A stretch of DNA of 64,000 nt, taken from the NCBI GenBank assembly GCA_963674755.2, contig CAXXVS010000002.1, positions 544,001 through 608,000 of the forward strand. The letters are read 5' to 3'. The stretch comes from Desulfobacterales bacterium. Its GTDB lineage: Bacteria; Desulfobacterota; Desulfobacteria; Desulfobacterales; UBA5852. A program made the translations under genes and the position numbers. The notes under the pieces are model-generated. The model ran no database searches and had not been told where the DNA came from. It saw only the letters and a program-made list of their open reading frames with translations. Shown piece after piece: positions 1 through 64,000 of this stretch (position 1 is its first letter; every line of letters begins with the position of its first letter).

Positions 1-364
1 TAAGACAAAGGATTAGCGCCTGTTCACAGGTTGCCAGGGTGAAAGCGCGCACGCAGCCTTCATGGTGATCGAGATTGTAGATCTGTTTTTCATGGTCCAT
101 GAAGGGTTCGCAACGCGCCACGCCGTCCAGGAAGATACTGCCCGGGGCTGCTTTGCGTGCGGCCGAAGCGGATACGGACAGCTCGCGGCCAATCTTCACC
201 TTGAGGTTCGGTGCATCCGTACATTGAATAACCGGGCCGCCGGTGGCTTGCTGAATGCGGTAGCGATCAGGGATCTGTCGGGCCAGCCCCAGGGGATCGT
301 GACCCGACATGACCTCGGTGCCGGAAGCGGCATCGGCCGTGGATATAGGTTTGCGGTTTGGCAT
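1..364 (-). CDS. Partial hypothetical protein running off the window start; contains a DHH-like motif
   Basis: Manual translation from ATG at 364 is open to the window edge: MPNRKPIS...GSIFLDGVARCEPFMDHEKQIYNLDHHEGCVRAFTLATCEQALILCL. Absent from the ORF track because no stop is in the window. Confidence 0.65.
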   Translation of the reverse strand, partial: MPNRKPISTADAASGTEVMSGHDPLGLARQIPDRYRIQQATGGPVIQCTDAPNLKVKIGRELSVSASAARKAAPGSIFLDGVARCEPFMDHEKQIYNLDHHEGCVRAFTLATCEQALILCL

Positions 365-415
365 AATGGTGGTGCGCCGTTTTGGAAAACGCGCTCTTGA
401 ACATTAGCAGGTGGC

Positions 416-432
416 TGGTTGACGGTCAACCA
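416..432. promoter_or_regulatory. Perfect 17-bp palindrome, candidate operator
   Basis: TGGTTGAC-G-GTCAACCA in a divergent intergenic region; a 1-nt centre cannot form an RNA hairpin loop. Confidence 0.4.
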
Positions 433-896
433 CAAGCCTCCGGTCAGCTTTCGAACCGCCTCCGCGTCGAAAAGCAGGTGCTGCCTTTAGATGAGGACGG
501 ATGCAACAAGGGGCGTGTGCTCCAAAATGAAAGACGGTTGCCACAGGCATGATTTGTCGCTATGGTACGACCGAAATCGTTTTGCCCGGGTGCCACGCCG
601 CTGCATTTCACACCCCCGCTGCCGCCATGACCCAAGGGCCGGCCTTCCGATTCGCTCGCGACTCGCCATGCTTTTCGTCTATACGAAGCGCTATCGTGTT
701 GCAGGATGCTATTCGGTCTGATAGGATCCTTCCTCGTTAGGCTGTGCTGAAGGGTCCGCTACGAAGAGGCGGTCTGTGGACGGCACCATTGGGAAGGCGC
801 AACCACGCCGCTAGGTAGACCATCTTCGGGCAGTTCAATTGTGGACCTTAATCATCGGACGCCTCTGGTGAACGAGTACAAGGAGAATGTGAATCA

Positions 897-1877
897 ATGA
901 AGACAACGAGGTATACCAGTATTTATTTTATTATTTTCAGCCTGTTGCTCATCCCGTTAACAGGGTGGGCCGCAGACCAGTCAACGCCGGCCGATGCGGC
1001 TGCGGTCGTCAACGGATCGGTCATTACTCAGCAGGCCCTCACGTTTGAAACCCAGCGCTTTATGGAACAAATGGCCCGCCAGGGGCAGGTGCCCAATGAA
1101 GCGATGATGCCCCAGATGCGCGAGAATGTGTTAAACCGGATGATCGAGGAAGAGCTCCTCTACCAGGACAGCCAGGCCAATGCCATCCAGGTGCCTGAAG
1201 ATCGCCTGAAAAAGGAATTGGCTTCCATCAAGGAGCGGTTTCCCAGTGAAAAGGAATATCACGACGCTTTGGCCGGCGTCGGCATGAGCGAGGATGCGCT
1301 GGCACAAAAGATCACGCGCGGCGTGGCCATTGAGGAATTGATCAAGACCCGCGTCATTCAGGACGTCACGGTAAGTGCCGAGGAGAGCCGCAGCTTTTAC
1401 GACAAGAATGCCAGCATGTTTGAAAAGCCGGAGCAGGTCAAAGCCAGCCATATCCTGATCAAGATAGCGGAAGATGCAACGGACGAACAGAAGATGGCGG
1501 CTCGTAAGAAGATCGATGATATCCGCAAGAAGGCGGTTGCAGGAGAGGATTTCGCAACCTTGGCCAAGGAATATTCCGAAGGGCCGAGCAATGCCCGGGG
1601 AGGCGATTTGGGCTATTTCAGCCGCGGGCAGATGGTAAAACCGTTTGAGGACGTGGCCTTTTCTCTAAAAAAGGGGGAGATCAGCGACGTGGTCGAAACC
1701 CAGTTCGGCTATCATATTATCATGATGACCGATCAACGGCCCGCCACGGTGGTGGACTATGAAACCGCCAAGGCGCAGATCGAAGAGCGGTTGAAGCAGG
1801 AAAAAAGCCTGCGCCAGATCCGGCAGTATATTGAAACACTGCGCGAGAAAGCCGATATCCAGACGACCCAATCGTGA
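897..1877 (+). CDS. PpiC/parvulin-type peptidyl-prolyl isomerase with SurA-like N-terminal domain
   Basis: Signal peptide; AVVNGSVIT; VKASHILIK; FATLAKEYSEGPSNARGGDLGYFSRGQMVKPFE; VETQFGYHII. AGGAG upstream. Confidence 0.93.
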   Translation: MKTTRYTSIYFIIFSLLLIPLTGWAADQSTPADAAAVVNGSVITQQALTFETQRFMEQMARQGQVPNEAMMPQMRENVLNRMIEEELLYQDSQANAIQVPEDRLKKELASIKERFPSEKEYHDALAGVGMSEDALAQKITRGVAIEELIKTRVIQDVTVSAEESRSFYDKNASMFEKPEQVKASHILIKIAEDATDEQKMAARKKIDDIRKKAVAGEDFATLAKEYSEGPSNARGGDLGYFSRGQMVKPFEDVAFSLKKGEISDVVETQFGYHIIMMTDQRPATVVDYETAKAQIEERLKQEKSLRQIRQYIETLREKADIQTTQS

Positions 1878-1884
1878 ATGCCGC

Positions 1885-1915
1885 GCCAGCGGTCCTTTTT
1901 AACGGGGCCGCTGGC
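1885..1915. terminator. GC-rich hairpin between convergent genes
   Basis: GCCAGCGGTCC...GGGCCGCTGGC inverted repeat just after the PPIase stop; no clear U-tract. Confidence 0.45.
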
Positions 1916-2008
1916 CGGAACCCCTCCTGGGTCGATATCCTTCAGCAGATCAAGCGGTTCATCCGATCGGTTACCCGAGGGCGGCGGCCTGCAGGCCATC
2001 TCGCCCCG

Positions 2009-2173
2009 CTATACCGCAAGGTAATTCCAGAAGCAGACCGCCACTAATCCAAGTAGCAGCTGAATGCCGATGAAGGCTTGCAGGATGGGCTTGGAAGAGG
2101 TTTTTCTGCGCCGGGCTACGAGTTGGATGCGGGCCGGATTCTGGTCATAAGCAGTAGCGATTCTTGGATACAT
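2009..2173 (-). CDS. 54-aa microprotein with a single C-terminal transmembrane helix
   Basis: AGGAGGG SD before ATG; MYPRIATAY...RRRKTSSKPILQAFIGIQLLLGLVAVCFWNYLAV; sigma54-like promoter upstream. Confidence 0.55.
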   Translation of the reverse strand: MYPRIATAYDQNPARIQLVARRRKTSSKPILQAFIGIQLLLGLVAVCFWNYLAV

Positions 2174-2257
2174 ATCTTTTCCCTCCTGTTCAGGTTCCAA
2201 TGGCGTGTAACAAACCCCGTCAGGGATATTTTCTATGGATAAGCTGCTTTTTGCTTA

Positions 2258-2273
2258 CACAAGTTTTGTGCCA
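2258..2273 (-). promoter_or_regulatory. Sigma54 (-24/-12) promoter with variant -12
   Basis: Minus strand TGGCAC-AAAAC-TTGTG versus consensus TGGCAC-N5-TTGCW. Confidence 0.55.
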
Positions 2274-2383
2274 GAAGCCGCCATGTTTGTGAGAAAGTTG
2301 CTAAGCGTCATGAATTGTTTGTAATTTTTCTTCTATCGGGGGTAAAAAAAGGAGAGTTGCAGAAATCGCGTGGGGTTGTCGAT

Positions 2384-2488
2384 ACGACATAAATGACGCA
2401 TCTACATCGCTGCAGGCTATAACATATTAAAATATAACATAATTTTAAAAAGCGACAACAATGGCGTAGTAAGTGCCAAGTGTGGCGT
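2384..2488. promoter_or_regulatory. Three candidate enhancer (UAS) sites around an AT-rich tract
   Basis: ACGACA-N4-TGACGC (2384-2399), GCGACA-N4-TGGCGT (2452-2467) and GTGCCA-N4-TGGCGT (2473-2488). Confidence 0.55.
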
Positions 2489-2490
2489 TA

Positions 2491-4701
2491 TTATTGGATG
2501 CCGTAGGATTTCATTTTTCGTTGCAAGGTTCGCAGGCCGATACCTAATGTTCGGGCCGTGTGGGTGCGATTCCAGCGGCAGCGGGCCAGGCTGTCCGTAA
2601 TCAGTTGCTTTTCGAACTGGGCGGTGGCCTCCGGAAGCGTGGCGTCATCAAGTTGGGGCGAGGGATTCGTCAAGGCCGGGGGAGGCAGCGGATCGGATGC
2701 ATTCCGGATTTCGCCGGTCAGGTCGAGGCGTTTCAAGGTGACGAAGCGGTACAGCACATTTTGCAGTTCGCGCACATTTCCCGGCCAATCATGGGACAGC
2801 AGGGTTTCCATCACCTGATCGCCGAGCTGGGGCCGCATCTTGCTGTCATAGGCCTTGAGAAAATGTTCGATCAGCAGCGGGATGTCTTCCTTGCGCTTGC
2901 GCAAGGGGGGCAGGTGAATCGGAATGACGTGCACCCGGTAGAAAAAATCGCTGCGCATCATGCCTTGCTGAACCAGTTCCGTCAGGTTGCGGCTGGTGGC
3001 GGCAATGACGCGGAAATTCGGCTTGCGGACCTCGTTGCTGCCAACGGGCGAATAGCCGCCACCCTCGATGGCGCGCAGCAGCTTGACTTGCAGGTCGGGC
3101 TTGATTTCACCAATTTCATCCAGGAATAAACTGCCGCCGTCGGCCTCGTCGAGGTAGCCGGGCTTATCGGCCGCAGCCCCGGTGAACGCTCCTTTGCGGT
3201 GACCGAAAAATTCCCTTTCCAGGAGGGTCTCCGGAATGGCCCCGCAGTTGACCGGCACGAAGCGGCCGTTGCGGCGGTCGCTCATGTTGTGGATGGCGCT
3301 GGCGGCCAGTTCCTTGCCGGTGCCCGACTCCCCGTACAAAATGATGTTGGCGTCCGAAGCGGCGGCCATGAGCATCAACTCGTAGATTTCCTGCATGGCC
3401 GGGCTCGCTCCGACCATATCCCCGAACTTGTTGCGCTGCTGAATAGTGGTGCGCAGCCGCAGATTTTCGCGGCGCAGATGGGCCTCGCTGTCCCGCAGGG
3501 TTTCCTCCATGCGCTTGCGCTGGTCGATGTCCGAAATCATGGACTGGCAATAGATACTGCCGTCGGCCATGCGGATAGGGACATTGACGCTGTAATACCA
3601 TTTCTTGTCGTTGGGGTTTTTCATTTCGAAGCGGACGCTCTGCCCCTCGAAAACCTGGTCGCTGACACACCACAGACATTTCGACTGGCGATGGTGAAAG
3701 GCCTCGTAGCAGATTTCGCCGGTGGCATTGCGGCCTACGAAGCGCACCATATTTTCGTTCATGAACTTGATGCGGTAATCCTTGGAGATGAAATAGAGAA
3801 GACCCTCATAGCCTTCCAGCATAGCGCTATATAGGGCTTCACGCTCACGCAAATGCTTCTCGGTCTCTTTGAGGTAGGTGATATCGATCAGAGAAGCAAT
3901 GGTGCGCCCGGGCTCCGGCAGCATGCCGACTTTGATGAAAATGTCTTTGAGGGTGCCATGGCGGTCCATGATCTGGCATTCGTATTCCACCGGCACCCGC
4001 GGCTCACCGTCGCGGCGCGCGTAGTGGTAATGCTTCACCCGCTCACGGTCGTTGTCCGCAATGAAATCGATCCATTGCATGCGACCTTCGATGGCGCTGC
4101 GCTCGTAGCCGGTCAGGTCTTCAAATTTCGGATTGGCCATGGAAATGGTAAAGTCATGATCAACGATGATGGAAGGGGACCCTGAATGGTTGAAAATGCG
4201 GCGGTATTTCTTTTCGGCCTGGACCAGCTCCGCGGTGCGTTCCTGCACCAGCGTCTCCAGATTCTCATGGTAGCGGCGGAGTTCGGCCTCGGTCTCCTTT
4301 TGATCGCTGACATTGCGGACGATGGCCAGGGCTTCGTCCTCGCTGCAGACGATCATACGTGATTCGTAAAAGCGCCGCTTACCGGCGAAATTCAGGCTGT
4401 AGTCCAGGTATTGCACCTGGCGGGTTTGAAAGGCTTGGGCGATTTTCGCGAGAAACAGGTCGGCGGTGTCGGCCGGGAGGACATCCCGGAGGTGTTTACC
4501 AAGGTAGGCGTCGGCCGGCCAGTAGAGCTCGGCGGTGGCACCCTCGAAACTCTGGAAGATGCCCTTCCGGCTGATGCGGATGATCATGTCCGGAATGGCG
4601 TCGACGATGGCTTGATAAATACGGTGGTTTACTTCACTTGCGAACGGTTTTGTCGGATCGGGGTTCCCAGCGGTATGGCCGGTTTGGGATGGAGCGCCCA
4701 T
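2491..4701 (-). CDS. Multi-PAS sigma54-dependent transcriptional activator (Fis-type HTH)
   Basis: Three PAS-like repeats; GESGTGKE Walker [26 protein letters not shown]-terminal HTH. Confidence 0.95.
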
Positions 4702-5066
4702 TTTCGATTACTCCCGGAGGACCAATGCCCGGTGTGATGAGACTGTCCCCATTATTGGCGACTAAGCTTCAGAACACGAAAAAATTAATTTTTAGCACAT
4801 ATCGTTGGCTGGTGTCCATATGGGCCGGTGGTGGGCAGTGGGTTGATGGTATCACGGAGCGTGTTTCCCGTCGCAGGCCTCGAACAGCTAACGATCGCCT
4901 TGGCGCAAACGAGCAAAGCTGTGCCAGCCGGTGTACTGGGGCCGAAGTTTTCAATATAAACACCGGGAACGTTGTTATCCCAATAGAGGTTGTCATACGG
5001 CAGCTCGGCGGCTTCCTGTTGGATGATAAGGTACTGAATTCGTATCAGGATACGGCAGAGGGAATG

Positions 5067-5654
5067 TTAATCGGGTTTTTTATGGCCAGCGGCGTTTTTT
5101 CCCGGGAGGGGTGGAATGTTACGCCAGATCCGGTCCAGAAACTGATCGCGGCCGGAGTGGGTCCGATAGGATCGGTAACGCCCCGGGTTTTTTTGATAAA
5201 ACCGGTGGTGGTAGGCCTCCGCTGGATAAAACTCCGTGAGAGGCTCAATAGCGGTGACCACCGGCTTGGTGAAGCGTCCCGCTTGGTTCAGGGCGGCCAA
5301 TGACTGTTCCGCCAGGTGTTTCTGGTGATCGTCATGATAGAAGATGACCGTGCGGTATTGAGTGCCCCGATCGACGAATTGCCCGCCCGGGTCGATGGGG
5401 TCGATCATCCGCCAAAAGCGATCCAGCAGTGTCTCATAACGGATCCGGTGCGGATCGAAAAAGACCTGCACGGCTTCGGTGTGACCGGTTCGGCCGGAGC
5501 AGACATCCTGATAGGTGGGATGAGCCTGGGGGCCGCCGGTGTAGCCGGGGATGACGGCCAGCACGCCGGGCATGTTATCAAAATCGGATTCCGTGCACCA
5601 GAAGCATCCGCCGGCAAAGGTTGCGGCCTGGGCATGTTCGGGCAACTCTTGCAA
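5067..5654 (-). CDS. msrA: Peptide-methionine (S)-S-oxide reductase MsrA
   Basis: FAGGCFWC, GHTEAVQV, GQFVDRGTQYR, FYPAEAYH. Likely TTG start after GGGAGG. Confidence 0.93.
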   Translation of the reverse strand: MQELPEHAQAATFAGGCFWCTESDFDNMPGVLAVIPGYTGGPQAHPTYQDVCSGRTGHTEAVQVFFDPHRIRYETLLDRFWRMIDPIDPGGQFVDRGTQYRTVIFYHDDHQKHLAEQSLAALNQAGRFTKPVVTAIEPLTEFYPAEAYHHRFYQKNPGRYRSYRTHSGRDQFLDRIWRNIPPLPGKNAAGHKKPD

Positions 5655-5823
5655 TTTAAAGACCTCCCGATGTGGCATCGAGGCGCAGAGAACAACCACC
5701 ATCCGGTGGGGCTGCGTCGTGTTTTTTATTCAAGGTAATTTCATTCGGGACCATGGGCAAGGCCTTAATCCTGAAGAGCGGTTTAACAGTGGAGGGATCG
5801 GTTTGCCGGCGGAGGTTTGTGCC

Positions 5824-8800
5824 CTAGTTGCTGAATGGAATTTCACGACGGGTGCCGGCCATGAGGGACAGGCCGTCGAATACCGCCACCGTATCGGCCG
5901 CAGCCCACATGCCGACCCGGCCGGCAATGGGCCGGTCGGCGATGTAGGCCATCAAGGGGGTTCCGTTAATATGAAGATGGGCGGAGAGTCCTGAGATTCG
6001 CAGCGAAATATCATACCAGCGGTCGGTAAGGACGGGATAGCGTTTGCGCAGTCGCTTGAACCGTCGGCCATGGACGACTTCATAGAGAACGATTCGCTTT
6101 TGGTGGGCGTCCAAGCCGACCATGAAGTGGTGGCCGGCATCGCGGAAGCCGACCACCACGCCGCCGGCGCAGGCCGAACACCCTGTCAGGAGATTAAGGG
6201 CCAGTTCGATCTGGCCATCTTGGATACGGCCTGTATCAGCGATGGCCAAGGCAAAGAAATGATTCCGGTAGAGCTGTTTGAGAAAAGCCCGGTCGTCACC
6301 TTTAAGGATGCCGGCGCATTGCTTCAAAGGGGGGTGAGGGATATTACCGACGGCCGCGCCGTCCTGAACCACCACCGAACGGCCGTTCAACGTGGCTTGA
6401 CGCCAGTGGCCGGACAACGGCGTCAGGGCGGAAGGGAACTCCGCGGCTGAAACGGGTTGGCGCGCATCGGATGCCAGGAAAGTGTTGCGCAAAACCTCGA
6501 CGACCCATGGGCCCAGCAGGGCCTGATCGTTTTCCCGGCTGAACACCATCAGCCGTCCGATGCGGGCCAGGATTTCGCTTCCCCGGCTTAATTCCAGTGC
6601 CGCAACAGATGCATCGAGCAGGGCGCCGTTGAGGCGCAACGTAAATCCCAGCTCTTCGAGAACACCAGCCAGAAGACGGGTGCGCAGGCAGCGTTTATAA
6701 TAGGGATCGGTGCCCCCAAGGATACGCAATCGGATGCGGATAGTCTCTTGGCGCGGATCATGAATGGCTTCCACCAGCGCCTGTTGAGTCCCCAGGGGTA
6801 TGGCCGCCCAGAAGGACTGGGCGCCCAGGAGAGCAAAACCCTCCAGCGCAAGCGGCCGGTTATGATGGTTGGCCCCCTGGCCCGTTGACAACCCCGACCA
6901 TAGATCATGCAGCAGGCCTTCACCGCCCGCATGAACGGGACCGGTCTGGGATGCCGGATCAGATTCTTGAGACACCATGGCCGGTTGAACCATAAAATCC
7001 ACAGCGGCATTGTCACCGCTCCAGCGGAGAGTCCGGAGGGGGTTTCGAATTTTCGTTGCCCTCTTGTGAAGGGTTTCCAAAGCATAACAATGCACGCGTC
7101 CGATGAGGTCATAAAGGGTGGCAGGTCCGGATGCGGCGGCATCCTGTTCATTCGGTAACGGCGGCTGATGATGCGTGATTCGGCTGGACAACGCTCGCAA
7201 CCGCCGGCGGTCAGGCGTTTCGAAGGGGTCGGCGACAGCAGGCAGGGGGCCGCCATCTGTCCTGCGGATGCGCCCCTCATAGACGGTCACCTGGTCGGCA
7301 TGCAGGGTAACCCACTGTCCCGGGATCCATTGGTCCGCAGGACGACCCGTATCCACGATCATCGGTACGCCAAATTCCCGTGCCACCGAAGCCAGATGAC
7401 TGGCGGCGCTTCCCTTGGTAGCGATCACACCCCTGACAAGGCCTACGATGGGGGTGTATTCCGGGGCGGCTCTGGGGATGACGAGGATGCTGTCGGCGGG
7501 TATTTTTTCCTCAGGAAGCGCCTGGTCGGCTCTGTAGATGCGTCCGCAGACAATACCGCTGCAAGCCTTGCGGCCGCCTTTGTGAATAACGGACAGACGA
7601 TTCAGGGGGATGCCGGTTTCGGTTTCGGACGGCCCGTCAAGCCCCAGGGGACGCGATTGAAGGATATAGAGATGTTGCCGGATATCGAGGGCCCATTCGA
7701 TATCCTGGGGGGCACCGAAATGCTTCTCCAGCCGTGCACCCCAGTCCGCCAAGCAGCGTGTTGTGGCCTCATCGATCGGGGGGAGGTCCCTTCTTTCGGC
7801 CGGCATGGGCTCCAGGCGTGTACTGCCTTCCGGTAGGGGCTGCATCCAATGGGACTGCGCCGCCCTCTGACGGGTAGTGATATGGCCGGTTCGACGGCAG
7901 ACCGTATGGGTATGGGGCGTGGCCGCCCCGCTCATCAGATATTCTCCCAGCCCATGAATGGCACTGATCTGCAGATCGGTTTGCTCCGGCCGGGATGGAT
8001 TGCGGGTATAAACGACACCGCTGGCCCGGGAGGGGATCATGGCCATGACCAAAACGGCCATTGGTGTGGTGCGATCATCAAGACCGTAGCGCATGCGGTA
8101 CAGGGTAGCTCCGGGGCTGTATTTGCTTGCCAGGACTTCCTTGTAAGCCGCCAAGAGGGCGTTGGGGGGTACATTCAATTGGGTGGTGAATTGCCCCGCG
8201 AAAGATATTTCGGTGTCCTCCCCAATAGCCGTGCTGCGAACGGCCGTGAAGAGGGGGGTATCCGTGGCACGCTGCCACCGCGATAATTGCGCCTCGATAG
8301 CCATCTCGATATCGTCAGGAATCGAGGCCTGGAGAATCAGTCGACGAACGGCCTGGCAACGTTCCTCGATCAGGCCGTAATCTTCCATGGGAAGATCACG
8401 CAGATAGGCTTCGATGACACCGGGCAGGTCGTTAGCTTCCATGAAGTGATCGAAGGCCCGGGCCGTCAAAACGAACCCCTGGGGCACAGGAAGCCCGATT
8501 TCACTGCCAATGATAGCTAAATTGGCCGCTTTGTGCCCCACCAAGGGTATCATATCCGCCCGGACATCCCCCAGCGGAACCAGCATGGGGAGCGCGGGTA
8601 TGCTCAGCGCCGGTTCCAAGAGCGGCGTGGTTTGCCGGTCAAAGTGCTGGAGGGCCTTGAGCAGGTCCCCGCAACGCTGGTCGCCCAAATCGCCCAGGGC
8701 CACGATCATTTTCTGGACGACCCGTTGCAAACGATCGTAAAGGCGTTTGACGGCGTCCATCTCGATCGCTTCGCTGATGTGCTCGATCCGTTCGAATTCG

Positions 8801-8937
8801 GCCAGCAGTTCCATGGCCTCTTCATAGGGATCGAGAAGGCTTTGATAATGGACGCTAGCCTCCGATATGGAGGGCCGGTCAGGAGGGGCGGCGGCTCGAA
8901 GCGGACGTTGTGGCAAAGACAGATGTGAAAGTTCCAT
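5824..8937 (-). CDS. PEP/pyruvate-binding (PEP synthase/PPDK-like) protein with swivel His domain and C-terminal beta-rich domain
   Basis: GHKAANL, AVRSTAIGED, SFAGQF, QDIEWA, LQSRPL (nucleotide-binding domain); SHLASVAREFGVP (phospho-His domain). Confidence 0.85.
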   Translation of the reverse strand: MELSHLSLPQRPLRAAAPPDRPSISEASVHYQSLLDPYEEAMELLAEFERIEHISEAIEMDAVKRLYDRLQRVVQKMIVALGDLGDQRCGDLLKALQHFDRQTTPLLEPALSIPALPMLVPLGDVRADMIPLVGHKAANLAIIGSEIGLPVPQGFVLTARAFDHFMEANDLPGVIEAYLRDLPMEDYGLIEERCQAVRRLILQASIPDDIEMAIEAQLSRWQRATDTPLFTAVRSTAIGEDTEISFAGQFTTQLNVPPNALLAAYKEVLASKYSPGATLYRMRYGLDDRTTPMAVLVMAMIPSRASGVVYTRNPSRPEQTDLQISAIHGLGEYLMSGAATPHTHTVCRRTGHITTRQRAAQSHWMQPLPEGSTRLEPMPAERRDLPPIDEATTRCLADWGARLEKHFGAPQDIEWALDIRQHLYILQSRPLGLDGPSETETGIPLNRLSVIHKGGRKACSGIVCGRIYRADQALPEEKIPADSILVIPRAAPEYTPIVGLVRGVIATKGSAASHLASVAREFGVPMIVDTGRPADQWIPGQWVTLHADQVTVYEGRIRRTDGGPLPAVADPFETPDRRRLRALSSRITHHQPPLPNEQDAAASGPATLYDLIGRVHCYALETLHKRATKIRNPLRTLRWSGDNAAVDFMVQPAMVSQESDPASQTGPVHAGGEGLLHDLWSGLSTGQGANHHNRPLALEGFALLGAQSFWAAIPLGTQQALVEAIHDPRQETIRIRLRILGGTDPYYKRCLRTRLLAGVLEELGFTLRLNGALLDASVAALELSRGSEILARIGRLMVFSRENDQALLGPWVVEVLRNTFLASDARQPVSAAEFPSALTPLSGHWRQATLNGRSVVVQDGAAVGNIPHPPLKQCAGILKGDDRAFLKQLYRNHFFALAIADTGRIQDGQIELALNLLTGCSACAGGVVVGFRDAGHHFMVGLDAHQKRIVLYEVVHGRRFKRLRKRYPVLTDRWYDISLRISGLSAHLHINGTPLMAYIADRPIAGRVGMWAAADTVAVFDGLSLMAGTRREIPFSN

Positions 8938-9155
8938 CGGCGTAATCTTCTATGGGGACGCGCCCAGCCAACGCGATGAAACTGCAGGCGGGCCTGTCGC
9001 TGGTGTCCATCTTATTCCTTTTTCTGGGGCGACAGACATTTTGTCAACGCCTTTCTTCAGCAAATCGTTAAAACCGGCGGGTTGCCGCCGGGGCGGCAAT
9101 CGCTTATGATAGCAATCAGGGTTTGCAACTAAATCGGCTGACATAGGACGCGTAT

Positions 9156-9638
9156 ATGATCGAAAAAGCATTACGGGAGGTCGTTGTCCCCGCGGAAGAA
9201 GCAACGTTCTGGATGGATTGCTGGGGGAACTGGTGCAACCGGCACGGCCGTTTGGAACACCGCAAAATCATCGCTTATTTCAATGCCGCCATCGCGCGGG
9301 ACGAGCAGGGATATTTCGTTTCCCAGATCAATGGTGACGTGCGTGAAAAAGTGTACTTCCGCTATGAAGAAACGGCTCTTTTCGTATTCGACGTGCGGCC
9401 GGGAGAGGTGCTGACACTGGTTCTCAACACCGGTCGTGAGGTCAGGCTGGAACCCGGAATGCTCTTTATCCGCAACGACCACCTTTACGCCCGTAAGGGT
9501 GACGAGTTGATCAAATTCAATGAAATCAGTATGCTGAAAATCAGTCGCTTTTTTGACTATGCGGAAGACCACTGTTTTCTCAACTATAAGGGACAGCGAA
9601 CGGCCATTCCCGTGATGCCTGACCGACCGTCAACCTGA
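9156..9638 (+). CDS. Conserved hypothetical protein (DUF1285-like)
   Basis: 160-aa ORF with FWMDCWGNWCNRHG...EKVYFRYEETALFVFDV pattern. Confidence 0.6.
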   Translation: MIEKALREVVVPAEEATFWMDCWGNWCNRHGRLEHRKIIAYFNAAIARDEQGYFVSQINGDVREKVYFRYEETALFVFDVRPGEVLTLVLNTGREVRLEPGMLFIRNDHLYARKGDELIKFNEISMLKISRFFDYAEDHCFLNYKGQRTAIPVMPDRPST

Positions 9639-9712
9639 GATCCAACCGGCGGCCGCCCCCATGGTTGGGAAGGGCATCATTATCGGCCTGGCCATTCGGA
9701 GAGGAGGGGAAG

Positions 9713-10081
9713 ATGAAATGGTTTATCGTCCTGATCAGTATCATTTGGATTGCATCGGGTGGTTTTTTGATCCTTTACACAGACCGCTGCCGTGATATGC
9801 TGGCTAAGGCCTTCGAACGGATGGGTCGCCTACCGCTAGCGGCCACGGCCGCCCTTCTTGGCCTTTTATTGCTGCTCTCGGCCCGCAGCACCGTGAATTC
9901 CGGTGTCGTGGTCGTGCTTGGACTGCTGGCGCTTGCCAAAGGGGGTGTCTTTCTCTGGAACCCGGGCCATTTTTTCGACAAGACGCGGCAATGGTGGCTG
10001 GAACGGGCCACCGACCAGACCTACCGCCTGACCGGTATCATTATTCTTGTTCTCGGAACGGCCCTGATTTCCTGGATTTGA
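9713..10081 (+). CDS. Small integral membrane protein (about 4 TM helices)
   Basis: GAGGAGG SD; four hydrophobic segments. Confidence 0.7.
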   Translation: MKWFIVLISIIWIASGGFLILYTDRCRDMLAKAFERMGRLPLAATAALLGLLLLLSARSTVNSGVVVVLGLLALAKGGVFLWNPGHFFDKTRQWWLERATDQTYRLTGIIILVLGTALISWI

Positions 10082-10316
10082 AGGTTGCCCCAGGTGGCCC
10101 ACGCTTTCCGATATGGCCGTGCCGTCTTGAAGCGCCGACCGGCTGGTGGTCTCATGTTGTTTAACGATGCACGCTTTTACAGAGCGGCGTTGGCCGGCAA
10201 CAAGCACGGTTTGGATTGGAGACGGCCAATGAGCGGCTGTCCGTTAGGGACGCTTTATCAGGCGGAAATCCCGCCCCACCTGGCTGACGTAATGGTCGAT
10301 ACCGATAGGACGGAAG

Positions 10317-11372
10317 ATGAATCGTTGCCGCGAAAGATACGGTGACACGAACCAGCCGCAAACGGAACGTCCGATCGATCGGTTGTCGGAATACGCGACC
10401 GTGTTGGGCACCGGACTGGTCGTTTTTCTAGCGTTGCTGATGGGAACTGTGGTTGTAAATGCCCAGCCCGGCATGCCGAACAGGGGCAACGATGAAATCG
10501 CCCGGGTGAATGGCGTTGTCATTACCCGCCAGGCGTTCCAGATCACCTATCGCCAGGCCGTTGATCAGCACGCCCGGGAGGGGCATCCGATTGATGAAGT
10601 CCACCTCGCGCCCTTGCGCCGCAAGGTTATCCAACGCATGGTGGAAGAAGAACTGCTTGTCCAGGAGAGCCGACGGCGCGGCATCACGATCTCAAGCGAA
10701 GAAGTCGATCAGGATGTGGCGGCCGCCCGGGCTCGCTTTGAAACGCCGGAGGCTTTCCAGCAGGAGCTTGCGCGGCTGTATCTGGATGAGACCGGCTATC
10801 GGCGCTACCTAAAGCGGCAGAGGGCTATCGACCGCCTTCTGGCCCAGCAGGTCGACCCCTCGGTATCCGTCTCACCAGAGGAGATGCGGCGGTTCTACGA
10901 GGCTAATCCCCAGCGGTATCAATCCCCTGAAACGATACGCGTGCGTCACATCCTGATCCACAGAGCGGCCGGCGATGCAAACGCCTCCCCCGATGCCGCC
11001 TACCGCAAGATTTCCATGATCAGAGAAAAGTTGGAACAGGGCGAAGATTTTGCCGACCTGGCGGCAGAGTATTCCCAGGAGTCTACCTGGGAGCGGGGAG
11101 GAGATCTGGGCTTCATCCAGCGCGGCCAGATGGTGCCTTCGATCGAATCGGTGGTATTCGATCTGAAGGTGGGGGAAATCAGCCCTATCTTGACCACTGA
11201 ACACGACTACCACCTCGTCCAGGTAAGCGAACGCCATGCCGCAACGATGATGCCGTTTGAGGAGGCCCGGAGCGACATTCAAAAGACCTTGTTGCAGGTC
11301 AAACAAAAGCAAGCGATACGCGCTTATATCAATGTGTTGCGCAAGCGGGCCGAGATTCAGGACGGCCAGTGA
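10317..11372 (+). CDS. Second PpiC/SurA-type peptidyl-prolyl isomerase
   Basis: IARVNGVVIT, IRVRHILI, FADLAAEYSQE, GGDLGFIQRGQMVP; N-terminal hydrophobic anchor. Confidence 0.9.
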   Translation: MNRCRERYGDTNQPQTERPIDRLSEYATVLGTGLVVFLALLMGTVVVNAQPGMPNRGNDEIARVNGVVITRQAFQITYRQAVDQHAREGHPIDEVHLAPLRRKVIQRMVEEELLVQESRRRGITISSEEVDQDVAAARARFETPEAFQQELARLYLDETGYRRYLKRQRAIDRLLAQQVDPSVSVSPEEMRRFYEANPQRYQSPETIRVRHILIHRAAGDANASPDAAYRKISMIREKLEQGEDFADLAAEYSQESTWERGGDLGFIQRGQMVPSIESVVFDLKVGEISPILTTEHDYHLVQVSERHAATMMPFEEARSDIQKTLLQVKQKQAIRAYINVLRKRAEIQDGQ

Positions 11373-11595
11373 CGGCGGTCACTGCCCCCAACATCGAAGT
11401 CACCGCGTGGTGTGGTTGATTGATGTGCAAAGCCGGTGCTAATCTGATCCCATAATCGAGAGCGACGTTCCCAGAACGATTTCCCGGATATTAAACCCTT
11501 TCGCTGCGGGCAATTCAAGCCCGCTAGAACGTTGCCATCTTCCGGAGGCACAACCAAGCGGTTCCAACGACCCGATAGGCCCAAGCGAGCTATCT

Positions 11596-13281
11596 ATGCC
11601 GTCAGATCAACCGTCAGGGCCAAGCCTGACAAACAGTCCTTTGCGAACGTGTGTTCATCCCGCTGGTCGTTTTCGTGTGGCCCACCACCGCTCCTCTTTT
11701 TCGGTGGTCAATTTGCGACTGCGTCGATGGGTTCAGGAAGTGGGGCGCCGTGGGGACGATACCCCAGTGACCAACCATACCAATTTCCCGGAAGGACCGA
11801 TGGCCGCGCATGAAACGGACGGCGTCTATGAAATTGCCAATCCCTTCCCGTTTCGGGGGGCCACCTATATTGGCAAAGCATGGGCCGATGCCAAACGACG
11901 CGACCCGTCCGCAATCTGTCTGCCGCCCCCTGCGGCGCTGTCCATGACCCGGTGGTGTCGTGAACAGCTTGCCGGCGATGGGGTTCCTGCCGACCGTTGT
12001 TCGGATTGGCTCCAATCCATGCCCGAAGCGGTTCAACTGGCCCTGGCCGTCAATTCCACCGACCCGGAAGACCTGATTCCCCTGGCGGAAGCCTGCGGTG
12101 CATTTCTCCATGATCCGGATACGGGCCAGCCCGTCGGTCTCCGTTATGGCACGCGATCCGATGGCACCGTGTACCCTCTGATCCATAACCCCGTTTTGTT
12201 TGAGGCCGTGGCCAACAACGCTCATCTGCCGGATGTCTACAAAGAGGTGATGGTATTGCGGCCCGGGGCCCAGGGCGGCAGCGCTATCATGGGGGAATGG
12301 CAAGCGCCGAGCGGCAGCCATGTCTTTGAATATCTGCGTGACAACAGCTATATTCCCGGGGGGCATTATGCCGCCAACATGGCCAATGACGCCATCCGCT
12401 ACCGGCTGGATGCGCTCGCCATGCATGATATGATTGGCATGCGGCATCTATACTATCAGCGTACCTTCGTACGCCTGGCGACCATGGCCGGGTTGGAAGC
12501 GGACTTCGACCGGAGGAGCCTCTCCGTAGGGGAACTGGAAGCGCTGCGGCATCATCTCCTGGCAGCATTTGCGAATCCAGCCAAGGGACGCCAAATGGCC
12601 GCAAACGGCGCGTTGTGGGGATGGAATTTCGGCTTTGATTATTCGCCCAGTCATTACCGCCTGCATGCCTCCCACCAGCAGATCCACCAGCAGTATGCGC
12701 TCATTCCCCGGAACGCGCCGGCCGCCGGATCGCCGGCCGGGTCGGCGGGAGTGCTTTCCGCCTATGCCTGCGGCGATCAGATCCACGATTTTATAGGCGC
12801 CTATAAGGACGCCACCGGGACGGATTTTTTCACGGCTTATGTCAACGCCGTGCTTCAGAACGAACGTACCGACGGACGCACCGACGGGGATAGCGACCTG
12901 GTGGTCTACCGTGATGCCAACGTCATCGTGTTTGTTCCCAAGGCCCAGACATCCCAGTGGGAGCTTCAGATCCTTCCCCTAAACCCGGTGGGCAACGTCC
13001 TCGAAGCCGATGAGCCGACCCGGGCATCCCTGGACAGGGCCCTCTGGACGACACTGCGCACCCTTGGGAATATGGGGGCCCGCATGGTGACCACCATCGA
13101 GTTCAGCAAGCGCTTCGATGCCGGTGCCACGGGCCAGCGCCTGCTCTACAGTATTCTGCCGCGTCTTCCCGAATCGCCCGGTGCGTTTAGCGAAGCGCAA
13201 CTGCGCTGGATTACCGGCCACTATCCCGAAGATTTTGCGGCCGCCTGCCGCCTGCGGCGACCCATCGCCGACATGCCGTAA
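11596..13281 (+). CDS. Hypothetical protein with divergent GalT/Ap4A-phosphorylase (HIT superfamily)-like motifs
   Basis: 561-aa ORF; WNFG...HASHQQIHQQY resembles N-x-G...GAS-x-x-HxHxQ; VYRDANVIVFVPKAQTSQWELQILP resembles the second GalT domain. Confidence 0.6.
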   Translation: MPSDQPSGPSLTNSPLRTCVHPAGRFRVAHHRSSFSVVNLRLRRWVQEVGRRGDDTPVTNHTNFPEGPMAAHETDGVYEIANPFPFRGATYIGKAWADAKRRDPSAICLPPPAALSMTRWCREQLAGDGVPADRCSDWLQSMPEAVQLALAVNSTDPEDLIPLAEACGAFLHDPDTGQPVGLRYGTRSDGTVYPLIHNPVLFEAVANNAHLPDVYKEVMVLRPGAQGGSAIMGEWQAPSGSHVFEYLRDNSYIPGGHYAANMANDAIRYRLDALAMHDMIGMRHLYYQRTFVRLATMAGLEADFDRRSLSVGELEALRHHLLAAFANPAKGRQMAANGALWGWNFGFDYSPSHYRLHASHQQIHQQYALIPRNAPAAGSPAGSAGVLSAYACGDQIHDFIGAYKDATGTDFFTAYVNAVLQNERTDGRTDGDSDLVVYRDANVIVFVPKAQTSQWELQILPLNPVGNVLEADEPTRASLDRALWTTLRTLGNMGARMVTTIEFSKRFDAGATGQRLLYSILPRLPESPGAFSEAQLRWITGHYPEDFAAACRLRRPIADMP

Positions 13282-13573
13282 CCCTGTCTTTATGCGGTAT
13301 TTATCCCCTGAAATGCGCTGATAAGCCATTGGCCGGCGTTGATTCGGTCACGCTGATCAGGGCGATGGCCCCTCGCGGCTGAAAGCCCGAGAACCGGCCG
13401 TATCCCTTTGTAGCGTCTGTAAAAATGTCCCCCTGTCTACATTAGTATAGGCATCCATCCGGCTTGGTGAGGCCGCCTTGCCGAGTGGGTTACCCCCCGA
13501 CCGCTGGGAGGCCTGGTCCGCATAAGCTCTTCGCAGTGGCTTGCGCAGGTTGTCATGACATGTGCCCATTTCC

Positions 13574-13590
13574 TAGGCGCACATTTTGCA
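13574..13590 (+). promoter_or_regulatory. Candidate sigma54 promoter of the GNAT-CRP/ThiF operon
   Basis: TAGGCGC-ACATT-TTGCA with GG-N10-GC spacing, about 125 bp before the ATG at 13715. Confidence 0.5.
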
Positions 13591-13714
13591 AGCTTATTGT
13601 CCATCAGGACTGCGTGATGGTGGTTTGAAGACGCCGGTCGGCCCGGTGCCCTATAATGTTCGGGGTATTGCCGGGCCCGTTGGTCTGCCCCGTGTTCGAG
13701 CAGGAGGTCAATTC

Positions 13715-14875
13715 ATGCCGATCCGACTGAAAATTGCACAATCAACCGCCGAAAAATCAGAGGTCTACCGGTTCAGGCATCAGGTGTTTGTCGAGGAAGA
13801 AGGGCGATTTCAAGTTTCGGACAATCATATCATCGATCAGTATGACAGCTTTGCGGAAACGATCAATGTCCTGGCCTATGATGACCGGCACCCCATCGGC
13901 AGTATCCGCGTTATCATGGAAAATGACGTGGGGTTTCCGGCGGACGATTTTTATGATTTCGCGCCCTTTCGGAAGACCCTCAACGGGGCTTGCGCCTGCA
14001 TCGGCTGGCTGTGCTGCGCCCGAAAATACCGCCGGCATCCCGGTCTGGTGATCGGCCTGATCAAGATGTGTTTCCGTGAAATGCGCAAGAAAAAGGCCCG
14101 GCATGTCCTGGCCACGCTTCATCCACCGGTGCTGTCGATGCTGTCCCGGATTGTCGGCGCCCGGGCCATCGGGCCCGAGTTCCATTGCGACGCCCTGCAG
14201 GTTGCCATGCTTCCGGTGCATGTCGATCTGCAGCAATTGCCCCCCGGCAGCCGGGAGACGTTCGATGACCCGTCCAACATGATCCTGGATGATTCCAACG
14301 AGCGGCGCATTTATCGGCGGGGCGAAGTCATCATACGCAAAGACGATATCGGCGAGGAAGCCTTCCTGATGATGCGCGGTTCCGTCCGTGTGGTGAGCGA
14401 AGACGGCGGTGATGCTTTAATGACGGACGGCCCGATGTTCGGCCCCGGGCAAATATTTGGCGAATTATCGCTGCTGGACGGCGGGCCTCGGACATCCACC
14501 GTGATTGCCAGCTCCAATGAAGCCGATGTCATGGTCTGGAAGCGCGCCGAGCTGCTTCAGCAGCTCGCACGTGACAGGGGGCGCGCATTGCGGATTCTGG
14601 AATTACTGGGCACCCGCCTGCGGCACCAGATCGAGGGGCGCCGCAACGATCCGCCTGTTTCGCTTGCCGCCCGTATTCTGGTGGACAGCTCCCATAACGG
14701 GGAACTTCCCGTCGATATGCAATGGCTGAGTCGTCAGTGCGGGATCGAGGGACGTGTCTTTCAGGATATCATGAATAGCTGGGAGCGGGCGCACTGGATC
14801 ACGACCGATCCTGACCGGGGGTGTCTGGCAGTGAACAATCGGGATGAACTCACGGCCCAGATTGGTATGCCCTGA
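13715..14875 (+). CDS. N-acyl amino acid synthase (FeeM/OxzA-like GNAT) fused to cNMP-binding and Crp-like C-terminal domains
   Basis: AGGAGG SD; VYRFRHQVFVEEEG...IIDQYD...IGSIRVI (GNAT, NAS/LuxI-like); YRRGEVII...RGSVRV...FGELSLLDGGPRTSTV (cNMP cassette); HTH-like tail. Confidence 0.8.
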   Translation: MPIRLKIAQSTAEKSEVYRFRHQVFVEEEGRFQVSDNHIIDQYDSFAETINVLAYDDRHPIGSIRVIMENDVGFPADDFYDFAPFRKTLNGACACIGWLCCARKYRRHPGLVIGLIKMCFREMRKKKARHVLATLHPPVLSMLSRIVGARAIGPEFHCDALQVAMLPVHVDLQQLPPGSRETFDDPSNMILDDSNERRIYRRGEVIIRKDDIGEEAFLMMRGSVRVVSEDGGDALMTDGPMFGPGQIFGELSLLDGGPRTSTVIASSNEADVMVWKRAELLQQLARDRGRALRILELLGTRLRHQIEGRRNDPPVSLAARILVDSSHNGELPVDMQWLSRQCGIEGRVFQDIMNSWERAHWITTDPDRGCLAVNNRDELTAQIGMP

Positions 14876-14930
14876 CGAACCCGCTGGTCCGTGGATGGTT
14901 TGAAGATGTCTGCCGGAAAGTGATGCGACG

Positions 14931-16973
14931 ATGGAAAATTTATCTCATAGGTCAGAACTGCGCGCCCTCGGGTACCAGCACAAATATCATTACCTCGAGG
15001 ATGCCCTTGCCCGCAATATCGGTTTCTTTTCGATGGCCGAGCAGGATCGGCTCCTGAATACGACGGTGGCGATACCCGGATTGGGGGGCGTTGGCGGAGC
15101 CCATCTCATCACCCTGGCCCGCATGGGGGTAGGCCGTTTCCATCTGGCGGATTTTGACGTATTCGAACCGGCCAATCTGAACCGGCAATATGGCGCCAAG
15201 GTCAGCCATTTCGGACGCCCCAAACTGGATGTCATGGTCGAGGAAGCGCTGAACATCAACCCTTTTCTTGATATTCGAAGATTCCCCGAGGGGGTTGGCC
15301 AGAAGAATCTGGAAACCTTTCTGGACGGGGTCGATGTGGTGGTGGACGGGATCGATTTTTTCAACTTCGATGTGCGTCGTATGGTCTTCAAGCGGGCCGC
15401 GGCGCTAGGGATCCATACTATTACGGCCGGTCCGCTGGGTTACAGTGCGGCGATGCTGGTGTTTGCACCCGGCCAGGGAATGGATTTCGATGCCTACTTT
15501 GATATTCGCGATGGGATGCCGCTCGAAGATAAACTGCTCGCGTTTATGATCGGCCTGGCCCCGCGTGCAACACATCGGCACTACATCGATCCCCGCGCCG
15601 TCGACTTGGAACATCAGCGGGGGCCCTCATTGGGCGCGGGCTGTGAGAATTGTGCGGCCACGGCCGCGGCAGAGGTGGCCCGGATTGTGCTCGGGCAGCC
15701 CGGCGTGCGTCCGGCACCCCACTACGTTCAATATGATCCCTATGTCCGGCGGTTTCACCAGGGGTATCTTCCGTTTGGCAATCGAAATCTCCTCCAACGC
15801 TTGAAGCGGCGTCTTATCAAACGGCAGATGCGGCATGACGGCCGACGCCCTTCCCCTATCCCTCCGGCCGCACCGCGCGTTGTCGATATGGGCGCGGACA
15901 TTCCACAGGACGTCATGGATTACCTGCTGCGTGCTGCGATTCAGGCCCCGTCGGGTGATAACTGCCAACCCTGGTGGTTTCGCGTCGATCACAACCGTAT
16001 CGATATTGGCCTGCGGCCGGAAGCCGACCATTCACTGTTCAATGTCAATCAATGTGCGTCCCTGATTGCCTGCGGGGCGGCGCTGGAAAATCTTCTGCTT
16101 GCCGCCACCCGCTATGGCCTCGAGGGCGATGTGAGCTACCCGCCTGAAGCCCAAGCCGACGATTGCCTGGCAAGCGTTCGCCTGCGCCGGTCCGGGATCG
16201 AAGAGGATCCCCTGCTCCGGTTCATCTGGGAGCGACACACCAACCGCACCCGCTATCACCAGAGTCCGTTGCCACCGAAGAGCATGATCGAACTGATCCG
16301 CAGTCTGGATCACTACCCTGAGATGGCGTTGAAACTCTACCATTCCAAAGAGGATATTCGCACCATCGCCGGGCTGGTTTATCAAGCCGACCGGGCCCGC
16401 GTAACGCTGCGCGGCCTCCATGAGCAGTTGATTCGGATGATTCGCTTCTCCCGCGAAGAGGTGCTTCAAAAACGCGACGGATTCCCATTGGAAAATCTGG
16501 AAGCCGGCTGGGGTGGCGAAATGTTTTTACGATTGACACGCAACTGGTCTGTCATGCGAATCTTCAATCGTCTCGGTATCTCCAGGATCGTTCCCCTGAT
16601 CGCCTATCGGGGCATCATGAACGCCTCTCTGATCGGTTTGCTCAAGTGCCCGGATACGCGCCCGGAAACCTTGGTCAAAGGCGGACGGGCGCTCGAGCGC
16701 TTATGGTTGACGACTACCCGGATGGGGCTCTCCTTCCAGCCCATGACAGCCATAACCCTTTTCTGGATGCGCTGGCGGATGAATCAGCTGGACGCCTTGG
16801 GGGACAACCAAGCCCGGATGCTGAAGTCCATGTGGAAGGCCTATCACCATATTTTCGACGTGACGCCGGACAGTCATGAGGGCCATATAATGCTGTTTCG
16901 CATCGGGGTCGGCAACCCGGTCGCCTGCCGGACATTTCGTAAAGCACCTGAAGCCTGCTTGCTGCCGAACTGA
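14931..16973 (+). CDS. ThiF adenylyltransferase-nitroreductase fusion (OxzB-like)
   Basis: RNIG...VAIPGLGGVGG...LADFDVFEPANLNRQ (ThiF); APSGDNCQPW, GAALEN, RHTNR, GRALERLWL, QPMT, LFRIG (nitroreductase-like). Confidence 0.88.
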   Translation: MENLSHRSELRALGYQHKYHYLEDALARNIGFFSMAEQDRLLNTTVAIPGLGGVGGAHLITLARMGVGRFHLADFDVFEPANLNRQYGAKVSHFGRPKLDVMVEEALNINPFLDIRRFPEGVGQKNLETFLDGVDVVVDGIDFFNFDVRRMVFKRAAALGIHTITAGPLGYSAAMLVFAPGQGMDFDAYFDIRDGMPLEDKLLAFMIGLAPRATHRHYIDPRAVDLEHQRGPSLGAGCENCAATAAAEVARIVLGQPGVRPAPHYVQYDPYVRRFHQGYLPFGNRNLLQRLKRRLIKRQMRHDGRRPSPIPPAAPRVVDMGADIPQDVMDYLLRAAIQAPSGDNCQPWWFRVDHNRIDIGLRPEADHSLFNVNQCASLIACGAALENLLLAATRYGLEGDVSYPPEAQADDCLASVRLRRSGIEEDPLLRFIWERHTNRTRYHQSPLPPKSMIELIRSLDHYPEMALKLYHSKEDIRTIAGLVYQADRARVTLRGLHEQLIRMIRFSREEVLQKRDGFPLENLEAGWGGEMFLRLTRNWSVMRIFNRLGISRIVPLIAYRGIMNASLIGLLKCPDTRPETLVKGGRALERLWLTTTRMGLSFQPMTAITLFWMRWRMNQLDALGDNQARMLKSMWKAYHHIFDVTPDSHEGHIMLFRIGVGNPVACRTFRKAPEACLLPN

Positions 16974-17199
16974 AAACTGCTCAATCCGCCTTACAAGTTC
17001 TACCCTCCGGCCTATTACGATCCGTCGGATCTGCTCGGGGAACCCACCTCCCTAGAAATGCTTCCTGACAGGTTTGCACGCTAATGCCGCTTTGCCATGA
17101 TGGGATGGGCGAGCGAGGCGTCATCGCAGACGAAAATCGCGTGAGACCGCATGCGGTCGACAGGCATGCGGCGGCAACGGCGGCCGCAAAAGGTTCGAT

Positions 17200-18546
17200 C
17201 TATAAAGATTGGTCCCGGAGGGGCAAGCGCAGCGTCTGATTGACATGGATTCGATTTCCCCGGTTGGATAGATTGTTGGCCGCCACGAGATCCGCCACAC
17301 GCAGATCGTGTTTTTTAGCGATCGAGGAGAGTGTGTCGCCCTTGCGTACGCGGTAGATGGGGGAACGTTTTTGGCGCACCATCAGAAGTGGTTCCGGAAT
17401 CCTGGCATTGTAGGCCAGCCGGTAGTGCCATTCATGGGCGGGAACGCGCAGGGCATAGTGTCGGGGAATGTACTGGAGGCCATTGAGAACGGCAGGGCGC
17501 AGAGCCGGATTGAGCCGGCGCAGAAGGTCGGCATCCAGATTGAAATGCCGGGCGGCGTCCCTGAACGCCACGAAGCCGTCCGAGGAAATGTGGAGGACCG
17601 GGCGTTCCTCCCGTGGTGGCAGGGCATCGAAATAATGTCGGGCGTTGCGGGCTGCTTCCCGGGCGGCCAGAAATTCCGGGTAGAAGTTGCGTGACGCAAA
17701 GCGGAACCGGCGGCTGCGGTAGTTTTGAAAGATCGCCGCATAGCTCTTGTGGCGGCGTTTGGCGCGCCGCAGGCCTGCGATACCGTGATTATAGGCCGTG
17801 ATCGCCAGGGGCCAGCTTCCAAGTCTGCGATAGTTGGTTTTCAGAAGCATAGCGGCGGCTTCGGAGGCGCGGACCGGGTCCAAGCGCTCGTCGATTGCCG
17901 GGTCAATGTGGAGATAATGGCGCCCGGTTTTCCGGGTAAACTGCCAGATGCCCGTCGCACCGGATTTGCTATGCGCCTGGTTGTTGAAGGAAGATTCGAC
18001 GTGCGCCAGGTAGGCCAGATCCTCGGGCAACCCGGCGTTGCGGAAGATGGTCCGAATGGTTTCGATATGGGCAGAGGAGCGGATCAATCCTTCGCGGAAA
18101 CGGTCGCGCTGACCGACCTGGCAGCGAATACGCCGTTTGGCCTGTTTTAACTGGTCCGGCGTTAGGGACGCTTTCCACAGGTCGGTGATGGGTATGAGAT
18201 CCGGGTCATTGCTGTGTGGGTTGCGCATCAGACGGTCGAGTTGATCGCGCACCTTGAGACGTGCCTGTCGCATGCGGGCGGCATTGATGCGATGCGCTTG
18301 CGGTGCATCGGGATGCTTGAGTTCGATGACGTCATAGATGATTTCCGGGTGCCGGCTGTCATGCACCACCCCCTCCACGAGGCTATAGCGGGTATAGATG
18401 GCCAACCAGAAGTTGACCGATGGCTGAATGGCCGCTGGTTGCGGAAACGGATCGGCCGCGTACGTTATCATGGGACGGATTCCCAAAATCAGAATAGCCC
18501 CGAATAGGGCGGTCAGTGGCGTCAGGAAGCGGTTGAGCAGTGTCAT
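17200..18546 (-). CDS. Lytic murein transglycosylase (SLT domain) with LysM, MltD-like
   Basis: LAHVESSF, GATGIWQF, LAITAYNHG; C-terminal YRVRKGDTLSSIAKKH. Confidence 0.92.
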   Translation of the reverse strand: MTLLNRFLTPLTALFGAILILGIRPMITYAADPFPQPAAIQPSVNFWLAIYTRYSLVEGVVHDSRHPEIIYDVIELKHPDAPQAHRINAARMRQARLKVRDQLDRLMRNPHSNDPDLIPITDLWKASLTPDQLKQAKRRIRCQVGQRDRFREGLIRSSAHIETIRTIFRNAGLPEDLAYLAHVESSFNNQAHSKSGATGIWQFTRKTGRHYLHIDPAIDERLDPVRASEAAAMLLKTNYRRLGSWPLAITAYNHGIAGLRRAKRRHKSYAAIFQNYRSRRFRFASRNFYPEFLAAREAARNARHYFDALPPREERPVLHISSDGFVAFRDAARHFNLDADLLRRLNPALRPAVLNGLQYIPRHYALRVPAHEWHYRLAYNARIPEPLLMVRQKRSPIYRVRKGDTLSSIAKKHDLRVADLVAANNLSNRGNRIHVNQTLRLPLRDQSL

Positions 18547-18786
18547 TCATCAATCTCCAGGCAGAGAGGTTGCGCTTGTGAATCGGTAGAGCGTTCCAGG
18601 GGAAAATAGCAAAGAGTGTACCGAAAGCGGTTGCTATATGGAAATACAATGTATATCCAGAAAGATAGATGGATGTGGAAAACCGCGGCGGTCGATTGGG
18701 AAGAGGCTGGCGGATGGAACTGTATACAAAACATTACGGTTAGCCGGGGCGTGGGGCTATCGGTGGAGGCCCTGGTCGATAGGTCG

Positions 18787-19341
18787 ATGGAAGGGCAATT
18801 CAATCAACAACATGAGATTTTAGCCGACATGGTCGGCGATCTCAAATGTCATCATCCCAAGGTGGTCCTGCTTTTCGGGTCAATGGCCCGCATGCTGACC
18901 GGCAAGGTTACGGGCCATCCGCCAAATGATATCGATTTGCTGGTGGTGGGTGACCAGGTCCCGGCTTTGCTCGAAACAAAAGACTATGGGTTTCCCACAG
19001 AAATGATCCGGATGAGAACCCGTACGCTCACGGAAATCGCCCGATCACTTCGCTACGACAGCCGTCCCGTGGCCCTTGCCAAGCTTTATGCACACCAACT
19101 GGCCAGACAGCATGCCAGCCCTGTGATTGCCGCCTGCCTTCTGCTCGGAGAGACATATCGCTCGTTCGGGATTGAACAGATCGAACTGGATGGGAAGGAG
19201 GATCAACGTGATTATTCGGTGCATCAGGTCTTGTTGGGGCACGCCTGGTGGCGGCAACTCGTGGCCTACACCCGCGAACGGCGAGGACCGCTCAAACGCT
19301 TGAGTGACAAGATTGCACGAATAGACGTCTTCGAAGGCTGA
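18787..19341 (+). CDS. Nucleotidyltransferase-domain protein (Pol-beta/MNT-like)
   Basis: VLLFGSMAR...DIDLLVVG motif. Confidence 0.7.
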   Translation: MEGQFNQQHEILADMVGDLKCHHPKVVLLFGSMARMLTGKVTGHPPNDIDLLVVGDQVPALLETKDYGFPTEMIRMRTRTLTEIARSLRYDSRPVALAKLYAHQLARQHASPVIAACLLLGETYRSFGIEQIELDGKEDQRDYSVHQVLLGHAWWRQLVAYTRERRGPLKRLSDKIARIDVFEG

Positions 19342-19406
19342 TGAAAGCGGTTGGATGTGGAGAGGCATTCCGCTATCGCGTGACGGCGGTAGGGCGGCCA
19401 GGTATC

Positions 19407-19835
19407 CTAAATATTGAGCCAGTTGCTCAACAGGCTTTTGGCCATCTGAGGATTGGGGAAACCGGAACTATCGCTGAAAAGGCCGACCCGTAAAGAGTAG
19501 TTGGCGCCGTCTCCCCATGGCCAGCAAGTGGCATAGAGCCATATGCCGGAGGCGTTTTCGTCGGTCGCAATGAAAAGGTTCTGCCCTGGCATCAACCCAA
19601 ATCCGGATTGGATGAACTCACTGACGAGGCTGGAGGAATTATCGATGGTCGTGAAATCCCATGTCTGCTCGAATTCGAGGGCGATGGGCAAGAGAATTAA
19701 TTCCAGATCTTCTTTATCGAAGACCACCAGGGCGTGATTATATTTGTCGTCCCAGTCCCAGTGGTTGCCGGGGGGGATATTCAGGCCAATACGACCGCAG
19801 ATGGTTTTAAATTTTGCCAGCTCAGGGGAATTCAT
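19407..19835 (-). CDS. Hypothetical protein
   Basis: 142-aa ORF with protein-like composition (WDWDD, CWPWGDG). Confidence 0.7.
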   Translation of the reverse strand: MNSPELAKFKTICGRIGLNIPPGNHWDWDDKYNHALVVFDKEDLELILLPIALEFEQTWDFTTIDNSSSLVSEFIQSGFGLMPGQNLFIATDENASGIWLYATCWPWGDGANYSLRVGLFSDSSGFPNPQMAKSLLSNWLNI

Positions 19836-20198
19836 CTGTCAGGACCGGTTTACGGTAAAAAGATACGTCCCATTTACGGCCACAATAGGATAAATTTCCA
19901 TACAAGTCAATCTGTTGCACGCTATTGGCAAACGTTTCTGCGAAAAGCTGAAATCATCTAGGGCTTTAACGTGTCGCCGGTGGCCCCACCATCCAAGGTG
20001 GATAGGTCCGGTTCGTTCCCTCGGCCCGCCGCCTTATCTTTGCTTCTCAGCCCCATGCATTTGAATCCCTACACGGCCCATGCTATGTTGAGGGCCGCTT
20101 CAATCCTATTTTTCAATTCGGGCGTGGCTGTCCGAACACCGAGACGTCAATGCCCTGTTTGCGGCCCGACGATCGGCCGCTAGGTCAAGATAGGTCCA

Positions 20199-21098
20199 AT
20201 GGATCATTTCATTACACTGATCGAGAAACTGAGCTGGATGTTGCCGCTGGTCTTGCTTTTTGGCCTGCTGGTGCTCATGCTGGCGACGTTGCAGCATTTT
20301 CTGGCTGAAATAAGATCGCAGTCGGGTGTGCGCCATCTGCATATTTCGGCCCTGCGCAGCCCCGGTGAATCAACCCGCCACCGCATCGACCGCACCAATG
20401 GAGAAATTGCGGCTTTTGCCGTGGCGATTGGTGCTATCCCACTGGCGCTCTATGCGGCCCTGCTGTCTTATGTGCACTTCCTGTTTTTGAATCTGGGATG
20501 GATGGAAACGGGATACTTCGGACTCCTCAGCACAGGCTTCATTCTCTATGGATGGAACAAAATACAGCGATTAAAGTCGCGTCGCAGGCGACTTTACATC
20601 CGCTACGAAGGTCAAATGGCGGTGGCCGAGGAAATCAACCGCCTTATCCCGGAGGGCCATCGCGTCTATCACGATTTCCCAACGGATCGCTTTCATATCG
20701 ACCACATTATCGTGGGGCCTCGCGGTGTATTCACCGTAACGGCCAAGGTCGTCCCCCAGCCGGCCCATCACCTTGAAAAACACGCGATGCTGGATGGCCA
20801 GCGCATTGTGTTCGGAAAAAAGAGCGACCAGCGAACATTGGCCTATGCCGCGTTCCAGGCCTCCTGGCTAGCCAAATGGCTCTTGACGGTTACGGGGGAA
20901 GCCCTTGCGGTGCAGTCGATTCTCACGCTACCCGGCTGGCGCGTGAAAACCCTTCGCAAATCCGCTGTCTTGACAGTGGAACCCTCTGCCGTCGGTGATG
21001 CGGTTAGTCGTTTTCAGGGGTATCGGTTGTCCCAAAAAACCGTTCGGTTGGTAAGTGAGCAGATCGAGGCCAAATGTCGACTGGCAGCGTCTTCATGA
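20199..21098 (+). CDS. Membrane-anchored NERD (nuclease-related) domain protein
   Basis: Three TM segments, then VYHDF...IDHIIVGPRGVFTVTAK. Confidence 0.78.
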   Translation: MDHFITLIEKLSWMLPLVLLFGLLVLMLATLQHFLAEIRSQSGVRHLHISALRSPGESTRHRIDRTNGEIAAFAVAIGAIPLALYAALLSYVHFLFLNLGWMETGYFGLLSTGFILYGWNKIQRLKSRRRRLYIRYEGQMAVAEEINRLIPEGHRVYHDFPTDRFHIDHIIVGPRGVFTVTAKVVPQPAHHLEKHAMLDGQRIVFGKKSDQRTLAYAAFQASWLAKWLLTVTGEALAVQSILTLPGWRVKTLRKSAVLTVEPSAVGDAVSRFQGYRLSQKTVRLVSEQIEAKCRLAASS

Positions 21099-21104
21099 TT
21101 TATC

Positions 21105-22208
21105 TCAGGAATAGGTGACTGTTCGCCCATGTCTAACTGCGATGTAACGGGGTTCCAATCCTTCCCGACGTAGGACTTCGCGGATTTCGATGGGTGGGAA
21201 ATGAACCGGTTCATCGCCCAGACGGAAAGTCCCCCAGTGGGCGATGGCCAAATGGCGGGCTTTCAATTCCCTGAAAGCCCGGACCGTTTCGTCCGGATTC
21301 ATATGGCTGGGGGCCATGAACCAGCGTGGCTCATAGGCACCGAGATTGAAAATGGCCAAATCAATCTGCCCTTCCTCGCTAAGTTGTTCAAAACCATCAA
21401 AATAGCCTGTGTCCCCGGAAATATAGAGCGTGGGGCCGCTTTTGGTCCGAATCAGATAGGAGCCCCACAGACCGGTATTAGGGCCTGTCAGTGGATTGCG
21501 CATGGTCCAGTGGTTGCAGGGTAGCAAGACGATCTCCCGCCCGTCGTCTTCGTAGCGTTGATACCAGTCGAGGGGGTTCCGGCGTGTCATGCCGATACCG
21601 TTAAAAATATCGTCATATCCGAGGGGACAGACCACATGCGTGCCTTTGCCCCAGAGCGTGAGCGAAGACACGTCCAGATGGTCGTAGTGGCCGTGGGTGA
21701 TCAAGATATGTTTGGGCTTCGGCAGGGTCGCGATGTCGAATGCCAACGGTGAAAAATCTTTGATAGACCAGAATAAGCCCCTCAAGACCGGGTCCACCAG
21801 GATGGTAGCGTCGAGATCCTGGATAAGCAGGCCGGCATGTTTGATGAGGGTGATTTCCAATCCCTTGGTAGCACTTACGCCGCGTCGATCCATGCAAACC
21901 GGTGTTACCCTTTCATCGCTATAGTACGATTTGAAATGGTTTTGCGAAAACCATTTCCATTTAAGAACGCTTCCCAGTCGACCTTTGCTGATATTGCTGA
22001 ACGGATTGAGGTAGACACCATCCCCATGATGCGCTTTAAGCCGGACCAGATCGCGCATGCTCCGGCCGTTGAGCGGGCGATAGCTGGGGAATGTGGAGGC
22101 GGCTGTGGCATTGTCGAAGGTGCGCGAACGACATGCACTCGGAAAGCCGTAAGGGGCGGCGCTGGCAACACGCTTAAGCAAATTTCCCACAAAATGCCGG
22201 CGTTTCAT
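21105..22208 (-). CDS. MBL-fold metallo-hydrolase (NAPE-PLD-like), possible Tat substrate
   Basis: THGHYDHLD, SGDTGY, GAYEPRWFM, HWGTF; N-terminus MKRRHF. Confidence 0.88.
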   Translation of the reverse strand: MKRRHFVGNLLKRVASAAPYGFPSACRSRTFDNATAASTFPSYRPLNGRSMRDLVRLKAHHGDGVYLNPFSNISKGRLGSVLKWKWFSQNHFKSYYSDERVTPVCMDRRGVSATKGLEITLIKHAGLLIQDLDATILVDPVLRGLFWSIKDFSPLAFDIATLPKPKHILITHGHYDHLDVSSLTLWGKGTHVVCPLGYDDIFNGIGMTRRNPLDWYQRYEDDGREIVLLPCNHWTMRNPLTGPNTGLWGSYLIRTKSGPTLYISGDTGYFDGFEQLSEEGQIDLAIFNLGAYEPRWFMAPSHMNPDETVRAFRELKARHLAIAHWGTFRLGDEPVHFPPIEIREVLRREGLEPRYIAVRHGRTVTYS

Positions 22209-22424
22209 CGTGGCGGTGGATCCTCTCAAGACCTTATCCGTTCGATTTTGTCCATTTTAACCATTGGAAAGGCGCCAATCAACGGCCAATACGCTGCTGA
22301 CCGAGGATCGATGATGCCGCGATTCGGCATCCACCATGACAAATTGTGTCACCGAACCGATTTGGATTCGGGCGTGACATTCTGGAATCAAAGGATAATA
22401 CGTCAGTTGAAGCTTCGTTGGACA

Positions 22425-22440
22425 TGGTATGAATCGTGCA
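22425..22440 (+). promoter_or_regulatory. Possible sigma54 promoter (variant)
   Basis: TGGTAT-GAATC-GTGCA (GG-N10-GC), with TGACA-N5-TGTCA at 22337-22351 upstream. Confidence 0.4.
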
Positions 22441-22627
22441 GCGCCGCTTCCTCATCGTCGTCGGCTGATCTGGGCAGTGCGCTGCTATCGGCGCGTCATA
22501 AAACGTTGTCACGAACCAAAACGGACGAATGAAGAATTAATTTTTAAAGATAAGCGGCAAGCGCCTCATCTCATACACTCTGAGTTGTACGCTAAAGATC
22601 ACTCCAGCTGAAAAGAGGAATGCTGCG

Positions 22628-22846
22628 ATGCAAATCTTTCGATGTTCTGAGACACTTGACAGGGACGATGAACGCATCGACAGCAATATGTTAAAAATAT
22701 TAAGCGTATTGGATGGTTATAGAAGCTTGGCGAGTATAGCGTTTACAACGGGTATGAGTATGAGTGAATTTCAGAAAGCCATCAAAACCTTAATCTCTAT
22801 GAATTTTATAAAACCCGTCACAAAAGATCGAACCCCTACGGATTGA
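22628..22846 (+). CDS. Small winged-helix-like hypothetical protein (72 aa)
   Basis: GAGGA SD; MLKILSVLDGYRSLASIAFTTGMSMSEFQKAIKTLISMNFI resembles a wHTH. Confidence 0.6.
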   Translation: MQIFRCSETLDRDDERIDSNMLKILSVLDGYRSLASIAFTTGMSMSEFQKAIKTLISMNFIKPVTKDRTPTD

Positions 22847-23041
22847 GATTTGCGATTAGCGTCATTCTGAGCCCTCGGCCTGGGTCATTACCAGATAATG
22901 CCTTGACCTTTTTCAACTCATCTCCCCTTAACATCATGTCATTGACGATAATGAAAGAGTTGCCCGATCGGGGAACAGCATGTGAGTCAAGAAAACAAAA
23001 AAGACGGCAGCATGTCAATTGAATTGACAAAGAAAAACTAT

Positions 23042-23060
23042 GTTGACAAAAAGTGTCAAC
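23042..23060. promoter_or_regulatory. Palindromic binding site
   Basis: GTTGACA-AAAAG-TGTCAAC; same TGACA-N5-TGTCA core as 22337-22351. Confidence 0.5.
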
Positions 23061-23338
23061 TATATAGGCATTAAATTTATTACATTCTTTAAGTTACCCC
23101 ATTGTGAAGATTGAACAACAATCTTTGTGGAATGTCTGTATATGAACACAGAAGGGTAAGACGGTTAGAAAATGTTCCGGAAAAATTCGATGCAATCCAC
23201 ATAATCTCATAAAAGTCTGTAAATATGTGTAAAAATTAGATCTACAGAAATGATCTGGGGAAAAGTATGCTTTTGATTCAGTGGGACTTCATAATCTGTA
23301 GATTTTTAGACATGGGGAAATGTCGTATTTGAAAAGAA

Positions 23339-23354
23339 AGGCACGTATATTGCT
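23339..23354 (+). promoter_or_regulatory. Sigma54 promoter
   Basis: AGGCAC-GTATA-TTGCT, near consensus. Confidence 0.65.
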
Positions 23355-23499
23355 TTCTTTCGTGGCGTTTTGAAAGGATTTCATCTTAAAATGCTCAGGT
23401 GGACGGACGGTTGCCCATAAAATCCCTTAAAAATGACTTCGCCAAGGATGCCCTCTCATTGGTCGAAGGCATTTTCCATGTCACTTGCGATCAATTATA

Positions 23500-23820
23500 A
23501 TGAAATCGGATCGAATGGAAATGCAAGCAAGAATAAGAAATCTATCCAATATAGCTTATGAACGTGAACTCAGTCGTGAATTGTCGCGTGTGCAACGGCA
23601 TATTGATCTTTATCGCGAAAAAGAAAGCAAGTTTTTCAATTTAAAAGAAATCCGTTTCAAATTTTATCGTGAAACATCGGATGAAATCTGGCGCTTATAT
23701 CACCACATGGGACCGGATAAAGCGGTCGAAAGGGCGGTTTCCCTTGGTTTGCTCAATGAGGAAGAAGTGCCGGAGGATGTCCGCAGCCACCTGGGGCACG
23801 CCGTTCAGTGTGTCCCTTAA
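23500..23820 (+). CDS. Hypothetical helical protein (106 aa)
   Basis: ORF downstream of a sigma54 promoter; AYERELSRELSRV pattern. Confidence 0.6.
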   Translation: MKSDRMEMQARIRNLSNIAYERELSRELSRVQRHIDLYREKESKFFNLKEIRFKFYRETSDEIWRLYHHMGPDKAVERAVSLGLLNEEEVPEDVRSHLGHAVQCVP

Positions 23821-24079
23821 GATCCCGTTCCATAGCTTTCCTTCGATTTTACGATCTTTTTAAGTCCCGTTCCTGATAACCTTTTTAAGAGAATTAAGGC
23901 CTCGAGGACATGATGGCTGCTGATGTCTGATGGGCCGGTGTCACGCATCAGATAGCGCGTGTTCGGGGCACTATCGTTTTGGTTGTATGGCGTGTCGCGT
24001 TAAAATATAGTCCGGCAAGAGGCGGTACTGGCCGGATCGTTTGGGTTTTTCGATACCCGGCAAGGCAAAAGGGGATGAC

Positions 24080-24304
24080 ATGAAAAAGATGGTGGGTGTT
24101 TGTGTACTGGCAGGGGTCGCTTGGGCTTTGTTGCATTTTCATTTCATTTTGCTGGATTCTCGCATAAAAGTACTGGCTAAATCGAATCTCACGCTTGCTC
24201 AGACCTTCGTTGATGCCCGCGGGGCAAAAAAAATGCGACTGTTGCTCGATCCTGATCTGGTAAGCGCCGGTATAAAGAATATCTTGAAGGAGTTCCCCAA
24301 ATAA
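24080..24304 (+). CDS. Small hypothetical protein with N-terminal membrane anchor (74 aa)
   Basis: AGGGG SD-like; MKKMVGVCVLAGVAWALLHFHFILL...TFVDARG. Confidence 0.65.
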   Translation: MKKMVGVCVLAGVAWALLHFHFILLDSRIKVLAKSNLTLAQTFVDARGAKKMRLLLDPDLVSAGIKNILKEFPK

Positions 24305-24348
24305 CCCCCCTATGTAATCATAAAATTTACGGCAGCTGAGGAGGGATC

Positions 24349-25188
24349 GTGGCCTATCCCGAATATGCAATTACCGACGATTTGGCACCTGTGATCGGCG
24401 TTCCCGGATACTGGCATGAAAGCGACGCCATTCTCGGACGCTTGGCAACGGCGGTTCCGGACAGTTATCTGCGTGCCCTTTTGAAAGCCAACGGCATACC
24501 GCTGATCATCCCGGTCATTCCGCCGGGCAGTGTTCTGGAAACCCTATTTGGGATGATGGACGGCCTGCTGCTGATCGGCGGTCCGGATCTTGACCCAGCC
24601 CACTACCATCAGTCCCCGGCCGATGGGCTCCGCAAGGTGACGCCGGCCCGCGATGCGGTCGAGTTGCAGGTGACACGCTGGGCTCTGGATGCCAACCTTC
24701 CTATCCTGGCCATATGCCGCGGTATTCAGGTGCTTAATGTCGCCGCCGGAGGAACCCTCTGGCAAGATCTTGCAACCCAGCTTCCCGAGGCGGCCAAACA
24801 CGACTATCACCCCGATTTCCCTGAAGACTACCGGGCCCATACCATCAAAGCCGCGGCCGGCAGTGGGCTGGCAGGCATTATTGGGGAAGCGGATATTCCG
24901 GTGAACAGCCTGCATCATCAGGCTATCGACCGGGTGGGGCGAGGATTGCGTGCGACGGCCTTCGCACCGGACGGAATTATCGAAGCAGTGGAAGGGGAGG
25001 GAGACGGTTGGGTCGTCGGCGTGCAGTGGCATCCCGAATGGCTGTTCGAAAGTGACCACCGCATGCGCGCCTTGTTCGAGACGTTTTGCAGCATTTGTGC
25101 CCGCCGAAGGCGACCGGCGCTGCAATCGGCGTCACGTATGGGCCTTTCGGCCGCTTGGCGATCCGCTAGCGTTCCGGAAGAATCGTAA
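24349..25188 (+). CDS. Gamma-glutamyl-gamma-aminobutyrate hydrolase family (peptidase C26)
   Basis: DGLLLIGGPD, ILAICRGIQVLNVA, VNSLHHQA, GVQWHPE. Confidence 0.92.
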   Translation: MAYPEYAITDDLAPVIGVPGYWHESDAILGRLATAVPDSYLRALLKANGIPLIIPVIPPGSVLETLFGMMDGLLLIGGPDLDPAHYHQSPADGLRKVTPARDAVELQVTRWALDANLPILAICRGIQVLNVAAGGTLWQDLATQLPEAAKHDYHPDFPEDYRAHTIKAAAGSGLAGIIGEADIPVNSLHHQAIDRVGRGLRATAFAPDGIIEAVEGEGDGWVVGVQWHPEWLFESDHRMRALFETFCSICARRRRPALQSASRMGLSAAWRSASVPEES

Positions 25189-25576
25189 AACGGGTCTTAA
25201 TTTCCGCCACGCCACTCACCGTAGCGGCCACCGAGCAGTATTTTTCGATGGAAAGTTCAATGGCCTGTGAAAGCGCTTTTTCCGTCAATCCCTTGCCTTG
25301 GACGCGGTAGTCCACGGTTATTTTTCGGTAGGGCCAGGGCGGATCGGAGTCGCGCTCCCCGTCGATGACCACTTCCAGCTTGGTCAGCGGCTTGCGCTTT
25401 TTCTTCATGATCTCAACCACGTCGACCGAAGAGCAGGAGGCTAAGGCCACCAAGAGCATTTCAGAAGGCCGGACGCCGTCCTGCCGGTCGCTGCCGGACA
25501 ACACCACGCTATGCCCGCCTGAATCCGTTCCCACAAACTGCAGTCCGTCAACCCATTTCACGCTTGCCGTTGGCAT
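25166..25576 (-). CDS. OsmC family protein
   Basis: PSEMLLVALASCSSVDVV and IEKYCSVAAT. Confidence 0.92.
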   Translation of the reverse strand: MPTASVKWVDGLQFVGTDSGGHSVVLSGSDRQDGVRPSEMLLVALASCSSVDVVEIMKKKRKPLTKLEVVIDGERDSDPPWPYRKITVDYRVQGKGLTEKALSQAIELSIEKYCSVAATVSGVAEIKTRFTILPER

Positions 25577-25621
25577 GCTTGTGATTCTCCTTGTACTGAT
25601 GCGATGGTGCCCGGGAATGGT

Positions 25622-26461
25622 CTAGAGCTCGAAATACATGTCCGCCGCAACGGCAAAACAATCCATCGTTTTCCCCTTGTCGGCGACCATTTTGCGGCAC
25701 TCTTCCACGATCTTGTCGATTTGGTCGTCATCACGCTCCTGGCTGTGGTGAAACAACCCCAATGTTTTGACACCGGCTTCAAGGGCGAGATCGACCGCCT
25801 CGGTGTATGAGGAATGTCCCCAGAGCACCTTGGATTCATATTCCTCCGGGGTGTATTCCGCATCGTGAAAAAGGAGGTCCGCACCGTAGGAAAAATCGGT
25901 GTAGCGGTCCCTGGGCAGCCCGCCGGGATGAACGAATCCCAGTTCGTTGTCCGTCAGGAAAACAAAGGTTTTGCCGTCTTCGATGAATTTATAGCCGCTT
26001 CCCATGTTGGGATGACTCAAGGGGATCGGCTCCACGGCCATGGATCCGACTTCGAAGCGCGTGGGATTGCCGTCTTCGTATACAATCTTAGCCCGCAATT
26101 CAGATGGCCGGATCGGGAAATTGGGAGGGGTCATGACCTTGGAAACCATATTCTCGACAAATTTTTTGGGAAAGGGGCAACGGTGAACCCGAATGGTGAC
26201 ATGATCCAAATAAAGCGGTTTGAAAAAGGGCCATCCCATCAGATGGTCCCAATGACCGTGTGTGATTAAAAAATGGTAGGTGTAGCGCTCATCTTCGATA
26301 AGCTGATTGCCAAGTCGGCGGATGCCGGTTCCCGCATCCACGATAAAGATATCGTCGCTGTTGGTTCGTATTTCAAGGCACGTGGTATCCCCGCCGTACC
26401 GCAGATATTCGCGACCGGAAACAGGAATGGATCCTCTGGATCCCCACACCTTGATTTGCAT
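25622..26461 (-). CDS. MBL-fold metallo-hydrolase (phosphodiesterase-like)
   Basis: WGSRGSIP, YGGDTTC, DAGTG, THGHWDH, WGHS, LFHH. Confidence 0.9.
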   Translation of the reverse strand: MQIKVWGSRGSIPVSGREYLRYGGDTTCLEIRTNSDDIFIVDAGTGIRRLGNQLIEDERYTYHFLITHGHWDHLMGWPFFKPLYLDHVTIRVHRCPFPKKFVENMVSKVMTPPNFPIRPSELRAKIVYEDGNPTRFEVGSMAVEPIPLSHPNMGSGYKFIEDGKTFVFLTDNELGFVHPGGLPRDRYTDFSYGADLLFHDAEYTPEEYESKVLWGHSSYTEAVDLALEAGVKTLGLFHHSQERDDDQIDKIVEECRKMVADKGKTMDCFAVAADMYFEL

Positions 26462-26781
26462 CACGATCCTTTCTGGGGAAGGGCATTATATCCGCTGGCA
26501 TCGCCGCAGCTGGGACGGCAGGCTACTTCCTGCCTTAACCTATCCTCCGTAGCATAACTCGGCTATCGAGTCCATCCTCAATTAGCCGGGGCAAAGGGCA
26601 GGCGACACAAGCCGCACGGGTTCGTGAACAGGCACACGGATAGGGCCGTCGATTGACGGTGCATTATACCGGGGAGGGCATGACGGTCTTGGATCGAGGC
26701 CGCTGCCCATGGGGGTGGGCCATCTCGCCGTTCGAATCCCGCTTATGTGCGGTGGTTGGATGACAGAGGCAGGGCAGCCCG

Positions 26782-27168
26782 TTAGGAATCGATACGCTTC
26801 AACTTTTGCACTTCTTCACGAAACTTTTCCGTCGAAAGCTGCTGCCAGGGGCTTTGGGGTGCAAATTGAAGAGTCGATTTTATATCGGGGGTAAAGAATT
26901 TACCGGAGCTGATCTTCGGTGCCGAGAGGTAATATTTGAATTCGCCGCCGAGATCAAGGAGGACATCCAGGATTTCGTCATCTTCCAACAGCTCCACCAC
27001 GAGGAGATTATTGACCATCCCCTGGCCCTTTAGATAGAGCTTCCCCTGGGGGCTTTTGATGATTTCGATCACCGGATTCTCAAGGGCAATGGCGGATTTG
27101 TCCGACGAGACCAAGTAGGCCTGCTCGACCCAGTATTCTCCTTCTTCGAATGGAATCCATTCAGTCAT
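26782..27168 (-). CDS. Hypothetical protein (128 aa)
   Basis: Protein-like C-terminal part of ORF 26782..27384; start chosen at MTEWIPFEEG. Confidence 0.65.
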   Translation of the reverse strand: MTEWIPFEEGEYWVEQAYLVSSDKSAIALENPVIEIIKSPQGKLYLKGQGMVNNLLVVELLEDDEILDVLLDLGGEFKYYLSAPKISSGKFFTPDIKSTLQFAPQSPWQQLSTEKFREEVQKLKRIDS

Positions 27169-27365
27169 TGTCTGTAACGCCACGTTGTGCCCGGACGAGG
27201 ATTTTACGCCGATGCTGTTGGGGGGATCCCCTCCGGGATGGTTTGGTATTGCTGGCCGGCATCCTATCGCAGGCGCATGGTGGTGACAAGGCGTATTATT
27301 GAAAGACGGTTGCCGGTGTTCGGGTGCCAGTGCCCTTGGATTCGCCGCCCCGCGATGCAAATCCC

Positions 27366-27395
27366 TTGACAAAGTGAACATCATTTCATTAAACT
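27366..27395 (+). promoter_or_regulatory. Sigma70-type promoter of the aroF leader
   Basis: TTGACA-N18-TAAACT. Confidence 0.6.
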
Positions 27396-27424
27396 CTTTT
27401 CCATTGCAAAGAGAGGGCTATCTC

Positions 27425-27502
27425 ATGGCGTCAGTACAATACACGATCATTTCCTGGTTTTGGTGGCGTTTCGGCCGAAAGGGGTGTGCTGATCCATTGT
27501 GA
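27425..27502 (+). CDS. Aromatic-rich leader peptide (25 aa) of the aroF attenuator
   Basis: GAGAGGG SD; MASVQYTIISWFWWRFGRKGCADPL with control codons TGG TTT TGG TGG. Confidence 0.75.
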   Translation: MASVQYTIISWFWWRFGRKGCADPL

Positions 27503-27530
27503 GCGCCTGACGCAACCATAGGCAAACAAC

Positions 27531-27601
27531 AGGACCGTGGCCATCCCAATGCCACGGTTCTTATTTTTGGGGCGGTGGCCATATGGCACCGCCCCTTTTT
27601 T
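27531..27601 (+). terminator. Two tandem intrinsic-terminator-like hairpins (attenuator)
   Basis: AGGACCGTGGC/GCCACGGTTCT followed by TATTTTT, then GGGGCGGT...ACCGCCCC followed by TTTTTT. Confidence 0.75.
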
Positions 27602-27710
27602 GTGATGGCGAGGCCGCGTTTCACAGCGGCACAAAACAGACGGCACCCGCCGCCACCCCCTTTGAGGCGAAACGATACTTGCGCCTTTATGTCCATAAGG
27701 AGACGACACC

Positions 27711-28751
27711 ATGTTAATCGTAATGGAAGCAAGCGCGACCCCCGAACAGATCGAAGCCGTATCGCTGGCAATTACTTCCAACGGCTATGAGGCCAGGCCC
27801 ATTCCGGGTGGTGAGAGAATGTCGATCGGTGTGCTGCGCAACAAAGGGCCGGTCGACGCGGCCCTTTTTATCGGTTTGGCAGGCGTCAAGGATGTCATCC
27901 CCGTGACCCGTCCCTATAAACTGGTAAGCCGCGAAACCCGCCCCGAAGACACGGTCGTAAAGATCGGCAGTGCCGCTATCGGGAATGGCTCCATGGCGAT
28001 TATCGCCGGACCGTGCGCCATCGAAAGTGAGGCGCAGGCGTTAACCATCGCCCGCCATGTGAAAGCCGCCGGCGCCCATATCTTCCGGGGAGGGGCTTTC
28101 AAACCGCGAACCTCGCCCTATACCTTCCAGGGACTGGGATTGGAAGGGCTCAAAATACTGGCCAAAGTGCGCCGGGAGACGGGATTGCCCGTGGTGACCG
28201 AGGTCATGGATTTGGAGACCTTCGACCAGGTCGAAACCTATGCCGACATGATCCAGATCGGCACCCGGAACATGCAGAATTTCAGCCTGCTGCGCCGGGC
28301 CGGCCATTCAGCCCGCCCCGTGATGCTGAAGCGGGGCATGGCGGCAACCATCGACGAATGGCTTATGGCGGCAGAGTACATTATGGAAGGCGGCAATACC
28401 CAGGTGGTGCTCTGTGAGCGCGGGGTGCGCACCTTTGTGCGCCACAGCCGCAATACGCTGGATTTGTCGGCCGTGCCGTATGTCCTGCGGGAAAGTCATC
28501 TTCCCATTATCATCGATCCCAGCCATGCCGCCGGACGCCGGGACCAGGTGATCCCCCTTAGTCGATCCGCCGTTGCGGTCGGAGCCCACGGATTGATGGT
28601 GGAGGTGCATCATCAGCCGGAAAAGGCCCTCAGCGACGGCGCACAATCGCTCTATCCGGATCAGTTTGCGAAACTCTGCCGGCAGGCCCAGGGGATCTTC
28701 AGCCTCATGGGAGAAGATGACCCTCCCGAAAAACGCCCAGCGCTCAACTGA
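27711..28751 (+). CDS. aroF: 3-deoxy-7-phosphoheptulonate (DAHP) synthase, type I-beta with N-terminal regulatory domain
   Basis: IAGPCAIES, FRGGAFKPRTSPY, QIGTRNMQN, LCERG, DPSHA, ALSDG. Confidence 0.95.
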   Translation: MLIVMEASATPEQIEAVSLAITSNGYEARPIPGGERMSIGVLRNKGPVDAALFIGLAGVKDVIPVTRPYKLVSRETRPEDTVVKIGSAAIGNGSMAIIAGPCAIESEAQALTIARHVKAAGAHIFRGGAFKPRTSPYTFQGLGLEGLKILAKVRRETGLPVVTEVMDLETFDQVETYADMIQIGTRNMQNFSLLRRAGHSARPVMLKRGMAATIDEWLMAAEYIMEGGNTQVVLCERGVRTFVRHSRNTLDLSAVPYVLRESHLPIIIDPSHAAGRRDQVIPLSRSAVAVGAHGLMVEVHHQPEKALSDGAQSLYPDQFAKLCRQAQGIFSLMGEDDPPEKRPALN

Positions 28752-29138
28752 CGTTCAGGAGGTCTATAAACGAGACCGGCCTGTGAATAGTGTAATTCTT
28801 TTGAGGCGTTGGCCTTTTCGCAAAGCGCTTGACACCTGATCGGCGAAATATTAAGCAAGGCTAACTATTAGATAATATACTATTATTTATGATACATCTT
28901 AATACGATCCAAATATTTGCGGGGTTATAAAAGGCGGAACCGCCGCTTGACGAGCAACCGCGCTATTTTGCCTGCCACCGGTCGGATCATCCGTGATTTT
29001 GTTGAACGCAATTCCCTTTCGCAATTGACCCCGTTCAGCGGCCGCGGTGTTTGGGTCGGACTGTCGATCACACAGGTGTCCGTTTGGGTCATGCGCCGGA
29101 AGCGCGAATCGGTATCCATTAATGGAATTTGGGGCCTC

Positions 29139-30551
29139 ATGAGAACATTTCTATTATTTTTCGTAGCCGGTTGTCTGACAGCGATGGTGAATCCAGGGGG
29201 CCTTCTGGCTGAGTCCGAATCGGCGCCAGTGGCTAATATGCGTGTCCCCGATCTTCAGCAGATCGACGTATTGGACCTGGAAACCGCCCAGCGTATCGCG
29301 ATCGCAAGCAATCCCACGCTGACGGCGGCGGCCGAACGGGTCAATCAGGCCAGTGAACGCATCCGGCAGGCCCAGGCCGCTTATTGGCCGACCCTCGATA
29401 CTAATGGGTCGGTTTCACGGGTGGACATTTCCGAGAATGCCGAAGAAAGCCAGCAGGCGCAATTGCGGCTGCTCGATCCTTATGCCTCGATTGACAATCC
29501 CGAAGATTACTATCGCGCCAACCTCGTGGCCAGCTGGACGGTTTTCGACGGCTTCCGCCGCCACTTCAGCAATGCCTTGGCCCGTTATGGCCAGGACGCC
29601 AGTCAGGCCGCCCTGGCCGAATCCCGCCGGCTTTTGCTTTCCTCGGTGGCGGACAGCTATTACCGGGCGCAACTGGCGCGGGAAAACATCGCCATCACCG
29701 AAGCCGACGAAGCCTTCAATCAACGGCAGCTGGAAGAAGCCCAGGCCCGCTACCATGTCGGCAGCGGGTCGCTGAGCGATATCCTGAACTTCGAAGTCCA
29801 GGTCAATGCCGCGCGCTCCCAGCGTAACGGGTATTATCGGGAATACCAGATCGCTCTGGTAGGGCTGGCGACCCTGATGGCCATACCGGACGCCAGCCTG
29901 CCGCCCGGCGTCCAACTGGCCGGACTGAAACCGGAAGCCGAAAAGGATCTGATTGCGCCCGAAGCGCCCGGGCATCTGGATTATGCCCTGCTGCATCGAC
30001 CGGACATCCAGCAGAGCGAATGGATTCTGAAGCAGCAGGAAGCCAATATCGGGATCGCCCGCTCGAACTTCTATCCGGCGCTCCAATTGTCGGGTTCCGT
30101 GGATGGTGAACGTGCCAATTCCGGACGGTTTCAAGGCGATGATTTCGGCAACACGGTGGGACTCTACCTGACCTATCGCCTTTATTCGGGCGGCGAACGG
30201 CGTGCCCGTTTGGCCGAAGCGAAGTATCAGCAAAAAGAAGCCGAAGAAAACCTGCGCGCTTCCAAGCTCGGCGTGGCCTCCGACGTTCAGCAGGCGATTG
30301 CCAATGTGATCACCGCCCAGCATGAACTGGAATTGCAGCGCAAGAACGCCAAGCTGGTCATGGAAAACCGCGACCTGGTGGAAAAGGAATACCAGGCCGG
30401 CCAGGCGTCGCTCGTGCGTCTCAATGAAGCCCAGCGCAACCTTACCCAGGCCCAGGCGCGATTGGCCCTGGCCCGGGTTGGGCTTCGTCAGGCCCAAAAG
30501 AATCTCAAGGCCAGCACGGGACGCATTTTGCTGCCCTTCGAGACCCCTTGA
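29139..30551 (+). CDS. TolC family outer membrane efflux protein
   Basis: Signal peptide; two OEP repeats (AAYWPTLD, SNFYPALQ, YQAGQASLVRL). Confidence 0.9.
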   Translation: MRTFLLFFVAGCLTAMVNPGGLLAESESAPVANMRVPDLQQIDVLDLETAQRIAIASNPTLTAAAERVNQASERIRQAQAAYWPTLDTNGSVSRVDISENAEESQQAQLRLLDPYASIDNPEDYYRANLVASWTVFDGFRRHFSNALARYGQDASQAALAESRRLLLSSVADSYYRAQLARENIAITEADEAFNQRQLEEAQARYHVGSGSLSDILNFEVQVNAARSQRNGYYREYQIALVGLATLMAIPDASLPPGVQLAGLKPEAEKDLIAPEAPGHLDYALLHRPDIQQSEWILKQQEANIGIARSNFYPALQLSGSVDGERANSGRFQGDDFGNTVGLYLTYRLYSGGERRARLAEAKYQQKEAEENLRASKLGVASDVQQAIANVITAQHELELQRKNAKLVMENRDLVEKEYQAGQASLVRLNEAQRNLTQAQARLALARVGLRQAQKNLKASTGRILLPFETP

Positions 30552-31767
30552 TTCGCCCCTGAAGGCGTTTGTTGCGGAAGGCGCGTACAAGCATCCCCAG
30601 GGTCCGGACGGCCGACCGGATTTCTTCCGGCGTGGGCATGGTAAAATTGAGACGCATCGTGTTCAGGCCGGCGCCGGCCTCCGTAAAAAAGAAATACCCC
30701 GGCACGTAGGCCACCTGCTGCCGGATCGCTTCTGGATAGACGGTGGCCAGATCGATGCCGGCCGGCCCTTCAACCCACACGAACATACCGCCTTGCGGTC
30801 GTGACCAACGAAATTCCGGCGGCATAAAGTCGGCCAGGGCTTCCAGCATGGCGCTTTGACGGGGTCGGTAGAGCGCCAGGATATGGGGTAGGTGGTCGTG
30901 CAAATGCCCGCCCAGCAGGTATTCGGCCGCCAGGGCCTGATCAAAGGTGCTGGTGTGCAGATCGACCCCTTGTTTGGCAAGCACCAGCCAACTGCGGACA
31001 GGTTCCGGGGCGATGCAATAGCCGATACGCAACCCAGGGGCAAACACCTTTGAAAGGGTTCCCACATAAATCACGCGGTCGGGAATCAATGATTTGATCG
31101 GCGCGACCGCTTGGCCTTCGTAGCGGAGATCGCTGTAAGGATCGTCTTCGATTAAATAGGTGTTGTGTGCTTCGAGCAGGTCGGCGATGGCCTGACGGCG
31201 CGCCGGAGAAAGGGTGCGGCCGGACGGATTTTGAAAGGTCGGCACCAGATAGACGAATTTGACGGGTTGGCGCATCAGCATCTCGTCCAGCGCCTCCGGG
31301 ATGACGCCCTCGCCATCACAGGGAATGGCCGCGTAGCGCGGTTCATAGGGGGTAAAGGCCTGGAGGGCCCCCAGATAGGTTGGCGATTCCACGGCCAGCA
31401 GATCCCCGGGCGAGATCAAGATCTTGCCCAGGGCGTCAAGCGCACCCTGGGATCCACTTGTAATCAGAATATGGTCGGGGGCGACGTGAATAGAACGGTG
31501 CATCAGATGGGGCGCCAGGGCCTCCCGCAATGGGGTAAAACCCTCGGTCAGATCGTACTGGAAGGCGCGATGGGCGTACTTCTGGATGACGTCCCGGCTC
31601 AGACGGTGCATCAGCTCCAACGGGAAGCTTTCCGGTGCCGGAACCCCGCCGGCGAGCGAAATGACGTCCGGTTGGGAGGCGACCTTGAGAATTTCCCGAA
31701 TGGCGCTGCGTGACATGTGGCGGGTACGCCGGGCGAGTCCTTGAGCGAGTCTTTGGTCAGATGGCAT
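30505..31767 (-). CDS. PLP-dependent class I aminotransferase (LysN/ARO8-like)
   Basis: SAIREILK, ISLAGGVP, PTFQNPSG, IEDDPY, GTLSKVFAPGLRIG. Confidence 0.93.
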   Translation of the reverse strand: MPSDQRLAQGLARRTRHMSRSAIREILKVASQPDVISLAGGVPAPESFPLELMHRLSRDVIQKYAHRAFQYDLTEGFTPLREALAPHLMHRSIHVAPDHILITSGSQGALDALGKILISPGDLLAVESPTYLGALQAFTPYEPRYAAIPCDGEGVIPEALDEMLMRQPVKFVYLVPTFQNPSGRTLSPARRQAIADLLEAHNTYLIEDDPYSDLRYEGQAVAPIKSLIPDRVIYVGTLSKVFAPGLRIGYCIAPEPVRSWLVLAKQGVDLHTSTFDQALAAEYLLGGHLHDHLPHILALYRPRQSAMLEALADFMPPEFRWSRPQGGMFVWVEGPAGIDLATVYPEAIRQQVAYVPGYFFFTEAGAGLNTMRLNFTMPTPEEIRSAVRTLGMLVRAFRNKRLQGRIKGSRRAAKCVPCWP

Positions 31768-31781
31768 TGTATCGTCCCTTT

Positions 31782-31806
31782 ATAAAAAGACCGGTTGGTA
31801 TATTAT
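31782..31806. promoter_or_regulatory. Candidate TetR operator upstream of the aminotransferase
   Basis: ATAAAAAGACCGGTTGGTATATTAT, a degenerate copy of the site at 32523. Confidence 0.55.
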
Positions 31807-31846
31807 GAGGGGGCGTTTTCATGGCGTTCGCCCATAAGCCCCTTGC

Positions 31847-32446
31847 CTAAGACGTTCTCAGCTGATGGATATAAAGTCGGATTTGTCCGGCTGTGCGCTG
31901 CAGGACCATTTTATCGCGGCTGGCGACATAAAGGGTCGCCGCTCCATTGAGGGCAATGACAAGAAAATTGGCCACTTCTTTGAAGTCGAGCCCTGGCTGC
32001 AGCTGGCCCCGCTGATCCGCTTCCACCAGCCAGGACTGGAAAAGGCGGGCAAAGCCCACAAAGCCGCGCAGCATGTGGCGACTCATGCTGGCGGACTGGC
32101 CGGAGAGTTCCACCAGCATGTTGACGAAAAAACAGCCGCCATCGAAGGTGTCCTGAGCCAAATAACGCCGTAATACATGGTCGCAGGTGCGTTCGATCCG
32201 CAGCAACGGATCTTCGACTTGACGCATGCCCTGAAAGACCATTTTGCGCCAAATTTGCACCGCTTCATCATAAACGGCGTACCAGATATCTTCTTTGCTC
32301 TGAAAATGGCCGTATAATCCGCCCTTGGTCAGCGCTGTGGCCTGAAGGAGATCGCTGATGGAAGTGTGGAAATAGCCCTTGACGGAAAACAGATGCAGGG
32401 CTGCATGAATAATTTTCCGTCGGGTGCGGTCGCCTTTTGCAGGCAT
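31847..32446 (-). CDS. TetR/AcrR family transcriptional regulator
   Basis: TRRKIIHAALHLFSVKGY...TKGGLYGHFQSKE HTH. Confidence 0.95.
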   Translation of the reverse strand: MPAKGDRTRRKIIHAALHLFSVKGYFHTSISDLLQATALTKGGLYGHFQSKEDIWYAVYDEAVQIWRKMVFQGMRQVEDPLLRIERTCDHVLRRYLAQDTFDGGCFFVNMLVELSGQSASMSRHMLRGFVGFARLFQSWLVEADQRGQLQPGLDFKEVANFLVIALNGAATLYVASRDKMVLQRTAGQIRLYIHQLRTS

Positions 32447-32522
32447 GTCGGATATCCTTTTAGCGGGGCTGGATGAAGCCGCTTTGTAAGAGAGTCATGC
32501 GACGCCAGCCGTTTCGTGATTA

Positions 32523-32546
32523 AAAAAAGACCGACTGGTCTTTTTT
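32523..32546. promoter_or_regulatory. Candidate TetR autoregulatory operator
   Basis: AAAAAAGACC-GACT-GGTCTTTTTT inverted repeat upstream of the tetR gene. Confidence 0.65.
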
Positions 32547-32764
32547 ATGCCGCTATTCAATATTTCTGTCAACGGGTAATTTTTGTGGGGCAATCGATAG
32601 AGGGGGAGATTGAGGCGTCCGGGCTTTGCCTAAAGGATGACAAACGAATTCCAGGGAGATATAGTCGGTACGCATCCATCAATAGCATCTTTCGGATCCT
32701 GGGACGCCACCGGTGGATCGGGTCTCTGAATGGCAGAACACCGCGACAAGGAAATCTCCGGGTG

Positions 32765-33622
32765 ATGGACCCTGATGCGACAATGAAGGCGACCGGAAAA
32801 CTGCTGGCAAATCCGGCCGCATTGCAGCGCCATGTCCGGCTGGTTTTACAGACCAACCTTAGTGCGCATCCCGTGTGGGGTGATGAAATCGGCAGCGACA
32901 GCAGGCTGTCGGTCGTATTGTTTTTGCTCAACGTATCCCCGGATTCTCCCGGGCGCTCACCCGAACCCTGCCTCATTCTCAACAAACGCTCGGCCCGGGT
33001 GCCCCAACCAGGCGATCTCTGTTGTCCGGGGGGCGGCATCGAACCCCGCTTCGACCGCTTGGCTGCGCATCTCCTTCGCCTGCCCCTGTCTCCTCTGAGA
33101 CAATGGCCCCACTATCGCACCTGGCAGGCCAAAGCGCCCCGACAGGCCGCGCGACTGCGGCTGTTGATGGCGGCGGCGCTACGGGAGGGGGTGGAGGAGA
33201 TGCGCTTGAATCCCCTTGGGGTGCGTTTCCTCGGCGGGTTGCCCCCTGTACATCTGGTCATGTTCAAACGGACCATTGTTCCTTTCGTGGCTTGGGTCCA
33301 CCGGCAGCAACAGTTCCGCCCCAATTGGGAAGTCGAGCGGATCGTCCGAATCCCGTTGCGCACCCTGCTGGTTCCCGACGGCTACATGGCATTGCGCCTG
33401 CGAATGGAGGGCGGTAACGCCGGGGGGCGGGGAACCAACGCAAGCGAATTCCCGGCCTTTCGGTTCCGCTCGCTTAACGGGACGGAGATCCTCTGGGGCG
33501 CCACCTATCGCATCACCATGAATTTTATGGAACAGGTGTTCGGATTTCAGCCCCCTGAGCATACCCGTGGGGCGGCGATCGAGAAACGATTGACGGCCGA
33601 GTATCTCACCGGTAAGGGATAG
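32765..33622 (+). CDS. Nudix hydrolase, CoA-pyrophosphatase-like
   Basis: LNKRSARVPQPGDLCCPGGG, ALREGVEEM, EVERI, ILWGATYRI; start uncertain. Confidence 0.8.
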   Translation: MDPDATMKATGKLLANPAALQRHVRLVLQTNLSAHPVWGDEIGSDSRLSVVLFLLNVSPDSPGRSPEPCLILNKRSARVPQPGDLCCPGGGIEPRFDRLAAHLLRLPLSPLRQWPHYRTWQAKAPRQAARLRLLMAAALREGVEEMRLNPLGVRFLGGLPPVHLVMFKRTIVPFVAWVHRQQQFRPNWEVERIVRIPLRTLLVPDGYMALRLRMEGGNAGGRGTNASEFPAFRFRSLNGTEILWGATYRITMNFMEQVFGFQPPEHTRGAAIEKRLTAEYLTGKG

Positions 33623-33748
33623 ACTTGCCGGGCGGCTGACAAAAGCCCGCCGCGGGTGGGGGGCGATGTCGCCGGCACAGAAACGGGTCGCCCGGCAAGG
33701 TCAGGAAATCCCCTATAACGCACTGAACGACGAAAGGACGGCCGCAGC

Positions 33749-34546
33749 ATGCGTTTTGGCGCCATGAATTTTCCGATCCGATCGGTGGTGGATGAGATCC
33801 ATGCGCTGGGCTCCCTGGGGTTTGATTATCTCGAGCTGGCCATGGACCCCCCGGAAGCCCATTATCGTCTTCTGATATCCCAACACGACGCCCTGCAGGC
33901 CGCGCTGGACCGTTACGGCATGGGCTTGATCTGTCATTTGCCGACCTTCGTCTATACGGCGGATCTCACTGCAAGCATCCGGGACGCCTCGCGGGAGGAA
34001 TTGCTCAATTCCCTTGCCGCGGCCAGGGATCTCGGCGCCCAGAAGGTCGTGCTGCACCCCAGTTTCGTTGGCGGCATGGGGCGCAGCGCCCCGGAGCTGG
34101 CACACCGGCACGCCCTTCAGGCGCTCGATGCGGCCGCCCGTGAAGGACAGAAGCTCGGGTGTCGGATATGCCTGGAAAACCTCTTCGCGCGTTTGACACC
34201 GTTTACGACGCCGGATGATTTTGAGGCCGCCTTCCGGCGCTGGCCGCACCTGCGCATGACCCTCGATGTCGGCCATGCCTTTATCGACGGTCACGGCATG
34301 GCGCTTATTTTTGAGTTCGTGCGCCGGTTCGGGGACCGCATCGATCACATCCACATCAGCGACAACGGCGGCCGGGAGGACGAGCATTTGGCGGTCGGCG
34401 ACGGTGCCATTGATTTCCGGGCCTTGATCAGCACCCTGAAACAAATCGATTACGACAACACCATGACCCTGGAAATATTTACGCCGGACCGTACCGACCT
34501 CGTGCGCAGCCGCAGCCTCCTGGAAAAGTTGATCGCAGCGGTTTGA
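33749..34546 (+). CDS. Sugar phosphate isomerase/epimerase (xylose isomerase-like TIM barrel)
   Basis: CLEN, TLDVGHA, HIHISDN, DEHLAVGDG, TLE. Confidence 0.9.
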   Translation: MRFGAMNFPIRSVVDEIHALGSLGFDYLELAMDPPEAHYRLLISQHDALQAALDRYGMGLICHLPTFVYTADLTASIRDASREELLNSLAAARDLGAQKVVLHPSFVGGMGRSAPELAHRHALQALDAAAREGQKLGCRICLENLFARLTPFTTPDDFEAAFRRWPHLRMTLDVGHAFIDGHGMALIFEFVRRFGDRIDHIHISDNGGREDEHLAVGDGAIDFRALISTLKQIDYDNTMTLEIFTPDRTDLVRSRSLLEKLIAAV

Positions 34547-34616
34547 GCGCTGCCCCTTGCATAATGGCCGATAGGGTTGTGGAAGAACGATGTGGCACAC
34601 CTGCTGTTATCGGTGG

Positions 34617-35327
34617 CTACACCGTGATGCCCATTTGACGGAATTCTCTTTCCACAAGGGCGGTCCAGCCGCGATTGGCTTTGGGGTTAGCCGGGCTGGG
34701 ATGCGTAATTTTGCCGGCCGCGATCGTCAATCCCTCGACAGCGGTTTGCACGCGTGCAGCGGCAAAGGCGCCGACACCGACCGCAAGGCGGGGCCCTATT
34801 AAAACAAGGGTATCCCGCAACGCCCGATCACAGGCCGCCAGCAAGGGGGTGCGCTCCACCCGGGGCAGCTTGTCCGGTGTTCGATTGCGTCCCCCCGCTT
34901 CGATGAACAGCAGCGGGCAATAGTTGGCCACAAAGAAGTGTGCGAAAAACGCTTCCGGTGTGCCGTAGGTTTCCCGGGCCCATCCCCAAAGCCGCCGGCC
35001 GCTGACTTCACTCCGGCGGCAAGCGAAACCCTCCACCGGACGTTTGGGGTGCTCGGACACCGGTTTTCCCACAGGTGCCTCGATTCCCATCCATTGCCGG
35101 ACAGCATTGATTTCGCCGAACGGTATACCGGTCTGGGCCATCCCCCATGGACCGGGATTCATTCCCACCAGGACAACCTCCACTGATCCCTTGGCATAGC
35201 GTTCCAGATACTGGTCATAGGGCTGACGGGCATATACCAGCGGATTGTAGACATGGGTGACAGGGGAGCCGAAGGCGAGCTTCTGGAGATCCCTGATGAG
35301 GCGGTTGGTGACGGTGGTTAAATTCAT
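34617..35327 (-). CDS. SMUG1-type single-strand-selective uracil-DNA glycosylase (family 3)
   Basis: GMNPGPWGMAQTGIPFG, SEVSGRRLW, NYCPL, HPSPANP. Confidence 0.93.
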   Translation of the reverse strand: MNLTTVTNRLIRDLQKLAFGSPVTHVYNPLVYARQPYDQYLERYAKGSVEVVLVGMNPGPWGMAQTGIPFGEINAVRQWMGIEAPVGKPVSEHPKRPVEGFACRRSEVSGRRLWGWARETYGTPEAFFAHFFVANYCPLLFIEAGGRNRTPDKLPRVERTPLLAACDRALRDTLVLIGPRLAVGVGAFAAARVQTAVEGLTIAAGKITHPSPANPKANRGWTALVEREFRQMGITV

Positions 35328-35437
35328 AACAACAGTCTCCCCAAAAAACGACCCGTTGCCGATCCGGGGCGGCCTTCTTTTTTCACCGGAATGATGTCGG
35401 CGGCGCGGCGGGTCGATTAGCATGCCGATCGAGAATG

Positions 35438-35956
35438 TTACACCAGGTGAGCGATGATGTCGGGAATGATGTTATCACGGTTCTCCCAGGAGAGGGTTCG
35501 CAGATGGACGTCCCAGCGCTCTTTGACCTCGGCAATAAATCCGCCGCCGCGGTAGGCGATGGCGGCCAGAACTTTTTTGTCGGATGCGAGCACGGCCCGT
35601 GTTTTTTCGCGAAACAGGGCGGAGAGGCATTCCATTTTACCGATCTCGTCGATCACGACAAATTCAACCGTGGGATCAAGGAATGGCGTGGCGTCCAAGA
35701 AGCGGTCCAATCCGTCCACATCAACACCGTATTTGCCGATCCGAAAGGGACTTTGGAGTTCCACGTGCGACAGGAGGGCCGTGCGGCCATCCAGTCCGAC
35801 CAATTCGAATCCCTGCCGTTCGCCGTTCTGCCTCAATTCGCGGGTAATAAATCCCGTTAGCAATCGATCTCCAAGGGCATCGCACACGGCGCGAATGAGC
35901 GTACTTTTGCCGATGCCCGGAGGGCCGGTGATCAATAAATTGTTTGCCAAGATCAT
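35438..35956 (-). CDS. Nucleoside-triphosphatase (THEP1/NTPase_1)
   Basis: ITGPPGIGKST, GFITRE, IGKYGV, IDEIGKMEC. Confidence 0.92.
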   Translation of the reverse strand: MILANNLLITGPPGIGKSTLIRAVCDALGDRLLTGFITRELRQNGERQGFELVGLDGRTALLSHVELQSPFRIGKYGVDVDGLDRFLDATPFLDPTVEFVVIDEIGKMECLSALFREKTRAVLASDKKVLAAIAYRGGGFIAEVKERWDVHLRTLSWENRDNIIPDIIAHLV

Positions 35957-36165
35957 GGGAGGGCCTTTACCAAATGGTTAGCGGTACATATCGTAATGGA
36001 CGAAAAGGACGCATGGCATGCGTGCTGCGTTCGCTAACGAATGCGATTCGGCAACCCCTGGTGAGGAACGGCGTGCCTGGGAAAAACACTTCTCCATAAG
36101 AAAATGATTTCCGCTTTGAACCACATGATCTTGTTGCGAGATATGGGTTTGGCACGAGATATGGT

Positions 36166-36181
36166 AGGCACGAATTTTGCA
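36166..36181 (+). promoter_or_regulatory. Sigma54 promoter
   Basis: AGGCAC-GAATT-TTGCA, preceded by a duplicate -24 box TGGCAC at 36150. Confidence 0.65.
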
Positions 36182-36289
36182 ATTCTTTGCCTTCAGGCGT
36201 ATCGAAAGTGCCGCCGGAATACCGGCTAACCAGAGGGGGCATCCATCCCGGAAGTGCCCGCAAGTGATGCTTATCAAAAGGGGGCGTTG

Positions 36290-36691
36290 ATGGTCAATGT
36301 TGTTCCCCTATTCCGTAGAATGCATGTCCTGTTCGTGGAAGACGATTGGGTCATCCGTCAAATTCTGCTGGAGCATTTTTCCAAGGCCAACAACTGCCGC
36401 GCGGTGAGCTTTGCCGATCCGGCCAAAGCCCTCGATTATCTGCGAATCCAATGCGATGCTGAAAGTATTTTTTCGAATCTCGCGGTGGGTGGACGCGGCG
36501 GCGTCGATCTGTCATCGGGAGCGAGCTGGCAATGCCGGCTTGAGCTGGCCATAGCGCCTGGCTATGACGCCGAGGCGGACCGCTTTAGCGCCATTGAAGC
36601 CGGCCGAGGCTTTTTCCGCGTCAAGACCCATGAATATCTTGGCCTCTGGCAGCTTGTTCATCATAACCTGTCCCATTCCTCCTTCAAATAG
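36290..36691 (+). CDS. Degenerate single-domain receiver-like protein
   Basis: HVLFVEDDWVIRQIL...ALDYL; Asn (SIFSNL) where the phospho-Asp is expected. Confidence 0.5.
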   Translation: MVNVVPLFRRMHVLFVEDDWVIRQILLEHFSKANNCRAVSFADPAKALDYLRIQCDAESIFSNLAVGGRGGVDLSSGASWQCRLELAIAPGYDAEADRFSAIEAGRGFFRVKTHEYLGLWQLVHHNLSHSSFK

Positions 36692-36931
36692 CGTTTACCC
36701 TTACCCCATCACCCGACGTCACCCTTTGCCTTTCGCAAATGGGCCCGCATGGTGCTGTAAGCCTCCCAAGGAGGATCCACCGAACTATTGAGGGTGGGAG
36801 CGCGTGCCGGCGTGCTATAACGCCATGACCGGACATCCGACCTTGCGACCGCTGTGATGTGAAACGCACGGCGGAACAGCCAGGTCCGGTTCTGGGGCAA
36901 AAACATAAGGGGATGCGTGTACCCACGTACC

Positions 36932-37057
36932 CTAAATCGCATCCAGGGGGGGCAGAAGTTCAAAAAGGGCGGCCGGAGCGCCGCACACCGGACAGCGATA
37001 GGGGGGCTTGTCGCCATCATGGATATAGCCGCAAACAACACATCGCCAACGTTTCAT
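36932..37057 (-). CDS. Rubredoxin-like small protein (41 aa)
   Basis: [32 protein letters not shown]; two CxxCG motifs; GAGG SD. Confidence 0.8.
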
Positions 37058-37233
37058 GGTCGGTTTGCCTCGTCGCCAAGAGGAGTACGCTTGATTTAGG
37101 TCATGCGAAGCATCATTATTTGATAGGTCAAATGACGCGGCGGTGCAAGGCGGATTCTTAAACAATCGAAATGCTCAGCAGCCGGCATCAGAGCGTAGGG
37201 CATCGTCGAAAGCGTCACATATGTGAGAACACC

Positions 37234-37491
37234 ATGCAGATCCGAGTCGAATGCTATGCGGGCTATCGCGGTGAAGAAACGCCGCGGCGTATTCAGATCG
37301 GGGACTGCCGCATGGAGATCGCCGAGATCATCGATCGCTGGCTGGCCCCGCGACAGCGCTATTTCAAATTCCGAACCACCGACGGGGCCCTATGGATTAT
37401 CCGCCATGACAACCAGACCGGCCAATGGGAATTGACCTTTTTCAAAAATCTTGAGGCCGGGTTGTTGGGGCCGGGAGGGCCGGGTGCCTAA
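37234..37491 (+). CDS. Conserved small hypothetical protein (85 aa)
   Basis: MQIRVECYAGYRGEETPRR...IIDRWLAPRQRYFK pattern. Confidence 0.75.
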   Translation: MQIRVECYAGYRGEETPRRIQIGDCRMEIAEIIDRWLAPRQRYFKFRTTDGALWIIRHDNQTGQWELTFFKNLEAGLLGPGGPGA

Positions 37492-37835
37492 GGCTCCCGT
37501 TTCCATGGGCCGCGAATCCCCTTTGGATGATTTCGGGTATGTCCCGTTTTCCCCCTAACACAAGGTTTCATTGAACCAAAAGGCCGCCGCCGGGTGACGG
37601 CTGGCGCGGCACCGGTATGGGGTGCAACAGCGCACATCCCCATGGTCAGTAGCGGAGATATGGTTCGCGTTAAGTTTGAAGACCGCGGGGCATATCGTCA
37701 GGGCTAGACCGTCTCGACCATCGCTTCAGATCAGGTTGCCCTTGTTGTATGGCGCCGCCTGTTATAAGAAACTGGAAATCCCAGTGTTGCGGATTGCGCG
37801 GCACACCATTCGATGATGATGAAATAGCGGTGGAT

Positions 37836-38654
37836 ATGGAAAAGCACGATTACTACCACATATTAGGCGTCTCCCAGGATGCGGATAATAAAGTAATCAA
37901 AGAAGCTTACCGGGAACTCGCTTTCAAGTACCATCCGGACCGCAACAAGGAGAATCCCGAAGCGGTCGACCGTATGAAGGCGGTCAATGAGGCCTATGCG
38001 GTCTTGTCCCATCCCGACAAGCGGCGCCAATACGACAGCATGCAACAGCAGTTCGGCGCTTCCGCCCACAGCCAGTTTCGACAGCACTATTCCGAACAAG
38101 ACATTTTTTCGGGCTCGGATATTTTTCGGATCTTTGAGGAAATGACCCGAATGCACGGCTTCCGGGGGTCGGAAGATATTTTCAGGGAATTCTATGGCCC
38201 CGGCTTCCGGTCTTTCAATGGCCGCGGCCCCGGCATGCGGTTCAAAGGATTCGTTTTCACCGGAAGAGGCCCCCATGGCGGCCGTTACAGGGGCGGAGGA
38301 CCTCCCCCATTCGGCGGGCGTGGTTTCGGCCGTCTGGCCCGGCACATGGTCGAGCGCCTGACCGGTGTTACGCTGCCCCAGGCGGGGAAAGACCGGGAAG
38401 ACTCCATCCGGCTTTCGCCCGAGACCGCCCGCCAGGGTGGCCCCTACGCCTACGACTACCGCAAACAGGACAAGAAACTTGTGGTCAAGATCCCCCCGGG
38501 CATCCGCGCGGGGCAGCGGATCCGCCTGGCCGGCTTGGGAGAACAGGGGCGCGGCGGCGGTCCGTCGGGAGACCTGTATCTGCGTGTAGAGATAACCAGA
38601 CCGATCTTGGATCGCTGGCGTGATCGGCTAAAAAGGTGGCTGCCGGGCGTTTGA
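37836..38654 (+). CDS. DnaJ/CbpA-type J-domain protein
   Basis: [22 protein letters not shown]-rich region; VKIPPGI...GDLYL; no zinc finger. Confidence 0.92.
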
Positions 38655-38722
38655 AGGCTTACGGGAGGCTTTTTTAAAGTGGCCCTGTGCGTCGGCGATC
38701 GGCTGAAGAGGAGGAATCCGGA

Positions 38723-39451
38723 ATGGAAATTCTTGAGGGGATCCGTTTCAACTTTCGCGGATTGCTGCTCGGGCTGCGCACACCACGCCTGCTCATCTTG
38801 GGCCTGTTGCGGTTTGCGGTCGTTTTACTAATTGGTGTGGGCGCCGCCGTGGTGTTTTTTGCCTACCACCAGGACATCCTGCAGTTGATCTGGACCAGAC
38901 CGGAGAGCCTGTGGATTCTGTGGCTGTGGTATCTCGCCTCCTGGCTGCTGTCCCTGGTTCTTTTAGCGCTGACCTCCATTATCGGCTATTTTCTATGTCA
39001 GATTCTCTTTTGTGTCCTGATCATGGACCAAATGTCCCGCATCACCGAACGCATGCTGACCGGTGAAGAAAAAAAGCCCTCCAATGCCTCTCTTCTGACC
39101 CAGCTGGTGTATCTTGTCCGGCAGGAGACCCCCCGTGCCATTATTCCCGTATTGGTCACCCTGCTGATTATGGGAATCGGCTGGATGACGCCATTGGGCC
39201 CCTTTCTTACGGTCGCCGGACCGATTGTGGCCGCCATGTTTCTGGCCTGGGACAATACGGATCTGCTGCCCGCCCGGCGCCTCTATCCCTTCGGGGAGCG
39301 GTTTAAGCTGTTTCGACGCCAGCTGTTGTTCCATATGGGATTCGGACTCCCTTTCCTGATTCCTTTGGCCAATGTGCTCTTGCTGTCCTTCGCACCGGTG
39401 GGGGCCACCCTGTATCAGGTCGAAAAAGAACAGAAGGGTGCCGCCATTTAA
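38723..39451 (+). CDS. EI24/CysZ-like membrane protein
   Basis: Several TM helices; DQMSRITE...FLAWD...PVGATL pattern. Confidence 0.72.
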   Translation: MEILEGIRFNFRGLLLGLRTPRLLILGLLRFAVVLLIGVGAAVVFFAYHQDILQLIWTRPESLWILWLWYLASWLLSLVLLALTSIIGYFLCQILFCVLIMDQMSRITERMLTGEEKKPSNASLLTQLVYLVRQETPRAIIPVLVTLLIMGIGWMTPLGPFLTVAGPIVAAMFLAWDNTDLLPARRLYPFGERFKLFRRQLLFHMGFGLPFLIPLANVLLLSFAPVGATLYQVEKEQKGAAI

Positions 39452-39481
39452 ACGGCAGGTGGTTGGACGAACTTCCGGTCT

Positions 39482-40795
39482 CTATGAAGGCCGGGAAGCG
39501 ATTCGGCCTGCCGTGGGGGTGTTGCCCCGGGGCATCAGGACGAACACCAGCGCCGCCAAAAGCGCCACGCCGGCCAGTGTGATCACCAGCGCGGCGGCGT
39601 AGGCCCAACGATAGGCGGCTGCGGCCGCAAGGCCTTGCTGCAGCAGGAAATCCACCAGAGGACCGGCAATCAGTGTGCCGGCCAGCCCCCAGCTCAGAAA
39701 GAAGGTCGCATTGAACCAGCCGAAGCGCCGGCCCCTTTGTCGGGGAGGAATCAGGGATGCGGCCAGGGCGTAGGATGCCGCCATAATAATGCTTTCCGCA
39801 CAGCCCTTGAGGAAGCTTCCCAGATAAATTAGGCCCAGGTGCGAGGTTGTCATGAAGATCACCAGGTAGGCCATGCTCAGTGTCGTCCCGAACAAAATGC
39901 CGGGGCCGTTGCCAATTCGCAGGACCAGACGGCCGACCGCCAGGCCGGCCAAGATCATGGCCAGGGATTCGGTGTTGACGATATAGCTCAACGAGCGGCT
40001 GGAAACGGCGAATCCCGTACTGAGGAACAGATATTGGGGTTGAATGATCACCACGGAATTGCGACCGAAGTTGATCAGGACCATGGCCACCAGAAATAGC
40101 CCAAACCACCGTGCCGAGGGCGCATGGTCATCCCTATCATCGCCGGCCCGGCCATACTCGGCTGCGGTAACGCCCCCCTCCGGCAGCGATAGCAGCGGAA
40201 GGGTGGAGGCGAACATGACCCCGGCGGCCACGAAGAACAACGCCCCGTGTTGAAATCCCCAGCCATCGTAATAGTGGCCCAGCCCGTCATAAAGCAGCCC
40301 GCCGATCCAGACCCCGGCCATCCGTCCGATGCCGCCGGCACTGGTCAATTTCCCCTGGATGGCCCCCCGTTGATCGGGCGGATAGAGATCCGATATCAGG
40401 GCGCTCCACCCGATGTTTGACATGGACCAGAAAATTTCCACCACCGTCAACCCGATGATGATGACATAGGCCATATGGCGCCGGTCGTGGGGCAGCGTAT
40501 GGACAAACCATACGGCCAGCGTCCCGATACCGCCCAGTATCTCACCCCGCACGATCAGGGTGCGCCGCAACTGGTAGCGGTCCGATAGGTGTCCCCACAG
40601 GGTGGCTTGGAAAATGATATTGGCCAGCATGGGCAGGGTCGCGAAGAGGGTGGTTCCCGTCACGCTGAGATGGAGAAAGTAGCGCAGGTAAATGGAAAGA
40701 TAGGCGTAGAAAAGACCCCGGCGAAACATGGCCAGGATCTGAAAAGAGGCAACGCTGAAAAAGCGCTTGCGGGACGGGACGAACAGATTGGGCAT
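39482..40795 (-). CDS. MFS transporter
   Basis: About 12 TM segments; motif A WGHLSDRYQLRR. Confidence 0.9.
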   Translation of the reverse strand: MPNLFVPSRKRFFSVASFQILAMFRRGLFYAYLSIYLRYFLHLSVTGTTLFATLPMLANIIFQATLWGHLSDRYQLRRTLIVRGEILGGIGTLAVWFVHTLPHDRRHMAYVIIIGLTVVEIFWSMSNIGWSALISDLYPPDQRGAIQGKLTSAGGIGRMAGVWIGGLLYDGLGHYYDGWGFQHGALFFVAAGVMFASTLPLLSLPEGGVTAAEYGRAGDDRDDHAPSARWFGLFLVAMVLINFGRNSVVIIQPQYLFLSTGFAVSSRSLSYIVNTESLAMILAGLAVGRLVLRIGNGPGILFGTTLSMAYLVIFMTTSHLGLIYLGSFLKGCAESIIMAASYALAASLIPPRQRGRRFGWFNATFFLSWGLAGTLIAGPLVDFLLQQGLAAAAAYRWAYAAALVITLAGVALLAALVFVLMPRGNTPTAGRIASRPS

Positions 40796-41170
40796 GACGA
40801 CGACCTCGCGACGTCGAGAGACGATGGACGCCGATGATCGGTGGCGCTTATCGTGTTCTGTAAAGATCTATTGCGGTTGAGCGCTTCGAAACCCGTGAGC
40901 GATTTAACAGGCGGGCCTGCGCCGGGATGCCATCATCAGTAAAACATGCCGGATAGGCCATTTCGACACCAACTGCAAGCCCTAATCGCGGCGGCTTTCC
41001 GGCTGCTGATAGCGGCGGCGGGGATAAAAAGGCGGACGGGAAAGGGCCGGCCATCATTTCGGGTTGACTGTCAGGCGCTTTAAGCATATGAAAATGATAG
41101 ATTTATAAGCAAAATCAAGCCGTGTCAGGAATCTTTATCTTCGAACGCGACAATGATCAAAGGGGGAACG

Positions 41171-41740
41171 ATGCGGAGACTATTACGGGCTTGGCGGATA
41201 TGGGCAGTGGCGGGTTTGATGATGTTCGCACTCAGCGCTTGCGCCAGCAGCCCATCAACCGCTCCGACCACGGCGGACGATCAGTCCGCAGGCCAGAGCG
41301 CCGCGCTGTCCGATGAAGAAGCCCTTGCCCGTCAGCAGGCCCTGGAAGAGCAGCAGCTTCGTGAAGAAGCCGAACGGCGGCAGTTTGAAATCGAACGCAA
41401 CCGCTTTGTCTATGAAGATATCTTCTTTGCCAAGAACAAATACCGTCTAAGCGACCAGGCGATCCGGGAACTTGAGTGGAAGGCGGACTGGCTCATGGCA
41501 CACCCTGAAATCGACGTCATGATTGAAGGGTATTGCGACGATGGCGGAAACGCCGAAGCCAACCTGGCACTCGGCGCCCGCCGGGCCGGGGAGGTGGAGA
41601 GCTTTTTCCTGCGGCGGGGCATCCCCCGGGAGCGCTTGACGGTCATCAGCTACGGCAAGGAGCGCCCCATCGCGACAGGTAACACCGAAGAGGCGCGCGC
41701 CAAAAACCGACGCGTTCGAACGCAGATTATCGGAGATTGA
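41171..41740 (+). CDS. OmpA-family, Pal-like lipoprotein
   Basis: Lipobox LSAC; IEGYCDD, NLALGARRA, SYGKERP, NRRV. Confidence 0.9.
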   Translation: MRRLLRAWRIWAVAGLMMFALSACASSPSTAPTTADDQSAGQSAALSDEEALARQQALEEQQLREEAERRQFEIERNRFVYEDIFFAKNKYRLSDQAIRELEWKADWLMAHPEIDVMIEGYCDDGGNAEANLALGARRAGEVESFFLRRGIPRERLTVISYGKERPIATGNTEEARAKNRRVRTQIIGD

Positions 41741-41936
41741 AAGCGAGCGCGGCATCCGGTTTGGCAGCCTTGCCATTGCGACAATAATTCTGCGTAATTC
41801 CAGCTATTCCGAGTCACCACGTCGATCACATGGCCGGATTGTCAACCGCCGTTTCCCATGCGCGGTGGTTGGCGCCGGTCCGGCCGACCTCTGAATCATT
41901 CATTCCGATTACCGCCTCCCTTTCATCCACAACCCG

Positions 41937-42995
41937 TTAAATGAGGTTCAGGGCGTCGATGAGCGCTTTGAGGCGCGCAAGGGCTGACCGGTTGAAATCC
42001 AGGATCAGGCGGGGCAGTTCAAGGGTGTCCGAATCGTCAAACTCCTCGGGCAAGGCCGCCCCCTGCCGGAAGCTTCCCCCTGGAACCAGCAAGTCCTGAA
42101 ACTCTTTTGCGACCTGCGCCAGGGCTTCCTCCGCCAGGCTGCGCTGAAGCCGGATGACCAGCTTTTTATTCACATAGCGCATACTGTGATAGCGACGGTG
42201 GAAGACCTCAATGGTCCGAACGACATGGGAGATGTCGTTGCTGATATCGAAAAGGTTCATATCCTCGGACCGGATATAGCGACAGGCCACCAGGTGTTTT
42301 TCCATGAAATCCCGCCAATCATGCCAGTATTGGCTGCCGGGAACATCCACCATGATGATCGGCTGCGGGTAGTGCTTGCCCGTTTGGCAAAGCGTGAGGG
42401 TCTCCATCCCTTCATCCAGCGTTCCGAAACCGCCGGGGAAGACCACGACGGCGTCCGCCTCTTTCAGAAAGGCGACCTTACGGTTGAAAAAATACTTGTA
42501 GTTGATGTGGCGGGGGTTGCCGGCTACGATCGGGTTGGGTTTTTGTTCGAAGGGCAGACGGATGTTGATGCCGAACGAATGCTCGGGGCCGGCGCCTTCG
42601 TTGACGGCTTGCATAATGCCGGGGCCGCCGCCGGTAATGACCATAAAACCGCTTTCCGCCAGTTGGCGACCTAAATCGTGTGCCATGTGGTAGACCGGAT
42701 GATCGGGGGGCGTCCGGGCGGACCCGAATACGGACACCTTGCGGATATGGCGATAGGGACGGAAGACTTTAGCGGTGAACCGCATTTCTTTCAGGGAGCT
42801 GTTCATCAACTTCAGATCCGCTTTCTCAGGGTTCTCCTGGCCGGCTTTCAAAGCGGCCAAAATCAATTCCCGGACCAAGACCGGTTGCTTAATGCCGCCC
42901 ACCATCGTCATCAATCGTTCGATGGCGTCGTCGGCCGGACCGTTGGTTTTTGTAAAGCTCAATTGCATCTTTTCGGGCAATGTCTCGGTGGTCAT
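41937..42995 (-). CDS. LOG family protein (nucleotide phosphoribohydrolase-like)
   Basis: VFGSAR, ITGGGPGIM, YFFNRK, PGGFGTLDE. Confidence 0.93.
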   Translation of the reverse strand: MTTETLPEKMQLSFTKTNGPADDAIERLMTMVGGIKQPVLVRELILAALKAGQENPEKADLKLMNSSLKEMRFTAKVFRPYRHIRKVSVFGSARTPPDHPVYHMAHDLGRQLAESGFMVITGGGPGIMQAVNEGAGPEHSFGINIRLPFEQKPNPIVAGNPRHINYKYFFNRKVAFLKEADAVVVFPGGFGTLDEGMETLTLCQTGKHYPQPIIMVDVPGSQYWHDWRDFMEKHLVACRYIRSEDMNLFDISNDISHVVRTIEVFHRRYHSMRYVNKKLVIRLQRSLAEEALAQVAKEFQDLLVPGGSFRQGAALPEEFDDSDTLELPRLILDFNRSALARLKALIDALNLI

Positions 42996-43377
42996 AAGCT
43001 GTCCCCGTGAGCGGTAGAGGTTTGATGGGGGCTAAATCCGCTTGCCGATGCTGCGGATGGCCTTAGATTTGAGTTTGTGATGGTAAGTCGCGTACCGGAA
43101 CCGTTGCCGGGCGGCGTTGAGATAGTGACCCACGTCATTTCTAAATCTGCAACCTGCCAGGATGATTGTCAATATAGAGAGGATCAAACCGGACTCCGGT
43201 TTCAACCCGCTGCCATGGAACGAAGGCCGGAGAATGCCAGGGCGTACCGTAAGGTCGAGGCGTTAAAATCGACAAACCCCCATCCAGACCTAACGATTTG
43301 CCGAACCGGATGCGCATTGGCAGGGCAGCCTAAACGGTTCCCCAAGCGCTGGTTTGCCAACCGTGGAAAGCCGCACC

Positions 43378-45015
43378 ATGCAAAGACTTATGCGCAACCT
43401 GTCGACATTTTTTACGGCGATTCTCTCGCGCCGTATCGTACTCTGGGTTTTTCTCAGCGTGATTGCCATTGAGACCATCATTTTTTTCCCTTCCCTGCGC
43501 AATCGCGAGCAAGAATTGCTGGACCAGTTGAAGACCGTCTCGGCGGCCCGCATCGAGGTTTTGCTGAAGGACGAACCAGCCAATACATCGGCCGATGCTT
43601 TACTGGCCCGCATCAAACGCCTCCTGCTGGATGACGTCCTTGTCGGCGCGGCGCTTTATCGAACTGACGGAACGCGGGTCGGGGCCATCGGCGAACCCCC
43701 GGAGCTGGTCATCAACGAAGCCACCGCTCATCTTCGCGATCGTGTCTATCGGTTGGAAAATCGATATGATGTGGCCCTCATCGGGCCGGGTGGGCGGCGG
43801 ATGAAAATCCTCGTCGTGCGCCACGACACTAGTTCGGTGCGCAAGGCTTTGGTGGCCTTCTTCGGACGGATTGCCGGCCTGGTGGTGATCATTTCCATGG
43901 TTGTCACCCTGGGTGCGGTGATGGCCCTGGGCCCCATCGTGGTGCAGCCGATCCTCAAGCTGCGTCGGGATCTGCTGGCCGCCGGCGAGGCGGTTCGCCG
44001 GGACGATCCGCCGCCAACCTTCCTGTCCGCTCAGGTGAAACGATCCGATGAACTGGGTGAAGTTATCGACGCTTTTCAGCGTATGTTCGGCCAGATCACG
44101 GAAGCCATCAACCATCGCAAGGCGGCCGAAGGCCGGTTGCGGGACACCCTGCACCAACTGGAGGATTACTCCCGGACCCTCAACCAGGAACTGGATAAGG
44201 GCCGTGAAATCCAGAAAAATTTTTTGCCGGCGCACCTGTTGGAATTGCCGGGGTGGGAGTTTGCGGCCTATTTCAAACCCGCCCGCCAGGTGGCAGGGGA
44301 TTACTACGACCTTTTCCATCTGCCCGGCAACCGGGTGGGACTGGTGATTGCAGATGTATGTGACAAAGGCGTCGGGGCCGCTCTTTTCATGGCGCTTTTC
44401 CGCAGTCTCATCCGCATTTTTTCAGGGCAGTTCGAAGTCAACGGGGGCACCTGTCCGGGCCGCCGCCTGCCCATGGAAATCACCCCCAACCCCATGGACA
44501 CCGCCACCATCGTCCGTTCGGACCTGGAGATCCTGCAGGCCGTGGTTCATACCAACCGCTACGTGGCCCGCAATCATGGGGATCTGGGAATGTTTGCAAC
44601 GCAGTTTTTCGGCGTGCTGGAACCGGCCTCCGGCGGCCTGGCGTATATCAATGCCGGTCATGAGCCAATTTTGGTGCTGTCCCCCGGCGGTGGTGTCCGT
44701 CAACAGCTCGATGCCACCGGCCCGGCGGTGGGGATCACCGGCGATGCGGTCTTCACGGTACGCCACACCACGATCCGGCCGGGGGAGACGCTCGTCAGCT
44801 ACACCGACGGCATTCCCGAGGCCAGTTCCCGCGAGGGCGAATTTTTCGGGCGGGAGCGTCTGATGGCCCTTCTGGAAGGCTGTTGGACGTCCGCGGCCGA
44901 TCTGGTGAAGGCCATTGCCGGGGAGGTCTCCGCCCATACCGGCGCGGCCGATCAGTTCGATGACATCACCATGCTGGTGGTTCGGCGCGCCAGCCGGTCC
45001 GGTGGACCCCCTTAA
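43378..45015 (+). CDS. Membrane HAMP-SpoIIE (PP2C/RsbU-type) phosphatase
   Basis: Two TM segments; DELGEV (HAMP); VAGDYYD, ADVCDKG, NAGH, YTDG, DDIT. Confidence 0.93.
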   Translation: MQRLMRNLSTFFTAILSRRIVLWVFLSVIAIETIIFFPSLRNREQELLDQLKTVSAARIEVLLKDEPANTSADALLARIKRLLLDDVLVGAALYRTDGTRVGAIGEPPELVINEATAHLRDRVYRLENRYDVALIGPGGRRMKILVVRHDTSSVRKALVAFFGRIAGLVVIISMVVTLGAVMALGPIVVQPILKLRRDLLAAGEAVRRDDPPPTFLSAQVKRSDELGEVIDAFQRMFGQITEAINHRKAAEGRLRDTLHQLEDYSRTLNQELDKGREIQKNFLPAHLLELPGWEFAAYFKPARQVAGDYYDLFHLPGNRVGLVIADVCDKGVGAALFMALFRSLIRIFSGQFEVNGGTCPGRRLPMEITPNPMDTATIVRSDLEILQAVVHTNRYVARNHGDLGMFATQFFGVLEPASGGLAYINAGHEPILVLSPGGGVRQQLDATGPAVGITGDAVFTVRHTTIRPGETLVSYTDGIPEASSREGEFFGRERLMALLEGCWTSAADLVKAIAGEVSAHTGAADQFDDITMLVVRRASRSGGPP

Positions 45016-45030
45016 CCGCTTTAACGCTCT

Positions 45031-46740
45031 TCAGAGACGCCCCGATCGGAAAATGGAGACAATCAGCCAGATGCCAAGCACGGTGGCGATGGAATAGCCG
45101 GTGATGCCGAGCGCGGCGGTAATGGAAAGCGTCGGGCGGCCGAAAAAAGGCAGGGTGAATTCCAGGACTTTCTGGCTGCTGTTTAAAATCAGCGAAGCCG
45201 CGATCGTGGACGCGGAGATCACCGCCCCCACGGTCAGGCGGTTGATGCCCCGTTCAAGCTTCTGGTCGAACTGTTCGAAGCCTCTGTGGCGAAATTCCAG
45301 GTGATACTCGCCTTTGGCGGCCTGACGCAGAATGTCGTTGACATAGCGTGGCATGCGACGGGCGTACTGCCCCAGGGTCCGCGTTTCGCGGCCGATGGTT
45401 TTAAACAATTTGTGGGTGTCGTAGCCCTGCTGCACGAGCTTTTCCGCATAGGGGCGGGTCACTTCGAGGATGTTGGCGTCGCTGTTGAGGATTTTGCCCA
45501 GGGCCTCGGCCTGGATAAAGGTTTTGAGCAGCAGGAGCAGGTTGCGCGGCAGCCGGAGCTGGTAGGTGAGTACCAGGGCGATCACCTGGTCGTAGACCTC
45601 CCGCACCGAGACGGATTGCAGGGAACGGCCGTAGAAGGGCTCACTGATTTCCATGAGATCCCGCCGCAATGCGTCAATATCGAGGGAGGGCTCCCCAAAC
45701 AGGCCGGCGGCTTCCAACGCGTCCATGACCATATCGTAGTCATGCTCGGCATAGCCCAGAAAGAGATTGGCGATCTGGCGCATCAGCGCTTCGTCGATCA
45801 GGCCCGTAATGCCGAAATCCACCAGCCCCACACGGCCGTCGGGCATGACGATGGTGTTGGCCGGGTGCGGATCGGCGTGGAAAAAACCGAATTCCATCAA
45901 TTGCCGGGAAAAGGAGCGCAGCCCGATCAGGGCAATTTCGCGGGGATCGATGCCATAGGCCCTGATGGCGGCGATGTCGTCCATTTTGCAGCCCTCGAGA
46001 TATTCCATCACCAGAACGGCCCGGGTGGTGTAGTCCCAATAGACCCGCGGGATGTGGATCTCATCGGAATCCTCGAAGAGGGTTGCGAATTTTTCAATGC
46101 TGCCGGCCTCGATAACCATATCGAGTTCCCGGAAAATCGTGCGCTCAAATTCCTGAACCAGGTTGACCGCCCCGAGCAGCCGTGCGACCTGGAACCATTT
46201 CTCCAGTTTGCCGGCAAAATAGTACATCAGGCGGATATCCTTCTGGATGATCCGGTCGATGCCGGGCCGGATGATCTTAACGGCCACCTGTTCGCCGCTG
46301 TAAAGGCGGGCCTTGTGGACCTGGGCCACGGACGCCGATCCCCGGGGCGTGGGTTCGAAATCGGCAAACACTTCCGATAGCGGGCGCTTCAACTCGGTTT
46401 CCACCACACGGCGCGCCTGGCGGAAGGGAAACGGGGCCACGCTGTCCTGCAGCTTGCGGAATTCATCGATGTAGGCCGGCGGGAAAATATCGGCGCGGGT
46501 GCTCATCAACTGCCCCAGTTTGATGAAGCTGGGGCCCAGTTCTTCCAGCGCCAGCCGGATGCGTCCGGGGGAGGGGACGCGCAGTGCCGCGGCAGGCGGG
46601 GCTTCGGGGTCATCGCTGCCGGAAGGGTTTCGTCGGAACAAACGCGCCGTAAGATCGGCGATCCCGTATCTGATCATGACGCCGGCGATGGCGAGAAAGC
46701 GCCAGGCGCCTGTTATTCGGCTTCCCCGTGTGCGCTGCAT
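45031..46740 (-). CDS. ABC1/AarF/UbiB family kinase
   Basis: ELGPSFIKLGQ, ASVAQVH, VAVK, FHADPHPAN, DFG. Confidence 0.93.
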   Translation of the reverse strand: MQRTRGSRITGAWRFLAIAGVMIRYGIADLTARLFRRNPSGSDDPEAPPAAALRVPSPGRIRLALEELGPSFIKLGQLMSTRADIFPPAYIDEFRKLQDSVAPFPFRQARRVVETELKRPLSEVFADFEPTPRGSASVAQVHKARLYSGEQVAVKIIRPGIDRIIQKDIRLMYYFAGKLEKWFQVARLLGAVNLVQEFERTIFRELDMVIEAGSIEKFATLFEDSDEIHIPRVYWDYTTRAVLVMEYLEGCKMDDIAAIRAYGIDPREIALIGLRSFSRQLMEFGFFHADPHPANTIVMPDGRVGLVDFGITGLIDEALMRQIANLFLGYAEHDYDMVMDALEAAGLFGEPSLDIDALRRDLMEISEPFYGRSLQSVSVREVYDQVIALVLTYQLRLPRNLLLLLKTFIQAEALGKILNSDANILEVTRPYAEKLVQQGYDTHKLFKTIGRETRTLGQYARRMPRYVNDILRQAAKGEYHLEFRHRGFEQFDQKLERGINRLTVGAVISASTIAASLILNSSQKVLEFTLPFFGRPTLSITAALGITGYSIATVLGIWLIVSIFRSGRL

Positions 46741-46832
46741 AGATGTATTTTGTCTCCCCTCACGAACAACATTGCTGGCGGGCCAAACCCCGTCTGTTTT
46801 GGAAGCGACGGCGCTATCGGCGGAACCCCTGC

Positions 46833-47090
46833 CTATGCGTCGTTTTCCGGCGGTGTTTCCTCCGCGGCCAGGGCGGTGGGCCATTTACGGCGGATGGCGG
46901 CGATATCTTCCTCGCGGCTGATATAACTCTCCACGTAGCCGCAGGCGCTGCAGACATAGTTGTCGAGCGCCGCCATGGCAGTCAGGCTGATGGGAATGGC
47001 ATTGCAGGAAAAGGGACCGCTTTTGGGAAACACATTCGTCCCGGCGAATACGTCGGAAGATCCGCATTTGGGGCAAGTGCCGCTTTTCAT
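46833..47090 (-). CDS. Small zinc-ribbon protein (85 aa)
   Basis: GGAGG SD; CPKCGS and CSACGY. Confidence 0.75.
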   Translation of the reverse strand: MKSGTCPKCGSSDVFAGTNVFPKSGPFSCNAIPISLTAMAALDNYVCSACGYVESYISREEDIAAIRRKWPTALAAEETPPENDA

Positions 47091-47329
47091 CGCTGGTTTT
47101 CCTCCCTGATGTGGATGATGACGAGGTGATGTGCTGCTGCCATTGGGAATGATCGGGGGGCAACCCCCAGGAAGCGTATGCCTTCGGGATGGCAACGCTT
47201 TGGCGCGCAGTATGGCCCAATCCCCGGGGCCTGTCAACTCGCACGGCAACGGCCCGATGCCGGGATTCTCCTTGACTTTTGGCAAGCGTCCCTCTATCCA
47301 AAGGCCGGCTTTTACAAGGAGACGAAACG

Positions 47330-47974
47330 TTGGAGGATCGCTATCGACGCTGGCTGGACCGCAAACTGACGGATCGCTGTGTCCAGAATCTGAAACGCAA
47401 TGGATTCGACGCCCGTAGCGCAGCCACCCCCCAAGCCGCGTGCCGCGATATCCTGGCGATGATATCCGAATTCGAGACCTTCGGTATCGGCGGATCGGAA
47501 ACGATTCGGCAGATCGGGATCATCGAAGAACTGCACGGGATGGGTAAATCCATCCTCGATCACCGGCGACCGGAATTGAGTCCCGACGAGGTGCAGGCCG
47601 TGCGACTCGAACAAAGTCGCTGCGATTGTTTTCTATGCAGTGCCAATGCCGTTTCGGCCCGGGGTGAAATCGTCAATGTGGACGGCATTGGCAACCGGGT
47701 GGCCGCCATGACCTTCGGCCCCCGCAAGGTCGTCATCGTGGCCGGGGTCAACAAGATCGTCCCCGACCTGGACCAGGCCTTGCAGCGTGTCCGTCAGATT
47801 GCCGGACCGATGCGGGCTAAAAGTCTGGGGATGGACACCCCCTGTGCCGAAACCGGTGCGTGCGCCGACTGCCATTCCCCCCAGCGAATCTGCCGGATTA
47901 CGACCATCCTTCACCGCCGCCCCATGTTGACCGATATCGCCGTCGTCCTGGTGGGTGCGGATCTGGGATTCTAG
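47330..47974 (+). CDS. LUD-domain (lactate utilization LutC/YkgG-like) protein
   Basis: AAGGAG SD plus TTG; SANA...NVDGIGNRV...GVNKIV...C-x-DC...RIC. Confidence 0.88.
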   Translation: MEDRYRRWLDRKLTDRCVQNLKRNGFDARSAATPQAACRDILAMISEFETFGIGGSETIRQIGIIEELHGMGKSILDHRRPELSPDEVQAVRLEQSRCDCFLCSANAVSARGEIVNVDGIGNRVAAMTFGPRKVVIVAGVNKIVPDLDQALQRVRQIAGPMRAKSLGMDTPCAETGACADCHSPQRICRITTILHRRPMLTDIAVVLVGADLGF

Positions 47975-48039
47975 CCCGGGCTAAAGCACGGGCCGCTAAA
48001 ACCGATTTCGGATAACCAACGACCGCCGCAGATTTTACG

Positions 48040-48522
48040 ATGCCGGAACCAATCTCGCTATCAGAGCCCTTCTGGGAAAAACTTCCCATGGCCGCCATGA
48101 ATCGGGACCAATGGGAAGCGCTGTGCGACCGTTGCGGCCGCTGCTGCCTGGAAAAGCTGACCAACCGGCGCAACGGCAAAGTCTACTACACGTCCATCGC
48201 CTGTTCCCTGCTGGACAAGACGTCCTGCCAGTGCCGGGACTACCGGCACCGCCACCACCAGGTCCCCAACTGCATTCGTTTGACGACACGCAATCTCGGT
48301 GTCTGCCGCTGGTTGCCCCGCACCTGCGCCTATCGTCTGTTGTGGGAGGGGCATGCCCTGCCTGACTGGCATCCCCTGGTCTCCGGACGTCCGGAATCGG
48401 TGCATGAGGCTGGTATATCGATTCGCGGCCGCCGTCTGCACACCTTGCCCGCCGACCACGAACCATTGGAAAACTACATTGTCGATTGGGGCATCTGGAG
48501 CAAGAAAGCCCGGTGCGATTGA
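48040..48522 (+). CDS. YcgN family cysteine-cluster protein
   Basis: WEALCDRCGRCCLEK, WLPRTCAYR, WHPLVSG. Confidence 0.9.
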   Translation: MPEPISLSEPFWEKLPMAAMNRDQWEALCDRCGRCCLEKLTNRRNGKVYYTSIACSLLDKTSCQCRDYRHRHHQVPNCIRLTTRNLGVCRWLPRTCAYRLLWEGHALPDWHPLVSGRPESVHEAGISIRGRRLHTLPADHEPLENYIVDWGIWSKKARCD

Positions 48523-48594
48523 AGCCCCTTCCTCGACGGCACATTGCAGCCCCCGGCGGTGTTCGCGCCTGTTTACGATCTTCGTTGCGCCCCT

Positions 48595-48627
48595 GATGAT
48601 CATCAGATGATCACCAGATGGTCACAA
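48595..48627 (+). repeat. Three 11-bp tandem direct repeats
   Basis: GATGATCATCA GATGATCACCA GATGGTCACAA. Confidence 0.75.
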
Positions 48628-48723
48628 GGGGACGGCTTGCCATTCGGCAAGAACGCCTTATGGTGTCCTGCGGACCGCATGGAGCGGTCCTTTTTCCACA
48701 GAAACAACCATAAGGATGGTGCC

Positions 48724-48918
48724 ATGAAACATCGGGATCATTTCAATACGGCGGATTTCATGTCTGTTCCGGAAGCGGCCCGCTATCTCGGGGTCGGCCG
48801 CAAGATGATATACCAGCTGATCGAGAACGGGGATTTGGGCTTCACCCGCGAACGGGGGGCCGTCCGCATCCTGACCGAAACCGTGGTGGCGTTTCGCGAG
48901 GGCGGTCGGATGGTGTGA
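48724..48918 (+). CDS. Excisionase/BldC-like HTH_17 DNA-binding protein (64 aa)
   Basis: FMSVPEAARYLGVGRKMIYQLIENGDL. Confidence 0.82.
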   Translation: MKHRDHFNTADFMSVPEAARYLGVGRKMIYQLIENGDLGFTRERGAVRILTETVVAFREGGRMV

Positions 48919-48938
48919 CGCGCACCCTGCAAGGCAGG

Positions 48939-49511
48939 TCAACGGGGATGTTTCCAGCGGATGGGGGAGACATAGGCATCCCCCTGCCGCCACATGCCGG
49001 TTTGCGAACGCCGGGCCCGTTCTTCATCGGCCAGGTAGGGGGCCTTGTCGAAGGCCTCCGGCGTGCGCCCCCGGTAGACTTCGGCCAGGCCGGCCTGGAG
49101 CATGGCGCGGTTGACATCCTGACCGTTGCAATAGACCACGGCCAGACTGCGGCCGTAGCGGTCTTGGCCGTAGACCCTGAGCCTGACAGAATGGTTCAGA
49201 ACAAGGGCGGCCAGGTGCCGCTGGGATTTACGGCTGTAAGGCTGACCGGGCTCCCCTTTGCCCTTGGAGGTCTCCGGGGCATCGATTCCCAGAAGACGAA
49301 TCGTCTTCTTCCCGTCAATCCCTTTAACCAGGATGGTATCGCCGTCGAATACCCTGATAACGGTGCAGACGGGGCCGCTTTCAGCGGCGGAGGAACGGAC
49401 GGCGCCCACGAGGAGCAATCCGACCAAGGCACTCAGCAAAATGCTTCCGTATCGTCCGGCGGCATTTTTCGGTCCCGGCCAGGGCCTTTCCAAAACCGAT
49501 TTTATGACCAC
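48939..49511 (-). CDS. Thermonuclease (SNase) family secreted nuclease
   Basis: Signal peptide; DGDT, RLLGIDAPE, DRYGR. Confidence 0.92.
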   Translation of the reverse strand: MVIKSVLERPWPGPKNAAGRYGSILLSALVGLLLVGAVRSSAAESGPVCTVIRVFDGDTILVKGIDGKKTIRLLGIDAPETSKGKGEPGQPYSRKSQRHLAALVLNHSVRLRVYGQDRYGRSLAVVYCNGQDVNRAMLQAGLAEVYRGRTPEAFDKAPYLADEERARRSQTGMWRQGDAYVSPIRWKHPR

Positions 49512-49878
49512 AACAGGCGCCCTCTTTCTCCCCTATCGATGTTTGCCGATATCGTGTCGCTTTGGCGGCCGCACCTTCTCACGAATATCTCGCCTAGATC
49601 GCCGGCCGGCACCCTAACCGCTTCTGAAACATACCGGTGCGGATCATCGGCATTTCTCTCTCCGGGAAGACTTGGCCCATCATTTGTCATGGTCATTATA
49701 GTGGGATTAACCATTGACATAACATGACATTTTTTTTATCGGAACTACGATAGAGGGTAGTTCAAAGGCTGTCAAGGGCTCCCTGGGAAAGGACAGGCAA
49801 CGCCGATGCGCCCCCGCACCAACAAGACCTCCGAATCCACCGGCCGACCGGAGCATCTGAAAAAGGCCGTCCGAGGAA

Positions 49879-50364
49879 ATGACCATGTTTAACTTGCGCG
49901 ATATACTGGATATGGCCATCCAAATTGAACACAACGGGGAAGCGGTCTACCGTAAGGCCCTGGCGCGGGCCGCGGATCCGGAATTTGTGGAAATGCTGTC
50001 CTGGATGGCGGAGGAAGAATCCCGGCATGCCCGTCACTTTGACGCCATCCGGCAAAAGCTGACCACTGAAGACGATAACTTGCTGATGGACGAACTGGGC
50101 CGGTTGATGATGGAAAATATTGTAGGGAATCGCAGCTTCTCGCTGGAGGAGGTCGATTTCAGCAAGGTCGACGACGTCAACGGTCTCCTGCGGATCATGA
50201 TCACATTTGAAAAGGATACGGTTGAATTCTATAATATTTTCCGTAACTTTCTTACGGATACCAAAGAACAAGCCTGTCTGGACGCTATCATTGCCGATGA
50301 ACAGGCACATATCCTCAAACTGGAGGAATGCCGCGACAAGAACCTGGCCTGTCACAAGACCTGA
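49879..50364 (+). CDS. Rubrerythrin/ferritin-like di-iron protein
   Basis: AIQIE, EEESRH, FEKDT..FY, DEQAH. Confidence 0.88.
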   Translation: MTMFNLRDILDMAIQIEHNGEAVYRKALARAADPEFVEMLSWMAEEESRHARHFDAIRQKLTTEDDNLLMDELGRLMMENIVGNRSFSLEEVDFSKVDDVNGLLRIMITFEKDTVEFYNIFRNFLTDTKEQACLDAIIADEQAHILKLEECRDKNLACHKT

Positions 50365-50390
50365 AGCGATGATCCCTCAAAGGGCAGCTG

Positions 50391-50990
50391 TCAGGGAGAC
50401 TTGTGCTCGCGATAGTGGGTGACGAGCTCGTCCACCGACCGGCCATCGGGGGCCATCGCCAGGGGGTTGATTTTCAGGAGTCCCTCCCAGGCCTGTATGG
50501 CCCCTTTCCGGTCGTTGAGATCGTGGAGCAGGACAACGCCCTTGTTGAAGCGGGGGGTTTCGAGCTGCGGGTCGAGGGCGATGGCACGGTCGAATTCCCG
50601 CACGGCGTCCTCGGGCCGCTTGGCGCGTCGGTACATTACGCCCAGGTCGGTATGCACTGTTGCGTCATCGGGGGCCAGGGCCAAGGCTTTCTCATAGGCC
50701 TCGATGGCTTCCGGCACGGCATTGCGGTCAAAATTAAGGTGCCCGAGCTGGATCCACGAGGCGACATCATTCGGGTTCTGGCGCACTTTGGCTTCCAGGG
50801 CTTCGAGCATGCGGGCCCGCCCTTCATCTGCGGTGCTGTTGGCCACTTGGGCCGGGGGCAGGTCGGAACTCGTCTTATAGATCCCGAACACCAGCCCACC
50901 GAAAAATCCCACCATGAGGGCCAGAACGACCGATGTCATGAGGGTCTGTTGGGTGACATAGGCGTTGCGGGGGGAACTCTTCTGGGACAT
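50391..50990 (-). CDS. Membrane-anchored TPR protein
   Basis: N-terminal TM segment and about three TPR repeats; AAGGAG SD. Confidence 0.88.
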   Translation of the reverse strand: MSQKSSPRNAYVTQQTLMTSVVLALMVGFFGGLVFGIYKTSSDLPPAQVANSTADEGRARMLEALEAKVRQNPNDVASWIQLGHLNFDRNAVPEAIEAYEKALALAPDDATVHTDLGVMYRRAKRPEDAVREFDRAIALDPQLETPRFNKGVVLLHDLNDRKGAIQAWEGLLKINPLAMAPDGRSVDELVTHYREHKSP

Positions 50991-51439
50991 CGGGTACTCC
51001 TTGTTTTTAACATTTCACCGGGCGGCCTCAGGGATGGCCGGGGATATCCAACTCGTACCCCGCCACCGGCCCCGTAAGGTGCCCGGACCGGAAAGCATCA
51101 GCAGGTCCACCACGAAATCAACTCATCGTGCGCCTCCTGGTTGACGTCCCATAGAGGCTTCTCTATCATACGCCATAGACGCTGCCTTAGACAATGCCCT
51201 TGTGCTGGTCGCACAAAAGTGACAGCACACCATGCCGCAGGGCGGCAACTGCTCCCGGGGCGGACAGAACCGTTGGGACAAATGCGAGGCGCCTAACACC
51301 TGGAGGGGGGGACCGCCGTATTCACGGGCCGGGTTCACAACCGTAAAAAAACAACAGGGCCGCCGCGGGGTCCGGGTTTCCTCTCCCGGCAGCGCACGCG
51401 GCCGCAAAATACAGCCGAAAGGAACCGCTGGTGATTATC

Positions 51440-51658
51440 ATGGTCGCTGAAGTAAGTGCCCGGGGGGAGCTCAAGCAGGGCGTGGTGACATTGACCCTGT
51501 CCCAAGAGCCGGATGGCTGGACCTATCGGGTGGACGGCATGCAGGACGGAGGCTTTACCCTTGCGTGGCGCGCCCGCTCTCCGGAGGGGGCCTCCCGCAA
51601 ATTACAGGATGTCTATGACCCGGCCACTTGGGATATGACGGTCCGGCAGGCGGAATAA
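51440..51658 (+). CDS. Small hypothetical protein (72 aa)
   Basis: Compact ORF directly upstream of the Lon-type protease gene. Confidence 0.55.
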   Translation: MVAEVSARGELKQGVVTLTLSQEPDGWTYRVDGMQDGGFTLAWRARSPEGASRKLQDVYDPATWDMTVRQAE

Positions 51659-51697
51659 ACGGCGGAAACGCCCAACCCTTTCCGAGAGGATGACCCT

Positions 51698-54112
51698 ATG
51701 CAGGAACATCTCGCCGTTGCCGCCGAGGATCTGCGGCGCATCTGTGACCCCGCACAGTTTGACTTCCGTGACACTTCCGAACTGAAGCCCCTGGAATCCG
51801 TTATCGGACAGGAACGGGCGGTCCAGGCCATCGACTTCGGCCTCAATATGAAGAGTGCCGGCTACAACATTTTCGTGACCGGTCCGGTGGGGGCCGGCAA
51901 ATCGACGATTATCCGCGACATTGTCAACAAATTTGCGCGCAGCCAGCCGCAGCCGGATGATTGGTGCCTGGTGAATAACTTCCAGGACGTTTATCGCCCG
52001 GCGACCCTCCCGCTGCCTCCCGGCCGCGCCTTCGAATTCTCTAAACGCATGCGTAAGGTCGTTACCGACTTGCGCGGGGCGCTGCCCAAGATTTTCAGCG
52101 ATAAAGAGTTCCAGGACCGCCAGGCAGGTCTGCAGGACAAATATGTCCATGCCCAGGAGCGTCTTTTTGAAGAACTTCAAGCCCAGGCGGCGGAAAACAA
52201 CCTGCGCATCAACCGGACCAAAATCGGCTACCAGACCCTGGCTCTGCGCAACAACCAGCCCATCACCAAAGAAGACTTTGCCGCCCTTCCTGAAACGGAA
52301 CAAGCCGGCATCAAGGAAACCATCCGGACGTTTCAAGCGGTCATCGAAAAGGCAGAGCACCATATCGCCGAGCTGGCCCAGAAACACCAGTCTGCCATGG
52401 AGCAGCTCATGCAGGAGGCGGCCCTCTTTCTTATCCGCAGCCGATTGAATGTCCTCCGCCGGGCCTTTGAAGAGTGCCCGGCGGTACTGCCGTATCTGGA
52501 CCGTGTCCAGGATGATATGCTGGAAAACATTCATTTTTTTCTGCCCTCCAAGGAAGAGAATGCCGTCGCCGGTGAAAATGGCGCGGTCTTCGGCGCGTTC
52601 GATTTCAAACGGTATGACGTCAACGTATTGGCAGACCGCCAAACCGTGGAAGGGGCTCCCGTCATTCTGGAGCCCAACCCCACCTACCAGAACCTTTTCG
52701 GCCATATCGAAAAACGGGCTTCCATGGGCGGTGTGAAAACCGATTTTACCATGGTCCAAGGGGGCGCTCTGCTGCGCGCCAACGGCGGCTATCTGATCAT
52801 GGAGGTGGAAGCGCTCATGATGAACCCCCTGGTGTGGGAAGCGCTCAAGCGGGCTTTGCAGACCAAGGTGCTGAGTATCGAAGATATGCCTTCGGAAATG
52901 GGCTATGGGGTCACTTCCCTGCGGCCGGAGCCGATTCCCCTGGATGTCAAGGTCATCTTGTTGGGTAGCTACACGATCTTTGAAATCTTGCAGAACAACG
53001 ATTCCAAGTTTGACAAGATCTTCAAGGTGCGTGCGGATTTCGATTTTGAGACGGATTTGACGCCTGAAGCGGTACAACTCTATGCCCGCTTCATCGCCCG
53101 GGCCTGCCGCGAAGAACACCTGCTGCCGTTCACCCCCCAGGGGGTGGCCTCGATGGTGGAATACAGCGAGCGCTTCGTGGCCGATCAGAAGAAATTGTCT
53201 CTCCGCTTTGGCCCCATCGTGGACATTCTAAAAGAGGCCGATTACTGGGCCCGCAAGCAGAACAGTTCCGCCGTCAGCAGCGCACACGTGCAGCAGGCCA
53301 TCCAGAAACGGCGCTTCCGTTATAACCTCTATGAGGAGAAGATGCGGGAAGCTTTTGAAAACGAAAGTGTTCTGCTCGACGTCCAAGGGGAGATGGTCGG
53401 CCAGGTGACCGCCCTGGCGGTCTATCAGATGGGCGACATCGCCTTCGGTCGGCCGAGCCGCATCACGGCCGAAACGTTCATGGGCAAACCGGGCATCGTC
53501 AGCATCGAACGGGAAGTCGACCTGAGCGGCCGCACCCATGACAAAGGGGTGATGATATTGAGCGGCTACCTGGGGCGCACTTTTGCCCAACATGCCCCTC
53601 TGGGCATCAGTATCAGTCTGACCTTCGAACAGAGCTACGGACCAGTGGATGGCGACAGCGCTTCCTCCACCGAGTTGTACGTCATCCTCTCGAGCCTGGC
53701 CGACCTGGCGATTCGGCAAGGCATTGCGGTGACCGGTTCGGTGAACCAGAAGGGCGAAATCCAGGCCATCGGCGGGGTGAACCAGAAAGTGGAGGGGTAT
53801 TTCGATGTCTGCCGCCAGAAAGGCCTGACGGGCCACCAGGGGGTGATCATTCCCAGGGCCAATTTGACCCATCTCATGCTCAAGGAAGAAGTGGTCTCCG
53901 CGGTTCAGGCGGGCCAGTTCCATGTTTACCAGGTGGGCAATGTCACCGAGGGCATTCAGATCCTGACAGGCGTCCCGGCCGGCGACCCGGACGCGGAGGG
54001 CGTTTACCCACCTGACACGGTATACGGGCGTATCCAAAACAAACTGAATATCTTTATCGAGCGCAGCCAGAAATTGAAGCGCGCTGAAATGCAGCCGGTC
54101 ACGAAGGCCTGA
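51698..54112 (+). CDS. Lon-related ATP-dependent protease (LonB/LonC type, S16)
   Basis: IGQERA, GPVGAGKST, coiled-coil insert, DGDSASS (catalytic Ser), IGGVNQKVEG (catalytic Lys). Confidence 0.93.
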   Translation: MQEHLAVAAEDLRRICDPAQFDFRDTSELKPLESVIGQERAVQAIDFGLNMKSAGYNIFVTGPVGAGKSTIIRDIVNKFARSQPQPDDWCLVNNFQDVYRPATLPLPPGRAFEFSKRMRKVVTDLRGALPKIFSDKEFQDRQAGLQDKYVHAQERLFEELQAQAAENNLRINRTKIGYQTLALRNNQPITKEDFAALPETEQAGIKETIRTFQAVIEKAEHHIAELAQKHQSAMEQLMQEAALFLIRSRLNVLRRAFEECPAVLPYLDRVQDDMLENIHFFLPSKEENAVAGENGAVFGAFDFKRYDVNVLADRQTVEGAPVILEPNPTYQNLFGHIEKRASMGGVKTDFTMVQGGALLRANGGYLIMEVEALMMNPLVWEALKRALQTKVLSIEDMPSEMGYGVTSLRPEPIPLDVKVILLGSYTIFEILQNNDSKFDKIFKVRADFDFETDLTPEAVQLYARFIARACREEHLLPFTPQGVASMVEYSERFVADQKKLSLRFGPIVDILKEADYWARKQNSSAVSSAHVQQAIQKRRFRYNLYEEKMREAFENESVLLDVQGEMVGQVTALAVYQMGDIAFGRPSRITAETFMGKPGIVSIEREVDLSGRTHDKGVMILSGYLGRTFAQHAPLGISISLTFEQSYGPVDGDSASSTELYVILSSLADLAIRQGIAVTGSVNQKGEIQAIGGVNQKVEGYFDVCRQKGLTGHQGVIIPRANLTHLMLKEEVVSAVQAGQFHVYQVGNVTEGIQILTGVPAGDPDAEGVYPPDTVYGRIQNKLNIFIERSQKLKRAEMQPVTKA

Positions 54113-54306
54113 AGACGGGATGATATGATAATCCGGAATGCCCGTCATAAACCATAAAAAGCTTTATCAATCGGGTGAATTCGTTTAAAGACGGTAGAAC
54201 GCCGGGCTGGGCCCCGGGGAATGGCGTGGGGCGGGGCTCGGAGGCTGTATGGGCCAGCGATATTCCCGTTCGTAGCGGCCGCTTTCCGACGGGTAAGGGA
54301 GAATTC

Positions 54307-55776
54307 ATGAATCGCGATAGCTATATTGAATCGCTTCGATCGGAATTGCTTGATCTGGTCGAGGAACACCTGTCCCCCATCGCTCTGCGATACGGCTACA
54401 GCGAAGTGCCGCTGGAAAGCAACATCAAATGGCGGCCGTTGGTCCTCGTCCTGGGCAATTACTCCTCGGGTAAATCGACCCTGATCAACGATTTTCTGGG
54501 GATGAATATCCAGGCCACCGGTCAGGCGCCCACGGATGATTCCTTCACGGTCATCACCCACGGTGAGCCGGATGGCGATCCGGACAAGATTCAGGTGGTG
54601 GAGACACGCGACGGCAAATTTCTTCTCAACGATCCCGAGTATCCCTTTGAAACCCTGAAACGTTACGGCCAGCGGTTTGCCGCGCATTTCCGGCTGAAAA
54701 AAGTCAACTCGCCATTCCTGGAAAACCTCGCCATCATCGATACCCCCGGTATGCTGGACAGCATTACCGAGCGGGACCGGGGCTACAACTATCAGGAGGT
54801 TATCGGCGATTTGGCCCAGATGGCCGATCTGGTGCTGGTCCTGTTCGACCCCCATAAAGCTGGAACGGTCCGCGAAACCCATACCAGTCTGCGGGACACC
54901 CTCCCGGCCAAAACCTTCGAGGACCGGGTGCTTTTCGTGCTGAACCGGATCGACGAGTGTGCCTCGCTGATCGATTTGCTGCAGGTCTACGGCACATTGT
55001 GCTGGAATCTGTCGCAGATGACCGGGCGCAAGGATATTCCGCCGATCCGGCTGACCTATTCGGCCCATGCCATGTCGACCCCGTCGGGTGAACTGGGCCA
55101 GGATCTCGACTATCTCCGCTACCTGGCCAACCAGCGCACCGAGCTCAAGGAAGCGGTGCTGCAGGCGCCGCGCTACCGCCTGGACAACCTGGCCACATTC
55201 GTGGAAACCCACGGGGAGCGCCTCTCACACTTGCTGGAAGCCCTGGTAAGCTACCGGACACAGGCCAACAAATACCGCCTCAAACAGGTGGTGATGGGGA
55301 TGGTAGCAGGCGTGCTGGCCAGCGGCGCAACGGCCGTCGGATTGGTTGCCGCCGGCCTGATGGTGCCCGAGCCCCATCTGCTTGGCGCTGTCGCCGGTGG
55401 CGCAGGCATCCTGGGATTCGCGCTCTGGGTGAGCACCATCGGCCGCTGGCTGCGGCGGCGGTTCCATCGGGAGCAGCTCAAGAACCTCGATCGTCTGACG
55501 CCCTTGCGCAATCAGACCCGCCGGGACAGCTGGCAGTCCGTGCGCGACCTGGTCTATATGACTTTGAAACGCACCGAGGGGCGCATCGCACTCAAGCAGG
55601 TCAAAGCGGAATATCAGGCCGTCCACCGCATTTACATGGAAGGTGCCAAAGACATTCGTGAAGCGCTGAACGAATTATCCGGGCTGCGGGTGGGTGAAGT
55701 GCCTTCGTGGGCGGGACCAAAAACCGAAGAAGGCAGCCGCGAGTTTCCCTTCAAAGAGCTTTCCCGAACGGATTAG
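54307..55776 (+). CDS. Dynamin-superfamily, EHD-like NTPase with C-terminal hydrophobic hairpin
   Basis: GNYSSGKS, PTDDSF, IIDTPG, DRGYNY, LFDPHK, NRID. Confidence 0.85.
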   Translation: MNRDSYIESLRSELLDLVEEHLSPIALRYGYSEVPLESNIKWRPLVLVLGNYSSGKSTLINDFLGMNIQATGQAPTDDSFTVITHGEPDGDPDKIQVVETRDGKFLLNDPEYPFETLKRYGQRFAAHFRLKKVNSPFLENLAIIDTPGMLDSITERDRGYNYQEVIGDLAQMADLVLVLFDPHKAGTVRETHTSLRDTLPAKTFEDRVLFVLNRIDECASLIDLLQVYGTLCWNLSQMTGRKDIPPIRLTYSAHAMSTPSGELGQDLDYLRYLANQRTELKEAVLQAPRYRLDNLATFVETHGERLSHLLEALVSYRTQANKYRLKQVVMGMVAGVLASGATAVGLVAAGLMVPEPHLLGAVAGGAGILGFALWVSTIGRWLRRRFHREQLKNLDRLTPLRNQTRRDSWQSVRDLVYMTLKRTEGRIALKQVKAEYQAVHRIYMEGAKDIREALNELSGLRVGEVPSWAGPKTEEGSREFPFKELSRTD

Positions 55777-55872
55777 CGCCTCCTGGATTCTGCCGTGGTC
55801 CTGCTGGTCGTGCGGGGGCGGGCCAACGCCTGCCGCCCAGGGACGGCCGCCGATGCCTGGCGGCGGGAGGTA

Positions 55873-56403
55873 TCAGGCCGCCGCCAATGATTGGGCCATC
55901 ATCAACCCGCTGATGGTTTTAGCGTCCCGGATGCGGCCCGTCCTGATCATTTCCAACGTTTCTGCAAAACGGAATTCGTGAATCTCGATAATCTCATCCG
56001 GATCCAGTTGCTGTTCTGCCGGGGCCAGGTTCTGCGCGCGGAAGAGATGAATCGTTTCGTCCGAATAGGCGGGCAAGGGTGCGATGGCCCCCAACTTGTG
56101 CCAATCCCGGGCCGACATCCCGACTTCTTCGATCAGTTCGCGCCGGGCGCAGGTCAGCGGCGATTCGCCGGGCTCCATCGTTCCGGCGGGGATTTCCCAG
56201 ATATAGGCATCGATGGCGTAGCGGTATTGGCGGATCAACAGCACATGGCCGCGATCGGTTACGGGCACGATGGCGGCTGCCCCGGGATGGCGAATAACGT
56301 CAAGGGTCGTGGCCACGCCATTGGGCAGTGTGACCTGATCGCGATGCAGTGCAATTACGCGACCCTGGTGGACAATCGTGGAGTCGTGGCAGCGGGAGGG
56401 CAT
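55873..56403 (-). CDS. Nudix hydrolase (ADP-ribose pyrophosphatase-like)
   Basis: HPGAAAIVP, QYRY, EIPAG...ARRELIEEVG, DAKT. Confidence 0.92.
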   Translation of the reverse strand: MPSRCHDSTIVHQGRVIALHRDQVTLPNGVATTLDVIRHPGAAAIVPVTDRGHVLLIRQYRYAIDAYIWEIPAGTMEPGESPLTCARRELIEEVGMSARDWHKLGAIAPLPAYSDETIHLFRAQNLAPAEQQLDPDEIIEIHEFRFAETLEMIRTGRIRDAKTISGLMMAQSLAAA

Positions 56404-56502
56404 GGTTTCCCTTTCGTCGGTCGTCAATCTTTGGGCACAAGGTCCCCGTTCCCGGGCGATGTCAATGGATCCGGACGATATCGTCTATGAATGAGTCCTG
56501 TC

Positions 56503-56648
56503 TAGTGTCCGTCCATAAATGGTAGCGTTTGGTTTATGGCAAGGCCCGAGCGCGTTTTCAACCGGAGGAATAGCGATCTATTTTGAGGATTGAAAACAAG
56601 CGAGAACGCCGCCAGGGGCCGAAAGATGCCATCTCTGAACGGGCACTA
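56503..56648. mobile_element. 146-bp MITE-like element with imperfect terminal inverted repeats
   Basis: Left end TAGTGTCCGTCCATAAATGG versus reverse complement of right end TAGTGCCCGTTCAGAGATGG (16/20); internal hairpin GTTTTCAA...AATAG/CTATT...TTGAAAAC. Confidence 0.7.
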
Positions 56649-56777
56649 TCTACGTCCACCATTTGATGGCTGTCAAGGAGCGCGGCGGTTTCCTCATTGT
56701 TTAAAAGCGCATTGACGTCCAAGGCGGGCGTCCCCATAATGGGGTGCGAGGTTGCCGGACCAGTGATGGAGGATGCG

Positions 56778-57338
56778 GTGACGGAACGGACCGGGAGAAG
56801 GTGTGTGCAAAGGACCGCCAGAAGGTTGGTGGGCGTTGCCGGATTGCTCGGGCTGCTGGGTTGCACCGTCATATCCCAGGGGATGATGGCCCAGGCCGAT
56901 AGGGACGTCACCTTTTCACAACTCAAGGCCGATACAGATCGTTATAAGGGACAGACGGTCATTCTGGGCGGACACATTATCGAGGTCCGCAACAAGGCCC
57001 GGGAGACCGTGATTCTGGTGCTGGAAACGCCCCTTGGGTCCGGTCAGGAACCCCGGCCGCCGGACCGCTCCCAGGGACGCTTTATGCTTTTCTGCGAAGG
57101 ATTCCTCGATCCCGAAGTATACGCCCAAGGGCGTATGCTCACGGTGGCCGGCCGTGTGCTGGGGCAAACCCGGGAAGCCATCGGGGACGAGCCCTACGTC
57201 TACCCGACCCTGGAAGCCCGGGAGATCCACCTTTGGGAACGCTATGAGGATCGGTACCGCTACCCACCGCCGTACCGGCCGCTCTATTACGATCCATGGG
57301 CCTATCGTTACCGGCGCTACGGTTATCCCTACCGATAA
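56778..57338 (+). CDS. Slp family outer-membrane lipoprotein
   Basis: Lipobox LLGC; ILGGHI, SQGRF, GFLDPEVY, YVYP...IHLW; start uncertain. Confidence 0.88.
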   Translation: MTERTGRRCVQRTARRLVGVAGLLGLLGCTVISQGMMAQADRDVTFSQLKADTDRYKGQTVILGGHIIEVRNKARETVILVLETPLGSGQEPRPPDRSQGRFMLFCEGFLDPEVYAQGRMLTVAGRVLGQTREAIGDEPYVYPTLEAREIHLWERYEDRYRYPPPYRPLYYDPWAYRYRRYGYPYR

Positions 57339-57421
57339 CGCCCGATGACGACGGCAGGCGAGGGGATCGCCCGTCGGATCGCCTTTACGGCGCTAAAACG
57401 CTATGTTGCAGGAGGATATCC

Positions 57422-57931
57422 ATGATGACGTTGGAGGAAGCGATCACCCAGGCGATTGATTACGAAACCCGCATCCGCGACCTTTATCGTGACGCCGTTC
57501 AAGGAACCGCCGATCCTAAAGGCCGCCATGTCTTTCAGGCCCTGGCGGACGATGAACAGCGCCATATCGACTATTTGGAGGCCAAGCGCACCCAATGGTA
57601 TGGCGAGGGGCGGATCACGGTTGAATCCCTGGCATCGCACATCCCGGTCGCCGAACTGTTGGCCGCCAATATGGAGGGCCTAGAGCAGACCATGGCCCGG
57701 GAAGACCGCACGGATGAAAAGCGTATGCTCAGCAAGGCCCTGCAGGTCGAGGTGGAGACCAGTGCCTTCTACCGCCGGATGGTGGAACAGGTGGAAGGGG
57801 ATGCCCGCGCCATGTTTGCCCGCTTCCTGGAAATCGAAGATGGCCATATCGCCGCCGTGCAGGCCGAATTGGACTATATCAGCCATACGGGCTTCTGGTT
57901 CGATTTCCAGGAATTCGACTTGGAGGACTGA
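57422..57931 (+). CDS. Rubrerythrin/ferritin-like di-iron protein
   Basis: AGGAGG SD; AIDYE, DEQRH, ALQVE...FY, IEDGH. Confidence 0.88.
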   Translation: MMTLEEAITQAIDYETRIRDLYRDAVQGTADPKGRHVFQALADDEQRHIDYLEAKRTQWYGEGRITVESLASHIPVAELLAANMEGLEQTMAREDRTDEKRMLSKALQVEVETSAFYRRMVEQVEGDARAMFARFLEIEDGHIAAVQAELDYISHTGFWFDFQEFDLED

Positions 57932-58175
57932 TGCTCCTGCCACATGTCGGGTTACTGTTCCGCCCGATCCCGACGCCGGTGAACTTATCCCTGTCGCTTG
58001 ACTGTTGAACGGGTGCGCCCGATTACCCGAGCGAACCAAAGCGCACCGGTCTGATCCAAGAGCCACCTTCCCTTGCCACAGCGCTGTCCGACATGGCGAT
58101 CTTGGTCCTTTGCCCGGAACAGGTTGCACCCCCGCCGGGCGCCGCAGGAACCCACTTTGCCGCTGGTTTTAAGTC

Positions 58176-58204
58176 TTGACACAAAACCCAAATTTTAATA
58201 TGAG
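58176..58204 (+). promoter_or_regulatory. Candidate sigma70 promoter of the rnf operon
   Basis: TTGACA-N17-TATGAG. Confidence 0.45.
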
Positions 58205-58300
58205 CCCTCTTTTGGTTCGATAAGTTGGTCGACGGGTTATTTTGTGGCGGGAAAGGACGTCGGTTTCATTGCCTGAATCCGGCGATGGTAAGGAGACGCT

Positions 58301-59662
58301 ATGGCAGGATCCGTTCAAGCTTTCGGGGGCAGCGGGACGTTCAAACATGGGGTCCACCCTCCGGAGCGGAAGCATTTTTCCGAAGATATGCCCATCGAGG
58401 TGGTGCCCACGCCCCAACAGGTGTTGCTGCCGATGTTGCAGCACGTCGGCGCGCCCAGCATTCCGGTGGTGAAACCCAAGGATGTCGTCGCCTTTGGCGA
58501 TATGGTTTGTAAAAGCGGCGGGTTCGTGTCGGCGCCGGTACACGCCCCGATTGCCGGCAAGGTGCTGAAATCGGCCGTCACCACGCTGCCCAACGGTCGT
58601 CACGTACAGGTGCTGCCCATCAAGGCGGAAGGCGATCAACTGGAAGGCCAGGCCCTGAAGCGTGAGATCCTGGGAGGGGACTGGTCGCTGGAGGACGTGA
58701 CCGATGATCGCGAAGCCATCACCCAAGCTATCGCCAATGCCGGCATCGTCGGGCTGGGCGGGGCGGCCTTTCCCACCCATGTCAAATATACCCCCAACGA
58801 TAAAAAACCCGTCGATACCGTGTTGATCAACGGGTGTGAATGCGAGCCCTACCTGACGCCCGATTATCGGGTCATGCTGGAAGCCGCCCCGGCCATCGTG
58901 GCCGGTGCGACGCTGGCCGGCCGTGCCGCCGGCGCACGGGACATCATCATCGCTGTTGAAGACAACAAACCCGAAGCCATCAAGACCCTCCAGGAAGCGG
59001 CCCAAGGCAGCGACGTCAAGATCGTGGTGGTCAAAACCAAATATCCCCAGGGCAGTGAAAAACAACTCATCATGGCGGTGCTCAAGCGGGAAGTTCCGTT
59101 GGGGGGGCTGCCCCTCGATGTGGGGGTCGCGGTGAGCAATGTGGGGACGACGGTGGCCATCGCCCGGGCGGTCCTGCGGGGCAAACCCATGACCCACCGT
59201 GTGGTCAGCGTCACGGGCAGCGGCATTCGCCAGCCTAAAAATTTGCTCGTTCCGGTGGGCATCGCGTATAGCGAGTTGATCGCGTTCTGTGGCGGCCTTA
59301 CGGAAAACGCCGCCCGCATCATTTCCGGCGGCCCCATGATGGGCTTTGCGTTCGCCAACCTCAATGCGCCGGTCACCAAGGGGACCAGCGCCGTGACGGT
59401 TCTGGTAGCCGACGACGTTCGCAAAGCGGACGAGACCGCCTGTATCCGCTGTGGCCGTTGCGTGGATGCCTGCCCCATGAATCTCGTGCCGACCAAGATC
59501 GCTTTGGCCAGTCGGGCCAAGGATGTGAATCTGGCCCAGGCCTATAACATCATGGCCTGTTTCGAATGCGGCTCCTGTGCGTTTACCTGTCCAGCCAGCA
59601 TTCCCCTGGTCCAATTGATTCGAACCGGCAAGGCGCTGGTGGTTGCCAGTCAGCGGAAATAG
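58301..59662 (+). CDS. rnfC: Rnf complex subunit C
   Basis: GIVGLGGAAFPTHVK, NGCECEPYLT, YPQGSEK, GGPMMG, two 4Fe-4S motifs. Confidence 0.97.
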   Translation: MAGSVQAFGGSGTFKHGVHPPERKHFSEDMPIEVVPTPQQVLLPMLQHVGAPSIPVVKPKDVVAFGDMVCKSGGFVSAPVHAPIAGKVLKSAVTTLPNGRHVQVLPIKAEGDQLEGQALKREILGGDWSLEDVTDDREAITQAIANAGIVGLGGAAFPTHVKYTPNDKKPVDTVLINGCECEPYLTPDYRVMLEAAPAIVAGATLAGRAAGARDIIIAVEDNKPEAIKTLQEAAQGSDVKIVVVKTKYPQGSEKQLIMAVLKREVPLGGLPLDVGVAVSNVGTTVAIARAVLRGKPMTHRVVSVTGSGIRQPKNLLVPVGIAYSELIAFCGGLTENAARIISGGPMMGFAFANLNAPVTKGTSAVTVLVADDVRKADETACIRCGRCVDACPMNLVPTKIALASRAKDVNLAQAYNIMACFECGSCAFTCPASIPLVQLIRTGKALVVASQRK

Positions 59663-59744
59663 GACGCGGCCCATGAGGGTCCGCCTCGTTTCGCATGCGG
59701 GGGCTCACCATTCGATCACCTCTAAGGCTGTTTAACGGATTATC

Positions 59745-60740
59745 ATGACAGAAAACGTACAAACAATGGCATCGGAAACCAAGCCAGCGGCACCCGTCAT
59801 CCATGTTTCCCCATCGCCGCATTTATCCAATCAGGCCCTCACCACCCAGCGCATCATGCTGGACGTGGTCATCGGGCTCGTGCCGACGGTACTGATGGCC
59901 CTCTATGTCTTTCGCCTTTATGCGGTCAAACAATTGGCGATTTGCGTTATCAGCTGCCTCGCCGCGGAAGCTCTCTTTACCCGCATGCGCGGGCGGGCGC
60001 TCCCGCTGGCGGATTGCTCCGCGCTGGTCACCGGACTGATCATAGCGCTTTCTTTGCCGGGCCCTGCTCCCTGGTACGTGGGCCTGATCGCTTCTTTTGT
60101 GGCCATCGGCATCGGCAAGACCATCTTCGGTGGTGTCGGCATGAATATCTTCAATCCGGCCATGGTGGGACGGGCCTTTGTCATGATCGCGTTTGCCAGC
60201 GCGCTGGCTGCCGCCGGTTATCAGGATGCCACCAGCGCGGTGGATGCGGTCACCCAGGCGACCCCCTTGGATACCTTTAAACAGACCGGCCTGTCGACCC
60301 CACTGTCCGTTTTGTTTTTCGGCCTGACCAACGGATCCTTGGGTGAGACCAGCGCCCTGGCATGTCTTATCGGCGGTCTCTATCTGTGTATTCGCCGCAC
60401 CGCTTCATGGGAAATTCCAGCCGGGGTCATTCTGTCGGTGGCGGTGCTGGGCGGCATCGCGAATCTGGCCAATCCCCATTCGGGCTGGACGGTCCTGCAT
60501 CATCTCTTAAGCGGGGCTTTGCTGTTCGGCGCTTTTTTCATCGCCACGGACCCGGTCTCCAGTCCGCTCACCCCCAAAGGCAAATTCATATTCGGTGTCG
60601 GCATTGGCGCGATCATTATGCTGCTGCGGCTCTTCAGCGGCTACCCGGAAGGCGTCATGTTCGCCGTACTCCTGATGAATGCCCTGACGCCCCTGATCAA
60701 CCGCTGGACCATCCCGCGTCCTCTGGGAGGCCAGAAGTAG
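59745..60740 (+). CDS. rnfD: Rnf complex subunit D
   Basis: SPSPH, NIFNPAMVG, TQATPL (FMN site), GSLGETS, FFIATDPV, YPEG. Confidence 0.96.
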   Translation: MTENVQTMASETKPAAPVIHVSPSPHLSNQALTTQRIMLDVVIGLVPTVLMALYVFRLYAVKQLAICVISCLAAEALFTRMRGRALPLADCSALVTGLIIALSLPGPAPWYVGLIASFVAIGIGKTIFGGVGMNIFNPAMVGRAFVMIAFASALAAAGYQDATSAVDAVTQATPLDTFKQTGLSTPLSVLFFGLTNGSLGETSALACLIGGLYLCIRRTASWEIPAGVILSVAVLGGIANLANPHSGWTVLHHLLSGALLFGAFFIATDPVSSPLTPKGKFIFGVGIGAIIMLLRLFSGYPEGVMFAVLLMNALTPLINRWTIPRPLGGQK

Positions 60741-60812
60741 GCCGCCATTCCCTTGCATTTCGGGCATTGGTGCGGATTCAACGAATTTTTCTGAGGAGAG
60801 CGTAGGCACGGC

Positions 60813-61451
60813 ATGACAGAACATGTGAAATCCAATTTTTTTTCCCAGGCCTGGCTGGTACTGCTTCTGTCCATCTGTTTCGGAGCCCTGCTGGCGGCCG
60901 TGCAGATCACCCTGGGGCCGACCATCGAGGCCAACAAAATCAACGAAACCCTGGCGAAAGTCCCCGAAATGGTTTTCGGTGCGGCACGGGCCGAGGAATT
61001 GGCCGCCAAGCATGAAACCGTGGATGTCAGTCCCCTCTCGGTGGAGGTGGACAAGGCCGGGAAAAAGGTACGTTACAGCGTCTACGAAGCCAGGACCAAT
61101 GGGCATCTGGATGGATGGGTCGCCAAAACCGCCGGTCAGGGGTATGCCGACAAGATCGAAATGCTGATCGGCTTCGATCCGCAGATGGACAAGATCACCG
61201 GTATTTTCATCCTCGACCAGAAAGAGACACCCGGTCTCGGCAATAAAATTTCCACCGAAGACTGGCGGCACCAGTTTGTGGGCAAATCCACGGCGCAACC
61301 CCTTTCGGTGGTGAAGGGCAATGTCAAGGCCGGCAATGAGATCGACGCCATCACGGGGGCCACCATTTCCTCCAAGTCCGTGACCGGTATCGTCAATACG
61401 GTGGTTAAAGATCTTCGTAACCCTTTGATTGAGAAGGCAAAAGGAAAGTAG
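60813..61451 (+). CDS. rnfG: Rnf complex subunit G
   Basis: ETPGLG and DAITGATISS (FMN site). Confidence 0.95.
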   Translation: MTEHVKSNFFSQAWLVLLLSICFGALLAAVQITLGPTIEANKINETLAKVPEMVFGAARAEELAAKHETVDVSPLSVEVDKAGKKVRYSVYEARTNGHLDGWVAKTAGQGYADKIEMLIGFDPQMDKITGIFILDQKETPGLGNKISTEDWRHQFVGKSTAQPLSVVKGNVKAGNEIDAITGATISSKSVTGIVNTVVKDLRNPLIEKAKGK

Positions 61452-61453
61452 TC

Positions 61454-62083
61454 ATGGCTGACCAACCCACTGCCCTGGAACGTTTCATTCAGGGGATTCT
61501 ACCCGAAAATCCGGTTTTCAGGCAGCTTCTCGGGCTGTGCCCAACGCTGGCGGTGACCAACAACATGAAATCCGCCGTCACGATGGCCGGCGCGGTCATG
61601 TTCGTTCTCTTCTGCGCCAACGTCATCACCAGTCTGATCCGCAACCTGCTCAAGCCCCATCTGCGCATCGTCATCTTTACCCTGACCATTGCGACCTTCG
61701 TGACGATCGCCGACCGCTTCCTGGCCGCTTATCTCTATCAGATGAGCAAAACCCTGGGACCTTACATCCCGCTGATCATCGTCAACTGCATCATCATCTG
61801 CCGCTGTGAAGTCTGCGCCTCCAAACAGGGGATGGTGACCGCCGGCGCGGATGCCATCGGGCAATCCATCGGTTTCGGGATCGCCCTTTCGGCCATCGCC
61901 AGCGTGCGTGAAATCCTGGGGACCGGCAACTTTTTTGATATCCCCGTGCTGCCGGCGGCCTGGCCGGACTGGGTCATCATGGTGCTGCCGCCGGGGGCCT
62001 TTTTGACCTTTGGTCTCCTGATCGGGCTGGTGAACTGGTACACCTCATTGCGTGCATCTAAAGCCGGGAATAGCGAGGGCTAA
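61454..62083 (+). CDS. rnfE: Rnf complex subunit E
   Basis: [34 protein letters not shown]. Confidence 0.96.
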
Positions 62084-62088
62084 CCACT

Positions 62089-62871
62089 ATGCTGAACTAT
62101 ATCGTCGATATTTTCCTGATTGCCGTAAGTGCTGCGCTCATCAACAACTTTGTGCTGCACTATTTCGTGGGCTGCTGTCCCTTCGTGGGGGTGTCCCGGC
62201 GCATCGACATGGCGTTTGGCATGGGAGCCGCGGTGACCTTCGTGATCAGCATCGCGGCTTTCATCAGCTGGGTCATTACCACCTTTGTACTGGTGCAGGG
62301 GGCGCCCCTTTCGCGTTGGATCGCCGGCTTTTTCGTGTCGCCCGAGACTGCGGCCAACGTGGATCTGACCATATTAAGCTATATCGTCTATATCCTGGCG
62401 ATTGCGTCCTCGGTGCAGTTCGTTGAAATGTATGTGCGCAAATTCTACCCCCCGCTCTATAAATCCTTCGGGGTCTACCTCCCTCTGATTACGACCAATT
62501 GTGCGATTCTCTTCGCGTGTCTGATGATCATGAGCCACATCGTGGGGGTGGACGATCCGGCTCAGGCGTGGGATCTGGGCCGCTCATTGGTGCTGGGTAT
62601 TTTCGGCGGGGTGGGCTTTACCATCGCCATTGTCATCATGGCCGGTATCCGGGAAGAACTCGATCTGTGCGATGTGCCGGCGCCTTTCAAGGGGACGGCC
62701 ATTACGATGATCGTAGCCGGTATCCTGGCCCTGGGATTCATGGGCTTCACCGGTGTCGATTCCGGGCTGCGCAAAGCCATGACGCCGCGTCCGGCCGGCC
62801 AGGCCGTTTTAGACCAGAACCAACCGTCGCGCATCGTCGATCAAGGGACAAACAACCAGCCCATTGGCTGA
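62089..62871 (+). CDS. rnfA: Rnf complex subunit A
   Basis: [31 protein letters not shown]. Confidence 0.95.
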
Positions 62872-62945
62872 ACCAGGCGATGCCGTCCGCATGCGACACT
62901 GACGGCAGGCATCCGCAGCGCCTATCAGGATAGGGAGATGGATTC

Positions 62946-63857
62946 ATGAATGCAGTTACGTTGGGCCTTTCCGCTGGGACCCTTTTCGCGATGGCCGTCG
63001 TTTTTTCGTATATCCTCGGCTGGGCCAGCCGTAAATTTCACGTGGAAGTGGATTCCCGGGTGACGGCCATCATGGAAGTCCTGCCCGGCGCCAATTGCGG
63101 CGGCTGCGGGTTTGTGGGGTGCAGCGATTATGCCGAGGCCATCGTTGGTGCCGATGCGCCGGTCAACAAGTGCACGGTGGGCGGCGAAAGCTGTGCCGCC
63201 CAAGTGGCGGGTATCATGGGCGTGGAATTGAAGGAAACCCTGCCGTTCCGGCCGATCGTGCACTGCGGTGCGCATACCGAAGACAAGCTGCAGCGGCACA
63301 CCTATTTGGGGGAGCAAACCTGTTCCGCGGTCAATCTGGTTTCCGGCGTGCAGGGATGCACTTATGGATGCCTGGGCTATGGCGACTGTACGCGGGCCTG
63401 CAATTACGACGCCATTCATGTCGTGGACGGTCTGGCGACGGTGGATTACGACAAGTGCGTGGGTTGCGGCGCCTGCGCCAATGTATGCCCCCGCAATATC
63501 ATTACGATGACGCCTTTCAAGTACCAGCGTGTGATGGCGGTGGCCTGTTCCAACAAGGATTTCGGCAAGGCGGTGAAGGAGGTTTGCCAGGTGGGCTGCA
63601 TCGGGTGCAAGGCCTGTGCGAAAGCGTGCAGCCTTTTTCAGGTGGAAGACAATTTGTCTTCCATCAATTATGATCTATACTGCCAGGACTACACGGAAGA
63701 GCTCAAGAAGGCCATCGAGAAGTGCCCCCAGAAGAAGATCATCCTGGTGGGCAAACCCACCGCCAAGCACCTGGAAGAGACCAAGGACATGGACGTTCCC
63801 GAGTTGGTGGAGGCCAATTTCCACACCACGGTGGATGATACCGAGTGGTGGGGCTAA
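62946..63857 (+). CDS. rnfB: Rnf complex subunit B
   Basis: N-terminal TM; LPGANCGGCGFVGC; several CxxCxxC ferredoxin motifs. Confidence 0.96.
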   Translation: MNAVTLGLSAGTLFAMAVVFSYILGWASRKFHVEVDSRVTAIMEVLPGANCGGCGFVGCSDYAEAIVGADAPVNKCTVGGESCAAQVAGIMGVELKETLPFRPIVHCGAHTEDKLQRHTYLGEQTCSAVNLVSGVQGCTYGCLGYGDCTRACNYDAIHVVDGLATVDYDKCVGCGACANVCPRNIITMTPFKYQRVMAVACSNKDFGKAVKEVCQVGCIGCKACAKACSLFQVEDNLSSINYDLYCQDYTEELKKAIEKCPQKKIILVGKPTAKHLEETKDMDVPELVEANFHTTVDDTEWWG

Positions 63858-63910
63858 GCGGCTGAAAAAGGTCTGCTCCGTCAGAACCCCGTACACCGGA
63901 AGATTAGCGC

Positions 63911-63941
63911 AAGGCAGGGAAGAAGTTCCCTGCCTTTTTTT
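63911..63941 (+). terminator. Intrinsic terminator of the rnf operon
   Basis: AAGGCAGGGAA-GAAG-TTCCCTGCCTT followed by a T-run. Confidence 0.9.
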
Positions 63942-64000
63942 GTTTTTGTAAAGGGGCCTCTAAACAGCGCTGCCAAGACCGGTTTCCCGCCGTGCGTTGC

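Follow-up and report, generated by a model that had tools for sequence, protein, structure and literature searches.

The window (the whole stretch of DNA that was analysed, 64,000 nucleotides from a Desulfobacterales bacterium) contains a pair of genes on the same strand: a single open reading frame encoding an acyltransferase joined to a CRP-type module (P0001), and a gene for a ThiF-nitroreductase protein (P0002). The coordinates of both genes, of the domains of P0001, and of the features upstream are collected in Table 1.

Table 1. Features of the acyltransferase-CRP fusion locus (positions are those of the window)
Feature	Position	Strand	Basis or remark
Conserved upstream element, candidate enhancer (UAS)	13415..13451	+	motif sampler; about 160 bp before the sigma54 site
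Sigma54 (-24/-12) promoter-like site	13574..13591	+	GG 13576-13577, GC 13588-13589
Ribosome-binding site AGGAGG	13702..13707	+	sequence; same start Met in homologues
Fusion gene, FeeM/OxzA-type acyltransferase + CRP-type module, 386 aa (P0001)	13715..14875	+	sequence, Pfam, model
N-acyltransferase domain, residues 1-172	13715..14230	+	PF21926, FeeM structural match, residue counts
Conserved linker, residues 173-195	14231..14299	+	alignment; DSSP on model
Cyclic-nucleotide-binding barrel with B and C helices, residues 196-307	14300..14635	+	PF00027
Phosphate-binding cassette, residues 248-262	14456..14500	+	conservation in 76 homologues
CRP-type winged helix, residues 313-386	14651..14872	+	conservation, isolated fold, structure comparison
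OxzB/TrzS-like ThiF-nitroreductase, 680 aa (P0002)	14931..16973	+	55 bp downstream of the fusion gene

The product of the downstream gene matched PF00899 (E 5.5e-44) and PF00881 (E 8.6e-8), and scored 832 bits against PRK14851, below the cut-off of 1170. All seven of the motif patterns for the ThiF ATP site and the flavin site were found in it, by pattern matching rather than by a residue alignment with OxzB or TrzS. OxzB and TrzS, both oxazolone synthetases, are described as having this ThiF-nitroreductase architecture (bioRxiv 10.1101/2020.06.11.147165; PMC12856293). Upstream of the fusion lies a 561-aa open reading frame (11596-13281, forward strand) with no Pfam or NCBIfam match; it occupies this place in all 13 genus-level loci (L080-L092) and is absent there in more distant loci. 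This protein contains the histidine motif LHASHQQIHQQY, which resembles that of the GalT/HIT nucleotidyltransferases. A small Pol-beta-like nucleotidyltransferase with a weak match to PF18765 (18616-19341, forward strand) is kept after oxzB in the loci L001, L002, L004, and L005. No Rfam match was obtained within positions 9000-20000.

A complete CRP-type module behind an acyltransferase

A Pfam search with P0001 returned FeeM (PF21926) over residues 16-171 at 69.3 bits (cut-off 27) and cNMP_binding (PF00027) over residues 198-287 at 60.6 bits (cut-off 27.5). An earlier note on this DNA had quoted motifs for the cassette and the tail, all of which we located in the protein. The two domains are joined by a linker in which, across the homologue alignment, E181 is invariant and P176, D185, and P186 are near-invariant. 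The AlphaFold2 model of full-length P0001, built from a 76-sequence alignment, reached a pLDDT of 90.7 and a pTM of 0.88. In the structure comparison it came closest to FeeM (174 residues aligned, Z 15.8, rmsd 2.8); AHL synthases ranked next and cNMP domains after them. Foldseek ranked CRP and GlxR structures first. The two CRP sub-domains of the model fit CRPs loosely, with an rmsd of about 6.

The family profile matched solved CRP/FNR proteins in a single stretch (profile positions 191-391). When folded alone, the tail gave a pLDDT of 89 and matched Cmr with a Z of 10.9 and an rmsd of 2.6 over 71 residues; CRP/FNR-family proteins filled nine of the top 11 rows. As the profile spans solved CRPs unbroken and the tail folds as a winged helix, we conclude that a complete CRP-type module stands behind the enzyme. 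The tail had been described as Crp-HTH-like, and this holds for profile and fold, which identify a CRP-type winged helix; the Pfam search yielded no HTH match in the tail of P0001 itself, and HTH_Crp_2 was weakly detected in 12 of the 76 homologues (best E 0.0023). Among the matches listed, 110 of 120 homologues carried both domains at a query coverage of at least 87%, which indicates that the architecture did not arise by chance. Like CRP, GlxR, and Cmr, P0001 runs without a break from the cNMP barrel through the C-helix to the winged helix; it differs from these factors in that an enzyme domain replaces the N-terminal helix, the recognition helix is not conserved, and no operator was found.

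Distribution of the fusion and its tailoring partners

The fusion gene is present in all 12 genomes of the genus and in 14 of the 17 of the family; organisms closely related to the host bear the label Desulfobacterales. In a class-wide sample, 24 of 401 genomes gave a match (15 near full length, two shorter, and seven to the acyltransferase only). All 14 genomes of the family that carry the fusion have an oxzB-like gene directly downstream, as do four of the eight other full-length carriers of the class sample. In the remaining four, the oxzB-like gene lies on the opposite strand at a distance of 2.7 kb (G269), is represented by pieces on other contigs (G389), or gave no match in two complete-looking genomes (G126 and G385). 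Downstream of the fusion, G385 has genes for an FAD oxidoreductase and a radical SAM protein instead, and G126 has a canonical synthase and transport genes. Family members lacking oxzB adjoin an FAD-linked oxidoreductase at L120:4952-9097 and L121:8910-11557, which suggests another tailoring route. OxzB-like genes occur in 39 of the 401 class genomes.

In seven genomes, this acyltransferase is fused straight to the ThiF-nitroreductase with no CRP module in between, an arrangement that Pfam confirmed for two of the seven. When trees were built from the acyltransferase domain, these triple fusions grouped with the CRP fusions that are adjacent to oxzB (FastTree 0.984; UFBoot 93), and this grouping suggests that, in their lineage, the CRP module was lost from an oxzB-type operon. 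The alternative tree that places the triple fusions outside the CRP-fused group was not rejected (AU p 0.053), and their branch is long.

The wider synthase-cNMP family extends further: both domains were present in 50 of 58 representatives chosen among the 150 matches listed. Many relatives are about 305 aa long and end after the C-helix with no winged helix, and another subfamily, whose members are about 400 aa long, also keeps the tail. It is worth mentioning that the synthase-cNMP module is also found fused to a histidine kinase (P0168), a P450, a methyltransferase, or a second cNMP domain (P0191, P0234, and P0147 are among the carriers), and that at one locus (L011:725-3214) a fusion gene is followed in tandem by another, in which the acyltransferase motif has diverged. 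We found no plasmid copy of the CRP fusion. Plasmid pDV of D. vulgaris Hildenborough encodes a 989-aa synthase-ThiF-nitroreductase beside PEP-CTERM genes (L158:7107-10076). Because its synthase keeps the beta-4 Glu and is only 17% identical to that of P0001, this fusion arose independently; its host is a model anaerobe that can be cultured.

The DNA-reading surface and transcription of the operon

Residues of the winged-helix scaffold have been conserved (W337, L338, Q341, G343, and W356), so some function has presumably been retained. Its recognition helix varies, with a conservation of 0.40 across the 76 homologues, and is acidic. The base-reading residues of CRP are R180, E181, and R185, and the equivalent positions hold those residues in 9, 14, and 2 of the 76, respectively. 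In 50 of the 76, the domain carries no net charge or a negative one, the same drift of the recognition helix is seen in related subfamilies, and strict patterns for a CRP or FNR box found none in 32 upstream regions. The palindrome at 13551-13560 was considered as an operator and rejected, as it is present at the locus of this genome alone. Judging from the sequences, the DNA-reading surface of the CRP module looks to have decayed.

The region upstream points to another type of control. The pattern GG-N8-TTGCW occurs within 200 bp before the start in all 19 loci with the fusion directly before oxzB and in none of the 13 others, counts in which the loci are related and the pattern was picked after it had been seen; the per-locus shuffle rate was 0-10%. 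The distance of this sigma54-type site from the gene start varies across loci, and we found no sigma70 promoter upstream of the fusion. A motif sampler recovered the upstream element in 10 of the 11 genus loci given to it, at -158 to -202, and its best hit in the host genome was the copy in Table 1, a locus that was also in the training set. This element is a candidate enhancer for a sigma54 activator. A regulon scan with the motif returned no convincing second site.

Sigma54 promoters are described as requiring an enhancer-binding protein (PMC4641369). P0001 contains no AAA+ domain, and thus control of transcription would come from outside; most likely the operon is controlled by a factor other than the fusion protein. 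The genome holds about 69 strong matches to the enhancer-binding protein family. One of the activators, a PAS-containing sigma54 activator of 736 aa (2491-4701, reverse strand), lies about 9 kb off and is a candidate by proximity only. The PEP-CTERM regulator PrsR was also considered and gave no match at cut-off in this genome.

These observations bear on the possibility, raised in the earlier note, that P0001 is both an enzyme and a DNA-binding protein. As such, it would make an acyl amino acid and, with its winged helix on DNA such as the conserved element, repress or tune its own operon. Such a dual role would fit the complete CRP architecture with its C-helix and winged helix, the conserved scaffold residues, the tail kept in the subfamily of about 400 aa, and the presence of a conserved element upstream. 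However, the base-reading positions and the recognition helix are not maintained, the domain is mostly neutral to acidic, and CRP/FNR boxes are missing from the 32 regions; in addition, the promoter is of the sigma54 type, the element is spaced like an enhancer for a class of activator whose AAA+ domain P0001 does not have, and the many relatives of about 305 aa stop after the C-helix. The results therefore speak against DNA binding, and we regard an enzyme that is also a regulator as improbable.

A probable cyclic-nucleotide switch

The phosphate-binding cassette had the highest mean conservation (0.81) of ten regions compared in the 76 homologues; the value for the enzyme domain was 0.60. 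Of the cassette residues, G249 is present in 76, E250 in 71, and R259 in 74 of the 76, and the cassette Glu and Arg are both retained in 266 of 292 members of the wider family. In the barrel and its B and C helices, R301 and R303 are found in 75 and 76 homologues, respectively. In E. coli CRP, a Thr/Ser pair of the C-helix reads the adenine. The corresponding residues of P0001 are Q305 and I306, which vary among the 76 homologues, so that either cAMP or cGMP would be admissible as the ligand. The genome encodes five class III cyclase domains and about 20 cNMP domains.

The pre-barrel helix of CRP is missing from the model of P0001 according to DSSP, and in the structure search, seven of the rows for cNMP domains have alignments that begin at model residues 108-116. 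In GNAT folds, the helix at this place comes after the loop that binds the acyl donor. From these alignment ranges on a predicted model, we infer that the acyltransferase helix 111-125 stands in for the N-terminal helix of CRP, which would offer a direct allosteric route between the domains. Inter-domain coevolution gave pairs at noise level only and did not confirm this placement.

That a cyclic nucleotide gates the synthesis of a metabolite, as was proposed beforehand, is probably correct, given that no part of the protein is more constrained than the cassette, that five cyclase domains are encoded, and that the partner is OxzB-like. A cyclic dinucleotide, also put forward at that time, found no support; the cassette is of the canonical Glu/Arg type. 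It could instead be argued that the acyltransferase is active and that the CRP module binds some other ligand, or serves only to stabilise or dimerise the protein: the triple fusions do without the entire module, the Thr/Ser pair has been replaced by variable residues, and the cassette Glu is lost in five of the 76 homologues. We consider this unlikely, since conservation in the protein peaks at the cassette, its Glu and Arg persist through the wider family, and NasP provides a precedent for nucleotide control.

An acyltransferase lacking the beta-4 glutamate

R21, D41, D44, and R65 are near-invariant in the acyltransferase domain, and His130 is kept in 259 of the 292 family members. P0001 lacks the canonical active-site Glu (FeeM E95, Nas354 E103) and has Cys95 at the beta-4 position. 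This Glu is found in none of the 292 family members and in all four stand-alone synthase controls from neighbouring loci, through which, rather than through the sequence of FeeM itself, the position was mapped; FeeM was not reached by sequence search from this family. In Nas354, the exchange Glu103Ala is reported to have abolished activity (PMC4897644).

The Glu-less domain might thus have a sensor role: P0001 would be a pseudo-enzyme that catalyses nothing, has acyl-CoA or the product of the pathway as its ligand, and regulates OxzB or transcription. The family-wide absence of the beta-4 Glu agrees with this, as does the occurrence of the same two-domain module in the histidine kinase fusion P0168. 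On the other hand, the conserved residues listed above, His130 included, have been strongly maintained, the other neighbours in the family are tailoring enzymes (FAD oxidoreductase, P450, and methyltransferase), and the domain is joined directly to the synthetase in seven genomes. Moreover, it is the only full-length FeeM-family match in the host genome (G000) and the only FeeM-family match in G004, G011, and the triple-fusion genomes G408, G172, and G055, so no other protein that could feed OxzB was found in these oxzB genomes; further FeeM-family matches are present in G107, G370, G089, and G147. The fusion to the ThiF-nitroreductase and the status of sole candidate favour an active enzyme that uses another mechanism, and a non-catalytic sensor seems quite improbable to us.

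The acyltransferase could also belong to a different class, namely a cNMP-gated LuxI-type homoserine lactone synthase or a protein acyltransferase that stands beside oxzB by chance. TofI, LasI, and RpaI indeed came near FeeM in the structure search (Z 14.4-15.3). Nevertheless, P0001 scored 13.4 bits against the LuxI family PF00765, under the cut-off of 24, and 20.9 bits against the Pat model NF058543, for which the cut-off is 460, and both the adjacency and the direct fusion to oxzB are conserved. An enzyme of this class is accordingly very improbable. The mycobacterial Pat enzymes, which act on protein substrates, likewise combine a GNAT and a cNMP domain, and their cNMP-GNAT order is the reverse of that in P0001.

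Comparison with known systems

NasP reportedly carries a cNMP-binding domain of its own and does not depend on CRP. By this description, P0001 resembles it in having a synthase domain and an intact cNMP cassette. A 402-aa subfamily member in Hydrogenophaga adjoins polysaccharide export genes (L015:6001-7209), and the beta/gammaproteobacterial subfamily to which it belongs is a candidate home of NasP; no match named NasP was among the homologues listed. NasP is reported to be a synthase of N-acyl amino acids that is directly activated by cAMP (Clardy and Brady 2007, J Bacteriol 189:6487, PMC1951892, as cited in PMC4897644), its products are N-acylphenylalanines (PMC8762209), and the passages covered here mention no oxazolone synthetase partner, whereas P0001 has an OxzB-like one. 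Nas343 and Nas354 are described as NAS-PilZ fusions (PMC4897644); they too place a second-messenger domain at the C-terminus, which is PilZ in their case and the cNMP/CRP module in P0001. The coupling of signalling to biosynthesis is hence not undescribed, as the earlier note had supposed, because cAMP-activated NasP and the NAS-PilZ fusions had already been published (PMC4897644).

With FeeM and the type I NAS enzymes (PDB 2G0B, PF21926), P0001 has the fold and the Pfam family in common, and it differs in the absent beta-4 Glu. In Pseudoalteromonas rubra, the acyltransferase gene oxzA is reported to lie directly before the ThiF-nitroreductase gene oxzB on the same strand (bioRxiv 10.1101/2020.06.11.147165). 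The same gene order and a FeeM-like acyltransferase fold link P0001 and P0002 with OxzAB, TyzACB (PMC10404671), and TrzAS (PMC12856293), the likeness to OxzA being one of description rather than of sequence comparison. Compared with these systems, P0001 adds the CRP module, the sigma54 promoter, and a Desulfobacterales-type host. The accounts of OxzAB, TrzAS, and TyzACB (the last with its supplement) contain, in the parts available, no cNMP/CRP fusion in an oxazolone pathway, and the supplements of OxzAB and TrzAS could mention one. The same was true of the accessible parts of PMC8762209, PMC7293339, PMC8433624, PMC4641369, and PMC12596934. The literature searched gave no description of the synthase-CRP architecture, in a keyword search that also missed NasP. 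In the portions of the literature covered here, cAMP control of a synthase for N-acyl amino acids is therefore already known from NasP, while its junction with oxazolone synthesis was not found.

A model for the switch

Taken from the sequence evidence, P0001 is on balance probably a cAMP- or cGMP-gated N-acyltransferase that fills the role of OxzA in a two-gene oxazolone pathway. The enzyme, the CRP module, and the adjacent oxazolone-type gene together indicate that a cyclic nucleotide probably switches the production of an oxazolone lipid. The architecture, the conserved residues, the gene linkage, and the conserved promoter are observed here, whereas the sequence of events is proposed. In it, a sigma54 activator would switch on the operon, and cAMP or cGMP would then bind the cassette and shift the B and C helices, which in the model pack on the acyltransferase helix 111-125 beside the acyl-donor site. 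By analogy with what is reported for NasP, this shift may activate the enzyme. Homology suggests that an N-acyl amino acid would be made from acyl-CoA or acyl-ACP, and that the ThiF-nitroreductase would cyclise and desaturate it to the oxazolone. The winged helix may have been inherited with a captured CRP and may now provide a contact for structure or dimerisation instead of reading DNA. P0001 is a real, conserved, and uncharacterised variant, in which NasP-like control would act on the first step of the oxazolone pathway.

This explanation is weakened by the absence of the beta-4 Glu, by the linkage to oxzB not being universal (G126 and G385), and by the tension between the O2 requirement of TrzS and an anaerobic host. 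Desulfobacterales are anaerobes, and a TrzS-type need for O2 sits oddly with them. The account of TrzS states that its desaturation requires O2, and it calls the physiological role of bacterial N-acyl oxazolones a major unresolved question (PMC12856293).

A bolder scheme can be drawn, which we think doubtful and improbable: a whole CRP was grafted on the Glu-less acyltransferase such that the acyl-donor helix took the place of helix one of CRP. Besides making the oxazolone precursor, the protein would bind its own sigma54 enhancer through a rewired winged helix. If this were true, one cyclic nucleotide would control both the transcription and the catalysis of a lipid signal in anaerobes, in a pathway whose final step may need oxygen.

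Under the reading that we prefer, a gated enzyme in an operon controlled from outside, the operon would have two inputs, a cyclic nucleotide acting at the enzyme and a sigma54 activator acting at the promoter. The principle of NasP would then not be a one-off, as the synthase-cNMP module constitutes a wide family that feeds different tailoring enzymes. This family does without the glutamate that was thought to be essential, and would use another catalytic mechanism.
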